A stretch of DNA of 58,577 nt, taken from positions 1-58,577 of the IMG/VR virus record IMGVR_UViG_3300036851_000446. One strand, given 5' to 3'. The stretch is from a virus (taxonomy: Duplodnaviria; Caudoviricetes). Position numbers and translations under genes: made by a program. Positions 1 to 58,577 of this stretch are shown piece by piece. Positions within the stretch are counted from its first letter, which is position 1. Each line of letters begins with the position of its first letter. A model generated the notes under the pieces. That model worked only from the letters and a program-made list of their open reading frames with translations, had not been told where the DNA came from and searched no databases.

Positions 1-127
1 GACGATGATGGCGAGGAGGGCGACGACGCCGGTCGCTATGAGGGGGTCATGCATCGTCGGTGATCCAGCCTTCGAAGCACCCGTCGGGGCAGGCGTAGGA
101 CTCGTCGCAGAGGTCGCAGTGGGTGCC
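1..127. repeat. Terminal direct repeat, left copy (identical to 58451-58577); circular-assembly overlap
   Basis: First 127 nt (GACGATGATGGCGAGG...GGGTGCC) reappear exactly at the window end; ORFs run through the junction. Confidence 0.95.
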
Positions 128-262
128 GATGCCGTCGGACATGGCGCCTCCGTCGCATTCGGGGCAGCGGCCGGTGCCGTTGCATGTCGAGCAGCGCCAG
201 GCGCAGCAGCCGTCGTGGCCTTCGTCCAATGCGCAGGAGCGGTAGTCGTCGACGGTGGTCAC
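47..262 (-). CDS. Small Cys-rich (CxxC zinc-finger-like) hypothetical protein
   Basis: GTG start overlapping upstream stop; CSTCNGTGRCPECDG motif; part of a chain of overlapping ORFs. Confidence 0.6.
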   Translation of the reverse strand: MTTVDDYRSCALDEGHDGCCAWRCSTCNGTGRCPECDGGAMSDGIGTHCDLCDESYACPDGCFEGWITDDA

Positions 263-516
263 GGCTGGTCCTCCGGGCAGGCTGCGCCGCACTTGGGGTG
301 TTTCGGGCAGAACAGGAGCCGGCCGCTCTGGTACTGCGCCCGCAGGGCGGTGGTGAACCCGCGGCAGGTGTCGTGCTCGAGGCACCCTGGCGTGGTGCCG
401 ATCCGGACGATCCCGCGGCCCATGCTCACCCCGTGCAACCGGCCGAGTGACGCCTCGGCGTGGCGGCAGGTGCAGGGCTTGCGCTCGTAGGGCGGGCCCC
501 AGGGGAGCGCTGTCAC
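259..516 (-). CDS. Hypothetical Cys/His-rich protein
   Basis: GTGA overlaps with both neighbours. Confidence 0.55.
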   Translation of the reverse strand: MTALPWGPPYERKPCTCRHAEASLGRLHGVSMGRGIVRIGTTPGCLEHDTCRGFTTALRAQYQSGRLLFCPKHPKCGAACPEDQP

Positions 517-713
517 GTCTTCGGCTCCGGGTACTCGGGCTGGTTGTCCTTCGACCAGATGGGCGCGAGGGACGAACCGACGTTGTCGATGATCCGGATC
601 GCCTGCGACAGGTCCGATTGCCAGTGGGCGGGGACGTGGACCGACGCCCGGCACAGCCGCTCCCGGGCGCCCTTGAGGTCGAGGTAGAGCCGGTCGTCGT
701 CGTACTCAGCCAT
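513..713 (-). CDS. Hypothetical protein
   Basis: ATG with GGAGG RBS (MAEYDDDRLYLDL...), coupled to neighbours. Confidence 0.6.
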   Translation of the reverse strand: MAEYDDDRLYLDLKGARERLCRASVHVPAHWQSDLSQAIRIIDNVGSSLAPIWSKDNQPEYPEPKT

Positions 714-891
714 CGGTCTGGTCCTCCCGACGTTCGCCCGGCCCGAGGACGTCGAGGCGCCAGCCGAGATCACGCAGGGCCCGGTGGAACCCTGTGGCCC
801 AGCCGCGGTCGACGGTCTGGCCGATCTCGTTGGCGGCGGCCTGGATGGCGTCGATCTCGTCGCTCCGGTTGCGCATGGCGTGGCTACCCAT
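706..891 (-). CDS. Hypothetical protein
   Basis: Overlapping start/stop chain, GC3-rich codons. Confidence 0.55.
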   Translation of the reverse strand: MGSHAMRNRSDEIDAIQAAANEIGQTVDRGWATGFHRALRDLGWRLDVLGPGERREDQTDG

Positions 892-1405
892 CGGTCGCTT
901 CCCGGGTGACCACCACGTGGGTGCCAGGGTCCCAACCGCGGTCCGACGGCTTCCGGCCGAGCAGCGATGCAGCAAGCTGGCCCACCGGGCCCTCCCACAG
1001 CACGGTGGCCGGGGAGGACAGCAGCGCCATCACGGCGTCGACGGCCGCGTTCGCTTGGCCCGCCAGGTGAGGTGGCGCTCCGAGCGGTCCGTAGGCGCTA
1101 CCGATGGCCTCGGCCACCTGCTCACGGGTGGGGCCGGGTGTTGGTGGCGGCGCTTCTAACGCCCACAGGGCCTCGGAGGTCTCGTCACCGAGCCGGTCGT
1201 ACTCGACTCGCAGGGAGAAATGCGCCTCGGCCAGGCGGAGGGCGAGAGCGGCGTCCAATCGCACCGTCGTGTTGCCCTTGGCGATCGCTATCCCGGCCCG
1301 CTGGCGGACCTCGGCTGCGTCGTGCAGCGGGGACTCGACCAAGTGGTCCCGTCCGTCGCTCGTGGTCGGCCCGCCGGTGCCGTCGGTCACCCGGTCGGCC
1401 CTCAC
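884..1405 (-). CDS. Hypothetical protein with PPPTP linker
   Basis: GTG start overlapping the stop of 1402-1815. Confidence 0.55.
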   Translation of the reverse strand: MRADRVTDGTGGPTTSDGRDHLVESPLHDAAEVRQRAGIAIAKGNTTVRLDAALALRLAEAHFSLRVEYDRLGDETSEALWALEAPPPTPGPTREQVAEAIGSAYGPLGAPPHLAGQANAAVDAVMALLSSPATVLWEGPVGQLAASLLGRKPSDRGWDPGTHVVVTREATDG

Positions 1406-1815
1406 TGGTCGACCTCGGGTGCGGGTGTTGGTGGCGGTGACGTCAGGGCGAGGATGCGCTCGGTGAGGTCGTGCAGCCGGTCGTGCTCGGCGTCGTCGGT
1501 GCCGTCGAAGCCTTCGACCATCGACAGCTCGGAGAACACGTCGTCGTAGACCTTCTGCCGGTCGACCTTCGCCTGTTGCGCGTCGAAGATGCCTTGCCAC
1601 GCGGGTGTTGGTGGCGGTGAACCCGCCGCAGCCCGCCCGGAGCCGTTGCAGGATGAGCATGGGACAGGGACCAGCACCATGCTGTGTGACTGGTTGGTCC
1701 GCCGGTCGACGACCCGGTCCTTCCAGTCGTCGGCGTGGTAGCGGAAGCTGGTGCCGATGGCGATCTCGTCGAGCCAGGCGAACCGCCAGCCGTCGGGGGG
1801 TGTCAGCGTGGCCAC
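1402..1815 (-). CDS. Hypothetical modular protein (CxxCxGxG; two SPPPTPA linkers)
   Basis: ORF track; GGAGG RBS; overlapping neighbours. Confidence 0.6.
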   Translation of the reverse strand: MATLTPPDGWRFAWLDEIAIGTSFRYHADDWKDRVVDRRTNQSHSMVLVPVPCSSCNGSGRAAAGSPPPTPAWQGIFDAQQAKVDRQKVYDDVFSELSMVEGFDGTDDAEHDRLHDLTERILALTSPPPTPAPEVDQ

Positions 1816-2665
1816 AGTTCCTCCGCGCAGATGTGGGCCGCCTCGGCGACGGTCTCCATGTCCCAGTCATCGTGATGCCGCTGCATCAGTGCCTTGCGGA
1901 ACCGCTCGACCATCTCGCTGCGTGTTACCTCGTCGTCTTCGCTGGCTGGCGCCGCAGCCCGCAGACGCTCGACCTCGGCCCGCTCCCGCTTCCATGCTGC
2001 GAGGTGGTCGTTCGCTCGCTCGGTCTGGTTGGCCAGCAGCTCGCGCAGCTGGTCGATGATCTCGCTCGGCGATCCTTCGAGCGGGCCGAGCACGCCGCGC
2101 CTGTTCTCGCGGCCAATGGCCAGGTCGTCGTCGGTGGGCTCGTCGGCCCGCAGCCGGTACTCCTTGGGGCCGGTCCACTCGATCTCGTCGTCGCCGGACT
2201 CGTCGGGTGTGCCACCGAAGCACGGACCGGGGTGGTTCGGTCCGCTGTCGCACTGCGAGTGGTGCGGGGTCTCGTCGGGTGCACCGACAGCGGCCGCCAG
2301 CACCTCGTAGGCGCCGTCGTAGATCGGCAGGTCCACCCGATGCATGTAGAGCGCACAGCCGGGTGTGTGGCATTCCTCACCGACGCCAGCCAGGGGCGGC
2401 AGATGTTGATGGCGACGCGCAGCACCTCTGGCTCGCGACCCAGCCGGGCGTTCGCCTCGGCGATGTCGTCCTGGCAGCCCGCGCGGTGCTCGACGTACTC
2501 GGCGAAGGGGATCGCCTTGTTGCAGCTCAGGCAGATCGTCGGCTTTCGCTCGTCGGCTCCCTGTGGGTCGGGAGCCGGACCGGCGCTCACACCGTGGACG
2601 GGGCATGCCAGGTCGGGGAGGTCAGGAAGCACGCAGTTGCCGGTGCACTTCGGCGGCTCGGCGGC
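1803..2665 (-). pseudogene. Modular Cys-rich gene lacking its own 5' start and frameshifted near 2390
   Basis: Coding-like sequence switches from ORF 1925-2632 (...VAINICRP) to ORF 1803-2606 (LAGVGEECHTPGC...); the intact paralogous domain at 10518-10605 is 4 nt longer. Confidence 0.55.
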
Positions 2666-2799
2666 CCGCTCTGGAAGCCGACGCCGTAGGGCGGGTCGGT
2701 CACGACCAGGTCGATCGAGTCCCGACCCAGCAGCGGCAACACCTCGCGGCAGTCACCGTGATAGAGGGTGATGTCGCCGTCGTCGTAGTAGGCGTCCAT
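2587..2799 (-). pseudogene. Truncated N-terminal fragment of an N4-C/N6-A DNA methyltransferase
   Basis: MDAYYDDGDITLYHGDCREVLPLLGRDSIDLVVTDPPYGVG is a typical beta-class MTase N-terminus with DPPY; no FxGxG motif follows and the ORF ends at ~70 aa. Confidence 0.75.
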
Positions 2800-3362
2800 C
2801 AGTCTCTGATCCCCTTGTGGTCGGGTAGCACCCGGGCGGTCGTGGGCGGGTCGTCGTCGACGTTGGGCGCGGGGCATTCGTCGGCCGTGTGTGCATTCCG
2901 GATGGTCTTCTGGTTGTCGTGTTGCACGCACCCGGCTTTGGGTTCGACCAGCCCGCATGGCGCCAGTGGGCAGCCGCAGTGAGGGGCGTACGGGTCGGTG
3001 TCCCAGCCGCGGGACACGTGCATGCCGTGGGTGGCCGCCAGTGCCGTCCCCTCCTCGGCCGGGATGCCGTAGAAGTCGGCCGAGTCCCGTGGTGGCCAGT
3101 AGCCGCTGTCGGCCATGAACCCCGGCACCTCGATGGGCTCGACGGCCGGCTGCTCACCCGACGCCCGCTGCTCCAGCTTCTGGTTCTCGAACGCGAGTTT
3201 CAGCCCGTGCTCGGCCAGGGTCTCGCGACGCTTCTCGTCTTCCTCGGCCTGGCGGTCCCGGCTCCAGTTGACCACGAGGTAGGTGACGATCGCTCCGGCG
3301 CAGAAGCTGGTGAGGCAGCCCGCGGCGATGAAGATGGTCAGCTCGATCGAAGCGCCGGTCAC
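2799..3362 (-). CDS. Membrane-anchored hypothetical protein
   Basis: N-terminal hydrophobic helix, coiled coil, Cys/His-rich C-terminus. Confidence 0.6.
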   Translation of the reverse strand: MTGASIELTIFIAAGCLTSFCAGAIVTYLVVNWSRDRQAEEDEKRRETLAEHGLKLAFENQKLEQRASGEQPAVEPIEVPGFMADSGYWPPRDSADFYGIPAEEGTALAATHGMHVSRGWDTDPYAPHCGCPLAPCGLVEPKAGCVQHDNQKTIRNAHTADECPAPNVDDDPPTTARVLPDHKGIRD

Positions 3363-3607
3363 CACACACGCTCCGTGGCCGACGAGATCTTGCCGTCGTC
3401 ATCCCGGCTCATCACGCCGGCCGACACGTCGACAGCGTCGAGCAGGCACCAGTCGTGGAACACCGTGCTCTTGCTGCCGCCCCGCAGCAGGACCGCTTTC
3501 ACGGCCTCGGCGGTGATGATCTCGGGGGCATCGCCGTCGGGCCACACCTCGTCGACCGTGAGAGCGATCGACCCCTCGAAGTCGATGAAGATGGTCGGGT
3601 CGCTCAC
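3359..3607 (-). CDS. Hypothetical protein
   Basis: GTGA overlaps with neighbours. Confidence 0.55.
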   Translation of the reverse strand: MSDPTIFIDFEGSIALTVDEVWPDGDAPEIITAEAVKAVLLRGGSKSTVFHDWCLLDAVDVSAGVMSRDDDGKISSATERVW

Positions 3608-3825
3608 GTGGCGCTCCGTTCGGGGTGGTTGACCACGAGCACTGCGTGGCCCGACAGGGCGGTGACGTCGACGCTGGTCTGGCAGACCGGACACGAGCAG
3701 TGCCCGTGGCCATCGGTCGCACCCTCGGCCAACGCCCAGCCACTCGCTTGGCAGGTGGGGCGGGGATGGCGGCGGTGGACGCACGCGGCGAACACGGTGG
3801 CCGCATGGAGAGTGAGCGGGCTCAC
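3604..3825 (-). CDS. Hypothetical Cys/His-rich protein
   Basis: ORF track; overlapping chain. Confidence 0.5.
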   Translation of the reverse strand: MSPLTLHAATVFAACVHRRHPRPTCQASGWALAEGATDGHGHCSCPVCQTSVDVTALSGHAVLVVNHPERSAT

Positions 3826-4220
3826 GACTCACCGCTCCGCTGACAGCGGGCGCAGCCGCCGGGGCAGAAGTGCAGTCCGAGCCAGGTGACCCCACCGTCG
3901 GCCAACAGAGCCATCGCAGCGAGTGCGTCGACCAGCGCATTGAACACCTCCGCCGTGCCCGGCAGTTGCTTGCCGCGGACGACGCGAGGCTTCTCTCGCC
4001 ATAGCAGTGCGGTACCGTGCTCACCGAGCAGGTCGGCCACCCCTTCGCACCGCGCCCTCAGGTAGTCGGTGTCGCCCGTCGGCATCTCGGCTATGCGCAG
4101 CGGCACCGCGACGGCGAGCGTGGCTTGCAGGAGCCCCGCCGTCGGGTCGATCAGTGTTTCGACGACCTCGGACGGATCGCGGTCGCCCTGGTCGAGGATG
4201 AGGTTCAGTCGTTCGGTCAT
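3822..4220 (-). CDS. Hypothetical phage protein
   Basis: ORF track; ATGA overlaps; GGVTWLGLHFC C-terminal motif. Confidence 0.65.
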   Translation of the reverse strand: MTERLNLILDQGDRDPSEVVETLIDPTAGLLQATLAVAVPLRIAEMPTGDTDYLRARCEGVADLLGEHGTALLWREKPRVVRGKQLPGTAEVFNALVDALAAMALLADGGVTWLGLHFCPGGCARCQRSGES

Positions 4221-4822
4221 CCGGTCACCGCCGCTCGGACGTCGTCGGTGGTGAACGCCGGCGGGGTCGACGTGTGGCGCCAGGGGCGGCCGGTGGCGGC
4301 GACGCGGCGGAGCTTGGCGATCCCGGCCCGCAGGTTGGAGTTGGCGCCCTTGACCGAGAGCAGGCCGTTGTCGCTGCCCTGGCTGCCGAAGTGCTCACGC
4401 TTGGTGTGGGTGCCGGCGTGAACGGCCATCCACGCGATGACGTCGGCCTGGATGTCGGTCAGGTGCGCCATGTCGGCCCACCGCTGCAACGTGACCCGAT
4501 CGTCGATCTGGCGGTAGCCGGGGTCGACGGTGCGGGCGATCAGCCACTCGGGGTCGTGCAGCTCGTCGGCGACCTCTTCGTGGGCCATGACCCGTGCCCG
4601 CTTGGCGCGGCCGTGGCCGACCTCGCGGTCCATGTGGAGCCAGCACCACGACAGCAGCGACCGGCCACCGTCCTCGCGCCAAGTGGCGACACCGCAGGCG
4701 ATGCCGTATATGGCGTCGGACAGGACGTCGGCTTCGTCGCGGACGCCGAGCATGTGACGGTGGGCGAGGTACCGCTTGGCGAGGGCCATCGGATTGTTGA
4801 TGCCGCGCAGGTCGTCCGTCAT
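4217..4822 (-). CDS. Divergent sigma-70-family-like transcription factor
   Basis: ADVLSDAIYGIACGVATWREDGGRSLLSWCW resembles sigma region 2.2-2.3; LTDIQADVI...LRAGIAKLRR resembles region 4. Confidence 0.55.
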   Translation of the reverse strand: MTDDLRGINNPMALAKRYLAHRHMLGVRDEADVLSDAIYGIACGVATWREDGGRSLLSWCWLHMDREVGHGRAKRARVMAHEEVADELHDPEWLIARTVDPGYRQIDDRVTLQRWADMAHLTDIQADVIAWMAVHAGTHTKREHFGSQGSDNGLLSVKGANSNLRAGIAKLRRVAATGRPWRHTSTPPAFTTDDVRAAVTG

Positions 4823-5025
4823 CAGCTGGCCTCCTTGGTGAATGCGGGGGCGACCAGCAACACCACACCGATCGACAACAGACCCGCGCCCGAGACGAAC
4901 ATCCCGCCCGACGGGGACGCCAACAACCACGGGGTGACCGCCAGACACGCCACCGCGAACACGACACGGACGTACCAGGCCGACTCGGCCGGGGAGAACG
5001 CCAGGGTGATGAGGTCGCCGGGCAT
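4822..5025 (-). CDS. Small two-TM membrane protein
   Basis: Two hydrophobic segments; TGATG coupling. Confidence 0.55.
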   Translation of the reverse strand: MPGDLITLAFSPAESAWYVRVVFAVACLAVTPWLLASPSGGMFVSGAGLLSIGVVLLVAPAFTKEAS

Positions 5026-5303
5026 CACTCGGCCGCCTCGGGGAGCACCTTCACCAGGGCGTAGCCGCAGCGGTACAGGTTCTCGATGACGGCCTGGCTG
5101 ATCCGGTTCTCGCTGTGGCCCCACTGGGGGTCCCAGTCGGGCCAGCGGCCCCAGTCGACCGAGTTGCTGGCGGCGGACAGGATCGGGTCGGCCCACGTCC
5201 ACGTGCCGCCGTTCTCCCACAGCCCGAACTCCGGGTTGTAGGTGCCGGGCCGGTCGACCGCGGTGGCTTCCTCGACGGGGATGGGGTCGCTGACGCGGAC
5301 CAT
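5025..5303 (-). CDS. Hypothetical Trp-rich protein
   Basis: TGATG coupling to neighbours. Confidence 0.55.
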   Translation of the reverse strand: MVRVSDPIPVEEATAVDRPGTYNPEFGLWENGGTWTWADPILSAASNSVDWGRWPDWDPQWGHSENRISQAVIENLYRCGYALVKVLPEAAE

Positions 5304-5500
5304 CACCGGCTCCGGGCCGGGCGGAAGCCGGCGGCGTCGAGGGTGTGCGGGCCGACCAGGTTCCGCTGGCGGGCCATGAACACGGCCTGCTGCAACTGGC
5401 GCATGCCGAACAGCCGGGGGTTGCGGCGGAAGCTGAGCTTGTGGCGGTTGGCGGCCTGGATGATCTGCCACCGGGCGTCCTTGCGGGCGTCGGTCTCCAT
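5303..5500 (-). CDS. Small basic hypothetical protein
   Basis: ORF track; GGAG RBS. Confidence 0.55.
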   Translation of the reverse strand: METDARKDARWQIIQAANRHKLSFRRNPRLFGMRQLQQAVFMARQRNLVGPHTLDAAGFRPARSR

Positions 5501-5515
5501 CGGGTTACGCTCCGT

Positions 5516-5887
5516 TCATCGGTGGTCGCCGGTGGCCTTGCTGGGTTGGCCGGCGGCCATTGGTCTGTCGTGGGTGGTGCCCTGGGCTGCCAGAGGGGTC
5601 GGCAGCTCGGGGAGCCCACCGCGGGTGCGGTGTGCCGTTGGGGAGTCGGCGTGGCTCGCTGGACCAGGCGCACCCAGCGCGACCGGCAAGGGCGAGGCGG
5701 TGGGCCCCTGCCGGTCGCGCTCGATGTCCTGGAGGTCGTCGGCGATCTGCACCCACGCCTGCCGGTCCTCCCACAAGCGCAGCAACAGGTGGTCGCAGAT
5801 GAAGTCCCGGGTGGACCGGTCCTGGGGCACGCCACCGAGAGCGGCCCACCGTTCGAGCAGTTCGACATCGGTGCGGCAGAGGCTCAT
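5516..5887 (-). CDS. Hypothetical protein
   Basis: ORF track, ATG at 5887. Confidence 0.45.
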   Translation of the reverse strand: MSLCRTDVELLERWAALGGVPQDRSTRDFICDHLLLRLWEDRQAWVQIADDLQDIERDRQGPTASPLPVALGAPGPASHADSPTAHRTRGGLPELPTPLAAQGTTHDRPMAAGQPSKATGDHR

Positions 5888-6142
5888 CGCCGGCGTCCGG
5901 TCCAGAACGGGCACCAGAGACAGAAGGCCGGCAGGCACACGGCCAGGCCGACGACACCGACGGTGCTCAGCGCGGCGGTCATGACTGGCCGTCACAACTG
6001 GCGTCCGACGACAGCTCGCCGCACTCGCTGGGCTTGGTGCCGTCGTCGCGGTTCTCGCAGCCCATCGTGATGACGAGCAGGCAGAGGGTGAGGAACAGGG
6101 CGGTCCAGGTCAGCAGGACCGTGGCGGTGCGCTCGGCCGCGG

Positions 6143-6514
6143 TCACGGTGCACCGTCCAGCCACACAACCTCGGTGCGGCCATTGTGTCCGTGGACGTGC
6201 TCGACGGCCTCGGCGCCCCGGTCGTGGAACACGACACTGGTGGGCCACTCGGTGAGCCAGCGCAGAGCGACGACACCGTCGTCGAACTCGACCCCTTGGG
6301 CGACCACACCGGTGCCGGACACGCCCGACACGTCCTCGATTCGGATCAACTCGAACCGACGCAGGCGGGGCAGCGTCTGGCCCGTCCCCTCACAGTCGGG
6401 GCAGATCGGGGCCGGTTCGAGGCCGGCCACCATCTCGTAGTCGCTATCTCGTCCGACGGGAAGCGAGCCGGTACCGTCGCAACGACCACAGGGCGGACGC
6501 GTGCGAGCGGCCAT
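6143..6514 (-). CDS. Actinophage-type hypothetical protein with N-terminal CxxCxGTG zinc finger
   Basis: FELIRIEDVSGVSGTGVVAQGVEFDDGVVALRW motif typical of actinophage proteins; ATG overlapping upstream TGA. Confidence 0.7.
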   Translation of the reverse strand: MAARTRPPCGRCDGTGSLPVGRDSDYEMVAGLEPAPICPDCEGTGQTLPRLRRFELIRIEDVSGVSGTGVVAQGVEFDDGVVALRWLTEWPTSVVFHDRGAEAVEHVHGHNGRTEVVWLDGAP

Positions 6515-7003
6515 CAGTCCTCGCTCTCGGTGACGTGGATGAGCGCCCGTCCGTCGGCGTCGTAGGCGCACGCCCCGACCTGGCCGCACTCGGGGCACGG
6601 CGTGGCGAGGCGGCGTTCGATGTCCATCTCGCTGATCTCGCCGTCGTCGGGATCGTCGGGCTCGTAGTCCCGGCTGGTTCCGGCGAAGTCCCGCGGTCGG
6701 GCAGAACGTCGAGCCGTCGCGGCGCTTGCGCCGATGTGTCGGCTTGCACTCGGGCGCACACATGTGCCAGTTCGCCGGGCAGCACCGGCCGATGATCCGG
6801 ACCGGGATCGTGTCGGGCCCCGTGCCCAACCACCGGTAGTCGAACTCGTCGGCCCAATCGTTGGCGATGGTGTCGGCGCCGGGCGCTCCGCCGTTGATGA
6901 CGATGAGCGGGTGTCGTGGGTCGGCGTCCATGAGGCCGGTCAGATAGCGCTCGACCACCTCAAAGTTGACGTAGCTCCGCGAGCCGAAGACGAGGACTCT
7001 CAC
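6514..7003 (-). pseudogene. Truncated DUF2493/YspA-like SLOG protein joined out of frame to the 3' part of another gene
   Basis: MRVLVFGSRSY...INGGAPGADTIANDWA...AGLRRNQ is the SLOG N-terminal part; similarity stops near 6673, then another frame reads RDYEPDDPDD...CPECGQVGACAYDADGRALIH. Confidence 0.6.
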
Positions 7004-7359
7004 GGCGCACCTCGTGGGTGGCCGGGCGCCGGTCGGCTTGGAGGTGCCGGCGCCCGGCCTTCGGGGTCGCTACCGCGTCGTCGACCGGGGGCTGCAACCC
7101 CCGCGCGGGGACCAGCCGAGGCTTCGACCACCCGGTGCGCGGTGGCCGGTGAGAATTTGACCGTGGGCCGGCCCGGCGGAAGACCGGACCCACGGTCGTC
7201 GCCACACCCAACGGCGGGAAGGGCGTGGGCGAGCTGGACGAGAGCGACAACGCAACTGGCGGCGAACACGGCGATCGCGCCGACGAACGCCCAGCCGTCG
7301 ACGTTGGGGGACACCAGCAGCCCGGCGAGCGCCGACAGGTACGGGAGCGCCGGCCTCAC
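7000..7359 (-). CDS. Membrane protein
   Basis: Hydrophobic N-terminal half; GTGA overlaps. Confidence 0.5.
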   Translation of the reverse strand: MRPALPYLSALAGLLVSPNVDGWAFVGAIAVFAASCVVALVQLAHALPAVGCGDDRGSGLPPGRPTVKFSPATAHRVVEASAGPRAGVAAPGRRRGSDPEGRAPAPPSRPAPGHPRGAP

Positions 7360-7489
7360 GACGCGGCGCTCCGGGTCTGTGCGGCGGCCTCGCGGGCGAG
7401 CCGTCGGTCGCGGGCGAAGCGGACGATCGCCGCGGCTTCCTCGAGGACGGCGGGGTCCTCCCACACCGACGGGCGGGTAGGGGCCGCCG

Positions 7490-7906
7490 TCACGCCGGCC
7501 CCGAGGGGGTTTGGGGCCGGCGTGACGCGGGCTCGACGGTGGAAGGGGGACGGGGCGTGTCTGGCCCTACCACCGCCGAGGACTTGCGGCGGAGCCACAG
7601 CCACTTCCCGACGAACGGGATCGAGTAGCGGTTGTCGGCCAGCCAGAGCACTTGGCCCACGACGGGGATGGCCATGGCGCAGCCGCGCTTGCGGTGCGGG
7701 ATGACCATTCGTCCGCAGTCACCGCAGCGGCCACGGTCGAGCGAGCCGATGCAGATGTCGTCGTGGAGGGTGATGAGCGACTCGTCGAGGTGGTGGACGG
7801 CGTCGAGGAGCACGCTGGCTTCGGTCGCGTCGGCCGGGGTCCCGAAGTGGCGGACGACGCCGTCAGCGCCATTGAGGAACCGGACGAGCGTCTCGGTCTC
7901 GGTCAT
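7490..7906 (-). CDS. Hypothetical protein downstream of cro-like gene
   Basis: ATGA overlap with 7903-8130. Confidence 0.6.
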   Translation of the reverse strand: MTETETLVRFLNGADGVVRHFGTPADATEASVLLDAVHHLDESLITLHDDICIGSLDRGRCGDCGRMVIPHRKRGCAMAIPVVGQVLWLADNRYSIPFVGKWLWLRRKSSAVVGPDTPRPPSTVEPASRRPQTPSGPA

Positions 7907-8130
7907 CCCAGCACCGCATCGATGTCGAACAGCTCGCGGTACGGGGTCTCAAGGGCTGCCGCGATAGCGAGCGACAGCTTGAGCGTCAGTTCCTGCTGGC
8001 CCAGCTCGACGCGGCTGATCGCCGCCTGACTGCAACCCACAGCGGCGGCCAGTTCCTCCTGGGTCAGCTTGCCCTCACGAGCCTGGCGGACGTTCTCGCC
8101 CCAGCGCTTTCGAACCTCGGCCACTTCCAT
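7903..8130 (-). CDS. Cro-like XRE helix-turn-helix protein
   Basis: VRQAREGKLTQEELAAAVGCSQAAISRVELG is an HTH_3 motif; divergent from a second HTH gene. Confidence 0.9.
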   Translation of the reverse strand: MEVAEVRKRWGENVRQAREGKLTQEELAAAVGCSQAAISRVELGQQELTLKLSLAIAAALETPYRELFDIDAVLG

Positions 8131-8138
8131 ACCGAGTG

Positions 8139-8167
8139 ACTCTACGCATGGTGTGAGTACACGTCAA
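8139..8167 (-). promoter_or_regulatory. SigA-type early promoter (TTGACG-17 bp-TAGAGT), likely leaderless cro transcript
   Basis: Minus strand -35 at 8167-8162, -10 at 8144-8139, ATG 8 nt downstream; overlapped by the imperfect palindrome ACTC-N12-GAGT. Confidence 0.7.
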
Positions 8168-8226
8168 GCGTGTGGAGTTAACCCGAAGACGCCCGGGTAT
8201 ACGTCCCACGGATATGCGTATGATGG

Positions 8227-8568
8227 GTGACCGTGGGGACTGAGCAACTACGCCTGCACCTTGGACGCGCCATCCGCGACGCCCGCAAGCTGGCCAAACT
8301 CACCCAAGACGACCTCGCCGCGCTACTCCAAACCACCCAGGCAACACTGAGTCGGTGGGAGTTGGGCGACGTCCTGACGCTCGATCAGGTGTGCGCCATC
8401 GAGGATGCGCTACGACTCACGAGAGGCCATCTGCTCGTCGCCGCCGGCTATGTACCCCTGGGTACGTCGACCGAGGATGTCGTACGGCTCGACCCTGGCC
8501 TCGACGCACTCGACAAGGAGGCGCTGCTGCTGCTCTACAGCGTCTTCCTCAAGCGCTCGGCCGACTGA
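8227..8568 (+). CDS. Immunity repressor (XRE HTH)
   Basis: IRDARKLAKLTQDDLAALLQTTQATLSRWELG HTH; LLVAAGY motif; divergent from cro; TATGAT at 8219-8224 just upstream. Confidence 0.85.
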   Translation: MTVGTEQLRLHLGRAIRDARKLAKLTQDDLAALLQTTQATLSRWELGDVLTLDQVCAIEDALRLTRGHLLVAAGYVPLGTSTEDVVRLDPGLDALDKEALLLLYSVFLKRSAD

Positions 8569-8825
8569 GCCACTCGCCCACAGGCACCCGAGGCCAGAGC
8601 CAGAACGGCGTCCACCTCGTGATGCATCTGCCGTAGCTTGGCGTTCTCGGCTTCGAGCCGGGCGATCATCCGTCGCGAGGGCCAGTGGGGCACAAGGAGG
8701 GCGGCGCCGACGTAGTGCTTGACCGCCCATGCCACGCGTAGAGCATTCATCCTCGCCTCGGCCTCCCTGTCGCCCGCCGAATCGTCAGGTTGTGCCCACA
8801 GGGCCCCCTCCCCCACGGAGACCAA
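8535..8825 (-). CDS. Hypothetical protein between repressor and integrase (start uncertain)
   Basis: ORF track. Confidence 0.4.
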   Translation of the reverse strand: MVSVGEGALWAQPDDSAGDREAEARMNALRVAWAVKHYVGAALLVPHWPSRRMIARLEAENAKLRQMHHEVDAVLALASGACGRVAQSAERLRKTL

Positions 8826-8886
8826 CCACCACGTTTAGTCGCCGAAACGTCACGTGACAAGGATTATTTGATGATGGTCGCGTCAG

Positions 8887-10329
8887 CTATAGCTTCACCC
8901 CGTCGCGGTCGAACACGGCGATCCGGGACGTGTCGAACACCGAACCCCGCCGCGTCGAACGGGCCACGACCACCCGCGACAGGAACAGCCGCACCATCCG
9001 GCGGCGCTCGTCGCCGGTCATCCCGGGCCACTCCTCGGCGACCACCCCGGGGTCCACGTCCATGGTCGTCGGCGGGAGCGCCGCGAGCTCGGCGTTGATC
9101 CGGGCGCGTTCGGCCACCAGCTCTGCCCGGGCTTCCTCCCACTCGTCGTCGTCGAGGCCGTCGCCCCGGGCCCACCGCCCCGCCAGCCGGCGGCGGCGCC
9201 CCTCCAGTTCTCCCAGCGCAGCGGACAGCCGCTTCCTGTCCGCGGCGTGCACGTCCCCCGCTGCGACGCGGGCGGCGAACTCGTCGGACCGCAACCGCTC
9301 GAGCAGCACCGAGGTGACGTGTTCCTCGAGCGGCGCAGCGCCGACGTAGACGTGACCGCACGGCACACCGTCGGGGTGGACGGACCGGGCCTTGTGGCAG
9401 GCGTAGACGTTGCGGCGCTTTCCCCGGTTGGTGCTCGTCGAGCCGACCAGGTGAGCGCCGCACGCGCACAAGCCGAGGCCGCCGGTCAACAGGTAGCGCC
9501 TCGCCGGCCGCGACCGGGTCCGCGACTCGAACAGGTCGACGAGGCTTTGCCACGTGACCTCGTCGAGGATCGGCTCCCACTCCCCGTCGCCGATGACCTC
9601 GCCGCGGTGGACCCGCTTGCCGGCGATCGTCGGGGCTGACAGCATCTGGCGCACGGAGCCGACGGTCCAACGCCCGTTGCGGCGGCCCGTCGCTCCGCGG
9701 GCGTCCAGCTCGCGGCCGACCGCGGCGAGCGACCAGCCAGCCAGGACCGCTTCGGCCGCCCACCTGGCCGCGGCTGCCTCGTCGGCGACGACGACGAGCC
9801 GGGACCGCTTCCGTCCGTTCTCGATCACCTGATGGTGGCGGTAGCCGAACGAGTACCCGCCGGACGGCCGGCCCGACGAGGCGAGCCAGTCGAGCTTCTC
9901 GTTGGTCTTGACCTTGATCCCCTCCACGTACTCCTTGGCGCCGACGCCCTTGTAGCGGGCGCCGGCTGATTGGCCGGCGACGAGTGATGTCCAGCCGTCG
10001 CGGTAGCCGAGGACCCCTTCGACGCCGGCGGTGCGGAACACGGTGATGAGCCGCTCGAGCTCGTCGGGCCGGCGGGTCAGTCGTTCCTGGTCCGACGTCG
10101 TGACCTGGGTGACGGTCCGGGTGAGGACGTCAGCTTTGAGGCGCTCGTAGTCGTCGCGGACCACGTCTTCTCGTTCGCCGGAGGCGTCGGGGTCGGCGTA
10201 GTAGCGGATGGTGCAGCCGGGCCAGCGGCTGTGTGCGGCGGTGGTGCCCAGTTCGTGCTGGGTGTCGATGTTCTCGGTGCGTCCGCGTAGGCGGGAGAGA
10301 CGGGCGTAGACGCCGACGACCTCGGTCAT
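8887..10329 (-). CDS. int: Large serine recombinase (integrase)
   Basis: YARLS catalytic motif, ERLTR resolvase motif, GRPSGGYSFGY recombinase domain, CACG...YACH...CGH zinc ribbon, coiled coil. Confidence 0.95.
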   Translation of the reverse strand: MTEVVGVYARLSRLRGRTENIDTQHELGTTAAHSRWPGCTIRYYADPDASGEREDVVRDDYERLKADVLTRTVTQVTTSDQERLTRRPDELERLITVFRTAGVEGVLGYRDGWTSLVAGQSAGARYKGVGAKEYVEGIKVKTNEKLDWLASSGRPSGGYSFGYRHHQVIENGRKRSRLVVVADEAAAARWAAEAVLAGWSLAAVGRELDARGATGRRNGRWTVGSVRQMLSAPTIAGKRVHRGEVIGDGEWEPILDEVTWQSLVDLFESRTRSRPARRYLLTGGLGLCACGAHLVGSTSTNRGKRRNVYACHKARSVHPDGVPCGHVYVGAAPLEEHVTSVLLERLRSDEFAARVAAGDVHAADRKRLSAALGELEGRRRRLAGRWARGDGLDDDEWEEARAELVAERARINAELAALPPTTMDVDPGVVAEEWPGMTGDERRRMVRLFLSRVVVARSTRRGSVFDTSRIAVFDRDGVKL

Positions 10330-10341
10330 ACCACTGGACTA

Positions 10342-10391
10342 TAGCTGTATTAGGTGCTACCGTCCGACGGCGTAAGCACTCGATACAGATA
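10342..10391. other. Putative attP site
   Basis: Dyad immediately upstream of int: CTGTAT(10345-50)/ATACAG(10383-88) and GTGCT(10354-58)/AGCAC(10375-79) share one centre, the GA dinucleotide at 10366-10367. Confidence 0.65.
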
Positions 10392-10407
10392 CGAAGGCGG
10401 AGCCCTG

Positions 10408-10653
10408 ATGCCTACCCCCATCCCCGATACCACACAACACCCGACCGGCGAGCAGGTCAACCCGCCGACCATCACACCAGACACCGGCGAGTACGAACTC
10501 GTCACGGTCCAGATGACCATCTGCCGCCCATGCCTCGACGGCGTGGGCTCTGAATGCCACACGCCCGGCTGCGCCCTGTGGATGCACCGGGTGGACCTGC
10601 CGATCCGGCCCGAGTTCTACCAGGTGGTCGTGTTCGACGAGGCCCGGTCGTGA
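10408..10653 (+). CDS. Small Cys-rich protein (ICRPCLDGVGSECHTPGCALWMH); possible recombination directionality factor by position
   Basis: ATG with GGAG RBS next to attP; function inferred from position only. Confidence 0.6.
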   Translation: MPTPIPDTTQHPTGEQVNPPTITPDTGEYELVTVQMTICRPCLDGVGSECHTPGCALWMHRVDLPIRPEFYQVVVFDEARS

Positions 10654-11000
10654 GCGACTCCACCACCGGCCGGACCGAGACCCTCGACGACTGGCTCGAG
10701 CAGTGGCGCCGGGACCCGTGGCACCCGCGGCTCGGAGAGGTCCAGGCCCTGGTCGACGAGATCGGCACGCTGCGCCTCCAAGTCGACGCCGGCCGGTTGC
10801 TGCTCGGAGCCGTCGCCCCGTTCGTCGAGTACTTCCGGGCGTCGAGCATGTCCCGGCAGCCCACGCTCCCCGACTCAATCGGCGTGGCCACCCACTCCAA
10901 CAGCCACGAGGGCGACACCGCGATCACAGTCGGCGACTTGCGGCATCTGGCTCGCATCGTCGGTGAGGCGTCGCGTGCGCTGTCCGGGAAGGAGGGGTGA
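10650..11000 (+). CDS. Hypothetical protein
   Basis: GTGA overlap; ORF track. Confidence 0.6.
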   Translation: MSDSTTGRTETLDDWLEQWRRDPWHPRLGEVQALVDEIGTLRLQVDAGRLLLGAVAPFVEYFRASSMSRQPTLPDSIGVATHSNSHEGDTAITVGDLRHLARIVGEASRALSGKEG

Positions 11001-11182
11001 TGGCCGGTTCACCGAAGCCGCGGCCGTACGGCCCGAGCACACGCCGTCATCCCGCGGAGGTCATCTCCGACCGGCTTGGCGATGCCGTCGAGCGCTGGCA
11101 CGAGAAGTTCACCGGCCAGGAGCGAGACGAGATCGCTGCCATCCGTCACGCCCTTTCCGAGATCGCCGAGGGCGAGCGATGA
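10997..11182 (+). CDS. Small hypothetical protein
   Basis: AAGGAGGGG RBS; overlaps. Confidence 0.6.
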   Translation: MMAGSPKPRPYGPSTRRHPAEVISDRLGDAVERWHEKFTGQERDEIAAIRHALSEIAEGER

Positions 11183-11904
11183 GCGCCACCGAGCCCGACG
11201 TCCAGGTGAACCCTCGCGGCTGGCGCCAGCTGGTCAACAACACGAGCCGGGTCGGCGAGATCGACGCCGTCTACGCCGACCTCGTGTCCGCGCTCGGAGC
11301 CCCGATGGACCCCGGCTACGAGAAGTGCGACGCCTACTGGCTGATCCTCTGGCCCGACGGGATCGTCGCCACGGTCTACAACTACAAGGACGGCCGACGG
11401 TACCTCGGCGACGCGGGGCTGCCAGTCGAGCAGATCCGGGAGTGGCACATCGGCTCACATCCCGAGCAGTGCGAGCCCCGCGTGGTCGTCCGGGCGGTCG
11501 ATGGGCTGATCCGGTTGCGGCGAAAGGCCGACGAGCCCGACGACCAGTCCGAGCCGATCGATCAGTTCGGACGCACGCTGCTGAATCGCTTACGCAGTGA
11601 GAGCCAAGCCTACGGCGACCACCGGGGCGCTGGCGGGCTCTGCGGCGAGGCCGCTGACGAGATCGAACGTCTGCGCTCGGACCTGCACAACATGGGCGTG
11701 GGGCGGGAGAAGCTCCGTCAACGGCTGAGCGCCGACAACGAGAGGCTGCGGGGGCTGAACGACGAGGTCAATCTCAAGCTCGGTGGACTCGAAGGCGACC
11801 TGCACCTGATCGCCACCCGGCACGGCTTCCCCAACTGGAAGACCTACGCCGAGGATCTCGACAAGTGCCTGGTGATCCGGGAGATCGAAGATGACAATGG
11901 GTGA
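11179..11904 (+). CDS. Hypothetical two-domain phage protein (VATVYNYK...WHIG domain plus coiled coil)
   Basis: ATGA overlap; GC3-rich codons. Confidence 0.7.
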   Translation: MSATEPDVQVNPRGWRQLVNNTSRVGEIDAVYADLVSALGAPMDPGYEKCDAYWLILWPDGIVATVYNYKDGRRYLGDAGLPVEQIREWHIGSHPEQCEPRVVVRAVDGLIRLRRKADEPDDQSEPIDQFGRTLLNRLRSESQAYGDHRGAGGLCGEAADEIERLRSDLHNMGVGREKLRQRLSADNERLRGLNDEVNLKLGGLEGDLHLIATRHGFPNWKTYAEDLDKCLVIREIEDDNG

Positions 11905-12109
11905 CCTCGCCGCCGATGCCGCCGACGTGTGCGCCTGGGCGGCGGACCTGTCCAACCGGATGCGCCGCTTCGAACCCGTCCCCGACGACGAGCTGGCGGC
12001 GTTCGAGGCCCGCAAGGAGAGCGTGGTCGAACGCATCGAGCCGGGGTTCTATGAGGACTATGGAGACGACGATGCGGAAAATTCCGACCCTGTTCGTGCG
12101 CGACCCTGA
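11891..12109 (+). CDS. Small acidic hypothetical protein
   Basis: ORF track. Confidence 0.5.
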   Translation: MTMGDLAADAADVCAWAADLSNRMRRFEPVPDDELAAFEARKESVVERIEPGFYEDYGDDDAENSDPVRARP

Positions 12110-12638
12110 CGACATGCGCCGGGTCCTGCCCGAAGTGCACCCGGACTGCAAGTGGGTGCTCGACGGCGAGGGTACGGCCACCCGCAAGTACGACGGGATC
12201 TGCGTGCGCCTGACTCGCGACGGCCCCTGGTGGGCTCGGCGCGAGATCAAGCCCGGCAAGGAGGCGCCGGCCAACTTCGTGCCCGAGCAGCTCGACGAGG
12301 CCACGGGCAAGACGTTCGGCTGGGAACCGATCGAGCAGACCGGCTGGGTGAAGTACCTCAACGAGGCCACCACCGCGGCCATGCCCGGCCTGACGTCAGG
12401 CACCTACGAGCTGTGCGGACCCAAGATCAATCGCAACCCCGAGGGCTACCCCGGCCATCGCCTGATCCGCCACGAGGTCGCCGAGGTCGATGTGCTCACG
12501 TCCAACGGCGAGCCCCGGGACTTCGCGGGTTGCCGTAGCCGCGTGGTCCAGCTCGGCGAGCGTGGGTGGGAGGGCATCGTGTGGCACCACCCCGACGGAC
12601 GCATGGCCAAGCTCAAGGCGCGGGACTTCAAGTTCTAG
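12072..12638 (+). CDS. Minimal ATP-dependent RNA ligase-like nucleotidyltransferase (DUF5565/RLIG1-like)
   Basis: MRKIPTLF N-terminus; motif I ATRKYDG; motif III GTYELCGPKIN; motif IV EGIVW; motif V AKLK. Confidence 0.8.
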   Translation: MRKIPTLFVRDPDDMRRVLPEVHPDCKWVLDGEGTATRKYDGICVRLTRDGPWWARREIKPGKEAPANFVPEQLDEATGKTFGWEPIEQTGWVKYLNEATTAAMPGLTSGTYELCGPKINRNPEGYPGHRLIRHEVAEVDVLTSNGEPRDFAGCRSRVVQLGERGWEGIVWHHPDGRMAKLKARDFKF

Positions 12639-12850
12639 CGATGGCGGGGTGTTTCGCCGTGGCAGAGATCGCGGGCCGATTCGCTGAGCGCATCCAGCTC
12701 GTGCGCCAGCCGGTCATCGACCGGGCCGCAGTAGCCGTCGAGGCGTTCGGCCAGCAGCCGGGCGTCGAGGGTCAACCGTTCGCGGATGTCCGCCATGGTG
12801 GGTTCCGCGAGGCGTTCCTTCGCGCTCAACGGTCGCTCGGCGCGGTTCAC
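12635..12850 (-). CDS. Hypothetical protein
   Basis: GTGA overlap with 12847-13047. Confidence 0.5.
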   Translation of the reverse strand: MNRAERPLSAKERLAEPTMADIRERLTLDARLLAERLDGYCGPVDDRLAHELDALSESARDLCHGETPRHR

Positions 12851-13047
12851 GTCGGGATCCCGCGGTCGGCGAGCTCGTGGCGGTACGCGGTGAGCCTCGC
12901 GTAGTCGGGGCTGTAGAAGTCCCGGTCGCAGTGTCGGAGCCGCCGGATCCGGTGTCGCAGCCGCCGGGTGCCGGCGCTCTGCGCCCACCCGCGGGCGTCG
13001 ATGAACGCCGCGTGGACCTCGTCGATCTGGGTCCTAGCCTGTGCCAC
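12847..13047 (-). CDS. Small basic protein divergent from the XRE regulator
   Basis: GGAAGG RBS; ORF track. Confidence 0.55.
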   Translation of the reverse strand: MAQARTQIDEVHAAFIDARGWAQSAGTRRLRHRIRRLRHCDRDFYSPDYARLTAYRHELADRGIPT

Positions 13048-13194
13048 TGCCGCACCTTCCCTTTGTGGGTGGGGCCATGTCCCCGGTCGATGCCACTCGA
13101 CGCGGGGACCGTTCCGTTCAGGGTGCGCTTGGTTGCACGGACAGTTAAAGCCGCGTGACCGTGCAGAAACCGTGCCCCGTGTCGGCTACCGTGG

Positions 13195-14022
13195 GTGGCA
13201 ACAAAGGGAAGGGGCCGGACGGTGGCACGTCGGCAACGACTCGTCGACAGACGAGAGGAACTCGGGCTCACCCAAGAGGACGTCGCCCGCGCCGCGGGGC
13301 TCACCGCCAACAGCATCCGCCGCTACGAACTCGGGCTCTCGACCCCACGCGGCGGGGACCGGCGGGCGTACGCCGAGGCGCTGGGGTGGGAACCTCTCCA
13401 GCTCGCCATGGCGATGAGCGACGAACCTCAGCCGGTCAACGGCCACGCCGTCCCCGGGTGGCTGGGTCATCTAGCTTCCCTCGAGCAGGCTGCCGGCAGG
13501 GTGGCGGCGTTCGAACCCGTCGTCGTCCATGGCCTGTTGCAGACCGCTGCCTACGCCTGTGCGATCGAAGCCATCGGGCCCGACTCGGTCAGCGGGGACG
13601 CCGTAGCTCGCAAGGTCGAGAACCGTCTCGCCCGCCAAGCCGTCCTCGACCACAACCGCTTCGAGCTCGCGGTGGTGCTCGACGAATCCGTTCTCCGGCG
13701 ACAAGCCGGCGGCCGGGATGTGATGGCCGCGCAGCTCGATCACCTCGCCGAGATCAGCGCCCACCCTGCCGTCGATCTGCGGGTGCTGTCGCTCAGTTCG
13801 GGTGTGTTCTCCGCGGCGTTCGGGTCGTTCTCGTTGTTCGCCCAGCCGGGTGCCAGCGACCCGTACATGGCTGTAACGGAGGACCGTGCCGGCCCTCACT
13901 ACCTGGACCGCCCCCACGAGCTGGAAGCGCATTCAGCCCTGTTCGCCCACCTGTCCGACGCGGCGTGGCCACCGACGGCATCCGTTGACCTGATCCACGC
14001 TGTCTCCAAGGAGTACCGATGA
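13195..14022 (+). CDS. XRE-family HTH regulator with C-terminal DUF5753 domain (WhiJ/Scr1-like)
   Basis: N-terminal HTH; FEPVVVHGLLQTAAYA, RLARQAVL, VVLDESVLRRQAGGRDVMAAQLDHL motifs. Confidence 0.9.
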   Translation: MATKGRGRTVARRQRLVDRREELGLTQEDVARAAGLTANSIRRYELGLSTPRGGDRRAYAEALGWEPLQLAMAMSDEPQPVNGHAVPGWLGHLASLEQAAGRVAAFEPVVVHGLLQTAAYACAIEAIGPDSVSGDAVARKVENRLARQAVLDHNRFELAVVLDESVLRRQAGGRDVMAAQLDHLAEISAHPAVDLRVLSLSSGVFSAAFGSFSLFAQPGASDPYMAVTEDRAGPHYLDRPHELEAHSALFAHLSDAAWPPTASVDLIHAVSKEYR

Positions 14023-14213
14023 CAACACCCCGTTGGCGCATCTCGTCGTTCAGCGGCCAGAACGGCTCGTGTGTCGCCATTGCACCCGTCGATGACGCGG
14101 TGCTGGTGCGCAACAGCGTCCACCCCGACCGCGGGACCCTCGCGTTCCCGGCTGGTGCGATGGCGGCGTTCGTCGCCGCGGCTAAGGCCGGCGAGTACGA
14201 CGACCTCGGTTAA
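14019..14213 (+). CDS. DUF397 domain protein
   Basis: WRISSFSGQNGSCVAIA...VLVRNS...FVAAAKAGEYD; coupled to XRE gene by ATGA. Confidence 0.9.
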   Translation: MTTPRWRISSFSGQNGSCVAIAPVDDAVLVRNSVHPDRGTLAFPAGAMAAFVAAAKAGEYDDLG

Positions 14214-14217
14214 GCGC

Positions 14218-14246
14218 TTGACGCGATAAGCCGCTTATCGTACGGT
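14218..14246 (+). promoter_or_regulatory. SigA-type promoter (TTGACG-17 bp-TACGGT) whose whole spacer is a perfect palindromic operator CGATAAGC-C-GCTTATCG
   Basis: -35 at 14218-14223, palindrome at 14224-14240, -10 at 14241-14246; predicted start near G14254 matches the 5' end of the first Y RNA. Confidence 0.8.
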
Positions 14247-14253
14247 GGTCCTC

Positions 14254-14318
14254 GGTTCGGGCCGAAGCCTGCCGGTTACCTGGCATTGGACTCCGGTTGG
14301 TACTCACATGCCCGAGCC
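14254..14318 (+). ncRNA. Y RNA-like ncRNA 1 (short)
   Basis: Terminal stem GGTTCGGGC/GCCCGAGCC, GCCGAAG motif matching the bacterial Y RNA GNCGAAN0-1G consensus, upstream of Ro60. Confidence 0.75.
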
Positions 14319-14333
14319 ACACAAGGTCTGTCC

Positions 14334-14403
14334 GTTGCGGGCCGAAGCGGTCTGGTTACCCACTCTTAATGGAACCTCCAGTCCGCACCCACATGCCCGC
14401 AAC
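14334..14403 (+). ncRNA. Y RNA-like ncRNA 2 (short; CUCUUAA anticodon-like loop)
   Basis: Terminal stem GTTGCGGGC/GCCCGCAAC, GCCGAAG motif, inner stem GCGGTCTGG/CCAGTCCGC, hairpin CCA-CTCTTAA-TGG. Confidence 0.8.
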
Positions 14404-14416
14404 ACAACAAGGTCTC

Positions 14417-14554
14417 GCGCTGCGGGCCGAAGCGATGCCGGTTACCACTTGTAATGGAGAGGCCCCGGGTTCGAATCCCGGTCGCTGCCCGAAAGGGTTG
14501 CGGTAGCTCAGCGGTAGAGCGCTTAACCCGGTTCGCACAACACGCCCGCAGCGC
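14417..14554 (+). ncRNA. yrlA: YrlA-type Y RNA (circularly permuted tRNA mimic)
   Basis: Terminal stem GCGCTGCGGGC/GCCCGCAGCGC with GCCGAAG; T arm CCGGG-TTCGAAT-CCCGG (14465-81) precedes a GAAA-capped acceptor-like stem and D arm GCTC-AGCGGTA-GAGC (14506-20). Confidence 0.9.
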
Positions 14555-14574
14555 TCAACCCCTTCGGAGCGCTC

Positions 14575-16155
14575 GTGAGCATCCTTGGCGACATCGGACC
14601 CCGCAGCACCCCGCAGACGGAGCGGGCCCACCCGGACCAGCGGGAGAACAACGCCGGCGGGTACTCCTTCACCGTCTCGGACTGGGATCGGCTCGCCCGG
14701 TTCCTCGTGCTCGGCGTCGACGCCGGCACCTACTACGTGCAGCCCCGCAAGCTCGCGGTCGACAATGCCGCTGTCGTGGTTCGCTGTCTCGACGCCGACC
14801 CTCGGCGGACCGTGGACCTGGCGGTCGCTGTGTCGACGGATGGCCGGGCGCCGAAGAACGACCCCGCCGTCTTCGTGCTGGCCATGGCCGCACGTCACTC
14901 GGACGTTTGGGCCCGGCGGTACGCGATGGACCATCTCGGCGATGTGTGTCGCATCGGGACGCACCTGTTCCACTTCGCCCAGTTCGTTCAGGCGCAGCGG
15001 GGTTGGGGTCGGCTGCTGCGCGACAGCATCGCCATCTGGTACGAGCGCGACGACCTCGACGGGCTCGCCTACCAGACCGTGAAGTACCGCCAGCGCGACG
15101 GCTGGACCCACCGGGACCTGCTGCGCAAGGCCCACCCCGCGGCGCCCACCGGCGGTCACAAGGCGCTGTACGACTTCATCTGCGGGCGCCCGGCCGAGAA
15201 CCTGCCCCGGATCGTCGAGGGCTACCTCAAGATGGTCGAGGCCAGCGACCCCGACGAGGCCGCCGCGCTTGTGCGCGAGTACAACCTGCCGTGGGAGACG
15301 GTCCCCTCAGACCTGCTCGACGCCACGGTGTGGGGAGCGCTGCTCGACTCGCATTCGCTGCCGCTCGGCGCGATGGTCCGCAACCTCGGCGTGATGACCA
15401 CCAAGGGCGTGCTCACCCAGGGGTCGAGCCGCACCGCGACGGTCACAGCGAAGCTCGCCGACGTGGAAGCGATCCGCAAGGCACGACTGCACCCGATCGC
15501 CATCCTCAACGCTCTCGTCACCTACAGCTCGGGTGCCGGGTTCCGCGGTGGGCTCACCTGGACGCCGGTCCCCCGCGTCGTCGACGCGTTGGACGCCGCG
15601 TTCTACACGGCGTTCGCCACGGTCGAGCCCGCGGGCAAGCGCACCGTCCTCGCCCTAGACGTGTCGGGGTCGATGCACGGCTATGAGGCAGTGCAGGGCT
15701 CGTCGTTCTCGGCCGCCCAGGGCGCCGCCGCGATGGCACTGGTGACCGCGGCGACCGAGCCCGAGACGATCCCTGTGGCGTTCTCGCACGAGATGATCCC
15801 GGTCGACGTGTCGCCCCGCCGCCGGCTCGACGACCAGATGCGGGCGCTGTCGGGCATCCCGTTCGGCCGAACCGACTGCTCGCTGCCGATGTTGTGGGCA
15901 CTCGAGAACAATGTGCAGGCCGACACCTTCGTCGTCTACACCGACTCGGAGACCTACGCCGGGCGGATGCACCCGCACCAGGCGCTCACCCAGTATCGGC
16001 AGCGGACCGGCATCGCCGCCCGGCTCATCGTCGTGGGGATGACCGCGGCCGAGTTCACCATCGCCGACCCCAGCGACCCGGGGATGTTGGACGTGGTCGG
16101 GTTCGATTCGGCTGCACCGGGGATCATGTCGGCGTTTTCGGCCGGCCGGTTCTAG
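14575..16155 (+). CDS. rsr: Ro60/Rsr TROVE-domain RNA-binding protein with vWA domain
   Basis: NNAGGYSF...RLARFLVLGVDAGTYY, KYRQRDGWTHRDLLRKAHP, RLHPIAIL, MIDAS DVSGSM, YTDSET, MLDVVGFD; 526 aa. Confidence 0.95.
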   Translation: MSILGDIGPRSTPQTERAHPDQRENNAGGYSFTVSDWDRLARFLVLGVDAGTYYVQPRKLAVDNAAVVVRCLDADPRRTVDLAVAVSTDGRAPKNDPAVFVLAMAARHSDVWARRYAMDHLGDVCRIGTHLFHFAQFVQAQRGWGRLLRDSIAIWYERDDLDGLAYQTVKYRQRDGWTHRDLLRKAHPAAPTGGHKALYDFICGRPAENLPRIVEGYLKMVEASDPDEAAALVREYNLPWETVPSDLLDATVWGALLDSHSLPLGAMVRNLGVMTTKGVLTQGSSRTATVTAKLADVEAIRKARLHPIAILNALVTYSSGAGFRGGLTWTPVPRVVDALDAAFYTAFATVEPAGKRTVLALDVSGSMHGYEAVQGSSFSAAQGAAAMALVTAATEPETIPVAFSHEMIPVDVSPRRRLDDQMRALSGIPFGRTDCSLPMLWALENNVQADTFVVYTDSETYAGRMHPHQALTQYRQRTGIAARLIVVGMTAAEFTIADPSDPGMLDVVGFDSAAPGIMSAFSAGRF

Positions 16156-16370
16156 TGGTCGACCCCGAGCTTGCTCGCCGCATCGTGACAGCGGCCCGCA
16201 AGGGGCCCGAGTGGATCCGGCGCCGTGACGAGGCCATCGTCGAGGCGCTCGAAGCCGGCGGGTCACAACGCGAGGTGGCGCAGTTGGCCGGGCTGACACA
16301 GCCGGCGGTGTCCGGCATCCACCAACGGTGGCGCGAATCGCGGGCACCCAGCGGGGAGGACGAGCGGTGA
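16155..16370 (+). CDS. Small HTH DNA-binding protein
   Basis: RDEAIVEALEAGGSQREVAQLAGLTQPAVSGI; GTG overlaps the Ro60 TAG. Confidence 0.75.
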   Translation: MVDPELARRIVTAARKGPEWIRRRDEAIVEALEAGGSQREVAQLAGLTQPAVSGIHQRWRESRAPSGEDER

Positions 16371-16735
16371 GCGCACTTCACGGCAAGGTCGAGCACGTGT
16401 CGGGCTACGACCCGCGCAGCGTCGTCATCGACCTGGACGACGGCGGCCACGACCTCAAGCCCGACGACGAGGTCGCCGTCCACGCGGTCAAACACGCTGG
16501 CGACGGCAGCAGCGAGATGTTCGACGAGGTGCTGGGCCGGATGCTGGGCGAGGCCTACGGCGGACGGCTCATCGAGCACCTGGAGACTCTTGAGGCCATC
16601 GTCCGGGACCTGGCCGTCCGGGACCCATACGTCGACGGCCATTGGTGCCGGCTCTGCGGTCGCAGCAATGGCCATGGCGACTCGTGCCCGTGGCGCCGCT
16701 CGGTCGACTGGATGGAAGCGAACGGCCGTGAGTGA
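16367..16735 (+). CDS. Hypothetical protein with C-terminal CxxC...HxxxCPW
   Basis: GGAGG RBS; GTGA overlap. Confidence 0.65.
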   Translation: MSALHGKVEHVSGYDPRSVVIDLDDGGHDLKPDDEVAVHAVKHAGDGSSEMFDEVLGRMLGEAYGGRLIEHLETLEAIVRDLAVRDPYVDGHWCRLCGRSNGHGDSCPWRRSVDWMEANGRE

Positions 16736-16967
16736 CGGGACCCGGGGTCGGGTGTTGGCCGACACGCTCACGTCGTTCCTCGACGACGGCACCATCGACC
16801 GGTCGCAGGCCGACACTCACCAGGCGATCAGGTACACCCGACGGTCCCGTCGTTACCGGTGGGCGCTGCTCCGGAAGCGGATCGTGGAACGGTGGAGGGG
16901 GCAGGTCATCCTGAGCGCGAAGCGACCCCGAGCCGAAGCCCGGGGTCGCACGCTGGACGGCTGGTGA
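16728..16967 (+). CDS. Small basic hypothetical protein
   Basis: ORF track; overlaps upstream gene. Confidence 0.45.
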   Translation: MSDGTRGRVLADTLTSFLDDGTIDRSQADTHQAIRYTRRSRRYRWALLRKRIVERWRGQVILSAKRPRAEARGRTLDGW

Positions 16968-17010
16968 TGAGCCCCCGTCCGAGAGCTTCGTAACCTCTAG
17001 GGACTAGAGG
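16922..17010. terminator. Hairpins at the convergence of the accessory and late operons
   Basis: GCGACCCCG/CGGGGTCGC (16922-16949) and CCTCTAG/CTAGAGG (16994-17010). Confidence 0.45.
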
Positions 17011-17178
17011 CTAGCTGGCCGGGGTGTTGCGGGCGGCGTACACCGCCCCGTAGGCGACGAGCACGGCGCCGACGATCACGCCGACCTCGGTGCCTTCGAT
17101 CTTGCCGTCCTCGAGCGCGGTGCCGACGGTGCCGAGCAACGCGATCAGCGCTGCGACGAACGCCTTGGCGGTAGTCAA
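17011..17178 (-). CDS. Holin-like two-TM protein
   Basis: TTG start with AAGGAGGTG RBS; KAFVAALIALLG...VGVIVGAVLVAYGAVY; in lysis region. Confidence 0.7.
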   Translation of the reverse strand: MTTAKAFVAALIALLGTVGTALEDGKIEGTEVGVIVGAVLVAYGAVYAARNTPAS

Positions 17179-17249
17179 TTTGCACCTCCTTTGTTGTCGG
17201 GGGTTCGGTGGCCGGGCCGGCCTCACCGGACACGACCGGGCCACCGAGA

Positions 17250-17372
17250 TCACTTCTGCTTCGGGTTGTCCTTCGGCGGGTCGGTGGACTTGCCCAGCTT
17301 CTGGTTCTGCTGGTCCTTCCACGCCTGGTTCTGCGTGGTGGAACCGCTCTTGGGCGGCGGATCGTTGGCCAT
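17250..17372 (-). CDS. 40-aa hydrophilic peptide (MANDPPPKSGSTTQNQAWKDQQNQKLGKSTDPPKDNPKQK)
   Basis: AGGAG RBS, ATG...TGA, GC3-rich codons; below ORF-track cutoff. Confidence 0.55.
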   Translation of the reverse strand: MANDPPPKSGSTTQNQAWKDQQNQKLGKSTDPPKDNPKQK

Positions 17373-17422
17373 GACGTCTCCTGCTAGCCGGCTGCGGATT
17401 GGTACGAAATTTGTAGGACCGG

Positions 17423-17773
17423 TCACGGCGGTCCCTCCGCCCCCGGACGCAGCTCGATTGCTGGGACATCGAGGCCGGCGGCTTGCATCTGGCCGGCGAG
17501 GTAGACGATCCAGTCGGTGGCCAGCTCCTCGATCTGCTCGTGCTTCTCGTTGGTCTCCTCGAGCTCGGCGTTGCGGTCCTCCAACACGGCCCGGTCCTTG
17601 ACCGCCGAGTTGGTGTCGAGGGTGATCCGCACGATCCCACCCAACGTCGCCAACGTGAGCGTGATCGAGGCAGCGAACCCGACGGCGATCAGCTTGGCGA
17701 GGGACACGGACCGGCCGAGCGACACAGCGATGCGCTCACGGACCTCCGCTCCGGTGGGGTCAGTCGTGGCCAT
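17423..17773 (-). CDS. Single-TM coiled-coil lysis-region protein
   Basis: One TM helix followed by a coiled coil. Confidence 0.7.
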   Translation of the reverse strand: MATTDPTGAEVRERIAVSLGRSVSLAKLIAVGFAASITLTLATLGGIVRITLDTNSAVKDRAVLEDRNAELEETNEKHEQIEELATDWIVYLAGQMQAAGLDVPAIELRPGAEGPP

Positions 17774-18122
17774 TGACGATCCCCCTCAAACGCTCCACCT
17801 CACGCTCCAACGGCAACAACCGCTCGACCTCGGCCTCGAGCACGGCGACCCGCTCGCGGAGCTTGGCGTTGTCCTCCCGGAGCGTCGAGTTGTCCGACTC
17901 GACCCGCACCATCACCCGGTCGTAGGCGTCCCACAGCTTCCCCGCCTCCGACGTCGCGACGGTCCCCGACTCGCGGCGCCGACCCAACAGCCACGTCGCC
18001 AACGCGACGGCGCCGGTCCCCCCGCCCGCGGCGAGCGCCACCCACACCGGCTGCCACTGCACACCCAACACCAGGCTCGCCGCACCGACCAGCCCAGCGA
18101 CAAGGACCCGCCACACCGTCAA
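17760..18122 (-). CDS. Two-TM coiled-coil lysis-region membrane protein
   Basis: Two N-terminal TMs plus coiled coil, immediately downstream of endolysin. Confidence 0.7.
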   Translation of the reverse strand: MTVWRVLVAGLVGAASLVLGVQWQPVWVALAAGGGTGAVALATWLLGRRRESGTVATSEAGKLWDAYDRVMVRVESDNSTLREDNAKLRERVAVLEAEVERLLPLEREVERLRGIVNGHD

Positions 18123-18886
18123 CCCGTCGACGGGGCGTCGCGCTCGTCGAGGAACGCGGTCAGCTCGTCACGCAACTGGCCGTCGGTCGGGTTCTTCGCC
18201 GACGGCTTGCGCAGCGACCGCTGCAACGTCCCCGTGATCAGGTTCATCAACGTCTCACGCAGCTCACCGTGCTTGAGCGCCTCGTTCAGCTCGGCCTCGG
18301 TCATGTCGTCGTCCTCCTGGGGTGGGGTGGCGCCCATGCGCCGGGCGTACTCGGTCAAGAACTGGGCCCACGGGAACTCGGCGCCGGGGTCCGAACGTCG
18401 GGCGGGGTCACGCTCAGCGTGCGAGATGAACCCGGGGATGCGGGCTTCGGACTGGGCCCGGTTGATCCTGCGTGCCGGCACGGTGATGCCGTGGGTGGCC
18501 TTGACCCAGCGGGCGTAGCGGGCCGCAGCGGCCGCCAGCTGGCCGATGGCGCCGTCCCGCCACGCCTTGGGCGCGAGGGGCCACACGTCGGCCCTGGTGG
18601 CCACGGAGCCGCCCCAGGCGTGCGGATTGGACCCGGTGCCGTCCTGGTACGCCTCGCACGTGTAGGCCACCAGGTTGATGCACGAGTCGCTGTCGACGAG
18701 GTCGTGGTACGAGCCTGGCGTGGTGCGGGTGCGGATGAAGTTGGCGACAGCTTCGGCGCCACCGTCGAGGGCCACGAAGTCAGGGGTGTTCTCGGCGGTG
18801 TGCACACACATCACGCCACTCGGCTTCTCGCGGCGGGGGCAGCGGAACTGATCGCGGACCGGGGGGTGGTCGTCGAGCCAGGCCAT
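18119..18886 (-). CDS. Endolysin, N-acetylmuramoyl-L-alanine amidase (Amidase_2)
   Basis: MCVHTAE, SYHDLVD, FISHAE...RSDPGAEFPW zinc-amidase motifs; GGAGG RBS before ATG 18886. Confidence 0.88.
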   Translation of the reverse strand: MAWLDDHPPVRDQFRCPRREKPSGVMCVHTAENTPDFVALDGGAEAVANFIRTRTTPGSYHDLVDSDSCINLVAYTCEAYQDGTGSNPHAWGGSVATRADVWPLAPKAWRDGAIGQLAAAAARYARWVKATHGITVPARRINRAQSEARIPGFISHAERDPARRSDPGAEFPWAQFLTEYARRMGATPPQEDDDMTEAELNEALKHGELRETLMNLITGTLQRSLRKPSAKNPTDGQLRDELTAFLDERDAPSTG

Positions 18887-18894
18887 GTTCCTCC

Positions 18895-20859
18895 TCAGGA
18901 GACGGCGGCCCAGAGGGCCAGGGCGAGCAGGGTGTTCGAGGCAGGGGTGAGCGACGCCGGGAGGGCGGTCTGGCCGGTGCCGGCGGTAGCGAACCGGGCT
19001 CGGGCAGCGGCGTTGCCGAGGTTGACGAAGCTGGCGCCGGCCTGGTTGTTGGCCCGGGCCAGCGACGGCCCGTTGCCGGCCGACACGTTGAACAGGAACG
19101 CGGCCCACACGAACCCGGGCCCGACCGTCACCGGGGTGATCGCCGTCGTTTTCAGGCCGGTCGAGTCGCTGGCCGTGGTGACGTCGACCGCGGCACCGAG
19201 CCGGGCCCCGGTGTGGTCGTAGAGCGCGACCTCGTTCTGCCCGGCTTGGGGGGTCCCGGCGTCGGTGACGACCGCCCACAGGATGTTGCTGACCAGCGCC
19301 GCCTCCCGCAGCAGGAGCTTGACGAGATAGATGGTCCCGTCGGTCAGCGCGGTCTGGCTGACCGCGAGCGCGGCGTCGTACGCCCACGACACGACCCCGG
19401 CGTCGGCCGGCGTGAACTGGCCGCGCCGGTAGGGGTCGAGGTCGTCGACCCGGGCGGCCACCAGCCCGCTCTCTTCGAGGGCGGCAGTGTCGTCGGTGAC
19501 CGGGCCTGGTGGCACCGCGTCGAGTGGGTCGAGGTTCGTGACCCGCAGGTCGTTGACCCGGATGACCCCGTCGTCGGCGAGATGGGCGATGAGGATCCCG
19601 ATCTTCCCGTCGGCCGGGGGCGGGCCACCGGACTCGGCCAGGGTGGCCGGGAGCGTGTTGGTCTCGGCGTAGTCGGGGTCGTCCCAGGTTGGCTCGTCCT
19701 GCCACGGCAGCCACTGCTTGAACACGATGGTGTCGCCGATGAGGCGCACGCCGACCTTGCGGCGCCCGGGGGTGAAGATGTGGTTGACCGTCCCCCCCGA
19801 CCACGACCCCGCCGTCGCGGAGGCGAACGTGAACGACGTGTCGTTGGGGACCGAGACGACGGTGACCTGACCGAACGCACCGACCCCCGACAGCGAGGCG
19901 AGGTCGCCACCGTCGAGGTGGTGCGGCAACTCGGTGCGCACCGTCACCGCCGCCCCGTCGCCGACCGCGGAGACCACGCCGGTGGGGAACCCGGTGACCG
20001 ACCCGGCGTCCTGGTTGATGTCGAGCAGCTCGGTGCCGTCGAACTCCCACACGCCTTGCAGGAGGTTGACGTTGACCCCGAAGATGATGTTCGACCATAC
20101 GATCACCGCGGTGTCGTCGTCGCCCCGCAGCGCTACGCCCGCCTGGCAGTTCCCCGCGGCGATCTCCCAGTCGAGGTACACCTCGCTGTCGGCGATGCCG
20201 TCGGTGTTCTGGAGGTAGTAGATGCGCCGGTCGTCGCCGCCGGGCTCCGGCGGCCCGTGGGTGGCGACACCGAACCCGTCGCTCGTCGTGAGCACCGGCG
20301 TGGAGTCCTCGGGATGCGACACCGGCACTTCGTCGAACCGGTCCCACCCGTCGGGGTCGATCCAGGTCACGAGCCGGGGCGCATCGAGCACATCGAGCCG
20401 GGTCTCGTGGTCTGCGGCGGTGGCTTCGAGCGTGACGATGTCGGCCTCGGCCACATCGAGGCGGGCGTCGAGGGCGACGACCGAGGCCTGTCCGGACACG
20501 ACGGTTACGGCGACGTCGACCGTGTCCACGGTGACCGTGAGGGCGAGGCTGGTGGGTGTGCCCGGCCGGGTGGACGGCGACCACGTGCCGATCAGCAGAT
20601 CGTTGGTGGCCCCTGCGGTGGTCTCGGTGAGCAACCACGCTGCCGGGACGTCGACCGCCGCTGTCTGCGCTTCGGTGGCCTCGATCGTCATCACGTCCCC
20701 GATGACAGCCAGCCCGAGAGCGAGACCGCCGAGGGTCGTGGTGAACGTGCGGCCGGCCAGGTCCCCGGTCGGCCACGTCAACTCGACCGACAGCGTGTTG
20801 CCGGGTCGGAATGAGACGTTCAAACCTTGGGGCCGGGCATCGGCTACGACGGCGGTCAT
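18895..20859 (-). CDS. Tail fibre / receptor-binding protein
   Basis: Last tail gene before lysin; BppU-like N-terminus, short coiled coil, beta-rich domains. Confidence 0.7.
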   Translation of the reverse strand: MTAVVADARPQGLNVSFRPGNTLSVELTWPTGDLAGRTFTTTLGGLALGLAVIGDVMTIEATEAQTAAVDVPAAWLLTETTAGATNDLLIGTWSPSTRPGTPTSLALTVTVDTVDVAVTVVSGQASVVALDARLDVAEADIVTLEATAADHETRLDVLDAPRLVTWIDPDGWDRFDEVPVSHPEDSTPVLTTSDGFGVATHGPPEPGGDDRRIYYLQNTDGIADSEVYLDWEIAAGNCQAGVALRGDDDTAVIVWSNIIFGVNVNLLQGVWEFDGTELLDINQDAGSVTGFPTGVVSAVGDGAAVTVRTELPHHLDGGDLASLSGVGAFGQVTVVSVPNDTSFTFASATAGSWSGGTVNHIFTPGRRKVGVRLIGDTIVFKQWLPWQDEPTWDDPDYAETNTLPATLAESGGPPPADGKIGILIAHLADDGVIRVNDLRVTNLDPLDAVPPGPVTDDTAALEESGLVAARVDDLDPYRRGQFTPADAGVVSWAYDAALAVSQTALTDGTIYLVKLLLREAALVSNILWAVVTDAGTPQAGQNEVALYDHTGARLGAAVDVTTASDSTGLKTTAITPVTVGPGFVWAAFLFNVSAGNGPSLARANNQAGASFVNLGNAAARARFATAGTGQTALPASLTPASNTLLALALWAAVS

Positions 20860-20868
20860 CGCGCTCTC

Positions 20869-21339
20869 CTAGTTGTCGGGTCTGACGATGACGACGCGGT
20901 TCGAGAAATGCCCGATGCCGCCACTGACCCTGTGCTCGAGCCGGACGTTGTAGGTGTCCCCGGCCACGAGCCCGTCGACCGGGACCGGGACACCCCACCG
21001 GAACCCGGTGTTGTTCACGTTGCCGACGTTGCGGTAGGCGTTCTTCGCGTCCGCCGCGACGATCGTCGACCCCGATCCGACGGTCCCACCGGTCCGCACG
21101 ACCGGGGCCACCACGACCGACGCGCTGGCAGTCTCGTTCCAACCCTCGGCGCCGAACAGGATCGTGACCCGCTCCGTGTACGGGGCGACGAACTCGACGC
21201 CGCAGTCGTTGTAGGTGCCGCCCGTCGTACCGACACCGAACGTGGTGTTCGTGGCCGTGTAAGCGTCGACCTGTTCGTCGTCGGCACGGGGCAGGAAATC
21301 GAGGGTGGTGAGCCGGTGACCGGCCGCGATGTCGGGCAT
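20869..21339 (-). CDS. Minor tail protein
   Basis: Position; beta-rich, GLVAGDTYNVRLEHRV. Confidence 0.7.
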   Translation of the reverse strand: MPDIAAGHRLTTLDFLPRADDEQVDAYTATNTTFGVGTTGGTYNDCGVEFVAPYTERVTILFGAEGWNETASASVVVAPVVRTGGTVGSGSTIVAADAKNAYRNVGNVNNTGFRWGVPVPVDGLVAGDTYNVRLEHRVSGGIGHFSNRVVIVRPDN

Positions 21340-21349
21340 TCCGTCTCCC

Positions 21350-24229
21350 TCAGAGAGCGACCACGGCGCCCTGCCACAGGCGCACTCTGGTCCCGGCCGG
21401 GATGGTCTTGGTGACCCCGTTGACCGGGGTCTGGGTGATCGTGAACGTCTGCGGCGAGCTGGCCCCGGTGATGTTCGTCACCGTCAAGCGGACTCCGGCG
21501 GCTTCGATGTCGAACGGGAAGTCGTCGGACTCGACCGTCCACAACGTCCCTAGCGTGGTGGCGACGCTCATGCTGGTGTCGGCCCCCGCGACGAACTGCG
21601 ATGCGAGCTCGGCGCCCGCGGTGTCGACCCGCCCGAACTCCCCGTCATCGACCACCGACGTGTCCCACGGGCGGGCCGGCCGGCCGTTGAAGCTCGCCTT
21701 CCACTTGAACTTCGTCAGGTCTTCGGTGATCCCGTAGGCCAACTGGTCGACCGGCTCCGGTGCGTGGCCCGGGGGTGGGTCCGGGATCCGGAACCGGTCG
21801 CCGGCGGCGAAGCCCAGGATGTCCTCGACCGGTGCCGCCGGGCGGGACACGTCGGTGCGGATCTCCGGATAGCGCATCTCCTGCCAGACACCGAGGTGGT
21901 AGCGCCACCCGGCCTGCCCGGGTAGCAGAAGATCCGACTTGACGTTGACCTCGACCGAACGGGAGTAGCGCTCCTCGTCACCGGTCGCGATGTCGGGGTC
22001 CTCGATCCGGTACGACGAACCGTCGGTGCGTTCGACGGTGACGTCGTTGACGAACCGCTGATCGTCGTCGGCCGGCTGGAACGGGTCGTCGACCAGCCGG
22101 CCGGCACGGGGCAGGGAGAGCCGCACCGGCTGCTGCTTCAACGTCGCACCCGACCGGTAGGCGAGGCCGAGCGCACCACGCTGCTCGGTGAGGATCCCCA
22201 AGTCGGCGTCGACGCATTCGGTCAGCAGTTCGAGGAGCTTCGCGGGGCGCTGCGGGCCCATCGGAACCGCGCCTTCCCGGACCGCGGCCGGCCAGCTCGT
22301 GGTGTTCCCCGGCCCGTAGGGGCCGTGCACCGCGACCGGGACGTGGTTCTCCTGGCACAACCGGAACACCCGCTGCGGCGCGGGCTCGCCCACGTACGCG
22401 GTGTCCGCGGGTGCCAGCCACCCGATCGGTGCCCCGGTCGACACGATCACCGGACCCAACGAGATCCCCGACGGCGGCCCCGTGCACGAGTTCTTGAACC
22501 TCGTCGGGATGCCCGTGTTCCCCGCGTAGGTCCCGGAGGTGGCGAAAACGAGGCCCAACGGGATCGGAATAAGACTCACCGCCCAGTCGACGTTCGCGCC
22601 GTCGTCGGTGACCTCGAGGACGATCATCGCTTCGGTGTCGAAGAACCGTGCATCGGCAGCGATGGTGTCGAGCACCACCCCTGTGCCGTCGATGTCGAAA
22701 CCGGCGATGGTGATCTGGGTGTCGTTGATCGAGAGCGCCCACGTCGCGACCTCGCCGTTCGACGACACGGCCATCAAACCGGTGACCGCCGGGGACACCG
22801 CGGGTTCGTCGATCCGGAACAGCTTGGTGATCTGCCAGTTCACCCCCACCACTTGGGGGATCTCCGGGATCGGCGCCGTCATCAGCGCGTTGTCACCAGC
22901 GGCGACCGTCATCTGCTGCGACACCGCTGCGTACGATGTGTCCCCGCCGAAGGTGTAGTCCCCCTGGATCGACATCGGCGCCGCCCCGGCGATCACCTGC
23001 CCGACCCGGGTGGCGTCACGGTTGTCCTCGAACGGCCAGCACGCCACCACCAGATCGGCGTTGGTCGGTGCCGTCACGATCCTGGTGAGCGTCGAACGCA
23101 CCGGATCGGACTGGGCGAGGCGCTGCAAGGTCCCTTCGGCGGCGACCTGCACGTGGGCGACCGTCGGCATCAACGGGTTGCCCTCGTCGACGAGGTCCCA
23201 TGTCGGTTCGGCTTTGGTGACGCGCACGCACGCACGCGGCCGCCAGTCCGTGACCTGCGCGTCCGCGAACGACCAGACACGCCCCGCCGAATCGGTTGTC
23301 CCCGTCGCCCCGGGGGTGAGGGTTGTGCAGTCGAGATCGGCGACAACCGTCCCCGAGGTGAGGTCCCCCGAGCGGAGCTGGAGGCGGTTGAGGCGCCCCG
23401 GGTAGGGCGAGAACCCGAACGTCACGTCACCGACCTGCAACGGCGCCGACCCCGAGAAGAACGACGTCACCCCCGGATCGATGATCGGATCGGCGAACAG
23501 CGACCCGTCGAGATCGCCGAGCAGCCCATCGCGGTCACCGCGGTGCACGTAGAAAGTGCAGATGTTCTCGCCGCCGTTGCTGACGTCGAACTCCCACCCG
23601 ATCGACAACGGCCCGGCCTCGGGGCACGGCAACCCGAGCGGCTGGATCTTGTAATCGAACGTCGTTCCGTCCGTCGACCACAACAAGATCAGCGACCCGT
23701 TGAGCAGGTGCAGGATCCACGAGATATTCCCCGACGTCGACTTGCCCGCCAGGTCGTACGTCACGCCCGACGGTGGCATCTGCACCGGCGACAACAGCTC
23801 GATCACCCCGGCCAGGTCGCCGGTGATGTCCAGCGCCGGATCATCGGGTGTCGACGCACGGGACCCGGAGACACCCCGGAACACCAGATGCGGTAGCCCG
23901 GCCTGCACCGACACCCGCAGCGGCGTCTTGCGCCGCAACCCCGGGTAGTAGATCGACGACGGGTTGTACGGGGTGAACGCCTGATCGCCGTTCCCCAACA
24001 GCAGGTCGACGGCGGTCGGGTCGCCGACGAGCGACTCGTCGGTGTCGCCGGTGATCCCCGACGTGATCTTGACCGTCTGGTCCAACACCCGCGGGCGAGT
24101 CCGGCCCGCGTCGGTGTAGTCGCCCAGCACGATCCAATCCCACGACTCCGACGGGGCCGTCAGATCCGCGCCGACCGCGACCTCGGCTCTGGTCTGGATC
24201 ACCGGGGTCGCGGGGGTGATGAGGCTCAC
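21350..24229 (-). CDS. Large minor tail / baseplate hub protein
   Basis: Follows tape measure; LLLGNGDQAFTPYNPSSIYY, WPFED, VNDVTVER motifs typical of actinophage tail proteins. Confidence 0.8.
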   Translation of the reverse strand: MSLITPATPVIQTRAEVAVGADLTAPSESWDWIVLGDYTDAGRTRPRVLDQTVKITSGITGDTDESLVGDPTAVDLLLGNGDQAFTPYNPSSIYYPGLRRKTPLRVSVQAGLPHLVFRGVSGSRASTPDDPALDITGDLAGVIELLSPVQMPPSGVTYDLAGKSTSGNISWILHLLNGSLILLWSTDGTTFDYKIQPLGLPCPEAGPLSIGWEFDVSNGGENICTFYVHRGDRDGLLGDLDGSLFADPIIDPGVTSFFSGSAPLQVGDVTFGFSPYPGRLNRLQLRSGDLTSGTVVADLDCTTLTPGATGTTDSAGRVWSFADAQVTDWRPRACVRVTKAEPTWDLVDEGNPLMPTVAHVQVAAEGTLQRLAQSDPVRSTLTRIVTAPTNADLVVACWPFEDNRDATRVGQVIAGAAPMSIQGDYTFGGDTSYAAVSQQMTVAAGDNALMTAPIPEIPQVVGVNWQITKLFRIDEPAVSPAVTGLMAVSSNGEVATWALSINDTQITIAGFDIDGTGVVLDTIAADARFFDTEAMIVLEVTDDGANVDWAVSLIPIPLGLVFATSGTYAGNTGIPTRFKNSCTGPPSGISLGPVIVSTGAPIGWLAPADTAYVGEPAPQRVFRLCQENHVPVAVHGPYGPGNTTSWPAAVREGAVPMGPQRPAKLLELLTECVDADLGILTEQRGALGLAYRSGATLKQQPVRLSLPRAGRLVDDPFQPADDDQRFVNDVTVERTDGSSYRIEDPDIATGDEERYSRSVEVNVKSDLLLPGQAGWRYHLGVWQEMRYPEIRTDVSRPAAPVEDILGFAAGDRFRIPDPPPGHAPEPVDQLAYGITEDLTKFKWKASFNGRPARPWDTSVVDDGEFGRVDTAGAELASQFVAGADTSMSVATTLGTLWTVESDDFPFDIEAAGVRLTVTNITGASSPQTFTITQTPVNGVTKTIPAGTRVRLWQGAVVAL

Positions 24230-27102
24230 GCCGCCAACCCCGGCCGGGTGCGGCGCAGATCGTTGAACGCCTGCTGCACCGCATCCTTGAACTCGCGCCG
24301 GCTACCGACGAACACACCGCGACCCATGTCCACCGTGATGTTCGTGACGCTCCCACCGCCGTAGGCGGCACCCGATGTCATCGGACCCGCGGGGATCACC
24401 GTGCCGTTCGACCCCGGGATCAAATAGGACCGGCCGCGCATCTCCAGCAGTTCCGCCCGCCCTTGCTCGGCGACCTCGTACAGGCGCCCGGCGCTCACCG
24501 GCCCACCGGACGCGCGACCGGTCAGACCGAAGACACTCCCCCAACTCCCACCAAGACGGGCGTTCAGATTGACCGTCTTGTTCGACGGGATCTGACTGAT
24601 CAACCCGATCATGTTGCCGATCGTCGTGGACGCCGCGGCGAATCCGCTGGTCGACATGTGGGTGTTGCGTCTCGGCGGGACCCGGTTCGCGCTGTTCTCG
24701 ACCTGCGTCAGCTGGTCCCTGGTCCGGCGCGAGCCGGTCTCCGTGACCTCGACGGTCGGGTCCGTCTCGCCGAGCGCCTTCGCTTGCAACGCGGTGACAT
24801 CGAACTGCTCGGCGAGGAACCCGGCCTGCTCCTGGGTCAGCAAACCCTGCGCGACCCACTGCTCGAGCGACGCCTTCGCCGAGTCGACCAGCGCCGGGTT
24901 CTCCGCGACGGCAGCGTTCAAACCCGCCGCGGCGACCTGCACGCCCGCCGCGCTCTCACCCACGGCAATGAGCGCCGACTGGTACTCGACCTCCGCCGCT
25001 GCCGCCTCGGCGCTGTTACGGCCGTGCTCCTCGCGTGCCTCGGTCAAGGCGGTGAGGGATTCCGTGACAGTCCGCTGCGCCTCGTCGTTCTGGCGCAGCG
25101 AGTTGAGCAGCCCGAACACCGGGTCGAACGTGGCCTTCACCGTGTCCGCGTAGTTGGCGAACGCCGCGGCGGCCTCGTTGACGGCCTGCTCCTGGTCGGC
25201 CATCGCCTCCGTCTCGGACTCCGTCGCACCCTCAGCTGTGCGGTTCGCTGTCTCGGCGCCGGCGACAGCCGAGGAGTAGTCATCGAACGCGTCTTTGACG
25301 TGGCCGCTTTGCACGCCCATGTCGCCGAGCTGGTCGGTGATCTCCCGGAACACCTTCGCCGCCATCTCCGGATCCCGGCCGGCCAGCTGGGCGAGTGCCT
25401 TGTCGACGTCGTCGATGACGTCCTTCGACTTCTCCAGTTCGTTGATGTCCCCGGCGATCAGGCCGTGCAGTGACCCGACGTCTTCCCACGTGTGGGTCCA
25501 CTGATCACCGAGGCTCGGGTCGAACACCTCCTGCATCGCGTCATGGAGCTTTCCGAGATCGTCGCCGGCGACCTTCGAGAACTCGCCCACGACCTTGCTC
25601 GAATCAGCGAAGTCCAACAGGGCGTTCTCGAGCTTCGTGATGTCCGCCGGGGTCCGACCGAACGCCTTCTCCGCTGCCTCACCGACGAGCATGAAACCGG
25701 TGACGATGATCCCACCCGCAGCGACCAGCCGGCCCACACCGGCGAGCCGGGAGCTGAGAGTCGACGTGGACGTCGCTGCGCCGTTCATGGCATCGGCGAA
25801 CGCCTGCCCACCGGCGGAGGACCAGTTGTCGAACAGCTTCATCGCTCCACCCCACGCCGTGATCAGCCGTCCGCCGACCGACAACACGGGCCCGACCGCG
25901 GCCATGAGCCCAGCGAAGGCGATGACGAGGTTCTGCACCGGCTCGGGCAGATCACCGAACGCCGACACGACCGACGCAGCGAACGAGAGCAGGTCGGCAG
26001 CGATGGGGGCGATGACCTCGCCCAGCTTGATCAACGCGACCTGGAAGTCGGCGAACGCCCTGGCGTTCTGGGCACCCATCGACTCAGCCCAGGTGGCGAA
26101 CGCCTTGTCGGTGGAACCGACCGAGTCGTTGACCTGCTCGAAGATGTCCCGGGTCTTGTTGAGATCGCCGCCGGTCAAGGCCAGCGCACCCTGGACAGCC
26201 TGCTGATCCTCGAAGAACTTGGTGAACCCCGAATCGCCCAGACGGTCCTTGAGGATCTCCAGGGTCCCGAGCAGGCCCTTCTCGGCGATGAGCTCGCGGA
26301 TCCGCTCCGTCGACAGGCCGACGCCTTCGAGCGCCTCGTTGGCCTGCTGCGAGGGCTTCATCAGCTTGCCCATGACGTTCGTCAGCTGCGTCGTCGCGGC
26401 GGCGGCGTCGTTGCCCTTGGTCGACAGCGCGGCGATCGCGCCGCCGACATCAGCGAAGCTGATCCCCAGTTCGGCAGCGGTCGGGATCAGCCGACCCATC
26501 TGCGCCGCGAGCTCCGCTGGCTCGGCCTTACCGGCCCGGGCTGTGGCGATCAGGATGTCGGTCGCCTCGGCGGCCTTCAGCCCCGACTCGGCGTAGCCGA
26601 GCATCGCCGAGGACACCGCGTCGGCGATGACCTCGGTCGGCCCGAGCCCGGCGGCGCTGGCCTTCGCCGACACCTCCAGGGCGTCCATGGCCTCAGCTGC
26701 TTCCAAGCCCGACGAGGCAAGGAAGTAGTACGCGTCGGCGAGTTCCTGAGGGGCACGGCCGGTCTCGCTCGCAAGGGCGAGTACCTCATCCTTCAACCCG
26801 GCCACCGCATCGCCGGACAGACCGGCAAGGGTCTGCATCTGAGTGAACGAGGCATCGAAGTCGGCGGCGGTCTTGACCGCGATCGCTCCCAGGCCGACGA
26901 TCGGCAGCGTCAGCTTCGTGCTGAGTGAGTCGCCCAGCCCGGAGACCGACTTTCCGAGCTGCTGCCAGCTGTCGCCGGTACGCTTCGACGTCTTCGCTGC
27001 CTGATCGCCGATGCCCTTGAGGCTGTCGGCCGAAGCCTTGGCACCCTTGGTGAACGAGTCATGAACGAGTCGCAAACGGGCTGTAATGGTTCGGTCTGCC
27101 AT
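24226..27102 (-). CDS. Tape measure protein
   Basis: 958 aa, Ala-rich helical, TP901-type core (AADFDASF...LASSGL), C-terminal RASGGPV...VAEQGRAEL; GGAG RBS. Confidence 0.93.
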   Translation of the reverse strand: MADRTITARLRLVHDSFTKGAKASADSLKGIGDQAAKTSKRTGDSWQQLGKSVSGLGDSLSTKLTLPIVGLGAIAVKTAADFDASFTQMQTLAGLSGDAVAGLKDEVLALASETGRAPQELADAYYFLASSGLEAAEAMDALEVSAKASAAGLGPTEVIADAVSSAMLGYAESGLKAAEATDILIATARAGKAEPAELAAQMGRLIPTAAELGISFADVGGAIAALSTKGNDAAAATTQLTNVMGKLMKPSQQANEALEGVGLSTERIRELIAEKGLLGTLEILKDRLGDSGFTKFFEDQQAVQGALALTGGDLNKTRDIFEQVNDSVGSTDKAFATWAESMGAQNARAFADFQVALIKLGEVIAPIAADLLSFAASVVSAFGDLPEPVQNLVIAFAGLMAAVGPVLSVGGRLITAWGGAMKLFDNWSSAGGQAFADAMNGAATSTSTLSSRLAGVGRLVAAGGIIVTGFMLVGEAAEKAFGRTPADITKLENALLDFADSSKVVGEFSKVAGDDLGKLHDAMQEVFDPSLGDQWTHTWEDVGSLHGLIAGDINELEKSKDVIDDVDKALAQLAGRDPEMAAKVFREITDQLGDMGVQSGHVKDAFDDYSSAVAGAETANRTAEGATESETEAMADQEQAVNEAAAAFANYADTVKATFDPVFGLLNSLRQNDEAQRTVTESLTALTEAREEHGRNSAEAAAAEVEYQSALIAVGESAAGVQVAAAGLNAAVAENPALVDSAKASLEQWVAQGLLTQEQAGFLAEQFDVTALQAKALGETDPTVEVTETGSRRTRDQLTQVENSANRVPPRRNTHMSTSGFAAASTTIGNMIGLISQIPSNKTVNLNARLGGSWGSVFGLTGRASGGPVSAGRLYEVAEQGRAELLEMRGRSYLIPGSNGTVIPAGPMTSGAAYGGGSVTNITVDMGRGVFVGSRREFKDAVQQAFNDLRRTRPGLAA

Positions 27103-27192
27103 ATGCGACTCCTTCCAAGGAGCTGGTGTGGGGCGCACAGCGCCCGAGGGCGGGCTACCGTCTCCCGCCAGGCGGACACCGGAGGTGGCGGG

Positions 27193-27678
27193 ATGAGACA
27201 GGCAGCGGTGGTTCTGGCGTTAGCGCTGGGGGCTTGTGGCGGGGGTGCGGCTCAAGCGACAGCGCCAACCACGACAGAACGCTCGACGACGGTGCCAACC
27301 ACGACAGAACGCTCGACGACGGTGCCGCTGACCCCGGATGAGGCTTATCTCGCGGACCTTCACGAGCACGTCGACTTCAACAATCCCGAGTGGGGACAAC
27401 AAGCGCTCGACCTGGCCGAGCAAACCTGCGAGACGCTCACGGGGAGTCGAGCCGTCATGACCGACGACGCCGCCAACGACACGCCCCAGACGGACGCTGC
27501 GATCGCCGATTCCTATGTCGATTCGACCCTGGCGGTGATCTACGACCGCGCCGGCGATGACCTGAACTTGACTGCCGCGGTGCTCGTGATCGGAGCCCAA
27601 CACTTCTGTCCGGAGTGGTCAGCGACCGTCGAAGGTGACGCGGCTTCCCGGGGTCTGACGGTCAGCCCTTCGGGGTGA
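27193..27678 (+). CDS. Lipoprotein (DUF732-like), antisense to the tail operon
   Basis: GGAGG RBS; signal peptide with lipobox LGAC; Thr/Pro linker; DEAYLADL...C...FCP. Confidence 0.75.
   Translation: MRQAAVVLALALGACGGGAAQATAPTTTERSTTVPTTTERSTTVPLTPDEAYLADLHEHVDFNNPEWGQQALDLAEQTCETLTGSRAVMTDDAANDTPQTDAAIADSYVDSTLAVIYDRAGDDLNLTAAVLVIGAQHFCPEWSATVEGDAASRGLTVSPSG
27264..27326 (+). repeat. Tandem 30-bp duplication (PTTTERSTTV x2)
   Basis: GCCAACCACGACAGAACGCTCGACGACGGT repeated exactly twice. Confidence 0.9.
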
Positions 27679-28087
27679 CCGTGTAGTAACGGCCGAGCGG
27701 CGGCTTACCGTCGTTGCTCTCGACGGCGTCACGTGCGTAGAGGTCGCGCATGTAGCAGGCGTGGCACGCGAGCTTATGGACCTCGTAGATCGGTGCGTCG
27801 TCCTCGTCGACCATCGACTCGTCGCGGGGTTGCCCGCAGCCCGGGCAAAGGAGGTTCTGTTCGGCCTGCCAGTCGAGCGCCGCCTGTAGATCGCTGGTGG
27901 CCCAGTCGGATTCTTCCTCGGTAACCCAGCCGGTCAGTCGTCCGTTGTCGTCTCGGACGACTCGGGTGACGGATCGGCGAGCGTGCCCGAGGAGTCGCCG
28001 TCGGGGGATTCCGCGGGCAGCCCCGTAGTCGAGGAGCCGTCTCTCAGACGGCTGCGATCGGTAAGGGCTGCCAGGACCGATTTTGGG
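27662..28087 (-). CDS. Tail assembly chaperone, -1 frameshifted C-terminal part (GT)
   Basis: Open -1 frame from slippery C CCA AAA (28087-28081); CPGCG...CHAC motifs; no good own start. Confidence 0.7.
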   Translation of the reverse strand, partial: PKIGPGSPYRSQPSERRLLDYGAARGIPRRRLLGHARRSVTRVVRDDNGRLTGWVTEEESDWATSDLQAALDWQAEQNLLCPGCGQPRDESMVDEDDAPIYEVHKLACHACYMRDLYARDAVESNDGKPPLGRYYTVTPKG

Positions 28088-28575
28088 GCGCCGATCACCT
28101 CGCTGTTGGCCTGGCGCACCGCGATGAACAGCTTCTCGAACTCGCCGACCGGGAGCTTCCGCATGAGCGTCTGCGCCTGCGGGAGGGTGATCTTCGGATC
28201 GAGCGAGCACTCGGCGACGACGACCGGGGCCCAGGCTTCGAGGTTGACCTCGTCGCCGGCCTCACGCTGCGCCTGCGTGGGTGGGTACTTGCGCTTGAGG
28301 TTCTGCCACTGCTCATGGCCGACGCCGGTGAACTTGAACGTCTTCTCCGACGCGGCGATCTCGGCTTCGCACGCCCGGAGCGCCGCCTCAGCTTCACCGG
28401 CGGCGGGGTCGTGCATGACCTCCACCGACGCGGCTTTGGCGGTGATCCAGGCGTGCTCGAGCCGGGTGTGCTCGGAGATGAGCGCGGCCTTCTGGACGAT
28501 CCTGGCTTCAACGACGAGGGCCTGGTAGCCGTCGAGCCAGGTGTCGAGGTCGAAGTCCCCGTTCGTCGTCGACAT
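27934..28575 (-). CDS. Tail assembly chaperone (G)
   Basis: Between major tail and tape measure genes; WQNLKRKYPP; TGATG coupling. Confidence 0.8.
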   Translation of the reverse strand: MSTTNGDFDLDTWLDGYQALVVEARIVQKAALISEHTRLEHAWITAKAASVEVMHDPAAGEAEAALRACEAEIAASEKTFKFTGVGHEQWQNLKRKYPPTQAQREAGDEVNLEAWAPVVVAECSLDPKITLPQAQTLMRKLPVGEFEKLFIAVRQANSEVIGAPKSVLAALTDRSRLRDGSSTTGLPAESPDGDSSGTLADPSPESSETTTDD

Positions 28576-29066
28576 CAGCTGGCGACGACGATGCCGTCGA
28601 GCTCGGGCTCCTCGGACCCGAAGATCGTGATCATGAACTTGGCCTGCTCGTTGCTGGCCGAGTCCGCGGGGCGGCGGATGCCGAGCGACCCGGGGTACGA
28701 CTCGACCGGCTGGCCGGCGGTCGCGGCGGTATCGGCTTCGATCCCGCGGCGGATCACAAGGGTCCCGGTCTCGGCGCGAGTGGAGAACAGGTTCCACGCC
28801 AGGTCGGTGTCGCCGCCGACGGTGTTGCGGCGCTTCAGCGTGAGTTCGACGGCGGTGCCGAACGAACCGGGGAGGACGGCGTCGAAGACCTCGCAGAGGG
28901 CGCCGTCGTCCACCGGGTTCTCGGTGAAGCCGGTCTTCAGGCCGTCCTTGGTGAGGTGGCACGCGAGTTCGACTGCGGCGTTGAGCTCGGACTGGGCGAC
29001 GAACGCGGGGTCGGCGACGTCGGCCCACCAGGCCTGGAGGAATCCGTCATTGGCGTAGCGGGGCAT
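28575..29066 (-). CDS. Major tail (tube) protein
   Basis: AAGGAG RBS; ELNAAVELACHLTKDG, LVIRRG, ESYPG motifs typical of actinophage tail tube proteins. Confidence 0.85.
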   Translation of the reverse strand: MPRYANDGFLQAWWADVADPAFVAQSELNAAVELACHLTKDGLKTGFTENPVDDGALCEVFDAVLPGSFGTAVELTLKRRNTVGGDTDLAWNLFSTRAETGTLVIRRGIEADTAATAGQPVESYPGSLGIRRPADSASNEQAKFMITIFGSEEPELDGIVVAS

Positions 29067-29134
29067 GGTGTTCTCCTTGGGCGCGAAGCAGCCCCGCTAT
29101 CGCGGGGCCGTCAGCTGGAAGGGGGGCTAGAGGT

Positions 29135-29893
29135 TCAGGACCGGATGGTCTGGTCGAGCCACTCGGCGACGACGAACGGTGGGGTGTCGTAGCCATCCGC
29201 GTGGGTGCCGCCGATCACCTCGAGCTCGATGCCGAGCTGGCCGGCGAACCCGGCGGTGATCGTGAGGGGGAAGAACTCGTCGCTGGCGGTGGCCCAGATG
29301 CGGGTCCGGCTGCGGAACCGGCGGACCGTCGCGGTGTTGCGGACCGGGTCGTAGGTGTCGTACTCGGCCTGCGAGACGCTGCCGCCGTAGGCCGCGTCGA
29401 TCAGTCCGGAGAACAGGGCGACGTTGTCGTGGGTCCATTCGAGGCCCAGGCACGGGACCCTCAGCCACAGGGCGGCAACCTGGGTGGGGTTCTGGATGGC
29501 CCAGTTGAGAGCGGTGAGGGCGCCCATGGATTCGCCGGCGAGGGCCACGTAGTCGGTGCGGGTGCCGTACGCGGTCGCCGCCCAGGTCAGGATGGCATCG
29601 ACGGCGTCGATGCTGGTCTGGTTGCCCCACGTGGAGACACCACCGAGGTTGGGGATGAACACGGGGTGACCCCACGCCGCGATCGGGCGCAAGTCGTCGG
29701 CAGCGATGGTGTTGTCCAACCACGCTGCGTCGGTGCCGGACCCGAGGACACCGTGGCAGTAGATGACCGGCGCCGCACCGGCGGTGGGTGTGGTGCGCCC
29801 GGTGAACACGGTGACGTCCTCGGTGCCGGTCACGTCGACGCGAACCGAGGTGGCGGCAGAGAGCCGGGACCCAGACGGGTAGGGGATGGTCAC
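29135..29893 (-). CDS. Alpha/beta-hydrolase (esterase-like)
   Basis: YCHG oxyanion motif, GESMG nucleophile elbow, candidate Asp (SDE) and His (GTH). Confidence 0.8.
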   Translation of the reverse strand: MTIPYPSGSRLSAATSVRVDVTGTEDVTVFTGRTTPTAGAAPVIYCHGVLGSGTDAAWLDNTIAADDLRPIAAWGHPVFIPNLGGVSTWGNQTSIDAVDAILTWAATAYGTRTDYVALAGESMGALTALNWAIQNPTQVAALWLRVPCLGLEWTHDNVALFSGLIDAAYGGSVSQAEYDTYDPVRNTATVRRFRSRTRIWATASDEFFPLTITAGFAGQLGIELEVIGGTHADGYDTPPFVVAEWLDQTIRS

Positions 29894-30480
29894 GCCGGTA
29901 CCGCACGGATCGACGACGGGGCGATCGACGACGCGATGCAGGTGACGTTGCCGGTGGTGGGAGCGGTGACGAAGACCTGCCATTGGGTCTCGGCCGCACC
30001 CGCCGCGATCCGGTGGAACGGGTACGAGGTTGCGAAGTCGGCGGTGGCCCGGTGGGTGGTATAGCCGGGGCCGCGGGCGTTCAGGACGCTGGTCTCACCT
30101 ACAGGAGCGAAGATCGCTGCGGCTGTCGCGGATGCGACGCTGTGGGTGAGGTGGACTTGGCCGAGCAGGTAGATGGGGCGTAGCAGCGCCGGGACGGTGA
30201 CGACGAGACTCGGGACGGCGGCCATCGTTATCGCCGACACCGCGAGGGCGCTGCTGTTGGTGGTGCGTTGGGCGTAGGCGATCTCGATGCCGCCGCCGTG
30301 GAGGGTGTTGTCACCGACGTGCGGGTTCGGTGCCTCGGAGCCTTGGCCGGTCCATTCGGGGTCGTCGGCGGAGCGCCAGCCTTCCTCGTAGTAGCCGCCG
30401 TACCGGTAGGCGTTGATGCTCGTGGTCTTGACCACCCCGGGCAGATCCTCGTGGGTCATGTCAACCAGGGTCAGGGTCAT
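29890..30480 (-). CDS. Putative virion structural/decoration protein
   Basis: Inside the structural operon; beta-rich C-terminal domain. Confidence 0.6.
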   Translation of the reverse strand: MTLTLVDMTHEDLPGVVKTTSINAYRYGGYYEEGWRSADDPEWTGQGSEAPNPHVGDNTLHGGGIEIAYAQRTTNSSALAVSAITMAAVPSLVVTVPALLRPIYLLGQVHLTHSVASATAAAIFAPVGETSVLNARGPGYTTHRATADFATSYPFHRIAAGAAETQWQVFVTAPTTGNVTCIASSIAPSSIRAVPA

Positions 30481-30950
30481 GAGCCGCCTCCGAGGGGCAC
30501 AGAATCGACGCGGTAGCGGGGGGTGGCGATGAACACCGGGGGCTGGACGGTGTCGTCACGCCTGACGCCACCGCCGGCCATGTCCGCCCACACCCTCGTC
30601 ACGAACCTGCCCGGGATCGTGAGGGGCTGACCGACCAGGACTTCGTTGGCCCGGTCGACCGCCGCCTCGCATTGCCGCGCGGTAGCGCCGACGCAGGTGA
30701 CCTGCCAGATCAGCGAGGCATCGTCGTCAGGGCAGCCAAGCGGACCGTCGAAGATGCCGCCGGGGAGCGGGTAGACGACGTAGTAGGCCTTGAACTTCGA
30801 TGTACCCGGGGTGCCCTGCCAGCCCCACGCCCCTTCGGCACCGGGGTTGACGTTCAGGTCGGGGGCGCCGGTGTCGAAGGTCTTGAGCTCGACGTCGAGC
30901 GCGTCGAGGAGCGCCGTGCTGTGGGCGTTCAGGCTGGCGAGGTCAGCCAT
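30477..30950 (-). CDS. Tail terminator protein
   Basis: YYVVYPLPGG...WQVTCVG...VRRDDTVQPPVF; position. Confidence 0.75.
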   Translation of the reverse strand: MADLASLNAHSTALLDALDVELKTFDTGAPDLNVNPGAEGAWGWQGTPGTSKFKAYYVVYPLPGGIFDGPLGCPDDDASLIWQVTCVGATARQCEAAVDRANEVLVGQPLTIPGRFVTRVWADMAGGGVRRDDTVQPPVFIATPRYRVDSVPLGGGS

Positions 30951-31362
30951 CGTCATCCCCGACATCCGGACCAGCCGAGCCCGAGAAGGGTTCGATCGCG
31001 GCGAGGACAGCGGGCGGGAACGTCGACTCCGCGGGTGTCATGGCCGGGGTGATGAAGTCCTGCGGCGGCATCTTCGACGTGCCGTAGACGACGAACACGG
31101 CGACCGGTCGACCCTCGGGGTCGGGGGGCGAGTAGACGGACCCGACGATGGCGTCGCCGTAGGTACGCATGGATTTGCGGATGCCGGCGCCGGTGGAGAG
31201 CCACGGCCGGTCCTTCGGCGCGCCGGCCTGGGCACGGGACCGCACCTGGGTGGTCTCGACCCGCACCACGGCGCGGACAGCGTTCTTCATCTGCTTCGGC
31301 GCGACGGTCTCGAGGTCGTTCGCCAGGTCGAGGATCTCGGACACGTCGATGTCGAAACTCAT
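30943..31362 (-). CDS. HK97 gp10-like head-tail protein
   Basis: AVFVVYGTSKMPPQDFITPA motif. Confidence 0.8.
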   Translation of the reverse strand: MSFDIDVSEILDLANDLETVAPKQMKNAVRAVVRVETTQVRSRAQAGAPKDRPWLSTGAGIRKSMRTYGDAIVGSVYSPPDPEGRPVAVFVVYGTSKMPPQDFITPAMTPAESTFPPAVLAAIEPFSGSAGPDVGDDDG

Positions 31363-31811
31363 GACGCGCCTCCGATCCCTTCGGGTTGCTCCCGGTTCTC
31401 GAGCCCCAGCCGTCGGTCGATCTGCCACGACGACAGACCGAGGTGGCGGATCTGGAATGACCGGCCGACCATCGCCGGGTCCGTCGAGGTGACGACGGTC
31501 AGGTAGTCGTCGACGAGCACATCGTTCGGGTCGCCCGCGGTCACACCTTCGTGTGACGCCACGGCGGGGAGGGTGCCGACGTAGGGACTGAGGGTCTCGT
31601 GGAGGTCACCGACCTGGGAGTCCTGCTCTTCGGACTCGCGGGGGCGCACGCGGCAGATACCGGCGTAGACCGTCACCGATCCGGCCGGGTCCAGGTCGAG
31701 GGTCACGGTGTCAAGGGTGGGTTCGCCGGACGGGCGGGTGATGGTGCACGTGTCCGGCAGGGCGCTGGCGGAGGTGAGGTGCATGCCGTCGATCTCGGCT
31801 TGGGTCAGCAC
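31359..31811 (-). CDS. Head-to-tail stopper/closure protein (DUF6093-like)
   Basis: LPDTCTITRP...VYAGICRVR...DPAMVGR. Confidence 0.75.
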   Translation of the reverse strand: MLTQAEIDGMHLTSASALPDTCTITRPSGEPTLDTVTLDLDPAGSVTVYAGICRVRPRESEEQDSQVGDLHETLSPYVGTLPAVASHEGVTAGDPNDVLVDDYLTVVTSTDPAMVGRSFQIRHLGLSSWQIDRRLGLENREQPEGIGGAS

Positions 31812-32503
31812 AGCACCCTCCCTTCATCGATCAGCGCCCGCATCTGCTCGGGGCGGCGCTTCGCTCGGGCGTAGCGCTTGTAGAGGGCGAGCCCTGCTTC
31901 GCTCCCTGTGCCCCGGTTGAGCCTCGGCTGTGGTGGGTGCCAGAGATGCCACAGCGGCGCTGAGAGGCGCACAGGCGGCCCGTAGAGGCAACGCAGGGCC
32001 AGCCCGAAGGCCTCGTCTTCTTGGCCCCAGCCGACGAACCTCGGGTCGAGGGGGCAGGCCTCGTAGAGCTCGCGGCGGAGGACGACGATGCCGCCGCCCA
32101 TAACGCCGGTGTAGGCGATCCCGGGGAGGCCTTCGGTGAACGGGTCGAGCAACATGCCCACGTTCGGTGGTCGGCCGGCGAGTACGTCGCGGGTGGCTTC
32201 GGGGGTGAGGCGATGAACTCGGTGGTGAGGGATGACCCACGGTGCGCCGTCACGAACTCGCTGGATGGCTTCGACCACACCGTCTGACCAGACGTCGGCG
32301 TCAGCGACAACGAGGATGTCGCCGGGTTGGTCTGCGATGGCGTTCGCTACCGCCTCGGCCTTGCACCACGTGTCGGTGTTGGGCTTGCCCAGCCTGATGC
32401 CTACGTGGCCAATGGCTGCCCATTGGCGGGCGACCCAGGCGAGAGCGGCTTGCCGGTGCTCGCACCAACTGGCCCAAGGGACGGCAACTAGCAGGTCGTC
32501 CAC
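31805..32503 (-). CDS. GT-A glycosyltransferase (galactosyltransferase-like)
   Basis: VAVPW, VADAD (DxD), LDPRFVGWGQED, WHLWHP. Confidence 0.88.
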   Translation of the reverse strand: MDDLLVAVPWASWCEHRQAALAWVARQWAAIGHVGIRLGKPNTDTWCKAEAVANAIADQPGDILVVADADVWSDGVVEAIQRVRDGAPWVIPHHRVHRLTPEATRDVLAGRPPNVGMLLDPFTEGLPGIAYTGVMGGGIVVLRRELYEACPLDPRFVGWGQEDEAFGLALRCLYGPPVRLSAPLWHLWHPPQPRLNRGTGSEAGLALYKRYARAKRRPEQMRALIDEGRVLC

Positions 32504-32695
32504 CAGCACCTCCAGCTACGCTGATCAAACCCAAGCCTGCGGGTGGGCATCCACGCCGCAGGGGGTCCCGGCCGGACAATCGCCTGCTGCCACGAAGCGG
32601 GAGGCCACCGCGGATACATGTGCGGCGACCGGACGGGACTCGCCAACACGCCTCGCATCTGGAGATGCACTGGGTGCGTGGCGTGGCCTTGGGGG

Positions 32696-33724
32696 TCACC
32701 AGCACGCCCTAGCTAGTTCCTCCAGCCACATCGGCTTGAGCGTCGCCCACGAGTTCGCTGTCGCCCATTCGGTGGCCTCCTGGCGCAGCTTGTCGACCAG
32801 CTCCGGGTTCGCCGCCAGTTCGTCGAGCGTCGCCGCGAGCGCACGAGGGTCGGTGTCGTGTAGGGGGATGGGCCCGGCCCGGGTGCCCACGGTTGCCGTG
32901 CTCGTGGTCGGCACCCTCGGGCCGGGCCACACCTCGTTCGGTGAGCAGTCCGGCATCACCACAGGTATCCCCAGAGCGAGCGCTTCGAGGACCGGGAGAC
33001 AGAGACCGCCGAACCGGCGGGGCATCACCAGCACGTCCACCTCCCGGTAGAGGTCCCAATAGTCATCGACGCACCCGGCCTCCACGCTGAGACCGGGGCG
33101 CCGGAACCTCTCGACATCACGATGCTGACCCCGGATCACGCATGTCACTGCCGAGCCCACGGTCGTCATGCCTGCCGCCTGGGCGAAGATCTCAGTCCCG
33201 TTGCGGTCCGCTACCGCCGGCCACCCGGCGGCGTGGCCGAACCGCAACCGGACATGCGGGGGCGGTATCCGCTCGGCCATCCACGGTGGGTCGGGGACCG
33301 GCATCGGGACCACCCGCGTGCGGGCCGGCAGGTGCTCCATCCGCCACGGCGTCGCCACCCACCAGGTGACCGCGGCCTTGGCGTCGGTCGGCGACAGGAA
33401 CTCCGGGTTCGCCTGGACCACGACCCCGCACCCGGCCTCGGCCGCCCACTGCGGCAGGCGTAGGTCGTAGGGCGTCTCAGCGCTGTAGACGACGTCCAGG
33501 CCGTCGAGCCACTTGCGTGCCGCTTGCTCGTCGAGCCGGCCGCCGTTCCACCGGACCGTCGTCGTGTCCCACCCGGCGAACCGCTCCGGGTGCTGCGTGA
33601 ACCGCCCGTCCCGGCCCGGGTCGACCAACAGCACCCGCTCCGGGTCGAGATGCCGGCACACCTCCCAGGTCTGGTTCGCCAGCCCGCGGCCGGCCTCGGT
33701 TCGGGCAATGACTCCAAACCTCAT
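32696..33724 (-). CDS. GT-B (GT4-like) glycosyltransferase
   Basis: DVLVMPRRFGGLCLPVLEALALGIPVV motif. Confidence 0.85.
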   Translation of the reverse strand: MRFGVIARTEAGRGLANQTWEVCRHLDPERVLLVDPGRDGRFTQHPERFAGWDTTTVRWNGGRLDEQAARKWLDGLDVVYSAETPYDLRLPQWAAEAGCGVVVQANPEFLSPTDAKAAVTWWVATPWRMEHLPARTRVVPMPVPDPPWMAERIPPPHVRLRFGHAAGWPAVADRNGTEIFAQAAGMTTVGSAVTCVIRGQHRDVERFRRPGLSVEAGCVDDYWDLYREVDVLVMPRRFGGLCLPVLEALALGIPVVMPDCSPNEVWPGPRVPTTSTATVGTRAGPIPLHDTDPRALAATLDELAANPELVDKLRQEATEWATANSWATLKPMWLEELARACW

Positions 33725-33912
33725 TGATCGGCCAACCATCGTCCGCGCCGGACGAGATACCGCACAAGAGCGAGATATGCGACAGACGGGGCGGCCCGTG
33801 CCACCACGTCAACGAGCTGGTCATCATCAGCCAGCAGCGATGCGAACGTGTCAATGCCTGACTGTAGGTGCGCCCAGGCTCTCTCGTTCATTGCGGCCAG
33901 GTCACTCATCAT
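33721..33912 (-). CDS. Small hypothetical protein in lower-GC insert
   Basis: ORF track; overlaps both neighbours. Confidence 0.45.
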   Translation of the reverse strand: MMSDLAAMNERAWAHLQSGIDTFASLLADDDQLVDVVARAAPSVAYLALVRYLVRRGRWLADQ

Positions 33913-34327
33913 CGCTTCGCACTAGATCAAGTAGCGCCACCCAATCGGTGACGCGGACTCGGTCGTCAGTCGTGCGCTCCACGACTCCAGCACTCTCAAG
34001 ACGCTTCAAGTCGTGCTTGAGTCGATCCGATGAACGCCGACCATCTGACTCGCCGGCGCGCTTCCGGCGAGCACCTGAATACCAACGGACGCCGCGCATC
34101 TCTGATCGAAGATTTCGATAGGCCCTGCGTCCATCTGAGTCAGATCTGACCGTGCCGGCGTCGAGGGGCTCCTGCGTTCCGCCGATGCGAGCCGAACCCG
34201 CTGGTGTCGCTTCTGCGTACGCAGACCGCAGCGCTTCTCGGTCTGCGTAGTCCTCAGCGTCAACGTTGGCGCAGATCAGACGTGCGAGCATCCCGAGCCG
34301 CGGAGGCTTCGTCTTGGGTTCGTTCAC
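33902..34327 (-). CDS. Hypothetical protein, possible C-terminal winged helix
   Basis: GTGA overlap; LKRLESAGVVERT; atypical codon usage. Confidence 0.5.
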   Translation of the reverse strand: MNEPKTKPPRLGMLARLICANVDAEDYADREALRSAYAEATPAGSARIGGTQEPLDAGTVRSDSDGRRAYRNLRSEMRGVRWYSGARRKRAGESDGRRSSDRLKHDLKRLESAGVVERTTDDRVRVTDWVALLDLVRSDDE

Positions 34328-35958
34328 GAGTCCACCCACTTTTCGTCGGTACCACGGCCGTCGACGGTGTACGAGCGCTTGATCTGCCCGTCCGGCGAGT
34401 ACATCCACAACCGGTACCGGTGCCACCCGGCCAGCCCGTAGTCGCGCCAAGCGGACTCGACGACGCTGTGGAGCTTGTCTTCGATCATCCCGACGTAGCC
34501 CTCGGGGAAGTCCTCGGCCAGTAGGCGCCGGTAGAACCCGGTGTTCGCCAGATGGGGGCGCTGCGACCACTGCACCGTTCGCAACAGAGGCGCACCATGG
34601 ATGTCCTGCGGGTCCCGGTCAAGCATCAGGTGCTCGTGATCCGGAAGCACCAGCGCTTCGTGATGCAGGCGGATCAGGTCAGCCTCACCCGACAGACACG
34701 TCGCGATGAGCGCCGGCCAGTCGATCGGGCAGTCGGTGACGATCGGGCAGTCGTGCTCCACGAACAGCACCAGCGGTGTGCGCACCATGTCCAGAGCCCG
34801 GCGGGTCAACCCGACCTGGTGTAGGTGCTCGTCGTGGACGACAGGCAGGACCCGGTCCCATTTCGTGCCGCTGAGCCAGAGCAGCCGGTTCAGGTACTCC
34901 TCGTAGCGGGGCCGGTAGTGCTCCTGCTCAGGGCGGACCCCGTCGCACATGACCAGGATCTCGGCGTCGGGCAGCCAGTGACGCACCGACCCGATGGTCT
35001 GCTCGATGATCGACGTGTCCGGATGGGCGGCGATCGGCGACGTCGGGACCACTACCGTGATCTCGCCAGGTTCCGGTAGCTGCTCGGAAAGGCGCCTGAC
35101 CGTGTCGCTCACCCGCGTCGCCAGGTCCCGCTTGTAGCGCTGCCACCAGGCCGAGCACCGGTTCGCCAACCTCGGCCACGTCGCGTCGACCAGCTCGACA
35201 TGCCGCGGGAACGTCTCCCACGCCGAGAGCCGCGGGAACGGCGCACCCGGCAGCACCAGCGGCCAGTACCACGCCTGGTCGTCGCCGTGCGTCACGTCGT
35301 CCACGACCGGCACGCAGCCGGCCTCGAGCGCCTCGGCGACCCGGAACGTGTCGACCGTCTGCGGACCCGCCGGGCACGGGATCAGGCGGACGCCCGCCAG
35401 CCCGCGTGCGTACTCGCCGTGGCCGAGCCCCTGCGTGAACCCCGGCGTCTCCACCAGCCGCCCGCCGGGTAGATCGCGCAGCGCTTCGACGCAGGCCTTG
35501 CGGCGGGAGTTGTTGACCTGGCCGGCGAAGAACCATCCTCCCTTGTCTGGACGGTCGATGTCGCGGAGCAGACCGGGGAGGTGCGGGGGCCAGCCCACCG
35601 GTAGCACCCAGTCGACCCGGTCCGAGTCGTGCGGGGTCTGCACCCACACGGCCATGTTCGGATGGTTGAGCTTCTCCAGCGGGAACACCCGCTCCTCGTC
35701 GCTGGTGAGGATGACCAGCGCCCAGTCGAGTTTGGACAGCTGCTCGTTGATGTCGTCGACGTCGTCGGCGTGGTGGCGGGCCGGGATGACCAGGACGGCG
35801 CCAGCCGATTCGCTCTTCTCCCACTGGATGATGCGCCCGTCGTAGATATGGTGCTCGAACTCGTAGCCCGTCGCCCACGACCGGCCCGACAGGACGGCGT
35901 CGACCATGGCCTGGTCCCAACACGTGATGTGGCTGTCCCACCAGATGACCGGGATCAC
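34324..35958 (-). CDS. Two-domain glycosyltransferase (exostosin/GT47-like plus GT2-like)
   Basis: WFFAGQ...CPAG...DTFRVAEALEAGCVPVV, then ITVVVPTS...LFVEHD; GTG start at 35958. Confidence 0.8.
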   Translation of the reverse strand: MIPVIWWDSHITCWDQAMVDAVLSGRSWATGYEFEHHIYDGRIIQWEKSESAGAVLVIPARHHADDVDDINEQLSKLDWALVILTSDEERVFPLEKLNHPNMAVWVQTPHDSDRVDWVLPVGWPPHLPGLLRDIDRPDKGGWFFAGQVNNSRRKACVEALRDLPGGRLVETPGFTQGLGHGEYARGLAGVRLIPCPAGPQTVDTFRVAEALEAGCVPVVDDVTHGDDQAWYWPLVLPGAPFPRLSAWETFPRHVELVDATWPRLANRCSAWWQRYKRDLATRVSDTVRRLSEQLPEPGEITVVVPTSPIAAHPDTSIIEQTIGSVRHWLPDAEILVMCDGVRPEQEHYRPRYEEYLNRLLWLSGTKWDRVLPVVHDEHLHQVGLTRRALDMVRTPLVLFVEHDCPIVTDCPIDWPALIATCLSGEADLIRLHHEALVLPDHEHLMLDRDPQDIHGAPLLRTVQWSQRPHLANTGFYRRLLAEDFPEGYVGMIEDKLHSVVESAWRDYGLAGWHRYRLWMYSPDGQIKRSYTVDGRGTDEKWVDS

Positions 35959-36596
35959 GTGTCCCACCGTTCGCCTTCGAACTCGGGCCAGTAGCCGACC
36001 GGGTTGTCGGCGTTGTCGAACGGGTGCTCGTAGGTGGGTTCCTGCCACGCACCGGGGTGGCGGCCCCATTTCTTCTCGAAGTAGACGATGCGGGGCTCGG
36101 CCGGCGCCACGACACGCCCTTGACGCACCGAGTGCCCCATGCCGGCGTCGGCGACGTCGACGGGGACCTTGTCCCACAGCTGGCCGCCGTTGCCGTAGAC
36201 GAGCTGGTAGCGGACGCTCAGATCCAGGTCGTCGAACCCGTACGGCGAGTAGTTCGGATCCCACTTCCCCACCGCAGCGATCGTGTCGCAGTGGAAGGCG
36301 ATGAGGTGCCAGCCGAACACCCCGGCGGCTTCGACCACCCGGTGGCCGTCCATGCGGTCGAGGTGGTCGATGAAGTCCAGACCGCCGGCGGGACCGAACC
36401 GCAGCGCGGCCGACATGACAACCAGCCACTCGGTGCCGTTGACCCGCATCTGGTCGATGCCGAGGTTCGTGGCCCGCATGATCCCGATGTTGTGTTCGCT
36501 GTTGTCGACCTCGTACACGTTGAGCCGACACGTCTCGGCGAATGCGTCGCGGTAGGACCGCAGCACCCAGGGCAGCACCGCCGTGTAGGTGGTCAT
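35955..36596 (-). CDS. GT2-like glycosyltransferase
   Basis: VDNSEHNIG..ATNLGI, VGKWDPNYSPYGFDDLDLSVR. Confidence 0.75.
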   Translation of the reverse strand: MTTYTAVLPWVLRSYRDAFAETCRLNVYEVDNSEHNIGIMRATNLGIDQMRVNGTEWLVVMSAALRFGPAGGLDFIDHLDRMDGHRVVEAAGVFGWHLIAFHCDTIAAVGKWDPNYSPYGFDDLDLSVRYQLVYGNGGQLWDKVPVDVADAGMGHSVRQGRVVAPAEPRIVYFEKKWGRHPGAWQEPTYEHPFDNADNPVGYWPEFEGERWDT

Positions 36597-37171
36597 GCGC
36601 CCGCCGCTCTCTTGCGTTCCTGATATGCCCTCTGCCTCAGCAGATTGCAGGCTCGGCAGCTACGGCTACCGCGGTAGACGTACGTGTTCCGCGGGGTGAA
36701 CTCGTGGCCGCGCTCGCAATGCGTCTTCGCTGCGTTGATCGTCGCCAGGTTGGTCTCGCCGCGTCGGACGTTGGTGCGCTGGGTAACCGGCTCCAGGTGC
36801 GCTGGGTTGACGCATGGCGGGTTGCAGCAGAGATGGTCGATGACAAGCCCGGCGGCGATCGCCGCCGCAGACTCTGCTTCGTAGGCGTACCGGTGCGCAG
36901 GCCGATTGACCTGGCGACCTTCGCCTGGATACACGAAGAAGATGCCATAGCCAGCCGGGTTCCGCGGTCCCTGCCAGAGCCAGCACTCGTTGGGCTCTCG
37001 GCGATCAACCTTCGACCAGAACCGCTCGACTTCACTCGGCCGCACCAGGCGGAGGCCAAGCGCGTCCCCGGTCTTCCGCCAGCGCTGGTAGTGCTTTCCG
37101 CACAGACCTCGGATATTCGCTGGGCGAGTGCAGTCGTCTTCGGCGACACAGATAGCGTCCGGGTCGGCCAT
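36593..37171 (-). CDS. HNH homing endonuclease
   Basis: RFWSKVD..ECWLWQG, AHRYAYE, IDHLCCNPPCVNPAHLEPVT..N, THCERGHEF. Confidence 0.9.
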   Translation of the reverse strand: MADPDAICVAEDDCTRPANIRGLCGKHYQRWRKTGDALGLRLVRPSEVERFWSKVDRREPNECWLWQGPRNPAGYGIFFVYPGEGRQVNRPAHRYAYEAESAAAIAAGLVIDHLCCNPPCVNPAHLEPVTQRTNVRRGETNLATINAAKTHCERGHEFTPRNTYVYRGSRSCRACNLLRQRAYQERKRAAGA

Positions 37172-37245
37172 GTGGACCTCCTGACAGGTTCCTTGGCTGG
37201 GGGGCCTCCGGGTGCAACCGGGGGCCTCCACCGATTTTACTCCAA

Positions 37246-37974
37246 TCACGTTCGCTCGATTGGAGTAAAAAGGTGGTGTTCTTCGTGATCGATGGCGAGC
37301 ACTTCCTCGCGGTAGCCGCAGTCGCCCATGAAGGCGCTGAGCTGGGCGGGAGTGTCACGGTGGGTGTCCATCATGAACTGGGGATGGACGCTGATCCACA
37401 CCATGGGTCGGTGCTGCTTCAAGACCCTTTCAGCGCCGATCATGACTCTCAATTCGGCGCCTTCGACATCGCAGCTGATCGCGTCAGGCGGCTCGATGAT
37501 CGTGGCCACGGTGTCGATCCGCAGACGCGGGATGTCCGGGCGCTCGCACAGGTTGCAGAACCCGTGGTCACCGATGATCGGCCCGAGTGACGACGTCGGC
37601 CACAGAATCCCGGGCCACTCGCGTCGCCCGAGGTGCTCGACGTCACGTTCGCCGTCGTGGTCCGCGGCGAAGCCGGGGAACGTCGCTAGCGGAGTCAGTT
37701 CGTTGGCCTCGAAGATCGCCCTCGGGTTCGGCCAGACCCTCGCGTTCGGCTCGAACAGAGCGACGTCGTTGCCCCACGACGCCCACAGGGCCGGGAGGTC
37801 GCCTTCCTCTGCTCCGATGTCGTACACCGTGTGGCCGCCGTCACCCAGGTGGTCGTACATCGACGCGATCCGCTCCTTCTCCCAGAACGGCCACTCGGGG
37901 CGGACCGCTCGATGCTCTGGAAGGCGCAGGCTCCAACGCTCGTTGATGAGCGTGTCGATCATCGGGACCGTCAC
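37246..37974 (-). CDS. FkbM-family SAM-dependent methyltransferase
   Basis: VYDIGAEEG, LFEPN, ISCDVEGAELRVMIGA. Confidence 0.88.
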   Translation of the reverse strand: MTVPMIDTLINERWSLRLPEHRAVRPEWPFWEKERIASMYDHLGDGGHTVYDIGAEEGDLPALWASWGNDVALFEPNARVWPNPRAIFEANELTPLATFPGFAADHDGERDVEHLGRREWPGILWPTSSLGPIIGDHGFCNLCERPDIPRLRIDTVATIIEPPDAISCDVEGAELRVMIGAERVLKQHRPMVWISVHPQFMMDTHRDTPAQLSAFMGDCGYREEVLAIDHEEHHLFTPIERT

Positions 37975-38942
37975 AGCACACCCCGCTCAGTCAACACGTC
38001 GACGAGCTGGCGCATGCGGACCTCGTAGGTGGCTGTGGCGAGGACGTGCTCCCGGCCGGCCTTCGATATCCGGTCCCGCAGACCGTCGTCGTGGAGCGCA
38101 CGATCGATCTGGGCCCGCAGCCCGGGCCAGTCGCCTGCTTCCCAGCAGAGCAGGTGCTCGCCGTCCTCGTAGAGAGTCCCGTCGGTCACGCCCTCGACGT
38201 GCGGGTGGACTAGCACCCCACCCCGGCCGACACATTCCGGAACGCGGTCCGAGATGTAAGCCCGGTTCTTGCCGGTCCCGACGAGGCAGGAGTCGCCGAC
38301 GAGGACGTGGACGCTGGCGTACAGGTCCCGCAGGGCCTCACCACGCACCGCGGGTTCGCCGGGCGCCGGCCAGAACTTGCAGCGCTCGCCGTAGATGTCA
38401 CCCAGCCAGGCGATCAGCTCGGCACGGTGCGCCGATTCGGGGTGGTAGCCGCCCTGCCACGAGCCGACGAACGCAACCTCGGAGGCGAGATTGGCTCGGT
38501 ACGTCCCCGGCTCGCACTCGGCCTCGGACATCCCCGGCGGGAACCACACATGATTTATCCCGAGGGCCTCGAACCGATCCTGATTGCCACCATCGGCGGT
38601 GCACACCAGGTCGCACTGGAAGAACGGCTCCGACAGTTGAGGCTCGCGGCGCAGGTCGAACCAGCGGTCGAGGTGGTAGCCGACGGTCGGGACGCCACGG
38701 CGCCGCAGAGCCTCCAGGAACCGGCTCTGGCGCTCGTGTGTGCGCTCGGGGGCGAACCCGTGCGTGTGGGTCCACAGCAGCACGTCGACGTCGTCAGGGA
38801 CCGCTCCCGGCGACCAGTCGAAGCGCTGCTCGTGGAGCGGCAGCACCCTGTGGCCGTTGGTCTCGAGCGCTCGGGCGACGTGGTTCTCCGTCGAATGCGG
38901 AGCCGAGTCGGGGCCGACGTTGCCAACATAGACAACGCGCAT
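37971..38942 (-). CDS. GT-B glycosyltransferase (CgeB/Glyco_trans_1_2-like)
   Basis: VAFVGS, YISDRVPECVGRGG, ISKAGREHVLATATYEVR. Confidence 0.8.
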   Translation of the reverse strand: MRVVYVGNVGPDSAPHSTENHVARALETNGHRVLPLHEQRFDWSPGAVPDDVDVLLWTHTHGFAPERTHERQSRFLEALRRRGVPTVGYHLDRWFDLRREPQLSEPFFQCDLVCTADGGNQDRFEALGINHVWFPPGMSEAECEPGTYRANLASEVAFVGSWQGGYHPESAHRAELIAWLGDIYGERCKFWPAPGEPAVRGEALRDLYASVHVLVGDSCLVGTGKNRAYISDRVPECVGRGGVLVHPHVEGVTDGTLYEDGEHLLCWEAGDWPGLRAQIDRALHDDGLRDRISKAGREHVLATATYEVRMRQLVDVLTERGVL

Positions 38943-39217
38943 CAGTCGAAGTCCTCATCCGTGCCGAGCTTGGCTACCTCGGCCCGCAGTCGCTTCATCC
39001 CCCACCGGCCGTCGACAGGGATGCCGGCGGCCTCGAGCTTCGCCGTCAGCGCCGCCTTCTCGTCGAGCGGCGGGTCGACGACTGCCGCGGCCTCGGGCGT
39101 GTTCGAGGCGAGAATCCAGCCGAGCTTCGACGAGCGTTGCTCGAACGCTCGCCGGCTCACGCGGGATGTCACACCCGGGTGGTCGGGGTGCCGGATCTCG
39201 ACGAGCTCAGCTTTCAC
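38942..39217 (-). CDS. Small protein with C-terminal GIPVDGRWGMKRL motif (capsid-associated?)
   Basis: GTGA/TGATG coupling in the head module. Confidence 0.65.
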   Translation of the reverse strand: MKAELVEIRHPDHPGVTSRVSRRAFEQRSSKLGWILASNTPEAAAVVDPPLDEKAALTAKLEAAGIPVDGRWGMKRLRAEVAKLGTDEDFD

Positions 39218-39567
39218 GAGGTCGCTCCGAGGGTCGATGGGGACACGGGCACACGCCGGGCCCACAGACGGCGCTGCTGGTCGATCTGGTCGAGGATCTG
39301 CTGGCGCCGAAAGGTCTGGCCATCGGTGATGAACTCGAACCGGCCCACGGCCTTGCCCCGCTTGCGCAGCCATCCCTCGGCGATCGCGCGTGCGCACCCG
39401 CGGCGGTCGTAGGTCGGGGTCCACGCGTCGAGGTCGGGTGTGTTCCCGTCTGCGTCGTCGACCTTCGCGAGGTCGAGGAGGGAGACGACCTCGTCCGGGG
39501 ACAGGACGGGGTCGCTGTCGGGTTGGAGGTTGTCGGTGATGTAGGCGAGCGCCTCGGCCTGATTCAT
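39214..39567 (-). CDS. Head-to-tail adaptor
   Basis: Directly after MCP; WTPTYD...AEGWLRKRGK. Confidence 0.75.
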   Translation of the reverse strand: MNQAEALAYITDNLQPDSDPVLSPDEVVSLLDLAKVDDADGNTPDLDAWTPTYDRRGCARAIAEGWLRKRGKAVGRFEFITDGQTFRRQQILDQIDQQRRLWARRVPVSPSTLGATS

Positions 39568-39586
39568 CGCCACCTCCAAGGTCGAT

Positions 39587-39620
39587 GTGACCCGGCCGAC
39601 GTCCGTGTCGGCCGGGTCAC
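39587..39620 (-). terminator. 14-bp perfect hairpin after major capsid gene
   Basis: GTGACCCGGCCGAC-gtccgt-GTCGGCCGGGTCAC. Confidence 0.7.
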
Positions 39621-39625
39621 GGGGT

Positions 39626-40570
39626 TCAGCTCGACGCCGGGGTCAAGACGCCGAAGTAGCTCCGGTTGTCTGCGGTCGTCTCGACCGGGTTGACGGGGTT
39701 GGCGATCTGCCACCCGAACCGTGCCGTGACGCGCAGGGCGATGGAGTCCTGCTGCATCAGGTTCAGCACGACGTTGCCGGAGTCGTCGGAGATGACGCCC
39801 TCGGTGAACACCTTGAACGTCATGTCCTGACGGACACCCCAGATCGCCTTGGTCCAGTCGCCGACGATCAGCGACGCGACCGTCGGGAACCAGCCGCCGT
39901 TCATGATCTGCGGCAGCGGCTGGCCGTACAGGGTCCCGGGCTGCGCACCCGCGGGCGGGGCGTAGATCGGCAGCCCGTCGGTCGACCTCAGGCGGGTGAG
40001 CCGCCAGTGGAACCCGGGGGCGGTGGCGAACCCGTTGGGGTTGGCACCCTCCTCCGCCAGGGTCTGGAGCAGTTCTGCGACCTCTTCGGCCAGATCCTCG
40101 CCGGTGCCTTCGACGACGGAGTTGCCGGCGGCGATCGCCGAGTTCACGACAGCCTCACCCCACGTCGAGGGGCGGGCCTCGTTGAACAACGCGGTCTTGT
40201 CGAGCCGGCGGCCGAACGCCTCCGAGATGTAGGGGCGCACCTCGGACCACACGGGGATCTCGGCGTCGTCGAGGTAGGACTCGGGGATCGGGACGATCAC
40301 CGCGATCTCCTCGGCGACGAGCTCGAGGTTGTCCCACTCGGCGTGGGTCGTCTGCTTGCGCCCGGTGTCACCGGTGACGAAGTAGGCCTCGGGCAGCACG
40401 CTCATGACGGGCTGCCGCGACGTCTTGGTCGACATCGGGACGCGTCGCGCCAGGTTCATGATCGCCGAGGACTTCGGCATCTCCTTGATGACCTCGGCGA
40501 CGAAGGGCTCCGGGACCAGGGGGTCGGAACCCGAACTGGCCCGGTTGATCGATTCTGAGAAACCGGCCAT
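39626..40570 (-). CDS. Major capsid protein (HK97 fold)
   Basis: LVPE, EEIAVIVPIPESYLDD, LRSTDGLPI, GDW, NLMQQDSIALRVTARFGW; GAGGAGG RBS. Confidence 0.95.
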   Translation of the reverse strand: MAGFSESINRASSGSDPLVPEPFVAEVIKEMPKSSAIMNLARRVPMSTKTSRQPVMSVLPEAYFVTGDTGRKQTTHAEWDNLELVAEEIAVIVPIPESYLDDAEIPVWSEVRPYISEAFGRRLDKTALFNEARPSTWGEAVVNSAIAAGNSVVEGTGEDLAEEVAELLQTLAEEGANPNGFATAPGFHWRLTRLRSTDGLPIYAPPAGAQPGTLYGQPLPQIMNGGWFPTVASLIVGDWTKAIWGVRQDMTFKVFTEGVISDDSGNVVLNLMQQDSIALRVTARFGWQIANPVNPVETTADNRSYFGVLTPASS

Positions 40571-40656
40571 GCCGGGTTACCTCCTCGTGGGGGTACGCGA
40601 GACGACCCGCCGGACTGGCGGGTCGCTTGGTTGCTGCCCCCCGGTGAGGGGGCGGT

Positions 40657-41250
40657 TCAGCGGCGGCGCTGCTGGTCCAGCCACGCTGCGAACGCCTGGT
40701 CGGCGTTCATCTGCGGGCTGGTCGGGGAACGGGCGCCGAAGTCGGGGTCTCGTGGGACCGTCTGGGAAGCCAGGTGGGGCTTGGCCTTCACGAGATCGTC
40801 GACGGCCTTCGTGATGGCCTTGGTGTCGACGTTGCCGTCATCGTCGATCTCGATGCCGGCGATGGTCCCGTCGGCAGTGAGGATCGCGAAGACGTCGCCC
40901 GGGTCTGCGGCCTTCCCGGCGGCGGTGGCGATGACCTCGGCCCGTACGAGCCGCTGGTTCGCCTTCGACATGCCTTCGGTCAGGCCTTCCTGGCGGGCGG
41001 CGACCACCAGCTTCTCCTGCTCGGAGAGCTGGGCGGTCCTGAGCTTCTCCAGTTCGGACTCGGCCTTCTGGGCCCGCTTCTGGTACTTGGTGGATTCCTG
41101 GGTCTTGGAGCGCAGCTTGGACACCAGGTCATCTGGCGACTCGTTCGGCTGCGTCTCGGTGGTGGATTCTTCGACCGTGCCCTCGGTGGGCTCGGGGGTG
41201 TCCGTGGTGGACTCGTTGCCCTCAGTGGGCGTCGTGTCGGCGTCAGCCAC
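40657..41250 (-). CDS. Capsid scaffolding protein
   Basis: Acidic N-terminus, coiled coil (LSEQEK), LVKAKPHLA; directly upstream of MCP. Confidence 0.85.
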   Translation of the reverse strand: MADADTTPTEGNESTTDTPEPTEGTVEESTTETQPNESPDDLVSKLRSKTQESTKYQKRAQKAESELEKLRTAQLSEQEKLVVAARQEGLTEGMSKANQRLVRAEVIATAAGKAADPGDVFAILTADGTIAGIEIDDDGNVDTKAITKAVDDLVKAKPHLASQTVPRDPDFGARSPTSPQMNADQAFAAWLDQQRRR

Positions 41251-41297
41251 GCAGGCTTCCTCCGGTGTTGGTGCACCCCGGGACAGGGTGCGAGATC

Positions 41298-42035
41298 TCA
41301 GGCCGCGACGAGCGTCGGGCCAAGCTCCGGCGTGTCGATGACCTCTGCGGCCGGGAGCTGCCCGGCCTTCACGCCCGGTGGGAGGTCGGCGTCGTCGACG
41401 GTGATGCGGCCCAGCGACCGGGCGTCGGTCCTGCCGCTGGCGCGGGCGTAGAGGTTGTTCAGCGCATCGTTGGTGGGTTTCGCCCAACCGGCTGGTTCCT
41501 GGAGCGAGTAGAGCGGCTGGGTCGTGCACCCGCACTTCCGGTGGATCGGACGGAGCTCACGCTTGAAGTAGGCCCGGGTCGCAGCCGCAACACAGAGCCC
41601 GCAGTTCGGGCCCGACCCGAGGACCCGGCGGGTGCCGACGATCCGATTGTCGCCTTCGGTGTGGACGAACCCGGCGCCACGGTCGGCCAACGAGATGTCG
41701 GTGTTGACCTCGCGGGTGATCCGACTGGCGAACGTCCCGAACGTGCTGACCCAGTTGGCGCCGTACACGTCCTCGAGCGGCCGGCCGCGTCGGGCTGCTG
41801 CGCCGATCAGCGGGTCGGGGTTGAGACCCCACGGCTCGGTGCTGGTCCCGGTGGCGAGACCGGCCTCCATCGACATGTAGGCATCGACGTCGGCGACCGT
41901 CTGGCGCTGGGCCGACAGGATGACCTGGACGGCCCCCTCGGGGTTCTCGGCCTGCAACGCTCGTGCCACCGCCGCGGCTCGTAGCCGGTCGAGCCTGGCC
42001 CGGTACGCAAGGTGCAAGCGGGTGACGTCAGGCAA
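41298..42035 (-). CDS. Capsid maturation protease / MuF-like minor head protein
   Basis: RRVL..CGLCVAAATR...IHRKCGC, ELGPTL; between portal and scaffold. Confidence 0.7.
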   Translation of the reverse strand: MPDVTRLHLAYRARLDRLRAAAVARALQAENPEGAVQVILSAQRQTVADVDAYMSMEAGLATGTSTEPWGLNPDPLIGAAARRGRPLEDVYGANWVSTFGTFASRITREVNTDISLADRGAGFVHTEGDNRIVGTRRVLGSGPNCGLCVAAATRAYFKRELRPIHRKCGCTTQPLYSLQEPAGWAKPTNDALNNLYARASGRTDARSLGRITVDDADLPPGVKAGQLPAAEVIDTPELGPTLVAA

Positions 42036-43581
42036 CGAGCGCCTCGTCGGGGTTCGCCGGCGCCGGTTCCTCAGCCAACGGCTCCTCTGGAACCTCGAAC
42101 CCAGGTGGCGCGGTCATCGCCGACGCTTCGTTGACGATGCTCTCTTGGGCAAACAGGGCGTCCATGCGGTCGATCTCGGACGGCGAGTAGCCGAGCTTCT
42201 CCTGCCCGACCCGCCGCGGGATAAGCCCAGCGGCGACCTGCTTGATCGTGGCGTCGGTGAGCTCGGCGAGGGTCCGGAACTCGGGGTCGGACCAGATCAC
42301 TTCCATCCGTTGTGGCTCCCGTCCAGCGAGAACGTCCCGCAACCGGACGACCTCGGCGAACGCCCGACCCAGGTACAGCTGCTTCTCCATCACCTTCGCC
42401 ACCAGGCCGGCCTCAGCCGACTTGATCGCATCCCCGCTGGGGCTCTGACCCTGCTGGAGGAAGTAATGCCTGGGCGTCCTCGTCTGGACGGCGATGTGCT
42501 GGACGTCCTCTTCGACCGACTCGATGTACGGCTTCAGGTCGGTTGCACCGAACTCGCCGAACTTCGTGTTGGGGTCCTCCGATATCCACAGCCGGTCAAT
42601 CGCCGCCTCGAACGGCTGCACCGGCTTCCCGTTTGCGTCGACGGGGATGTCGAGACCGGTCGCCCACTTCTGGCGGTACGCGGTGGTCCACGCGGCAAGT
42701 GCCCGGTTGAACAGCATCTCGTTGATGCGATCCTGGGTCAGGTACACATCGTCGAGCTCGGACTCGCCGTCAGGTTGTTTGAGCGTCGACGGGTAGTTGA
42801 CCATCGGCACGAGAGGGATCTCACCCGACGGGTTCGGGGTCTGTTCCAGCTCGGTCCACTGGTTCACCCACTGGAGCACCGACGCCGCGGGGTCTTCTCG
42901 CAACACCAGATCCGTGTATCGAACCTGGGTGTCTTCAATCGGATAGGCCGGCTGCCAGAACTGCGGCCACAGCTCCGAGCACGCGATCTGCTGAGCGCGA
43001 GCCTGATAGTGGAAGCACCCGTCCGGCAACCAGACATCCGCCATAACAAGGCTGGTCCACTCGTCCAACCACAGTCGCAGCCCGGCGACCCGCTTGTGCC
43101 GGTCCCGGGGATCGCGTTCGGTGATCGTCGTGCGGGGGTCCTCGATCTGCGCCCGCGGCTCGTCTTCGCCCTTGAACTTCCACACCGACAGATACGAACG
43201 ACCCATCGCCATCGAATCCGAGATCGCCAGGTTCCCGTCGACGTCCAATTCGCACGTGTCGGTCCACCAGTCCCACACGTCGCGATCGGCGTCCTCGGCG
43301 CCCTTCGGGCGGAACCCCTGGACCCGCAGCCGCTCTGATGGGGCCTGCACCACGATCCGCATGAAGTTGCTGCGCGAACGGCGGAGCATCCGCTCGAACT
43401 CGGTCTTGAGCACCCTCGGCACGTACGGCAACGGGTGGTCGCCCCGGTAGTACCGGTCCATCAACGCCAGGCGGGGCTGATCCAGCGCGAGCTTCCCGCA
43501 CAGGCGATGCAACCACCAGCCAGGCGACTGAGGGCGGATCCGGTCCTCCGTGGAGGCCAGCTCGATGTCGACAACGCTCAT
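42028..43581 (-). CDS. Portal protein (SPP1-like)
   Basis: DRYYRGDH, NFMRIVV, RQKWATG, SGDAIKSAEAGLVAK. Confidence 0.92.
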   Translation of the reverse strand: MSVVDIELASTEDRIRPQSPGWWLHRLCGKLALDQPRLALMDRYYRGDHPLPYVPRVLKTEFERMLRRSRSNFMRIVVQAPSERLRVQGFRPKGAEDADRDVWDWWTDTCELDVDGNLAISDSMAMGRSYLSVWKFKGEDEPRAQIEDPRTTITERDPRDRHKRVAGLRLWLDEWTSLVMADVWLPDGCFHYQARAQQIACSELWPQFWQPAYPIEDTQVRYTDLVLREDPAASVLQWVNQWTELEQTPNPSGEIPLVPMVNYPSTLKQPDGESELDDVYLTQDRINEMLFNRALAAWTTAYRQKWATGLDIPVDANGKPVQPFEAAIDRLWISEDPNTKFGEFGATDLKPYIESVEEDVQHIAVQTRTPRHYFLQQGQSPSGDAIKSAEAGLVAKVMEKQLYLGRAFAEVVRLRDVLAGREPQRMEVIWSDPEFRTLAELTDATIKQVAAGLIPRRVGQEKLGYSPSEIDRMDALFAQESIVNEASAMTAPPGFEVPEEPLAEEPAPANPDEALVA

Positions 43582-43591
43582 CGAACCCTCC

Positions 43592-45184
43592 TCAACGGAA
43601 GCCCATGGCCCTCGCCTTACGCAACCGCATGCCCGAGGCGATCGCGTCCGTGCGTGCTTCCCAAGCCAGAACGAGTGCCATCGCGACGTCGATCTTGCGG
43701 CCCGGCGCCGGCTTGGCGATCGTCCACAACTGCCGGCCGTGCTCATCGCGGGCGTTGACCGGACGCTTCACAGCGTTACGGACATGCCGCAAGAGAACAT
43801 CGTCGCCGTCGTCTTCCTGACGGTGGATCTGTCCGCCCCGGATCGCCGAACCGACCGCACGACAGGCGTAGCCGACAGCCCGCCACCGATTCGTCCACCA
43901 CGGCACCACCGCCTGCTTGCGGTCAGCGCCCTTGTACTTCGCTTCCCACCCCGCGACCGAGGACTCCCAATAGGGCGGGTCGCAGTAGAACCGCCACACC
44001 CGCCAGTTTGAGAACAGATCAGCGACGGCCCGGTCGACGTCGGACTCGTCGATCTCCCAGTCCTCGCCGGCCTTGTCCGGCTTCTCCCACACCGCGTGGA
44101 GCCAGGTGTTGCCGGTCTCCACCTCGACGCACACGATCCCCGTCGAGTCATCGAAGCGGGCGCCGTCGAACCCGGCCACCACGAGCTGATCGCCCTGCGG
44201 GATGAGCCCGGTCTCGCCGAGCTGCGTGAACTTCTCCCGGTCCCACGCCCAATCGCTCGACGGCGCTGCCGTGTTCAGGTAGTAGCGCTTCGCGTCCGAC
44301 GGGTCGGTGTCCGGGTCGAGGATCTCCTCGACCAACCGCTCGAGGTCGACCCACCCGCCCTTCGAACGAGCGGACTCGCCGTAGGCGAACTCGAGCGCCG
44401 GAAGCAGCTGCACGGGATCGGTCATGTCGACCCGGTCGACACCCGGCGGCTCACGGGTATCGAAGTACACGCCGGCAGACCGGCGATCGGAAGCCTTGCC
44501 CGTCTTGTCCGCCACCGACCCGTCACCCAGGCCGGGAGCGTTCTGGAGCTCCAACGACCAGCCGCCCATCTTCGCGGCGTTCCGGCGCAACGTGTCGGCG
44601 AGACGCCACCCGCCGTTCTCCTTCATCCAGCTCTCGGACTGGTCGAGCACCGCGAACTTGATCGGCTGACCTTCACGCGACCCGGCGGCAGCGGTGACCG
44701 GTTCGAGGCGGCCCGGGCGGCCGATGAGATAGATGCGTGTCCGGCCGAGGTCGATGCCTCGCTCGCGGCAGACGTCGGGCCGACCGGACAGGGTGTCGAA
44801 CAGCCAGACCATGACGTTGTCGGTCTGGTCCTCGGACACGGCAGCGAACTGCACCCAGGGGTCGGCCCACGGTGCACCGACCGGCTGGCCGTCCTCCGAC
44901 CAGCCGGCGAACGACACCGGCCCGACCAGCTCGGCGTACCCGCAGTACGCACCCTCGGGACTCTTGCCTGCGCCCTTCGGCCGGCGGATCGCTGCACGCC
45001 GGTTCACCCGCCGACCGGTCTGCGGATCGAGCCGCCAGTACTCGATGACCCGATCCTGCTGCTCACCCGTCAGTGTGATCCCCAGATCAGCCTCGATCAA
45101 CGGGCCGACCTGGTAACCGAGCGAACACACCTGCCCCGGCCACGCCGGGACGAAACCGGCCGGACGCTCCACGACGAGCGTCAC
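43592..45184 (-). CDS. terL: Terminase large subunit
   Basis: RPKGAGKS Walker A, AAVSEDQT, VLDQ Walker B, GFDGARFDDSTG and KIDVAMA nuclease motifs. Confidence 0.95.
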   Translation of the reverse strand: MTLVVERPAGFVPAWPGQVCSLGYQVGPLIEADLGITLTGEQQDRVIEYWRLDPQTGRRVNRRAAIRRPKGAGKSPEGAYCGYAELVGPVSFAGWSEDGQPVGAPWADPWVQFAAVSEDQTDNVMVWLFDTLSGRPDVCRERGIDLGRTRIYLIGRPGRLEPVTAAAGSREGQPIKFAVLDQSESWMKENGGWRLADTLRRNAAKMGGWSLELQNAPGLGDGSVADKTGKASDRRSAGVYFDTREPPGVDRVDMTDPVQLLPALEFAYGESARSKGGWVDLERLVEEILDPDTDPSDAKRYYLNTAAPSSDWAWDREKFTQLGETGLIPQGDQLVVAGFDGARFDDSTGIVCVEVETGNTWLHAVWEKPDKAGEDWEIDESDVDRAVADLFSNWRVWRFYCDPPYWESSVAGWEAKYKGADRKQAVVPWWTNRWRAVGYACRAVGSAIRGGQIHRQEDDGDDVLLRHVRNAVKRPVNARDEHGRQLWTIAKPAPGRKIDVAMALVLAWEARTDAIASGMRLRKARAMGFR

Positions 45185-45187
45185 GAC

Positions 45188-45604
45188 CTACCCCGTGTCC
45201 CGGCGCCAACGATCAGGCGTCACGACCGAAGCCAGTTCGGCCTTCGTCTCAACAGCCGGCGGCTTCCAACGACGATCCTGCTGACCCTTCGGGGTGATCC
45301 CGTAGGTGTCCATCGTCAGCCGCAGCTCGCTAGACCGCTGGAACTCACCCCGCTCCACCTGGTCGTACAACCGGACGCACTGCCGCAAACCAGGCAGATC
45401 CTCCGGCCGCCAGTGCGCAGCGAACCACGCCGTGAGCCACGTGTGCCACGCATCCCTCGACGCCTTCAACAGACCGTCCGGCGGCTTCGGCAGGTCGCCG
45501 TGCTGCCAGCCGGAACCCTCCGTCGGCTGCCACTCATGGGTCGGCTTCGAGCGGGGGTTCAGCCGCTTGTCCGGGTCCTTCGGCGTCTTGCCTCGACCAG
45601 CCAC
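45188..45604 (-). CDS. terS: Terminase small subunit
   Basis: GGAGGTG RBS, AGRGKTPKDP start, ELRLTMDTYGITPKGQQDRRW; immediately upstream of terL. Confidence 0.85.
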   Translation of the reverse strand: MAGRGKTPKDPDKRLNPRSKPTHEWQPTEGSGWQHGDLPKPPDGLLKASRDAWHTWLTAWFAAHWRPEDLPGLRQCVRLYDQVERGEFQRSSELRLTMDTYGITPKGQQDRRWKPPAVETKAELASVVTPDRWRRDTG

Positions 45605-45728
45605 GGCATCACCTCCCGAGATCTTGAACGAGTCCAGAGTCCGACAGAGGGCGATTCTGTGACCAGGCGCCTGGGTTATCCACAGGCTAGGTTGAGTACC
45701 CCAGCCCCTTCCATTGCATTCCATGTCA

Positions 45729-46481
45729 TCACAGCATCCTGAGCTGCTCTGCACCGTTCCAGGCGTTGTCACGCTTCAGGCTGTTGCAACCGAAGTGCGC
45801 GAGTTGGAGGTTCGCCTCGGTGTGCGCACCGCCTTGGGATGCAGGAAGGATGTGGTCCAGCGTCCTGGCTAAGGGATGCGGGACCTGAGCGTCACGTGGA
45901 ACCTTCTTGCCGCAGAGCTGACACGTCCACTGGTCACGCACGTAGATGCGCCACCGGTTGACCCTGGCGCTCGTAGGTGAGCCCCGTCTAGCAATGCGAT
46001 GTCGACTTGCTGCCTCACGCCTATTGCATCTCTTGCTGCAATAGACGGCGAAGTGGGCACTGAGACAGGGTGGGACGAAGGGGACGCCACAGGAGTGGCA
46101 CGGACGGGGTGTCATGTCGGGGGGTGGCTTGCGGGGGTGATCACTCTGGTGCGGGCAACTGCCGTGGCAGTAGGTCGTGTCGCACGTCTTGCACACGCGC
46201 CACTTGAGCTTCACCTCAAGGCGAGCCCGTCCCGAGCCGTACATGTGACAGCTGTTCGAGCAGTAGCGCCCGTCATACCTCGTGGTCGAGTAGGTGCGGT
46301 CACACCATGCACAGCGCTTCTCGACGGGTACGAGCGGGGCTCTGGGCACCCTCGCTCGCCTGCGACGTTGAGCGTCGTTGTTGGCACATCGTGTGCTGCA
46401 CCACTTCGATGGGCCTCGACGACCAGGCGGTGGAGTAGGCAGCGTGGCGCCGCAGCCGGCGCAGGTTCTAGCGTCGGCCAT
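45729..46481 (-). CDS. HNH endonuclease with N-terminal zinc-finger repeats
   Basis: Three CxxC...YCSxxC units; RDQWTCQLCG...TLDHILPASQGGAH...NLQLAHFGCNSLK. Confidence 0.88.
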   Translation of the reverse strand: MADARTCAGCGATLPTPPPGRRGPSKWCSTRCANNDAQRRRRARVPRAPLVPVEKRCAWCDRTYSTTRYDGRYCSNSCHMYGSGRARLEVKLKWRVCKTCDTTYCHGSCPHQSDHPRKPPPDMTPRPCHSCGVPFVPPCLSAHFAVYCSKRCNRREAASRHRIARRGSPTSARVNRWRIYVRDQWTCQLCGKKVPRDAQVPHPLARTLDHILPASQGGAHTEANLQLAHFGCNSLKRDNAWNGAEQLRML

Positions 46482-46555
46482 GTCGGCACCTCTCAAGCAG
46501 GTATCGACCAGACCCCCGGCCGTTGGAGCGGTGCGGGGGTCGCTATGTCAAGGAG

Positions 46556-46984
46556 CTAGGGGTGGCTCATCGCCTCTTCGGCGAGCGTCTGTGCGTCCTC
46601 GCCTTCACGCCAGCGTCGCAGCAACGGCTGGTCGATGAGCTTGGTGCGTCGGCTGTGGCAGGGCTTGGCCATGGCGTGCAGCCACTGCGGGTCATCCGGG
46701 TTGTGGATGCCGAGGGCGACGAGGAGCTGGCGTGGTGGCCTGTGGTCGACTTCGGTCGCTGGTTGTCCGCATCCGCATTCGCAGGTTGGGTGGGTGTGGA
46801 GGTAGTCCCTGCGGGTGTGGCGCCACTGGTCCGTCGAGTAGACGGACATGGACGGGTCACCTGCTGCTCTGCGCTGTGCTGCTTGGATGCGTTTGCGTTC
46901 ACGGCGATGCAGGTCGCACGCACCGCTGGGCACGAGGGTGGGGCATCCGGGGGTGGAACAAGGGGAGGGTGCACGGGGGGGCAT
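46556..46984 (-). CDS. Packaging-associated HNH endonuclease (HK97 gp74-like)
   Basis: PCSTPGC, WRHTRRDYL..HPTCECGC..ATEVDH...CHSRRT; upstream of terS. Confidence 0.8.
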   Translation of the reverse strand: MPPRAPSPCSTPGCPTLVPSGACDLHRRERKRIQAAQRRAAGDPSMSVYSTDQWRHTRRDYLHTHPTCECGCGQPATEVDHRPPRQLLVALGIHNPDDPQWLHAMAKPCHSRRTKLIDQPLLRRWREGEDAQTLAEEAMSHP

Positions 46985-47245
46985 CAGCCCGGGGGGATCA
47001 GATCGTCAGATGACAGCATCCGCACGCTGTCGCCAGGCAGCGCCCGTTGGCACCGTGTGATTCCGGCAGATGGGCACACTTCATCCTTGAGCCCGGACGC
47101 CAGTCGCTCTGGCAGCGCCACGGTGGTGGGTCGAAGAGGATGCCTCGTGCGAGGCCTCGCCTCAACCGAACCTTCAAGGTGCGACACCACGGGCCACTTA
47201 GCGAGATGTACTGCGTTCTAGCACAAGTCATGGAAGACATGCAGG

Positions 47246-47848
47246 TCACGTGTCTTTCGGTGTCTTGCGCCAACCACGCTTCTCGCGCCGTGGTTGGTCG
47301 GGTAGCTGGCGCTCGAGGTGGTCGACCTTGCGTTGGAGGGCGTCGCGTTCGGCGATGACGCGGGCGAGGACGCGGGCGGTCATGTCGGCGTTGGGTTGGG
47401 CGTTGGTGGGGATGGACTCGTTCTCGCCTCGTGCGATGCGGGTGGCCTTGGCTGCGAGGGCGACGGCGAGCTCTTCGTCGTTGATGTAGTGCCGGGACTT
47501 GGTGTGGTCGTGGTCGCCGTCCTTGAGCAGCCGTGTGACGTCGTGGGCTGCTTCGGCGAGTAGTTCGCAGGCGTCGATGGTGGCGAGGGCGAGGTGCTTG
47601 TACGCGGTGCGGGCCCGCGGGTCGCCGTGCGTGTCGAGGGCGTAGTCGCGGTCGCCGCCGTTGACGGCTTCCCGGCGTGCGGTGGCGCGGTCGTAGGCGA
47701 GGGCGTGGAGGTCGGCAAGGTGGGGTTGGACGTCACCGAGGAGCGTGACGGTCGCTGCGAGCCGGTTGCGGATGGTGTCGATCCGTGGTGTGGCGCCGAA
47801 GTCCCGGAGCGCTGCAAGCTCGTCGAGCAGATCCGTGCGTCTAGTCAC
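47246..47848 (-). CDS. Hypothetical protein (last early gene; possible late regulator)
   Basis: GTGA overlap; position. Confidence 0.6.
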   Translation of the reverse strand: MTRRTDLLDELAALRDFGATPRIDTIRNRLAATVTLLGDVQPHLADLHALAYDRATARREAVNGGDRDYALDTHGDPRARTAYKHLALATIDACELLAEAAHDVTRLLKDGDHDHTKSRHYINDEELAVALAAKATRIARGENESIPTNAQPNADMTARVLARVIAERDALQRKVDHLERQLPDQPRREKRGWRKTPKDT

Positions 47849-48264
47849 GCCGTCTTCCTCATCGCGGTGACCTCGGCGTCCATCGAAGTGCGTTGGAGCG
47901 TCCCCCACCATCCGCGCCAGGTCTTGGCGCTGGGTGCGCCCGACCAGAGGTACGCCCAGCGATAGTCCGGCTCGAACGGCGTCAGTCCCAGCCCTCGCAT
48001 CGAGAGCGGGAGCCAGGCGCCGGGGCGGCGGTAGTCCCACCGGTAGCGGGGGGTGGTGAACGTGGCGCCGTGGGAGTCGACGATGAGCTGACGGGCGACA
48101 GGGGTCGTGCGTCCGGCTCGCACTGGCGGCTGAACGGTCTTGCAGCGGTGGTTGTCCATCTCGCGGGTGAGGTTGTCGATTAACTCGGTCGAGACGCTAC
48201 GGGACCAGCCGCAAAGACCGCAGGTCACGGTCTGGAGGTCATTCGAACGGCGGATCCAACTCAC
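47845..48264 (-). CDS. Hypothetical protein
   Basis: GTGA overlaps. Confidence 0.5.
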   Translation of the reverse strand: MSWIRRSNDLQTVTCGLCGWSRSVSTELIDNLTREMDNHRCKTVQPPVRAGRTTPVARQLIVDSHGATFTTPRYRWDYRRPGAWLPLSMRGLGLTPFEPDYRWAYLWSGAPSAKTWRGWWGTLQRTSMDAEVTAMRKTA

Positions 48265-48467
48265 GGTGTCCATCCCGGGTACGGGGGGTTCTCGCCTTCG
48301 AGGAAAGCGGCTGCACGGTGACCAAGCTCGAAGACGTCGATCTCGTCCTGGTGCTCGCCCGAGAAGTAGAAGCCCACTGTGGGGTGGCCTTCGCCGCGGA
48401 TGTAGGCGTCCACAGCCCACCATTCGCCGGCATGGGGCCAGTGCTCGGGGAAGGCCAAGCCGGTCAC
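48261..48467 (-). CDS. Hypothetical protein
   Basis: ORF track; overlaps. Confidence 0.55.
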   Translation of the reverse strand: MTGLAFPEHWPHAGEWWAVDAYIRGEGHPTVGFYFSGEHQDEIDVFELGHRAAAFLEGENPPYPGWTP

Positions 48468-48724
48468 GCATCACCGTCCTCGGGTGCCGTGAGAGCCCCG
48501 TGGTTGGCCGCTGGGGGCGTTTCGGGGGCCTGTGGGGTGGTGTGGGTGCCGGGGACGCTCTCAGGGGCGTGTGCGTGGTCGATCTGGTCGAGGGTGGTGA
48601 GGCCGGCTCGTAGCTCGGCCGCGGTGCGTTCGAAGCTGTCGGCGAGGGCCTCGACTTGGCGACGGATGTCGTCGGTCTTGAGGCGGGTGGTGATCTCGAT
48701 GGTCTGGTGGCTGGCCATGCTCAC
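48464..48724 (-). CDS. Hypothetical protein
   Basis: GTGA overlaps. Confidence 0.55.
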   Translation of the reverse strand: MSMASHQTIEITTRLKTDDIRRQVEALADSFERTAAELRAGLTTLDQIDHAHAPESVPGTHTTPQAPETPPAANHGALTAPEDGDA

Positions 48725-48903
48725 GCACCGTCCTCGGCCGGTCCGGTGGGGTAGCGCTCGCGTAGCTCGGCGTGCAGCTCGGTACGCAACCGGGTGTGCT
48801 CGGCCAGCAGTTGCCGTACGGCGTCGGAACCCACGCCGATGGGGCCGTGGTAGTCGGGGTTCGCCGGGAGGGCGTCGTGGAGGGTCTGGGCGGGGGTGGT
48901 CAT
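48721..48903 (-). CDS. Hypothetical protein
   Basis: ATGA overlap. Confidence 0.5.
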   Translation of the reverse strand: MTTPAQTLHDALPANPDYHGPIGVGSDAVRQLLAEHTRLRTELHAELRERYPTGPAEDGA

Positions 48904-49328
48904 GTCGGGTCCTGGTGGTCGCAGATGGTCTGGACGTTGAACGTGGGGTCGACGCCGTAGCGCTCGGCCAGGAAGCGCAGGACCCTGCGCACGGCGCCGG
49001 TGTCGCTGAGCGTGAACGAACTGCTGCTGCCGCCGTAGCCGCTGCTGGTGCCCGCGTGCCGGTCGGCGAACGCATCCAGGGCTCGGACGCAGCCGGCAAT
49101 GGCTTCGGCTTCCTTGTCGGGCAGCCGTGCCACGCGCCAAGCGTCGCGGTCGGCTTTCGCTGCGGCGAGCTGGCTGCGTAGCGCTTCGACGTGTTGCTCG
49201 TTGTCGGTGATGAGGGCGCAGACGAGGCAGCGTCCGTCGTCATCGAGCACCGGTCCGATGTCGGGCTCGTGGGGGTGTGCTTGGAGGGCGTCGTTTTCGC
49301 CGAGCGTCTGTTCGGTGGCGTCGGTCAT
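48900..49328 (-). CDS. Hypothetical protein
   Basis: AAGGAG RBS; ORF track. Confidence 0.6.
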   Translation of the reverse strand: MTDATEQTLGENDALQAHPHEPDIGPVLDDDGRCLVCALITDNEQHVEALRSQLAAAKADRDAWRVARLPDKEAEAIAGCVRALDAFADRHAGTSSGYGGSSSSFTLSDTGAVRRVLRFLAERYGVDPTFNVQTICDHQDPT

Positions 49329-49588
49329 GGCGTGCTCTCCTTCTGGCCGAGGAACTCGTCGCCGGTCATGGCGCCCTTGGCCGTGTCGCAGAACTTGCAG
49401 GCGAGCACCAGGTTCGAGAGGTCGTTGCTGCCGCCCCGGGACTTCGGGGTCCAGTGCTCGAGGATGGGCCGGAACATGTCGGGGCCGTCCTCGTCGAGTG
49501 CGGCCCGGCAGTAGCGGCAGCGCATCCCGTCGCGCTGGGCAAGGGAACGGATGCGGCGGGCCTTGTCGCTGACGGACATCCGGGCCAT
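49325..49588 (-). CDS. Small HNH endonuclease
   Basis: RDGMRCRYC...LEHWTPKSRGGSNDLSNLVLACKFC. Confidence 0.85.
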   Translation of the reverse strand: MARMSVSDKARRIRSLAQRDGMRCRYCRAALDEDGPDMFRPILEHWTPKSRGGSNDLSNLVLACKFCDTAKGAMTGDEFLGQKESTP

Positions 49589-49604
49589 CAGCTGCGGGTC
49601 CAGT

Positions 49605-50123
49605 TCATGTCGGCTCCTTGGTAAGGATCGGGACCTCGAGCTTGTCGAGGGCCCGTCGGTGGACCTTGGGGAGGTCGAGCAGCGGTTCGCCGCACAGGTC
49701 GTGGGCGAGGGCACGCAGCCACCAGGCGTCGACCTGGTTGTCGTCGGCGACGTCGAGGCCGGTGCGCTTGTAGAGCTCCATGCGCATGTCGGGTTTGGGG
49801 GCGTTGCCTCGGCCGGTGGCGTAGGTCTTGAGCGTGGCGGGCGTGATCGTCAGCCACGGCAGCGTCAGGTAGTCGAGGATCGCCACCCGGATGGCACCAT
49901 GGAGCATCCCGAGGGCGCCGGCCGCGGCGTTGCGGATGCCCATCGGCAGATCCTCGAACACGACAAGGGTGGGGGTCGTCTCGTCGATCAGGTTGCCCAC
50001 GGCGTCACGGAGGTCCTGGAGGCGCCAATCACCCTTGGCCTTCGTCCTGATCGTCGAGAGAGCGCCGTCGGGCCGGGCGATGCCGGTGGCGCTGATGGAC
50101 AGGTCGAGGGCGAGGACCTTCAT
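49605..50123 (-). CDS. RuvC-like Holliday junction resolvase
   Basis: VLALDLSISATG, VVFED, PATLKTYATGRGNAPK, DNQVDA. Confidence 0.88.
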   Translation of the reverse strand: MKVLALDLSISATGIARPDGALSTIRTKAKGDWRLQDLRDAVGNLIDETTPTLVVFEDLPMGIRNAAAGALGMLHGAIRVAILDYLTLPWLTITPATLKTYATGRGNAPKPDMRMELYKRTGLDVADDNQVDAWWLRALAHDLCGEPLLDLPKVHRRALDKLEVPILTKEPT

Positions 50124-51403
50124 GCGCTCTTCTCCACATGGATCGCCTCGAACCGAACCGGCGTGCCGCAACGTTCTGCCTGAGCCCTGCACCGACGACA
50201 GCAGAGCCATCGCTCGTCCTCGTGGCGATGGATGGCCACGTACGCGGCTTCGGTCTCCCGGCAGGTATCGCAGGTCGCCTTCAGCGATGGCGGCTTGCTG
50301 CGGTGGTCGTTGGGCGGCCAGTGGCGCCCTCGGCATCGAGCGGTCATCTCGCACAGCACGCCCAGGCGGTTGGTCGGTAGCCACATGGCCTCCCCGCAGA
50401 CATCGCAGGGCGCCCAGTGGTGGGTGTGCGTCTGGGCGCGCAGCCTCTTGGGCGACTTCGTCAGGTCGGGGTACTCGACCCGCAGGCCGCCGTTGAAGAG
50501 ACCGCACAGCGCCAGGACGACCTGTCGTTCGGCTGCCTTGGTCAGCTTGGGCAACGTCTCGACGAACGACACCTTCGCCGGATCGGGGATCTCGCGCAGC
50601 TCGATCGACTGCTCGAGGTCGATGACGGCATGACGCTCGCACTCCTGGACGTACTTACCGCGAGCGTGGGGTGAGATGCGCTGGCGGCTGAGGCGTCGAG
50701 CCGTGCTGCCCGACGAGGCCGCCAGGTCGAGATAGAACCCGAAACTCTCGAGGAAGACGTACCGGAGCTCCTTGCGGAGGATGCGCGGGATCACCGCCTC
50801 GATGGGTTGCGCCGGCGCCCGTAACCCCGTCTGGTCGAGGGCCACGCCATCCACGACGATCGACAGGTCGTCGTCGACCCGGAGTGCCTCGACGTCCTTG
50901 GACCGGTTCGCCCATCCACGCGGGCCCTGATGGGTCCAAGTGACTCGACCGCCGAAGTTGTCGATGTAGCGCTGTGTACGATCGTGAACGTCGGCTGCGG
51001 TGATATGTGAAACCTGCGCTTCGAGCACTCGGCTCGCGTTGGTCTTTGGATCTACCGCCAACACATCAGCACGGCAGTTGTTACCGAAGACCTCAACATC
51101 AACACTCCAACCGGCATCTCGCGCCGCTTGAGCGAGAGCCGACTTGAGCATGCCGTGCTCCACCGACTCGTCGGTGTGGTAGCCGAGCGCTCGGCAGCGT
51201 TCAGCCTCGCCGGGGTTGTGGGCGAAGATCATGAACGGGTCGGGGCCATCGACAAGATTCTTGATGTGAGCCCTGCCCTTGCACCCCGCACAACGGATCG
51301 CCGGGGGGTCGGCGTGCAAGGCTCGCTTGTCCGCCGGCGAGAGGCCACCCGGGTGTTTCGAGTCGAGGATCGTCAGCTCACCCTCGACGAGCGCCGTGAT
51401 CAT
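50120..51403 (-). CDS. CoiA-like PD-(D/E)xK nuclease with C-terminal zinc fingers
   Basis: CAGC...FAH...ESVEH..LK...RADVL...LEAQVS...RTQRY. Confidence 0.75.
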   Translation of the reverse strand: MITALVEGELTILDSKHPGGLSPADKRALHADPPAIRCAGCKGRAHIKNLVDGPDPFMIFAHNPGEAERCRALGYHTDESVEHGMLKSALAQAARDAGWSVDVEVFGNNCRADVLAVDPKTNASRVLEAQVSHITAADVHDRTQRYIDNFGGRVTWTHQGPRGWANRSKDVEALRVDDDLSIVVDGVALDQTGLRAPAQPIEAVIPRILRKELRYVFLESFGFYLDLAASSGSTARRLSRQRISPHARGKYVQECERHAVIDLEQSIELREIPDPAKVSFVETLPKLTKAAERQVVLALCGLFNGGLRVEYPDLTKSPKRLRAQTHTHHWAPCDVCGEAMWLPTNRLGVLCEMTARCRGRHWPPNDHRSKPPSLKATCDTCRETEAAYVAIHRHEDERWLCCRRCRAQAERCGTPVRFEAIHVEKSA

Positions 51404-51436
51404 GACTGACGGTCCCTTTCGGTCGCGAAAAGGGGC

Positions 51437-51605
51437 GCGCGGGGACCGCGGGGAGACGCGGGGAGCTTTTCACCCACTCCTATATGAAAAACACTAATCA
51501 TGATCCAAAATCTTCCTCGCGTTGGATAGAGAGGTCCCCGCGTCTCCCCGCGGTCCCCGCGCTTTGTTGTCCGTTCGAGTGCACATCGGTCCCCGCGGTC
51601 CCCGC
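51437..51605. other. Putative replication origin
   Basis: Perfect 28-bp inverted repeat (51437-51464 / 51535-51562) built from CGCGGGGA units around a 70-bp AT-rich core; more units at ~51588-51605; at the 3' end of the primase-helicase gene. Confidence 0.7.
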
Positions 51606-54161
51606 GGGCGCAGCGGCCTGTACGCCACCGAGCGGAACCACCGTCCACGCCTTGGTCTTGTTGCGGTTGAGGCCGGCCTCCACGACCGCCATCTCGAGGG
51701 CCCCGTGGCGTCGTCCATCCCGGCGCCTGAACGCCTCTCCGAGCCTCTTGGCGAGCTGTGGGCGCCCGATCGCGTCCACGAGCTCGGCCGGCACCACGTA
51801 GCGGAGATCGGTGTACTCCGACTCGATCTCGTGGGCGATCTCGGACGCCGAGACACTGCGCGAGCCAAAGTGCTCATGTAACGCCGACAGGAACGCTTCC
51901 CATGATTCGGTTTCAACATCAAGACTGGTATGAAGCTGTTCGAGATTAGCGAGGAACGCTCCCAGCCCGGCATGGTGCAAGGTGCCTGCGATCGCATGAG
52001 CCCATGGGGTGAAACCACCGATGGTGGGCTCCTTGGGGGCCGCAGGTCGACCCGCAACCCACCACGAGCGACAGATGGTCAACAGGGCGGCCACGAGGTC
52101 CCCCCGGTGGATCTGGGCCCAGCCAAGAAGGTCGGGGTGTTTGAAGCCACTACGGGTGTAGGGACGGGCCTGGTGGGCGTCGAGCCTTATGCGGTAACAG
52201 CGCCGGCCGATGTCACCGCCGACGGCGATGTTGTTGCCGGTGGCCACCCAGGTGCAGCGGTTCGGCACGGCGATGGTCTCGGTACGTCCGAGGAGGCGGT
52301 CGGTCCACTCGTCGGTCGTCAGTACCGCCGCAAGGCTCGGTGAGCGGATCGCGTCGTCGATGTTGTCGAGCACCACGAGGGTGGGGCCTTCGATGAGGAC
52401 TGCCGTGAGCATCTTGCGGATCTCGTCGTCCATCTTGGCTAGTGGCCGAGCTGCTGCTGGGCGCCCGGTGGCGATCACGGCGGCCACGTTGGCGAGCAGC
52501 CCCTTGCCTGTGCCCGGTTCGGGGGCATCCACGAGCGCCAGCGGCACCTGGCCGCTGATGGCTGGCCGCATGAGCGGCGTCAGCAGCAGCCCGAGAGCGT
52601 TGACGCGGTCGTCGGGGGTGTCGAACGGGAAGTCGGCGAGCAGCTCGAGTAGCAGGCCGCCGGCGGTGGCCACGTCGTCACTGGACGGCCGCTGCGGGAT
52701 CGTCGGCACCTCGAGGCCGTTGGGGATGTAGAGGCGCCGGGTGACCGGGTCGTAGCCGGGCTCGTCGTGCACGGTGCCGTCGGGCCTCAGGGTGGGCAGC
52801 TCGGTGACGGCCTCGAGTGGGGGGAAGGGCCAGCCTGGCGTGGCGAGGACGTCGTTGACGATGTCGAGCGGCGGGGGGACGTGGCTGACGTTGCCGTCCT
52901 TGTTCATTCGTACGGTGCGGCTCACGGCCGAGATGCGGTTGCGCAACTGGTAGGCGCCGACCGGCTCGACGATCGGGCGGCCGTTCTCGTCGACCCGCAC
53001 CCGGGTGAGCGCTCCGGCCCGGATGAACAGCGATGGCGGGTCATTGGCCGCCAGGAGGCAGGCGATCGTCTCGATCGCCACGTCCGCGAAAGGGCGGCTG
53101 TTGACCTGGATCACCACTGCACCGCGCTTGAGGACTTCGCCGGTGGCCGGGTCGATATCGAGCGGCAGGACGTTGACGTGCTCGCGGCGCCACTCGGCGG
53201 CGGCCTCGGTGAAATCGCCGTCGTGGTTGAGCCCGACGTGCAACTGCCAAGCGGTGAGCAGCCGCCGGCCGGTGACGAACTCGGACGGCATGGCGATCGA
53301 TGTCGACCATGGTGTGGCCCTGCCGTTGTCGGCCCACACGGTCAGTGATGAGCCCTCGGCGAGCTCCTTGCCCGGGCGGGTCCAGTGCATGTTGCCGTTC
53401 CGGTCGACGTGGTGACGCCGGAACCCGGCCACCTCGAGCACGTCGTCGACGCCCAGATCGAACCCGGGCAGGGTGCCGCCATCGCCGGACTCCCCTACCG
53501 GGATGGTTCGCTGCTCGAGCTCGTGGTCCTCTTCGAGCATGTCGAATCCCCGGGCGACGGCAAACAGGGCGTCGCGCTGGGCGGGGCTGATGGTGGCGAT
53601 CGTCTCGAATCCACCCTCGACGAGTACCCACGGCCGGCCGCTCGAGTGCGTGCGTCCCCTCGATGGGGCAACGACGACGAACCCACCTTCACCGCGGGTC
53701 TCGATGAGAACCTTGATCCGCTCTTCGGGGTTGGCGATGAGCTCGATCGAGGTGGCAGGCCGGCGGGCCAGCTTGGTGTTGCCGGCGACCTGCTCGCAGC
53801 GATAGAGGACGTGCCATCCGAGGCTGGGGGTGCGCTCGGCGTAGCCGCTAGCGATGTGCGCCCAGAGATCGAAGATGCCGGCGAGCTGCATGCGCTCGCG
53901 GAACGCGGCCACGACGCCCTCGTCGACGGCCCGACCCTCGAACTCGAGCATCTCGAGGTCACCCGAGACGCGACCGCAGACGATGCCCATGCCACGGTGG
54001 TCCTCGTCGTCGAACCACTGCTGCACCTGGGCGCGCTGGGGGCGTTCTTCCTGCCACTGCTTCCACTCCCCCAGCGGCTTCTTGGTACCGTCGCCGGCGG
54101 CACGGATGACGCAAAGACCCGCGTCGTAGGCCTCGAGAGCTGCGTCGGCAACTTCGGTCAT
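51498..54161 (-). CDS. Bifunctional primase-polymerase (Prim-Pol) / helicase
   Basis: GIVCG..LEMLEFE, RTPSLGWHVLY, IETRGEGGFVVVAPS; P-loop APEPGTGKG, VVLDN. Confidence 0.88.
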   Translation of the reverse strand: MTEVADAALEAYDAGLCVIRAAGDGTKKPLGEWKQWQEERPQRAQVQQWFDDEDHRGMGIVCGRVSGDLEMLEFEGRAVDEGVVAAFRERMQLAGIFDLWAHIASGYAERTPSLGWHVLYRCEQVAGNTKLARRPATSIELIANPEERIKVLIETRGEGGFVVVAPSRGRTHSSGRPWVLVEGGFETIATISPAQRDALFAVARGFDMLEEDHELEQRTIPVGESGDGGTLPGFDLGVDDVLEVAGFRRHHVDRNGNMHWTRPGKELAEGSSLTVWADNGRATPWSTSIAMPSEFVTGRRLLTAWQLHVGLNHDGDFTEAAAEWRREHVNVLPLDIDPATGEVLKRGAVVIQVNSRPFADVAIETIACLLAANDPPSLFIRAGALTRVRVDENGRPIVEPVGAYQLRNRISAVSRTVRMNKDGNVSHVPPPLDIVNDVLATPGWPFPPLEAVTELPTLRPDGTVHDEPGYDPVTRRLYIPNGLEVPTIPQRPSSDDVATAGGLLLELLADFPFDTPDDRVNALGLLLTPLMRPAISGQVPLALVDAPEPGTGKGLLANVAAVIATGRPAAARPLAKMDDEIRKMLTAVLIEGPTLVVLDNIDDAIRSPSLAAVLTTDEWTDRLLGRTETIAVPNRCTWVATGNNIAVGGDIGRRCYRIRLDAHQARPYTRSGFKHPDLLGWAQIHRGDLVAALLTICRSWWVAGRPAAPKEPTIGGFTPWAHAIAGTLHHAGLGAFLANLEQLHTSLDVETESWEAFLSALHEHFGSRSVSASEIAHEIESEYTDLRYVVPAELVDAIGRPQLAKRLGEAFRRRDGRRHGALEMAVVEAGLNRNKTKAWTVVPLGGVQAAAPAGTAGTDVHSNGQQSAGTAGRRGDLSIQREEDFGS

Positions 54162-54235
54162 GCCCTCCTCTTTCGCTGCGATACGTAGATGAGGTGGTCG
54201 GGGCCGGGACCCCAGAGCCCCGGCCCCCGCCGATG

Positions 54236-54484
54236 TCAGGTGCCGACGAGGAGAGGCTTCTCCACGGCCCACAGGTACACCGGCTTGTCACCGAAGAAGC
54301 CCTGTTCCTCAGCCGGCCCGATGCGCCAGACGTCAGCACTCAGCTGCTCCAATGGATATTTGGTGTTGGCCTTGCCAATGCGCTCGACGCGGGCTTCTAG
54401 AGCGGCCCGATCCGAGTAGACGGCATGGACCACGCGGTCATCGTCGCTCTCCTTGAGCAGCACCCAGACGGTCTCGTCAGCCAT
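54236..54484 (-). CDS. Hypothetical protein
   Basis: GAGG RBS; ORF track. Confidence 0.55.
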   Translation of the reverse strand: MADETVWVLLKESDDDRVVHAVYSDRAALEARVERIGKANTKYPLEQLSADVWRIGPAEEQGFFGDKPVYLWAVEKPLLVGT

Positions 54485-54707
54485 GGGTCGCCTCGTCGAG
54501 CCGTCGCTCCAGGTCGTTGACGACGTCGTTGGCATCGTCGGCCAGCCGCATCAGCTCGACGATCTCCTCGTCGCGGGCGGCGACGGTGTCGAGCAGGCGC
54601 CAGACGTCCTCCTTGGACGAGAGGTAGTGGGCGTGGCAGCTGAGCTTGCGCAGCTCGGCGACGCCGTTGGGGCTCATGCAGCCCTGGCGTGAGAGGTCAG
54701 CCATCAC
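54477..54707 (-). CDS. Hypothetical coiled-coil protein
   Basis: ORF track; overlaps. Confidence 0.55.
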   Translation of the reverse strand: MMADLSRQGCMSPNGVAELRKLSCHAHYLSSKEDVWRLLDTVAARDEEIVELMRLADDANDVVNDLERRLDEATHG

Positions 54708-55105
54708 ACGTCGTCCGCCGTGACCGCCTGCGATGCCCGGGCGATGAGGACGTCGATGACCTTGCCGGTGCCCTTGGCGGTCTTGTAGACGTCGTTGAAG
54801 TCCATCTTCACGATGTCTCCCGGCTTGGGGTCCGCCGCCAGGAGCCCGGCCTTGAGGTTGGCGATGCCGGCGGTGACAGTGACGAGGTCGCCGGCCTTGA
54901 GGTCACGCACAGTGGCGCCGTTGTCGCGGTAGCTCTTGGTGTCCTCGGTGAGGGTGCCGACCATCTGGGGGCAGGGCTTGTCGTTGGCGTCGGTGCCGCC
55001 GAGGGGATCGAAGCTCTGGACCTTGACGATGACGGTCTGGGGCGGCTTGGGCGCCCAGCCGATGAAGTCGCCCCGGGCGACCTCGACCTTGGTGAACTCA
55101 GTCAT
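54704..55105 (-). CDS. Putative ssDNA-binding (OB-fold-like) protein
   Basis: Strong codon bias, AAGGA RBS, beta-rich, located between exonuclease and primase. Confidence 0.5.
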   Translation of the reverse strand: MTEFTKVEVARGDFIGWAPKPPQTVIVKVQSFDPLGGTDANDKPCPQMVGTLTEDTKSYRDNGATVRDLKAGDLVTVTAGIANLKAGLLAADPKPGDIVKMDFNDVYKTAKGTGKVIDVLIARASQAVTADDV

Positions 55106-55142
55106 GGGGTTATTTGTCCTTTGTTGGGGGTGTGTTTGGAGA

Positions 55143-55355
55143 TCAGATCGGGTAACGCTCTCGGTCCTCTTCGTAGGCAGCGAGCATCGTCTTACAAGGT
55201 TCGCAAGGCTCGTTCGTCGTGATGGTCGCTACCGATCCGTCGGGCCAATAGGGTTCGGAGTCGGTCGTCCATTCGCAGCAGTTGGGCCAGTCGACCGACT
55301 TGCAGCCTGCGCATCTCCACTGCACGCAGTAGGCGCACACAGGGGTCTTGCTCAC
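55143..55355 (-). CDS. Small Cys-rich protein
   Basis: GTGA overlap. Confidence 0.5.
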   Translation of the reverse strand: MSKTPVCAYCVQWRCAGCKSVDWPNCCEWTTDSEPYWPDGSVATITTNEPCEPCKTMLAAYEEDRERYPI

Positions 55356-56770
55356 ACCAGCCCCTTCGCCTTCGCCTCGGCCTCGAACGCCACGACAGCG
55401 GGGTCGTCGGTGTCGGGAAACGGCATGCGGTGTTCCTTCTCGGTGTCCCAACAGATCCGGGAGACGACGTCCATCTCGGCGGCCGTCGTGGGCCCGCCCT
55501 TCGGGAACGTGGGCACCTCCGGATGCTCGGACCAGAACCGGGCGAGGGTGGCGGCGTGGCCGGCGGCCTTGATGGCGTCGACCCTGTCTTGGAGCCACTG
55601 GACCCGACTACGGAGCAACGCCCGCTCCTCAGGTGGGGTTCCGGGGTCCCTGGTCGGCACGCAGACCGCCGTGATGTGCGCCATGCCTGGAGCCACGTCG
55701 CACGTGGCGCAGCGCATCTCCGGCTCGTCGAAAGGTGGCGTCCAGATGTCGGGAGTGGGGCCGGCCGCCGGTTCGCTCTCCGAGGCGGTAGCGCCGCCGT
55801 CGGACCCGGTGGCCGGTTGGTCCCCGTTCTCCCTCGACGGGGTCGCCGGCGGCGGCTCAGAGAGCGTCTGCCGTTCCGCGGGGGTGCCCGTCGTGGTTGT
55901 GCCGCCGGCGGGCAGCAGGATGTTCTTGCGAGCCCGCCGGGCGGCCTTGGTGCCCTCGCGGTGGCTCTCCCAGCCAGACCGCATCGCCAGGAACGCTGCC
56001 TGCGCCTCGGCCAGGTCGACGGGGTACAGCTGGTAGCTGTCGGCTGTCAGCGAGACGAGGAGACCCGTGTCGAGCGCCGGCAGCTCCATGCGCATGGGCC
56101 GACCGTCGATGGGTGAGGCGACCACGACATACTCAGCCAGCGAGTACCCGCCTATCTGGGCGGCGTCCTCCTCGTAGCAGCCGTGCTCACCGCCCCTCGA
56201 TTTGTAGTCGACGAGTGCGTTCAGCGGCTTGCCGTCCACCTCGATCGTCCAGATGGCGTCCGCAGTGCCCCCGAAACCGATCGTGCGGTTGATGCAGACG
56301 ATCTCGGTGGCGACCCACGTCGGGTTCCAGTCGGCGACGAGCGCCGCGCAGGCCGGCAGGAAGGGCTCTGTCGCGACGTTGACGAGGATGTCGCCGAGCG
56401 CCTTGCCGGCGCCCAGCTCCTCGAGCACAGTGTGCACGCCATCGCCGCGTTCCGCTGCTCGGTTGAGCGTGCGGGTAGCGCTGGTGGCCACGAGGGTCAC
56501 AGCCGCCGCTCGGTCCTCGCCGAGCGCCTGGATGGCGTCGACCTTGTCGACGGCGAACTCGGCTGCCCAGAAGGCGTCGAGCGGCACCCGCTCACCAGTC
56601 GGCAGCGTCTTGCGGAACGGCTTGCTCCAGGCTTTCTTGACCGTCGTGATCGCCGGCCAGCGGTCCTCTGTGACCTCGGCGATGTCGTCGGCCGGCAGCG
56701 GATCGCAGTACCAACGTGCTCCGTACACCTTCGTCCGGAAGAGGTCGGGATCGGGGCCTGTGAGGGTCAT
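55352..56770 (-). CDS. PD-(D/E)xK (Cas4/RecB-like) exonuclease
   Basis: AAERGDGVH..LE, TEIV, FGGTADAI, LVDYKS, QIGGY. Confidence 0.85.
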   Translation of the reverse strand: MTLTGPDPDLFRTKVYGARWYCDPLPADDIAEVTEDRWPAITTVKKAWSKPFRKTLPTGERVPLDAFWAAEFAVDKVDAIQALGEDRAAAVTLVATSATRTLNRAAERGDGVHTVLEELGAGKALGDILVNVATEPFLPACAALVADWNPTWVATEIVCINRTIGFGGTADAIWTIEVDGKPLNALVDYKSRGGEHGCYEEDAAQIGGYSLAEYVVVASPIDGRPMRMELPALDTGLLVSLTADSYQLYPVDLAEAQAAFLAMRSGWESHREGTKAARRARKNILLPAGGTTTTGTPAERQTLSEPPPATPSRENGDQPATGSDGGATASESEPAAGPTPDIWTPPFDEPEMRCATCDVAPGMAHITAVCVPTRDPGTPPEERALLRSRVQWLQDRVDAIKAAGHAATLARFWSEHPEVPTFPKGGPTTAAEMDVVSRICWDTEKEHRMPFPDTDDPAVVAFEAEAKAKGLV

Positions 56771-57276
56771 CGCACGTGGCTCCAGGTCTGACGCCGATGC
56801 AGCATCGAGATGGTGCTGAACCTGACCCCGAACTCAGTTGCGAGGTCGACCTGCTTCTCGCCGGCGACGATCCGCTCGCGGATCTCGCGCACCTGGCCCT
56901 CGGTCAGCTTGGCCATAGGGTGCAGGTCGCCGGGCCGGTGTCGGGTAGCCCCCCGCCCCTTGCGGGCCATGTCGGCCATGTTCTGAGCGTGGGTCCCGAG
57001 GAACAGGTGCTCGGGGTTCACGCACGACGGGCGATCGCAGGTGTGACAGACCTCGAGCCCCTCGGCGATAGGCCCGCGGTACAACTCGTAGGCCAGTTGG
57101 TGGGCGTAGCGCCGGGTGCGACTCACTCCAAGCTGGCCATATCCCGCCTTGTTCGTGGAGCCGAGCCAGATCCAGCACGTATCCCCTCGGTCGGTGCGCC
57201 GCTCGAACTCCTCGCGAAGGTTGTCTCGCGTGATCGGAGTGTTGGGCCACCGGGACTTCGTGCGGACGACGCTCAC
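56767..57276 (-). CDS. HNH homing endonuclease with C-terminal HTH
   Basis: CWIWLGS..GYG, AHQLAYE, VCHTCDRPSCVNPEHLFLGTHAQN, AKLTE. Confidence 0.9.
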   Translation of the reverse strand: MSVVRTKSRWPNTPITRDNLREEFERRTDRGDTCWIWLGSTNKAGYGQLGVSRTRRYAHQLAYELYRGPIAEGLEVCHTCDRPSCVNPEHLFLGTHAQNMADMARKGRGATRHRPGDLHPMAKLTEGQVREIRERIVAGEKQVDLATEFGVRFSTISMLHRRQTWSHVR

Positions 57277-57566
57277 GTCGTGCCCTTAGCCAGCGCCTCG
57301 ATGTCGGCGAGAGCCTCGTCGTAGCCCTCCTGACGACCGATCTCCTTGGCCTCGTCGACATCGCGCTCGTGGTCCTCGATGTAGACGCAGTCGTCGTGCT
57401 GATCCTCGCCTTCGACGGTACCGACCAGCCGGTCAAGCGCCTCCGTGCTCAGCTCGACCACCGCCCGTCGACTGCCGCCGAAGCTCGTCTTGACGTCGGC
57501 CTCGACCCCGAGGTCGGACAGCTCCTTCTGGCGGATGGGGTCGGGGCTGTACTTCAGGTCGCTCAC
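57273..57566 (-). CDS. Acidic hypothetical protein
   Basis: GAGGAG RBS; ORF track. Confidence 0.6.
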   Translation of the reverse strand: MSDLKYSPDPIRQKELSDLGVEADVKTSFGGSRRAVVELSTEALDRLVGTVEGEDQHDDCVYIEDHERDVDEAKEIGRQEGYDEALADIEALAKGTT

Positions 57567-57781
57567 GTCGATCTCCTCAGTCGCTGTCGTCGTTCTCGTT
57601 GGGCCTCGGTCCGCTGCCGGCGGTACTCCACCTCGCCCACCTCGGCGGCCTGGCGCTCGTGGTACTCACGCACCCGGGTGGCCTCGCACCCCTTGCATGC
57701 CGACTCGATGGTTCCGTCGACACACGTCGAGAACTCCTCGAGCGGCTTGCGCTGTTCGCACTTCGTGCACGTGCGGGTCAT
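57563..57781 (-). CDS. Zinc-finger protein (CTKC...CKGC)
   Basis: ATGA overlap; resembles the N-terminus of endonuclease VII/HNH-type proteins. Confidence 0.55.
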   Translation of the reverse strand: MTRTCTKCEQRKPLEEFSTCVDGTIESACKGCEATRVREYHERQAAEVGEVEYRRQRTEAQRERRQRLRRST

Positions 57782-57930
57782 GTCGTCACCCACCCACGGT
57801 TGGTGGCTTCGGCGATGGCCCTCAACCGGCGCCTGGCATCGGCGGCCAGGGCGGCGACCTCGTGGTCCTCGAGCCCGTCGAGGTCGACCCGGTGCACGGT
57901 GTGGCCGGCGGCCTCGAGGCGGGCGGTCAT
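57778..57930 (-). CDS. Small hypothetical protein
   Basis: ATGA overlaps. Confidence 0.5.
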   Translation of the reverse strand: MTARLEAAGHTVHRVDLDGLEDHEVAALAADARRRLRAIAEATNRGWVTT

Positions 57931-58193
57931 GCCACGCCTCGTTGCTCTCGGCGCATTCGCTCGCGTTCGCGTCGGGACTTGCCGCCCCAGATACCGAACT
58001 CGATGTTCTCGTCGAGGGCGTACGCAAGGCAGGGCCCACGGGACACACACCCGGAGCACACTTGGCGGGCTTCCTTGGTCGACTGGCCCAGCGACGGGAA
58101 GAAGAGATCGGGGTCGAGCCCGAGGCAGTTGGCCCGGTCCATCCATGAGAGGTCGCGAGCCTCGGGGATGCGGGGCATCTGTCGTGGCCACAT
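57927..58193 (-). CDS. whiB: WhiB-family transcription factor
   Basis: WMDRANC..DPDLFFP...ARQVCSGC....CLAYAL...FGIWGG. Confidence 0.93.
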   Translation of the reverse strand: MWPRQMPRIPEARDLSWMDRANCLGLDPDLFFPSLGQSTKEARQVCSGCVSRGPCLAYALDENIEFGIWGGKSRRERERMRREQRGVA

Positions 58194-58504
58194 CACGCCG
58201 CCGCCCGTTCGTGGATGCGCCGCCGGACCATCCACCGGTCTTCGCAGCCGGGCACGGTGTAGAGGGGGCAGACAACCCGGGCGAGCTCGAGCGGCGTGGG
58301 CGCCTTGGCCCGGGCGACGGCGGGTCGTGCGACGCGGGTGTGGCGGGTGCGGCCGTTGTGGGTTCGGCGGAGGTCGCGTTCGGCGGCGGCGAGCTCGACC
58401 TCCGCGTGGTGGGCCCGGTGTAGGGCTGCGGCGCGTTCGTGGTCGAGCCAGACGATGATGGCGAGGAGGGCGACGACGCCGGTCGCTATGAGGGGGTCAT
58501 GCAT
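58193..58504 (-). CDS. Membrane-anchored hypothetical protein
   Basis: N-terminal TM; follows ORF 47-262 across the circular junction. Confidence 0.55.
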   Translation of the reverse strand: MHDPLIATGVVALLAIIVWLDHERAAALHRAHHAEVELAAAERDLRRTHNGRTRHTRVARPAVARAKAPTPLELARVVCPLYTVPGCEDRWMVRRRIHERAAA

Positions 58505-58577
58505 CGTCGGTGATCCAGCCTTCGAAGCACCCGTCGGGGCAGGCGTAGGACTCGTCGCAGAGGTCGCAGTGGGTGCC
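58451..58577. repeat. Terminal direct repeat, right copy
   Basis: Identical to 1-127. Confidence 0.95.

What the first reader, a model, noticed from the sequence alone, without database searches (positions are those of the whole stretch)
14280..14523. The Y RNAs display different tRNA anticodon loops (Lys-CUU, Thr-UGU, possibly Ala-GGC): candidate anticodon-nuclease decoys
Seen: at the same position unit 2 has CCA-CTCTTAA-TGG (loop 14363-69) and unit 3 has CCA-CTTGTAA-TGG (14448-54). Both are 7-nt CU-NNN-AA loops matching the canonical anticodon-loop pattern for Lys(CUU) and Thr(UGU). Unit 1 has a weaker CTGGCAT-TGG (Ala GGC-like). Unit 3 holds a whole permuted tRNA: anticodon arm, variable loop AGGCC, T arm, GAAA-closed acceptor stem, TA, D arm, G, then CT able to pair with AG(14458-59). 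The Ro-binding stem is effectively inserted in the 5' strand of the anticodon stem, and there is no free CCA end. Established: several anti-phage and toxin RNases (PrrC, VapC family, PARIS AriB) cut tRNA anticodon loops, often Lys. Inference: Ro60-protected RNAs act as decoys, inhibitors or sensors for such nucleases, with the array setting specificity.
Basis: partly seen in the sequence, partly recalled or inferred. Interest (0 to 1): 0.9.

Follow-up and report, generated by a model that had tools for sequence, protein, structure and literature searches.

The report
Phage Y RNAs displaying anticodon-like loops
Two of three small Ro60-binding RNAs encoded by this soil phage carry a hairpin built like a tRNA anticodon loop, a feature that proves common in bacterial and phage Y RNAs and suggests that their unknown partners recognise tRNA anticodon loops.

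Summary
Observation confirmed; function untested. Window 14250-14556 holds three tandem Y-RNA genes upstream of, and co-oriented with, a phage Ro60 gene (14575-16155).

- **Units:** unit 3 is a YrlA-type tRNA mimic; units 1-2 are minimal Y RNAs.
- **Loops:** units 2 and 3 carry CCA/UGG-closed 7-nt loops, CU-CUU-AA and CU-UGU-AA, exactly where reported. Unit 1 has no convincing one.
- **Homologues:** I found 283 Y RNAs beside Ro60 in 99 of 101 loci. Of the 269 that could be scored, 88 carry such a hairpin (13 expected).
- **Loop features:** loop length peaks sharply at 7. U33, R37 and A38 are kept, and the triplet is hypervariable (37 kinds).
- **Stem:** the two bases after the D arm covary with the two after the hairpin. 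This gives a composite 5-bp anticodon stem from which the Ro60-binding stem branches.

The hairpin published as a "V arm" therefore sits and looks like an anticodon arm.

The family and its tRNA mimicry are known (Chen 2014). Competitive inhibition of an anticodon nuclease was already suggested (Hughes 2020). An RNA ligase gene 2 kb upstream fits an RNA-damage setting, but I did not test the triplets for bias toward known nuclease targets.

Verdict: new variant of a known kind.

The parts
14218..14246 (+). Promoter-like hexamers TTGACG (14218-23) and TACGGT (14241-46), 17-nt spacer, ending about 7 nt before unit 1
   Evidence: Read. The consensus scan did not call it (0 sites). In a related contig both hexamers are unchanged while the spacer carries 4 substitutions (table 3). 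Assignment as an actinobacterial-type promoter is inference from general knowledge.
14250..14322 (+). Unit 1: minimal Y RNA (long 5'/3' stem, GCCGAAG strand, GGTTACC). Its apical loop is not convincingly anticodon-like.
   Evidence: Model R1 hit, 45.2 bits, E 1.6e-8. Fold -31.8 kcal/mol, z -2.67. Rfam sbRNA model 29.9 bits, below the gathering score of 38.
14330..14407 (+). Unit 2: minimal Y RNA whose apical part is the hairpin CCA(14360-62)-CTCTTAA(14363-69)-TGG(14370-72)
   Evidence: R1 hit, 52.1 bits. Fold z -4.34, and the MFE contains this hairpin. 76% identical to unit 3 over its first 41 nt. The whole unit is absent from a related contig, which skips 14323-14409.
14415..14556 (+). Unit 3: YrlA-type Y RNA. 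Ro60-binding stem (GCCGAAG at 14426-32) plus a permuted, closed tRNA-like module.
   Evidence: R1 hit, 118.4 bits. Rfam YrlA 28.2 bits (gathering 69) and tRNA 26.9 bits (gathering 29). Helices supported by covariation.
14445..14459 (+). Anticodon-arm mimic of unit 3: CCA, 7-nt loop CTTGTAA (14448-54), TGG, then AG, which pairs with CT 14522-23
   Evidence: The Rfam tRNA model aligns it to the anticodon arm. Register, loop length and covariation in homologues.
14460..14521 (+). Variable-loop mimic AGGCC (14460-64), T arm (14465-81), GAAA-capped acceptor-like hairpin (14482-14503), TA, D arm (14506-20), G 'position 26' (14521)
   Evidence: T stem 99.2% and D stem 96.9% of cells paired in 80 homologues.
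14522..14554 (+). CT (positions 27-28 of the mimic), linker TAAC, then the 3' strands of the upper and lower Ro60-binding stems
14575..16155 (+). Ro60 (TROVE + vWA) gene
   Evidence: Pfam vWA_Ro60 3.8e-65 and TROVE 3.6e-36. 356 phage records hold homologues, all under 60% identical.
11901..12638 (+). RNA ligase gene (context only)
   Evidence: phrog_14301 'RNA ligase' 1.7e-44. Pfam RLIG1 1.8e-7. PDB 9c6l 'RNA ligase1' 5.6e-9.

Best explanation
Units 1-3 are Y RNAs, the small non-coding RNAs that bind the ring protein Ro60. They are probably transcribed with the Ro60 gene from a promoter at about 14218-14246 and cut into RNAs of about 70-140 nt.

Shown:
- Each unit has the family's long 5'/3' stem with the GCCGAAG strand and the GGUUAYC motif.
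- The upper part of unit 3 is a circularly permuted, closed tRNA. It has helix 27-28/42-43, a 3-bp hairpin with a 7-nt loop, a 5-nt variable loop, a T arm, a capped acceptor stem and a D arm.
- Helix 27-28/42-43 plus the hairpin stem make a 5-bp anticodon-like stem. The Ro60-binding stem branches off between positions 28 and 29.
- Unit 2 keeps only the anticodon-like hairpin.
- In homologues the loop frame (Y32, U33, R37, A38, seven bases) is kept, and the triplet changes even between close relatives.

Inferred:
- The hairpin is the contact for a protein that reads tRNA anticodon loops. Ro60, and whatever it carries (for example PNPase, as in Deinococcus), is either tethered to that protein or competes with tRNAs for it.
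- In a phage with an RNA ligase gene nearby, the likeliest setting is tRNA cleavage and repair during infection.

My odds: anticodon-arm mimicry as a structure about 0.9. Competitive inhibitor or decoy of an anticodon nuclease about 0.2. Adaptor for tRNA repair, modification or decay about 0.3. The confidence given for this entry (0.5) is for the whole statement, the inferred contact with an anticodon-loop-reading protein included.
For: Locus:
- Ro60 ORF with TROVE and vWA_Ro60 domains.
- Three R1 hits directly upstream on the same strand.
- All 283 R1 hits in 101 sources lie on the Ro60 strand.

Structure:
- RNAalifold on 12 homologues gives the Ro60 stems, T, acceptor-like and D helices; 18 of 33 pairs show compensatory change.
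- The count of structure pairs on 80 homologues: 96.6% of cells paired overall (shuffled 77.3, 0 of 500 reach it). The 42-43/27-28 helix is 87.9% paired, with both-side changes in 28 and 32 sequences.
- Fixed-register count on all 119 tRNA-like Y RNAs: 27-43 paired in 89 and 28-42 in 88. Watson-Crick 78 and 76, against permuted means of 37 and 35 (0 of 2000 permutations reach them).
- In the same set, the local stem closes a 7-nt loop in 44 and any other loop length in 0-15. Unselected loop composition (n=44): U33 37, Y32 38, R37 38, A38 37; positions 34-36 are spread over all four bases.

Spread of the hairpin:
- 88 of 269 Y RNAs against 13.4 in shuffles. This includes 24 of 81 minimal Y RNAs against 2.0.
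- 63 of 99 loci with hits have at least one.

tRNA-likeness:
- The Rfam tRNA model aligns hairpin, variable loop and T arm colinearly.
- GenBank annotators called tRNA-Asn, tRNA-Thr(tgt) and tRNA-Gln over such Y RNAs in three phages (against the hits).
- G at position 37 goes with G at position 36: 13 of 16 against 5 of 72, Fisher p 3e-9.

Conservation:
- In a related contig units 1 and 3 show no listed change, while the flanks do.

Triplet turnover:
- Of 6 pairs at least 80% identical overall, 1 shares the triplet.

Context:
- RNA ligase gene 2 kb upstream.

Literature:
- Y RNAs tether Ro60 to effectors, and YrlA mimics tRNA (Chen 2014, PMC4201824, sections and passages).
- The inhibitor idea (Hughes 2020, passage).
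Against: - Thermodynamics does not single the hairpins out: z +0.39 and +0.03, and the MFE of unit 3 uses another local pairing.
- Unit 2's stem is only 3 bp.
- Only about a third of Y RNAs have the hairpin. The crystallised Salmonella YrlA has none (bioRxiv 10.1101/312249, passages), so the module is not essential to the family.
- Secondary structure cannot tell whether the hairpin stacks under helix 27-28/42-43 (anticodon-arm geometry) or sticks out like a side arm.
- 14 of 88 loops have A34, which is rare in real bacterial tRNAs (general knowledge).
- Fast triplet turnover is what unconstrained sites would also show.
- No transcript ends, modifications or partners were seen. The runs laid were contigs, and one RNA-library contig of a relative is no proof of expression.
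- My shuffles ignore relatedness of the sequences.
- Register and anchors came from my own model R1.
- One search used 80 of the 98 rows I had.
- This ligase family is not seen in the Ro60 phages listed.
Confidence: 0.5

Rival explanations
1. One reading: the Ro60-held anticodon-like loops are decoys, competitive inhibitors or sensors of anticodon nucleases, and the set of triplets in an array sets which nucleases are met.
For: - The frame is kept and the triplet varies.
- Arrays hold different triplets: 0 of 29 within-locus pairs are the same, though only about one would be expected by chance.
- RNA ligase gene nearby.
- Unit 2 is gained or lost between relatives.
- In phages Ro60 often sits beside tRNA clusters.
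- Phage tRNAs are proposed to counter anticodon nucleases (PMC10264068, abstract and passages).
- The inhibitor idea is in print for Salmonella YrlA (PMC7790460, passage).
Against: - No nuclease, cleavage or protection was examined.
- I did not test the triplets for enrichment of known nuclease targets.
- 14 of 88 loops carry A34, unlike real bacterial anticodons (general knowledge).
- Fast triplet change is equally expected of unconstrained sites.
- Many Ro60 loci have Y RNAs without any such loop (181 of 269).
Confidence: 0.2
2. Relic or scaffold: YrlA-type RNAs descend from a tRNA, and the anticodon hairpin is kept only because its U-turn loop and short stem help the three-way junction or the Ro60 particle to fold. 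The triplet is neutral and nothing reads it. This also covers the published 'V arm' view, in which the hairpin projects as a side arm.
For: - Positions 34-36 are spread over all four bases without strong bias.
- The triplet differs in 5 of 6 close pairs.
- Two thirds of Y RNAs do without the hairpin.
- Chen 2014 describes it as a less-conserved stem-loop, V (section 6).
Against: - Minimal Y RNAs with no tRNA body still keep the same 7-nt frame (24 of 81 against 2.0 expected).
- G37 tracks G36.
- A separate 5-nt variable-loop mimic already fills the variable position.
- Some distant phages share the whole loop while the stem covaries, for example Cali/Sparky and FuzzBuster/SM23.
Confidence: 0.25
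3. [quoted passage not shown]
For: - The acceptor-like stem of unit 3 has 7 pairs plus 2 more before the GAAA cap.
Against: - A Ro60-bound helix of about 20 bp branching from the anticodon stem would not fit a ribosomal tRNA site (inference).
- ARAGORN finds no tRNA in the window.
- Unit 2 and other minimal Y RNAs have the loop without any tRNA body.
Confidence: 0.03
4. Chance resemblance: short hairpins in G+C-rich RNA that happen to look like anticodon loops.
For: Single-hairpin energies are no better than shuffles. A permissive 3-bp scan has a high background.
Against: Sharp peak at 7 nt, signature bases, and covariation of the flanking helix.
Confidence: 0.02

Closest known systems
YrlA (Y RNA-like A) of Salmonella Typhimurium, M. 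smegmatis and mycobacteriophages: Rfam RF02553; Chen et al. 2014, PMC4201824; crystal structure paper, bioRxiv 10.1101/312249
   Same: - Encoded next to and upstream of Ro60.
- GNCGAA strand in a long 5'/3' stem.
- Conserved YUAY.
- T arm, closed acceptor-like hairpin and D arm in permuted order.
- Several Y RNAs per locus, processed from one precursor in M. smegmatis.
   Different: - Unit 3 scores only 28.2 bits on the Rfam model (gathering 69).
- The literature calls the hairpin before the T arm a variable ('V') arm and states that YrlA lacks the anticodon loop (Salmonella RNA).
- Here the hairpin lies below a covarying 27-28/42-43 helix, a separate 5-nt variable-loop mimic is present, and the loop has anticodon-loop length and signature.
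- I could not see Chen 2014's supplements or the 2018 and 2020 reviews, which may show or discuss this.
Minimal Y RNAs: YrlB and Yrn2 of bacteria, nematode stem-bulge RNAs (Rfam RF01656)
   Same: Units 1 and 2 are about 70-nt hairpins with the Ro60-binding stem and a small apical loop. The sbRNA model aligns end to end (36.5 and 29.9 bits).
   Different: - Both scores are below the gathering score of 38.
- Chen 2014 describes 'a small pyrimidine-rich loop' (passage).
- Here 24 of 81 minimal Y RNAs carry a 7-nt YU-NNN-RN loop on a 3-6-bp stem.
Phage-encoded tRNAs proposed to escape anticodon nucleases (van den Berg et al. 2023, PMC10264068; Azam et al. 2024, PMC11555353, listing only)
   Same: Phage-borne RNAs with anticodon loops in actinophages. 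The same conflict is invoked. Cluster C1 mycobacteriophages carry both many tRNAs and Ro60 with YrlA.
   Different: - Those are working tRNAs that replace cleaved ones.
- These RNAs are closed, permuted or reduced to the hairpin, and bound to Ro60.
- That paper does not mention Ro60, Y RNA or decoys (0 occurrences).
Other tRNA mimics (tmRNA, TYMV tRNA-like structure), as compared in bioRxiv 10.1101/312249
   Same: L-shape mimicry through T and D arm contacts.
   Different: Those have free CCA ends and are charged. Unit 3 has a capped acceptor stem and a true-looking anticodon arm.

Membership tests
Bacterial/phage Y RNA of the YrlA type | Encoded beside, and on the strand of, a Ro60 (TROVE) gene | tested here: met
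   Units at 14250-14556 and Ro60 at 14575-16155, both on the + strand.
Bacterial/phage Y RNA of the YrlA type | GNCGAAN0-1G motif near the 5' end, within a long stem formed by the 5' and 3' ends (definition from Chen 2014) | tested here: met
   GCCGAAG is present in all three units. Stems fold and covary in homologues.
Bacterial/phage Y RNA of the YrlA type | T-arm and D-arm mimics separated by a closed acceptor-like hairpin | tested here: met
   Unit 3 only: 14465-81, 14482-14503 and 14506-20. Units 1 and 2 lack them.
Bacterial/phage Y RNA of the YrlA type | Reaches the gathering score of Rfam RF02553 | tested here: not met
   28.2 bits against 69. No Rfam family reaches its gathering score anywhere in the window. 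My model built from Ro60-linked homologues gives 118.4 bits.
Bacterial/phage Y RNA of the YrlA type | Bound and stabilised by Ro60 in cells | not testable with these tools
   Needs immunoprecipitation and northern blots.
tRNA | Seven-base anticodon loop with U33 and purine 37 on a 5-bp stem | tested here: met
   Unit 3: loop 14448-54, stem 14445-47/14455-57 plus 14522-23/14458-59. Unit 2 has the loop but only a 3-bp stem.
tRNA | Cloverleaf in normal order with free 5' and 3' ends at the acceptor stem | tested here: not met
   The order is permuted and the acceptor stem is capped by GAAA. ARAGORN finds none. Rfam tRNA 26.9 bits against 29.
tRNA | Aminoacylation and decoding | not testable with these tools
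   No data.
Nematode sbRNA / animal Y RNA (RF01656) | Reaches the family's gathering score | tested here: not met
   36.5 bits (unit 2) and 29.9 bits (unit 1) against 38.
Anticodon-nuclease inhibitor or decoy RNA (no defined family) | Binds or blocks an anticodon nuclease | not testable with these tools
   Only context is available: the RNA ligase gene.

The most novel reading that the evidence does not exclude
Ro60-linked Y-RNA arrays are libraries of protein-shielded anticodon stem-loop mimics. The loop frame is fixed and the triplet is under diversifying selection, so that phages and bacteria gain, lose and re-aim units to bind, blunt or sense particular anticodon-loop-reading enzymes (nucleases above all). 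Y RNAs with other apical modules would then be mimics of other translation-machinery targets. One example is a 29-nt stretch identical to 23S rRNA, seen in two myxobacterial loci.
Probability: 0.15. Interest if true: 0.9.

Novelty: new variant of a known kind. Interest (0 to 1): 0.62.

Why it matters
What the tRNA-like half of bacterial and phage Y RNAs binds is an open question. The structure paper speaks of 'an unknown factor'.

If the module includes a real anticodon-arm mimic, and if minimal Y RNAs keep only that hairpin, the search narrows to proteins that read anticodon loops: anticodon nucleases, loop-modifying enzymes and repair ligases. Simple loop and triplet swaps then become informative experiments.

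It also revises the published secondary-structure labelling ('V arm'). It explains why tRNA finders and annotators call spurious tRNA genes next to Ro60 in phage genomes. And it links Ro60 particles to the current work on tRNA-targeting phage defence.

Tried and rejected
- **Rfam at gathering scores:** no hit in the window.
- **ARAGORN:** no tRNA or tmRNA.
- **Megablast of 14200-16200 against GenBank phages:** no match.
- **Consensus promoter/terminator scan of 13900-16500:** nothing.
- **Folding the hairpins alone:** not better than shuffles.
- **My first end-finding script for homologues:** unreliable; replaced by a covariance model.
- **A permissive scan for any 3-bp hairpin:** background too high to be useful; replaced by the stricter counts.
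- **An alternative helix, UUA of the UUAYC motif pairing with UAA at loop positions 36-38:** possible in unit 3, but it depends on U36, which varies. Dropped.
- **ORF 10963-11904, before the ligase:** no family, no solved relative, no homologue beyond itself, no Atlas hit.
- **Ten more phage ORFs:** no Pfam family.
- **Ligase homologues:** found in 24 phage records, none of them among the 120 Ro60 rows (H1-H120, with repeats) that I saw listed. No recurrent ligase-Ro60 pairing is shown.
- **Expression:** only contigs could be laid. One 156-nt contig of an RNA library covers 14455-14604 with 7 changes and 5 gaps, and one run labelled RNA is probably DNA. Parts without cover mean nothing.
- **The 23S-like stretch:** the two MAGs hold only the Y-RNA copy, so no comparison with their own rRNA was possible.
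- **Reviews PMC10870794 and PMC6047535:** not held.
Full report
**What the window is**

The window is a complete 58.6-kb virus record with terminal repeats, 68% G+C. It has a tape-measure gene, a serine integrase and other phage genes.

At 14575-16155 (+) lies a 526-aa Ro60 homologue (vWA_Ro60 3.8e-65, TROVE 3.6e-36). Its nearest relatives in GenBank phages are under 60% identical. They occur in 356 records, mostly Mycobacterium and Streptomyces phages.

**The observation**

Between the stop of a DUF397 gene (14213) and Ro60 there are three direct repeats with 80- and 85-nt spacing.

- Each begins with CGG/CGT/CGC-T-(T/G)-CGGGCCGAAGC and contains GGTTACC.
- Each folds into a long 5'/3' stem: z -2.67, -4.34 and -2.48.
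- Nothing reaches an Rfam gathering score.
- At relaxed thresholds units 1 and 2 align end to end with the nematode stem-bulge (Y RNA) model (29.9 and 36.5 bits, gathering 38).
- Unit 3 aligns with YrlA (28.2 bits, gathering 69) and with tRNA (26.9 bits, gathering 29).
- The tRNA model places 14443-14459 on the anticodon arm, AGGCC on the variable loop and 14465-81 on the T arm.

Unit 1 offers only a 2-bp closure and no U at the second loop position, so I do not count it.

Taken alone the two hairpins are not better than shuffled sequence. The minimum-energy fold of unit 3 chooses a different local pairing. The case therefore rests on comparison.

**What is already known**

Chen et al. 2014 (PMC4201824; abstract, section 6 and passages read) found YrlA-type Y RNAs beside Ro60 in 254 bacteria and 22 phages. 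They described:
- the GNCGAA motif and a conserved YUAY;
- T and D arm mimics and a closed acceptor-like stem;

The structure paper (bioRxiv 10.1101/312249, passages) says the Salmonella RNA 'lacks the anticodon loop'.

The Methods of Chen 2014 print a probe for the 5' half of M. smegmatis YrlA. Its complement has the same CCA/UGG-closed seven-base loop with the triplet UCU. That was my first hint that the frame is conserved.

I could not see that paper's supplements. The 2018 and 2020 reviews are not held.

**Homologues**

I gathered 6 IMG/VR loci, 80 bacterial or archaeal genome loci from many phyla (563 candidate loci existed and the best 80 were kept) and 14 GenBank phage loci. Each had 1.5-kb flanks.

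A 12-sequence alignment gave a consensus with the Ro60 stems and the T, acceptor-like and D helices. 18 of 33 pairs showed compensatory change. The covariance model built from it (R1) found 283 matches at E <= 0.001 in 99 of 101 sources, all on the Ro60 strand and up to 8 per locus. The three window units score 45.2, 52.1 and 118.4 bits.

**The composite anticodon stem**

I anchored positions on the T stem (position 49) and the end of the D stem (position 25), so nothing in the variable region had to be aligned. The register was fixed to a 5-nt variable loop. All 119 Y RNAs that have both arms were counted.

| Measure | Result |
|---|---|
| Position 27 pairs with 43 | 89 of 119 |
| Position 28 pairs with 42 | 88 of 119 |
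| Watson-Crick pairs (27-43 / 28-42) | 78 / 76 |
| Permuted means | 37 / 35; 0 of 2000 permutations reach the observed counts |

On a MAFFT alignment of 80 of the 98 best rows, the count of structure pairs gives 87.9% paired cells for this 2-bp helix. Changes on both sides occur in 28 and 32 sequences. Sliding the partner by 1-3 columns drops overall pairing from 96.6% to 35-50%.

**The hairpin below it**

With positions 39-41 fixed by the same register, three of three pairs close a 7-nt loop in 44 of 119 RNAs. For every other loop length from 3 to 11 the count is 0 to 15.

In those 44 loops, with no selection on sequence:
- position 33 is U in 37;
- position 32 is a pyrimidine in 38;
- position 37 is a purine in 38;
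- position 38 is A in 37;
- positions 34-36 are spread over all four bases.

The five bases before the T stem read like a class I variable loop: G46 in 86 of 98 and Y48 in 91 of 98.

So helix 27-28/42-43 plus the 3-bp hairpin stem make five pairs, the loop has seven bases with the tRNA signature, and a separate variable-loop mimic is present. Because the hairpin lies below a covarying 27-28/42-43 helix, it is not at the place where a variable arm leaves a tRNA. The Ro60-binding stem is the extra branch, leaving between positions 28 and 29.

Other YrlAs, for example L058, have no hairpin. There the 27-31/39-43 stem runs straight on into the Ro60 stem, which is the Salmonella-type architecture.

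**Minimal Y RNAs**

I used one criterion for all 269 Y RNAs with a defined upper stem:
- a hairpin of at least 3 bp, at least 2 of them Watson-Crick, starting right after UUAYC;
- a 7-nt loop with U at its second base and a purine at its sixth.

| Class | Observed | Shuffle mean |
|---|---|---|
| All Y RNAs | 88 of 269 | 13.4 (0 of 100 shuffles reach 88) |
| Minimal Y RNAs, like unit 2 | 24 of 81 | 2.0 |
| Y RNAs with a T arm | 59 of 151 | 9.4 |

Loops of 5 or 6 nt are at background. 63 of the 99 loci with hits have at least one such loop and 21 have two or more. Unit 2's loop frame is thus a recurrent module even without a tRNA body.

**The triplet**

- The 88 loops hold 37 different triplets. 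The commonest are GUU 8, GUC 6, CAU 5 and GAU 5.
- No two loops within a locus share a triplet (0 of 29 pairs), but only about one shared pair would be expected.
- Among same-class pairs at least 80% identical overall, 1 of 6 shares the triplet. Triplet positions are 58-67% identical. The triplet therefore changes faster than the rest of the RNA.
- G37 goes with G36: 13 of 16 against 5 of 72, p 3e-9. This recalls the G36-G37 rule of real tRNAs (general knowledge). Several of the 13 are probably related copies.
- A34, rare in real bacterial tRNAs (general knowledge), occurs in 14 of 88.
- Some distant phages share the whole loop while the stem covaries: Cali and Sparky, FuzzBuster and SM23. The window's unit 3 and an M. 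abscessus prophage share the entire arm at 70% overall identity.

**Population data**

One soil run holds the stretch whole and may be its source. Four other runs were laid on the region as contigs.

- A 2.4-kb contig from a sediment run covers 14157-14322 and 14410-14744 and skips 14323-14409. That is unit 2 with its spacer.
- In that contig units 1 and 3 show no listed change, while the upstream spacer and the Ro60 gene do.
- The hexamers TTGACG (14218-23) and TACGGT (14241-46) are unchanged, while four spacer positions differ.
- Another contig covers unit 2 with one C of the CCC run left out. This gives unit 2 the same UUA-CCA spacing as unit 3.

These are contigs. They show neither RNA ends nor expression.

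**Context**

- Two kilobases upstream on the same strand is an RNA ligase gene (phrog_14301 1.7e-44; RLIG1 1.8e-7; PDB 9c6l 5.6e-9).
- It sits next to the integrase, followed by an HTH-DUF5753 and DUF397 gene pair.
- In GenBank phages Ro60 often sits beside tRNA clusters and tmRNA.
- Annotators labelled three of these YrlAs as tRNA-Asn, tRNA-Thr(tgt) and tRNA-Gln.
- Iyer et al. 2021 (PMC7824862, passage) place TROVE proteins with a tRNA-like partner among RNA-repair systems of jumbo phages.

**Function**

Nothing here tests function. Four published points bear on it:
- Y RNAs tether Ro60 to effectors such as PNPase (Chen 2014; the Thermus phage Ro60 paper PMC12135203, passages).
- YrlA is modified by tRNA enzymes and cut by RNase P (Chen 2014).
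- Hughes et al. 2020 suggested competitive inhibition of an anticodon nuclease.
- van den Berg et al. 2023 proposed that tRNAs of cluster C1 mycobacteriophages, which also carry Ro60, evade anticodon nucleases. They make no mention of Ro60 or Y RNA.

I commit to this: the hairpin is an anticodon-arm mimic that serves as the contact for an anticodon-loop-reading protein, in the setting of tRNA damage and repair. I give the decoy or inhibitor version about 0.2, an adaptor role about 0.3, and a relic or scaffold with a neutral triplet about 0.25.

**Verdict**

The structural interpretation is right, and it refines the published model. The functional idea is plausible, partly anticipated in print, and untested.

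My searches of the held library for Y RNA or Ro60 together with anticodon found no paper that describes the hairpin as an anticodon-arm mimic or notes the variable triplet. The reviews and supplements I could not read may do so.

Noticed in passing
L063:3263-3291 and L036 about 2950-2980 (also L102, L103): A Y-RNA-like unit (GCCGAAAG strand, then TTATC or TTACC) carries an apical stretch of 29 nt that is 100% identical to E. coli 23S rRNA (7 places per genome, annotated 23S). It is the only copy found in those two MAGs. From memory this is the helix 69-71 region. It looks like a Y RNA displaying an rRNA mimic.
   Followed up: partly
window 11901-12638 (+), with 8887-10329 (-): An RNA ligase gene (RLIG1/phrog_14301 type) lies beside the serine integrase and 2 kb upstream of the Y RNAs. 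Two ORFs before it (10554-11000, 10963-11904) have no recognisable family.
   Followed up: partly
window 13195-14213 (+): A gene pair typical of Streptomyces chromosomes, HTH + DUF5753 (9.6e-44) and DUF397 (1.2e-16), sits in the phage directly before the Y-RNA promoter. It may regulate the locus.
   Followed up: no
L094:1201-1267, L095:750-828, L090:4028-4095: The GenBank records of Microbacterium phage SM23, prophiGD43A-5 and Gordonia phage Forza annotate tRNA-Asn, tRNA-Thr(tgt) and tRNA-Gln at places that are YrlA-type Y RNAs by model R1 (L094 1195-1334, L095 752-891, L090 4021-4157). These are probably spurious tRNA calls caused by the anticodon-arm mimic.
   Followed up: partly
window 14323-14409: Unit 2 with its spacer is missing from a related metagenomic contig that otherwise matches on both sides. 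Units are therefore gained or lost whole.
   Followed up: partly
window 14253-14403; Rfam RF01656: The nematode stem-bulge (Y RNA homologue) model nearly reaches its threshold on units 1 and 2, and its consensus shares the GGUUAYC motif that follows the upper stem. 237 of 269 prokaryotic and phage Y RNAs begin their apical part with UUAUC or UUACC.
   Followed up: no
L036 and L063 (whole loci); L040, L007: Some Ro60 loci are flanked by large arrays of tRNA genes that score as genuine: 19 and 9 Rfam tRNA hits above the gathering score within 4.5 kb. Others hold up to 7-8 Y RNAs in tandem.
   Followed up: no
88 anticodon-like loops in all loci: Triplets beginning GU (GUU 8, GUC 6, GUG 3, GUA 2) make up 19 of 88. 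These are the anticodons of the queuosine tRNAs and of colicin E5 targets (general knowledge). G34 and U35 are each common, so independence of positions nearly explains the count.
   Followed up: no
window 6143-7003 (-): An ORF with a SLOG-family YAcAr domain (1.4e-7) and a DnaJ-type zinc-finger motif. Domains of this kind occur in conflict systems.
   Followed up: no
window 14482-14503: The acceptor-like stem of unit 3 has 7 pairs (one U-U mismatch) plus two C-G pairs before the GAAA cap, like the M. smegmatis YrlA that RNase P cuts and that receives CA. Unit 3 may therefore be processed into a two-piece RNA with a CCA end.
   Followed up: no
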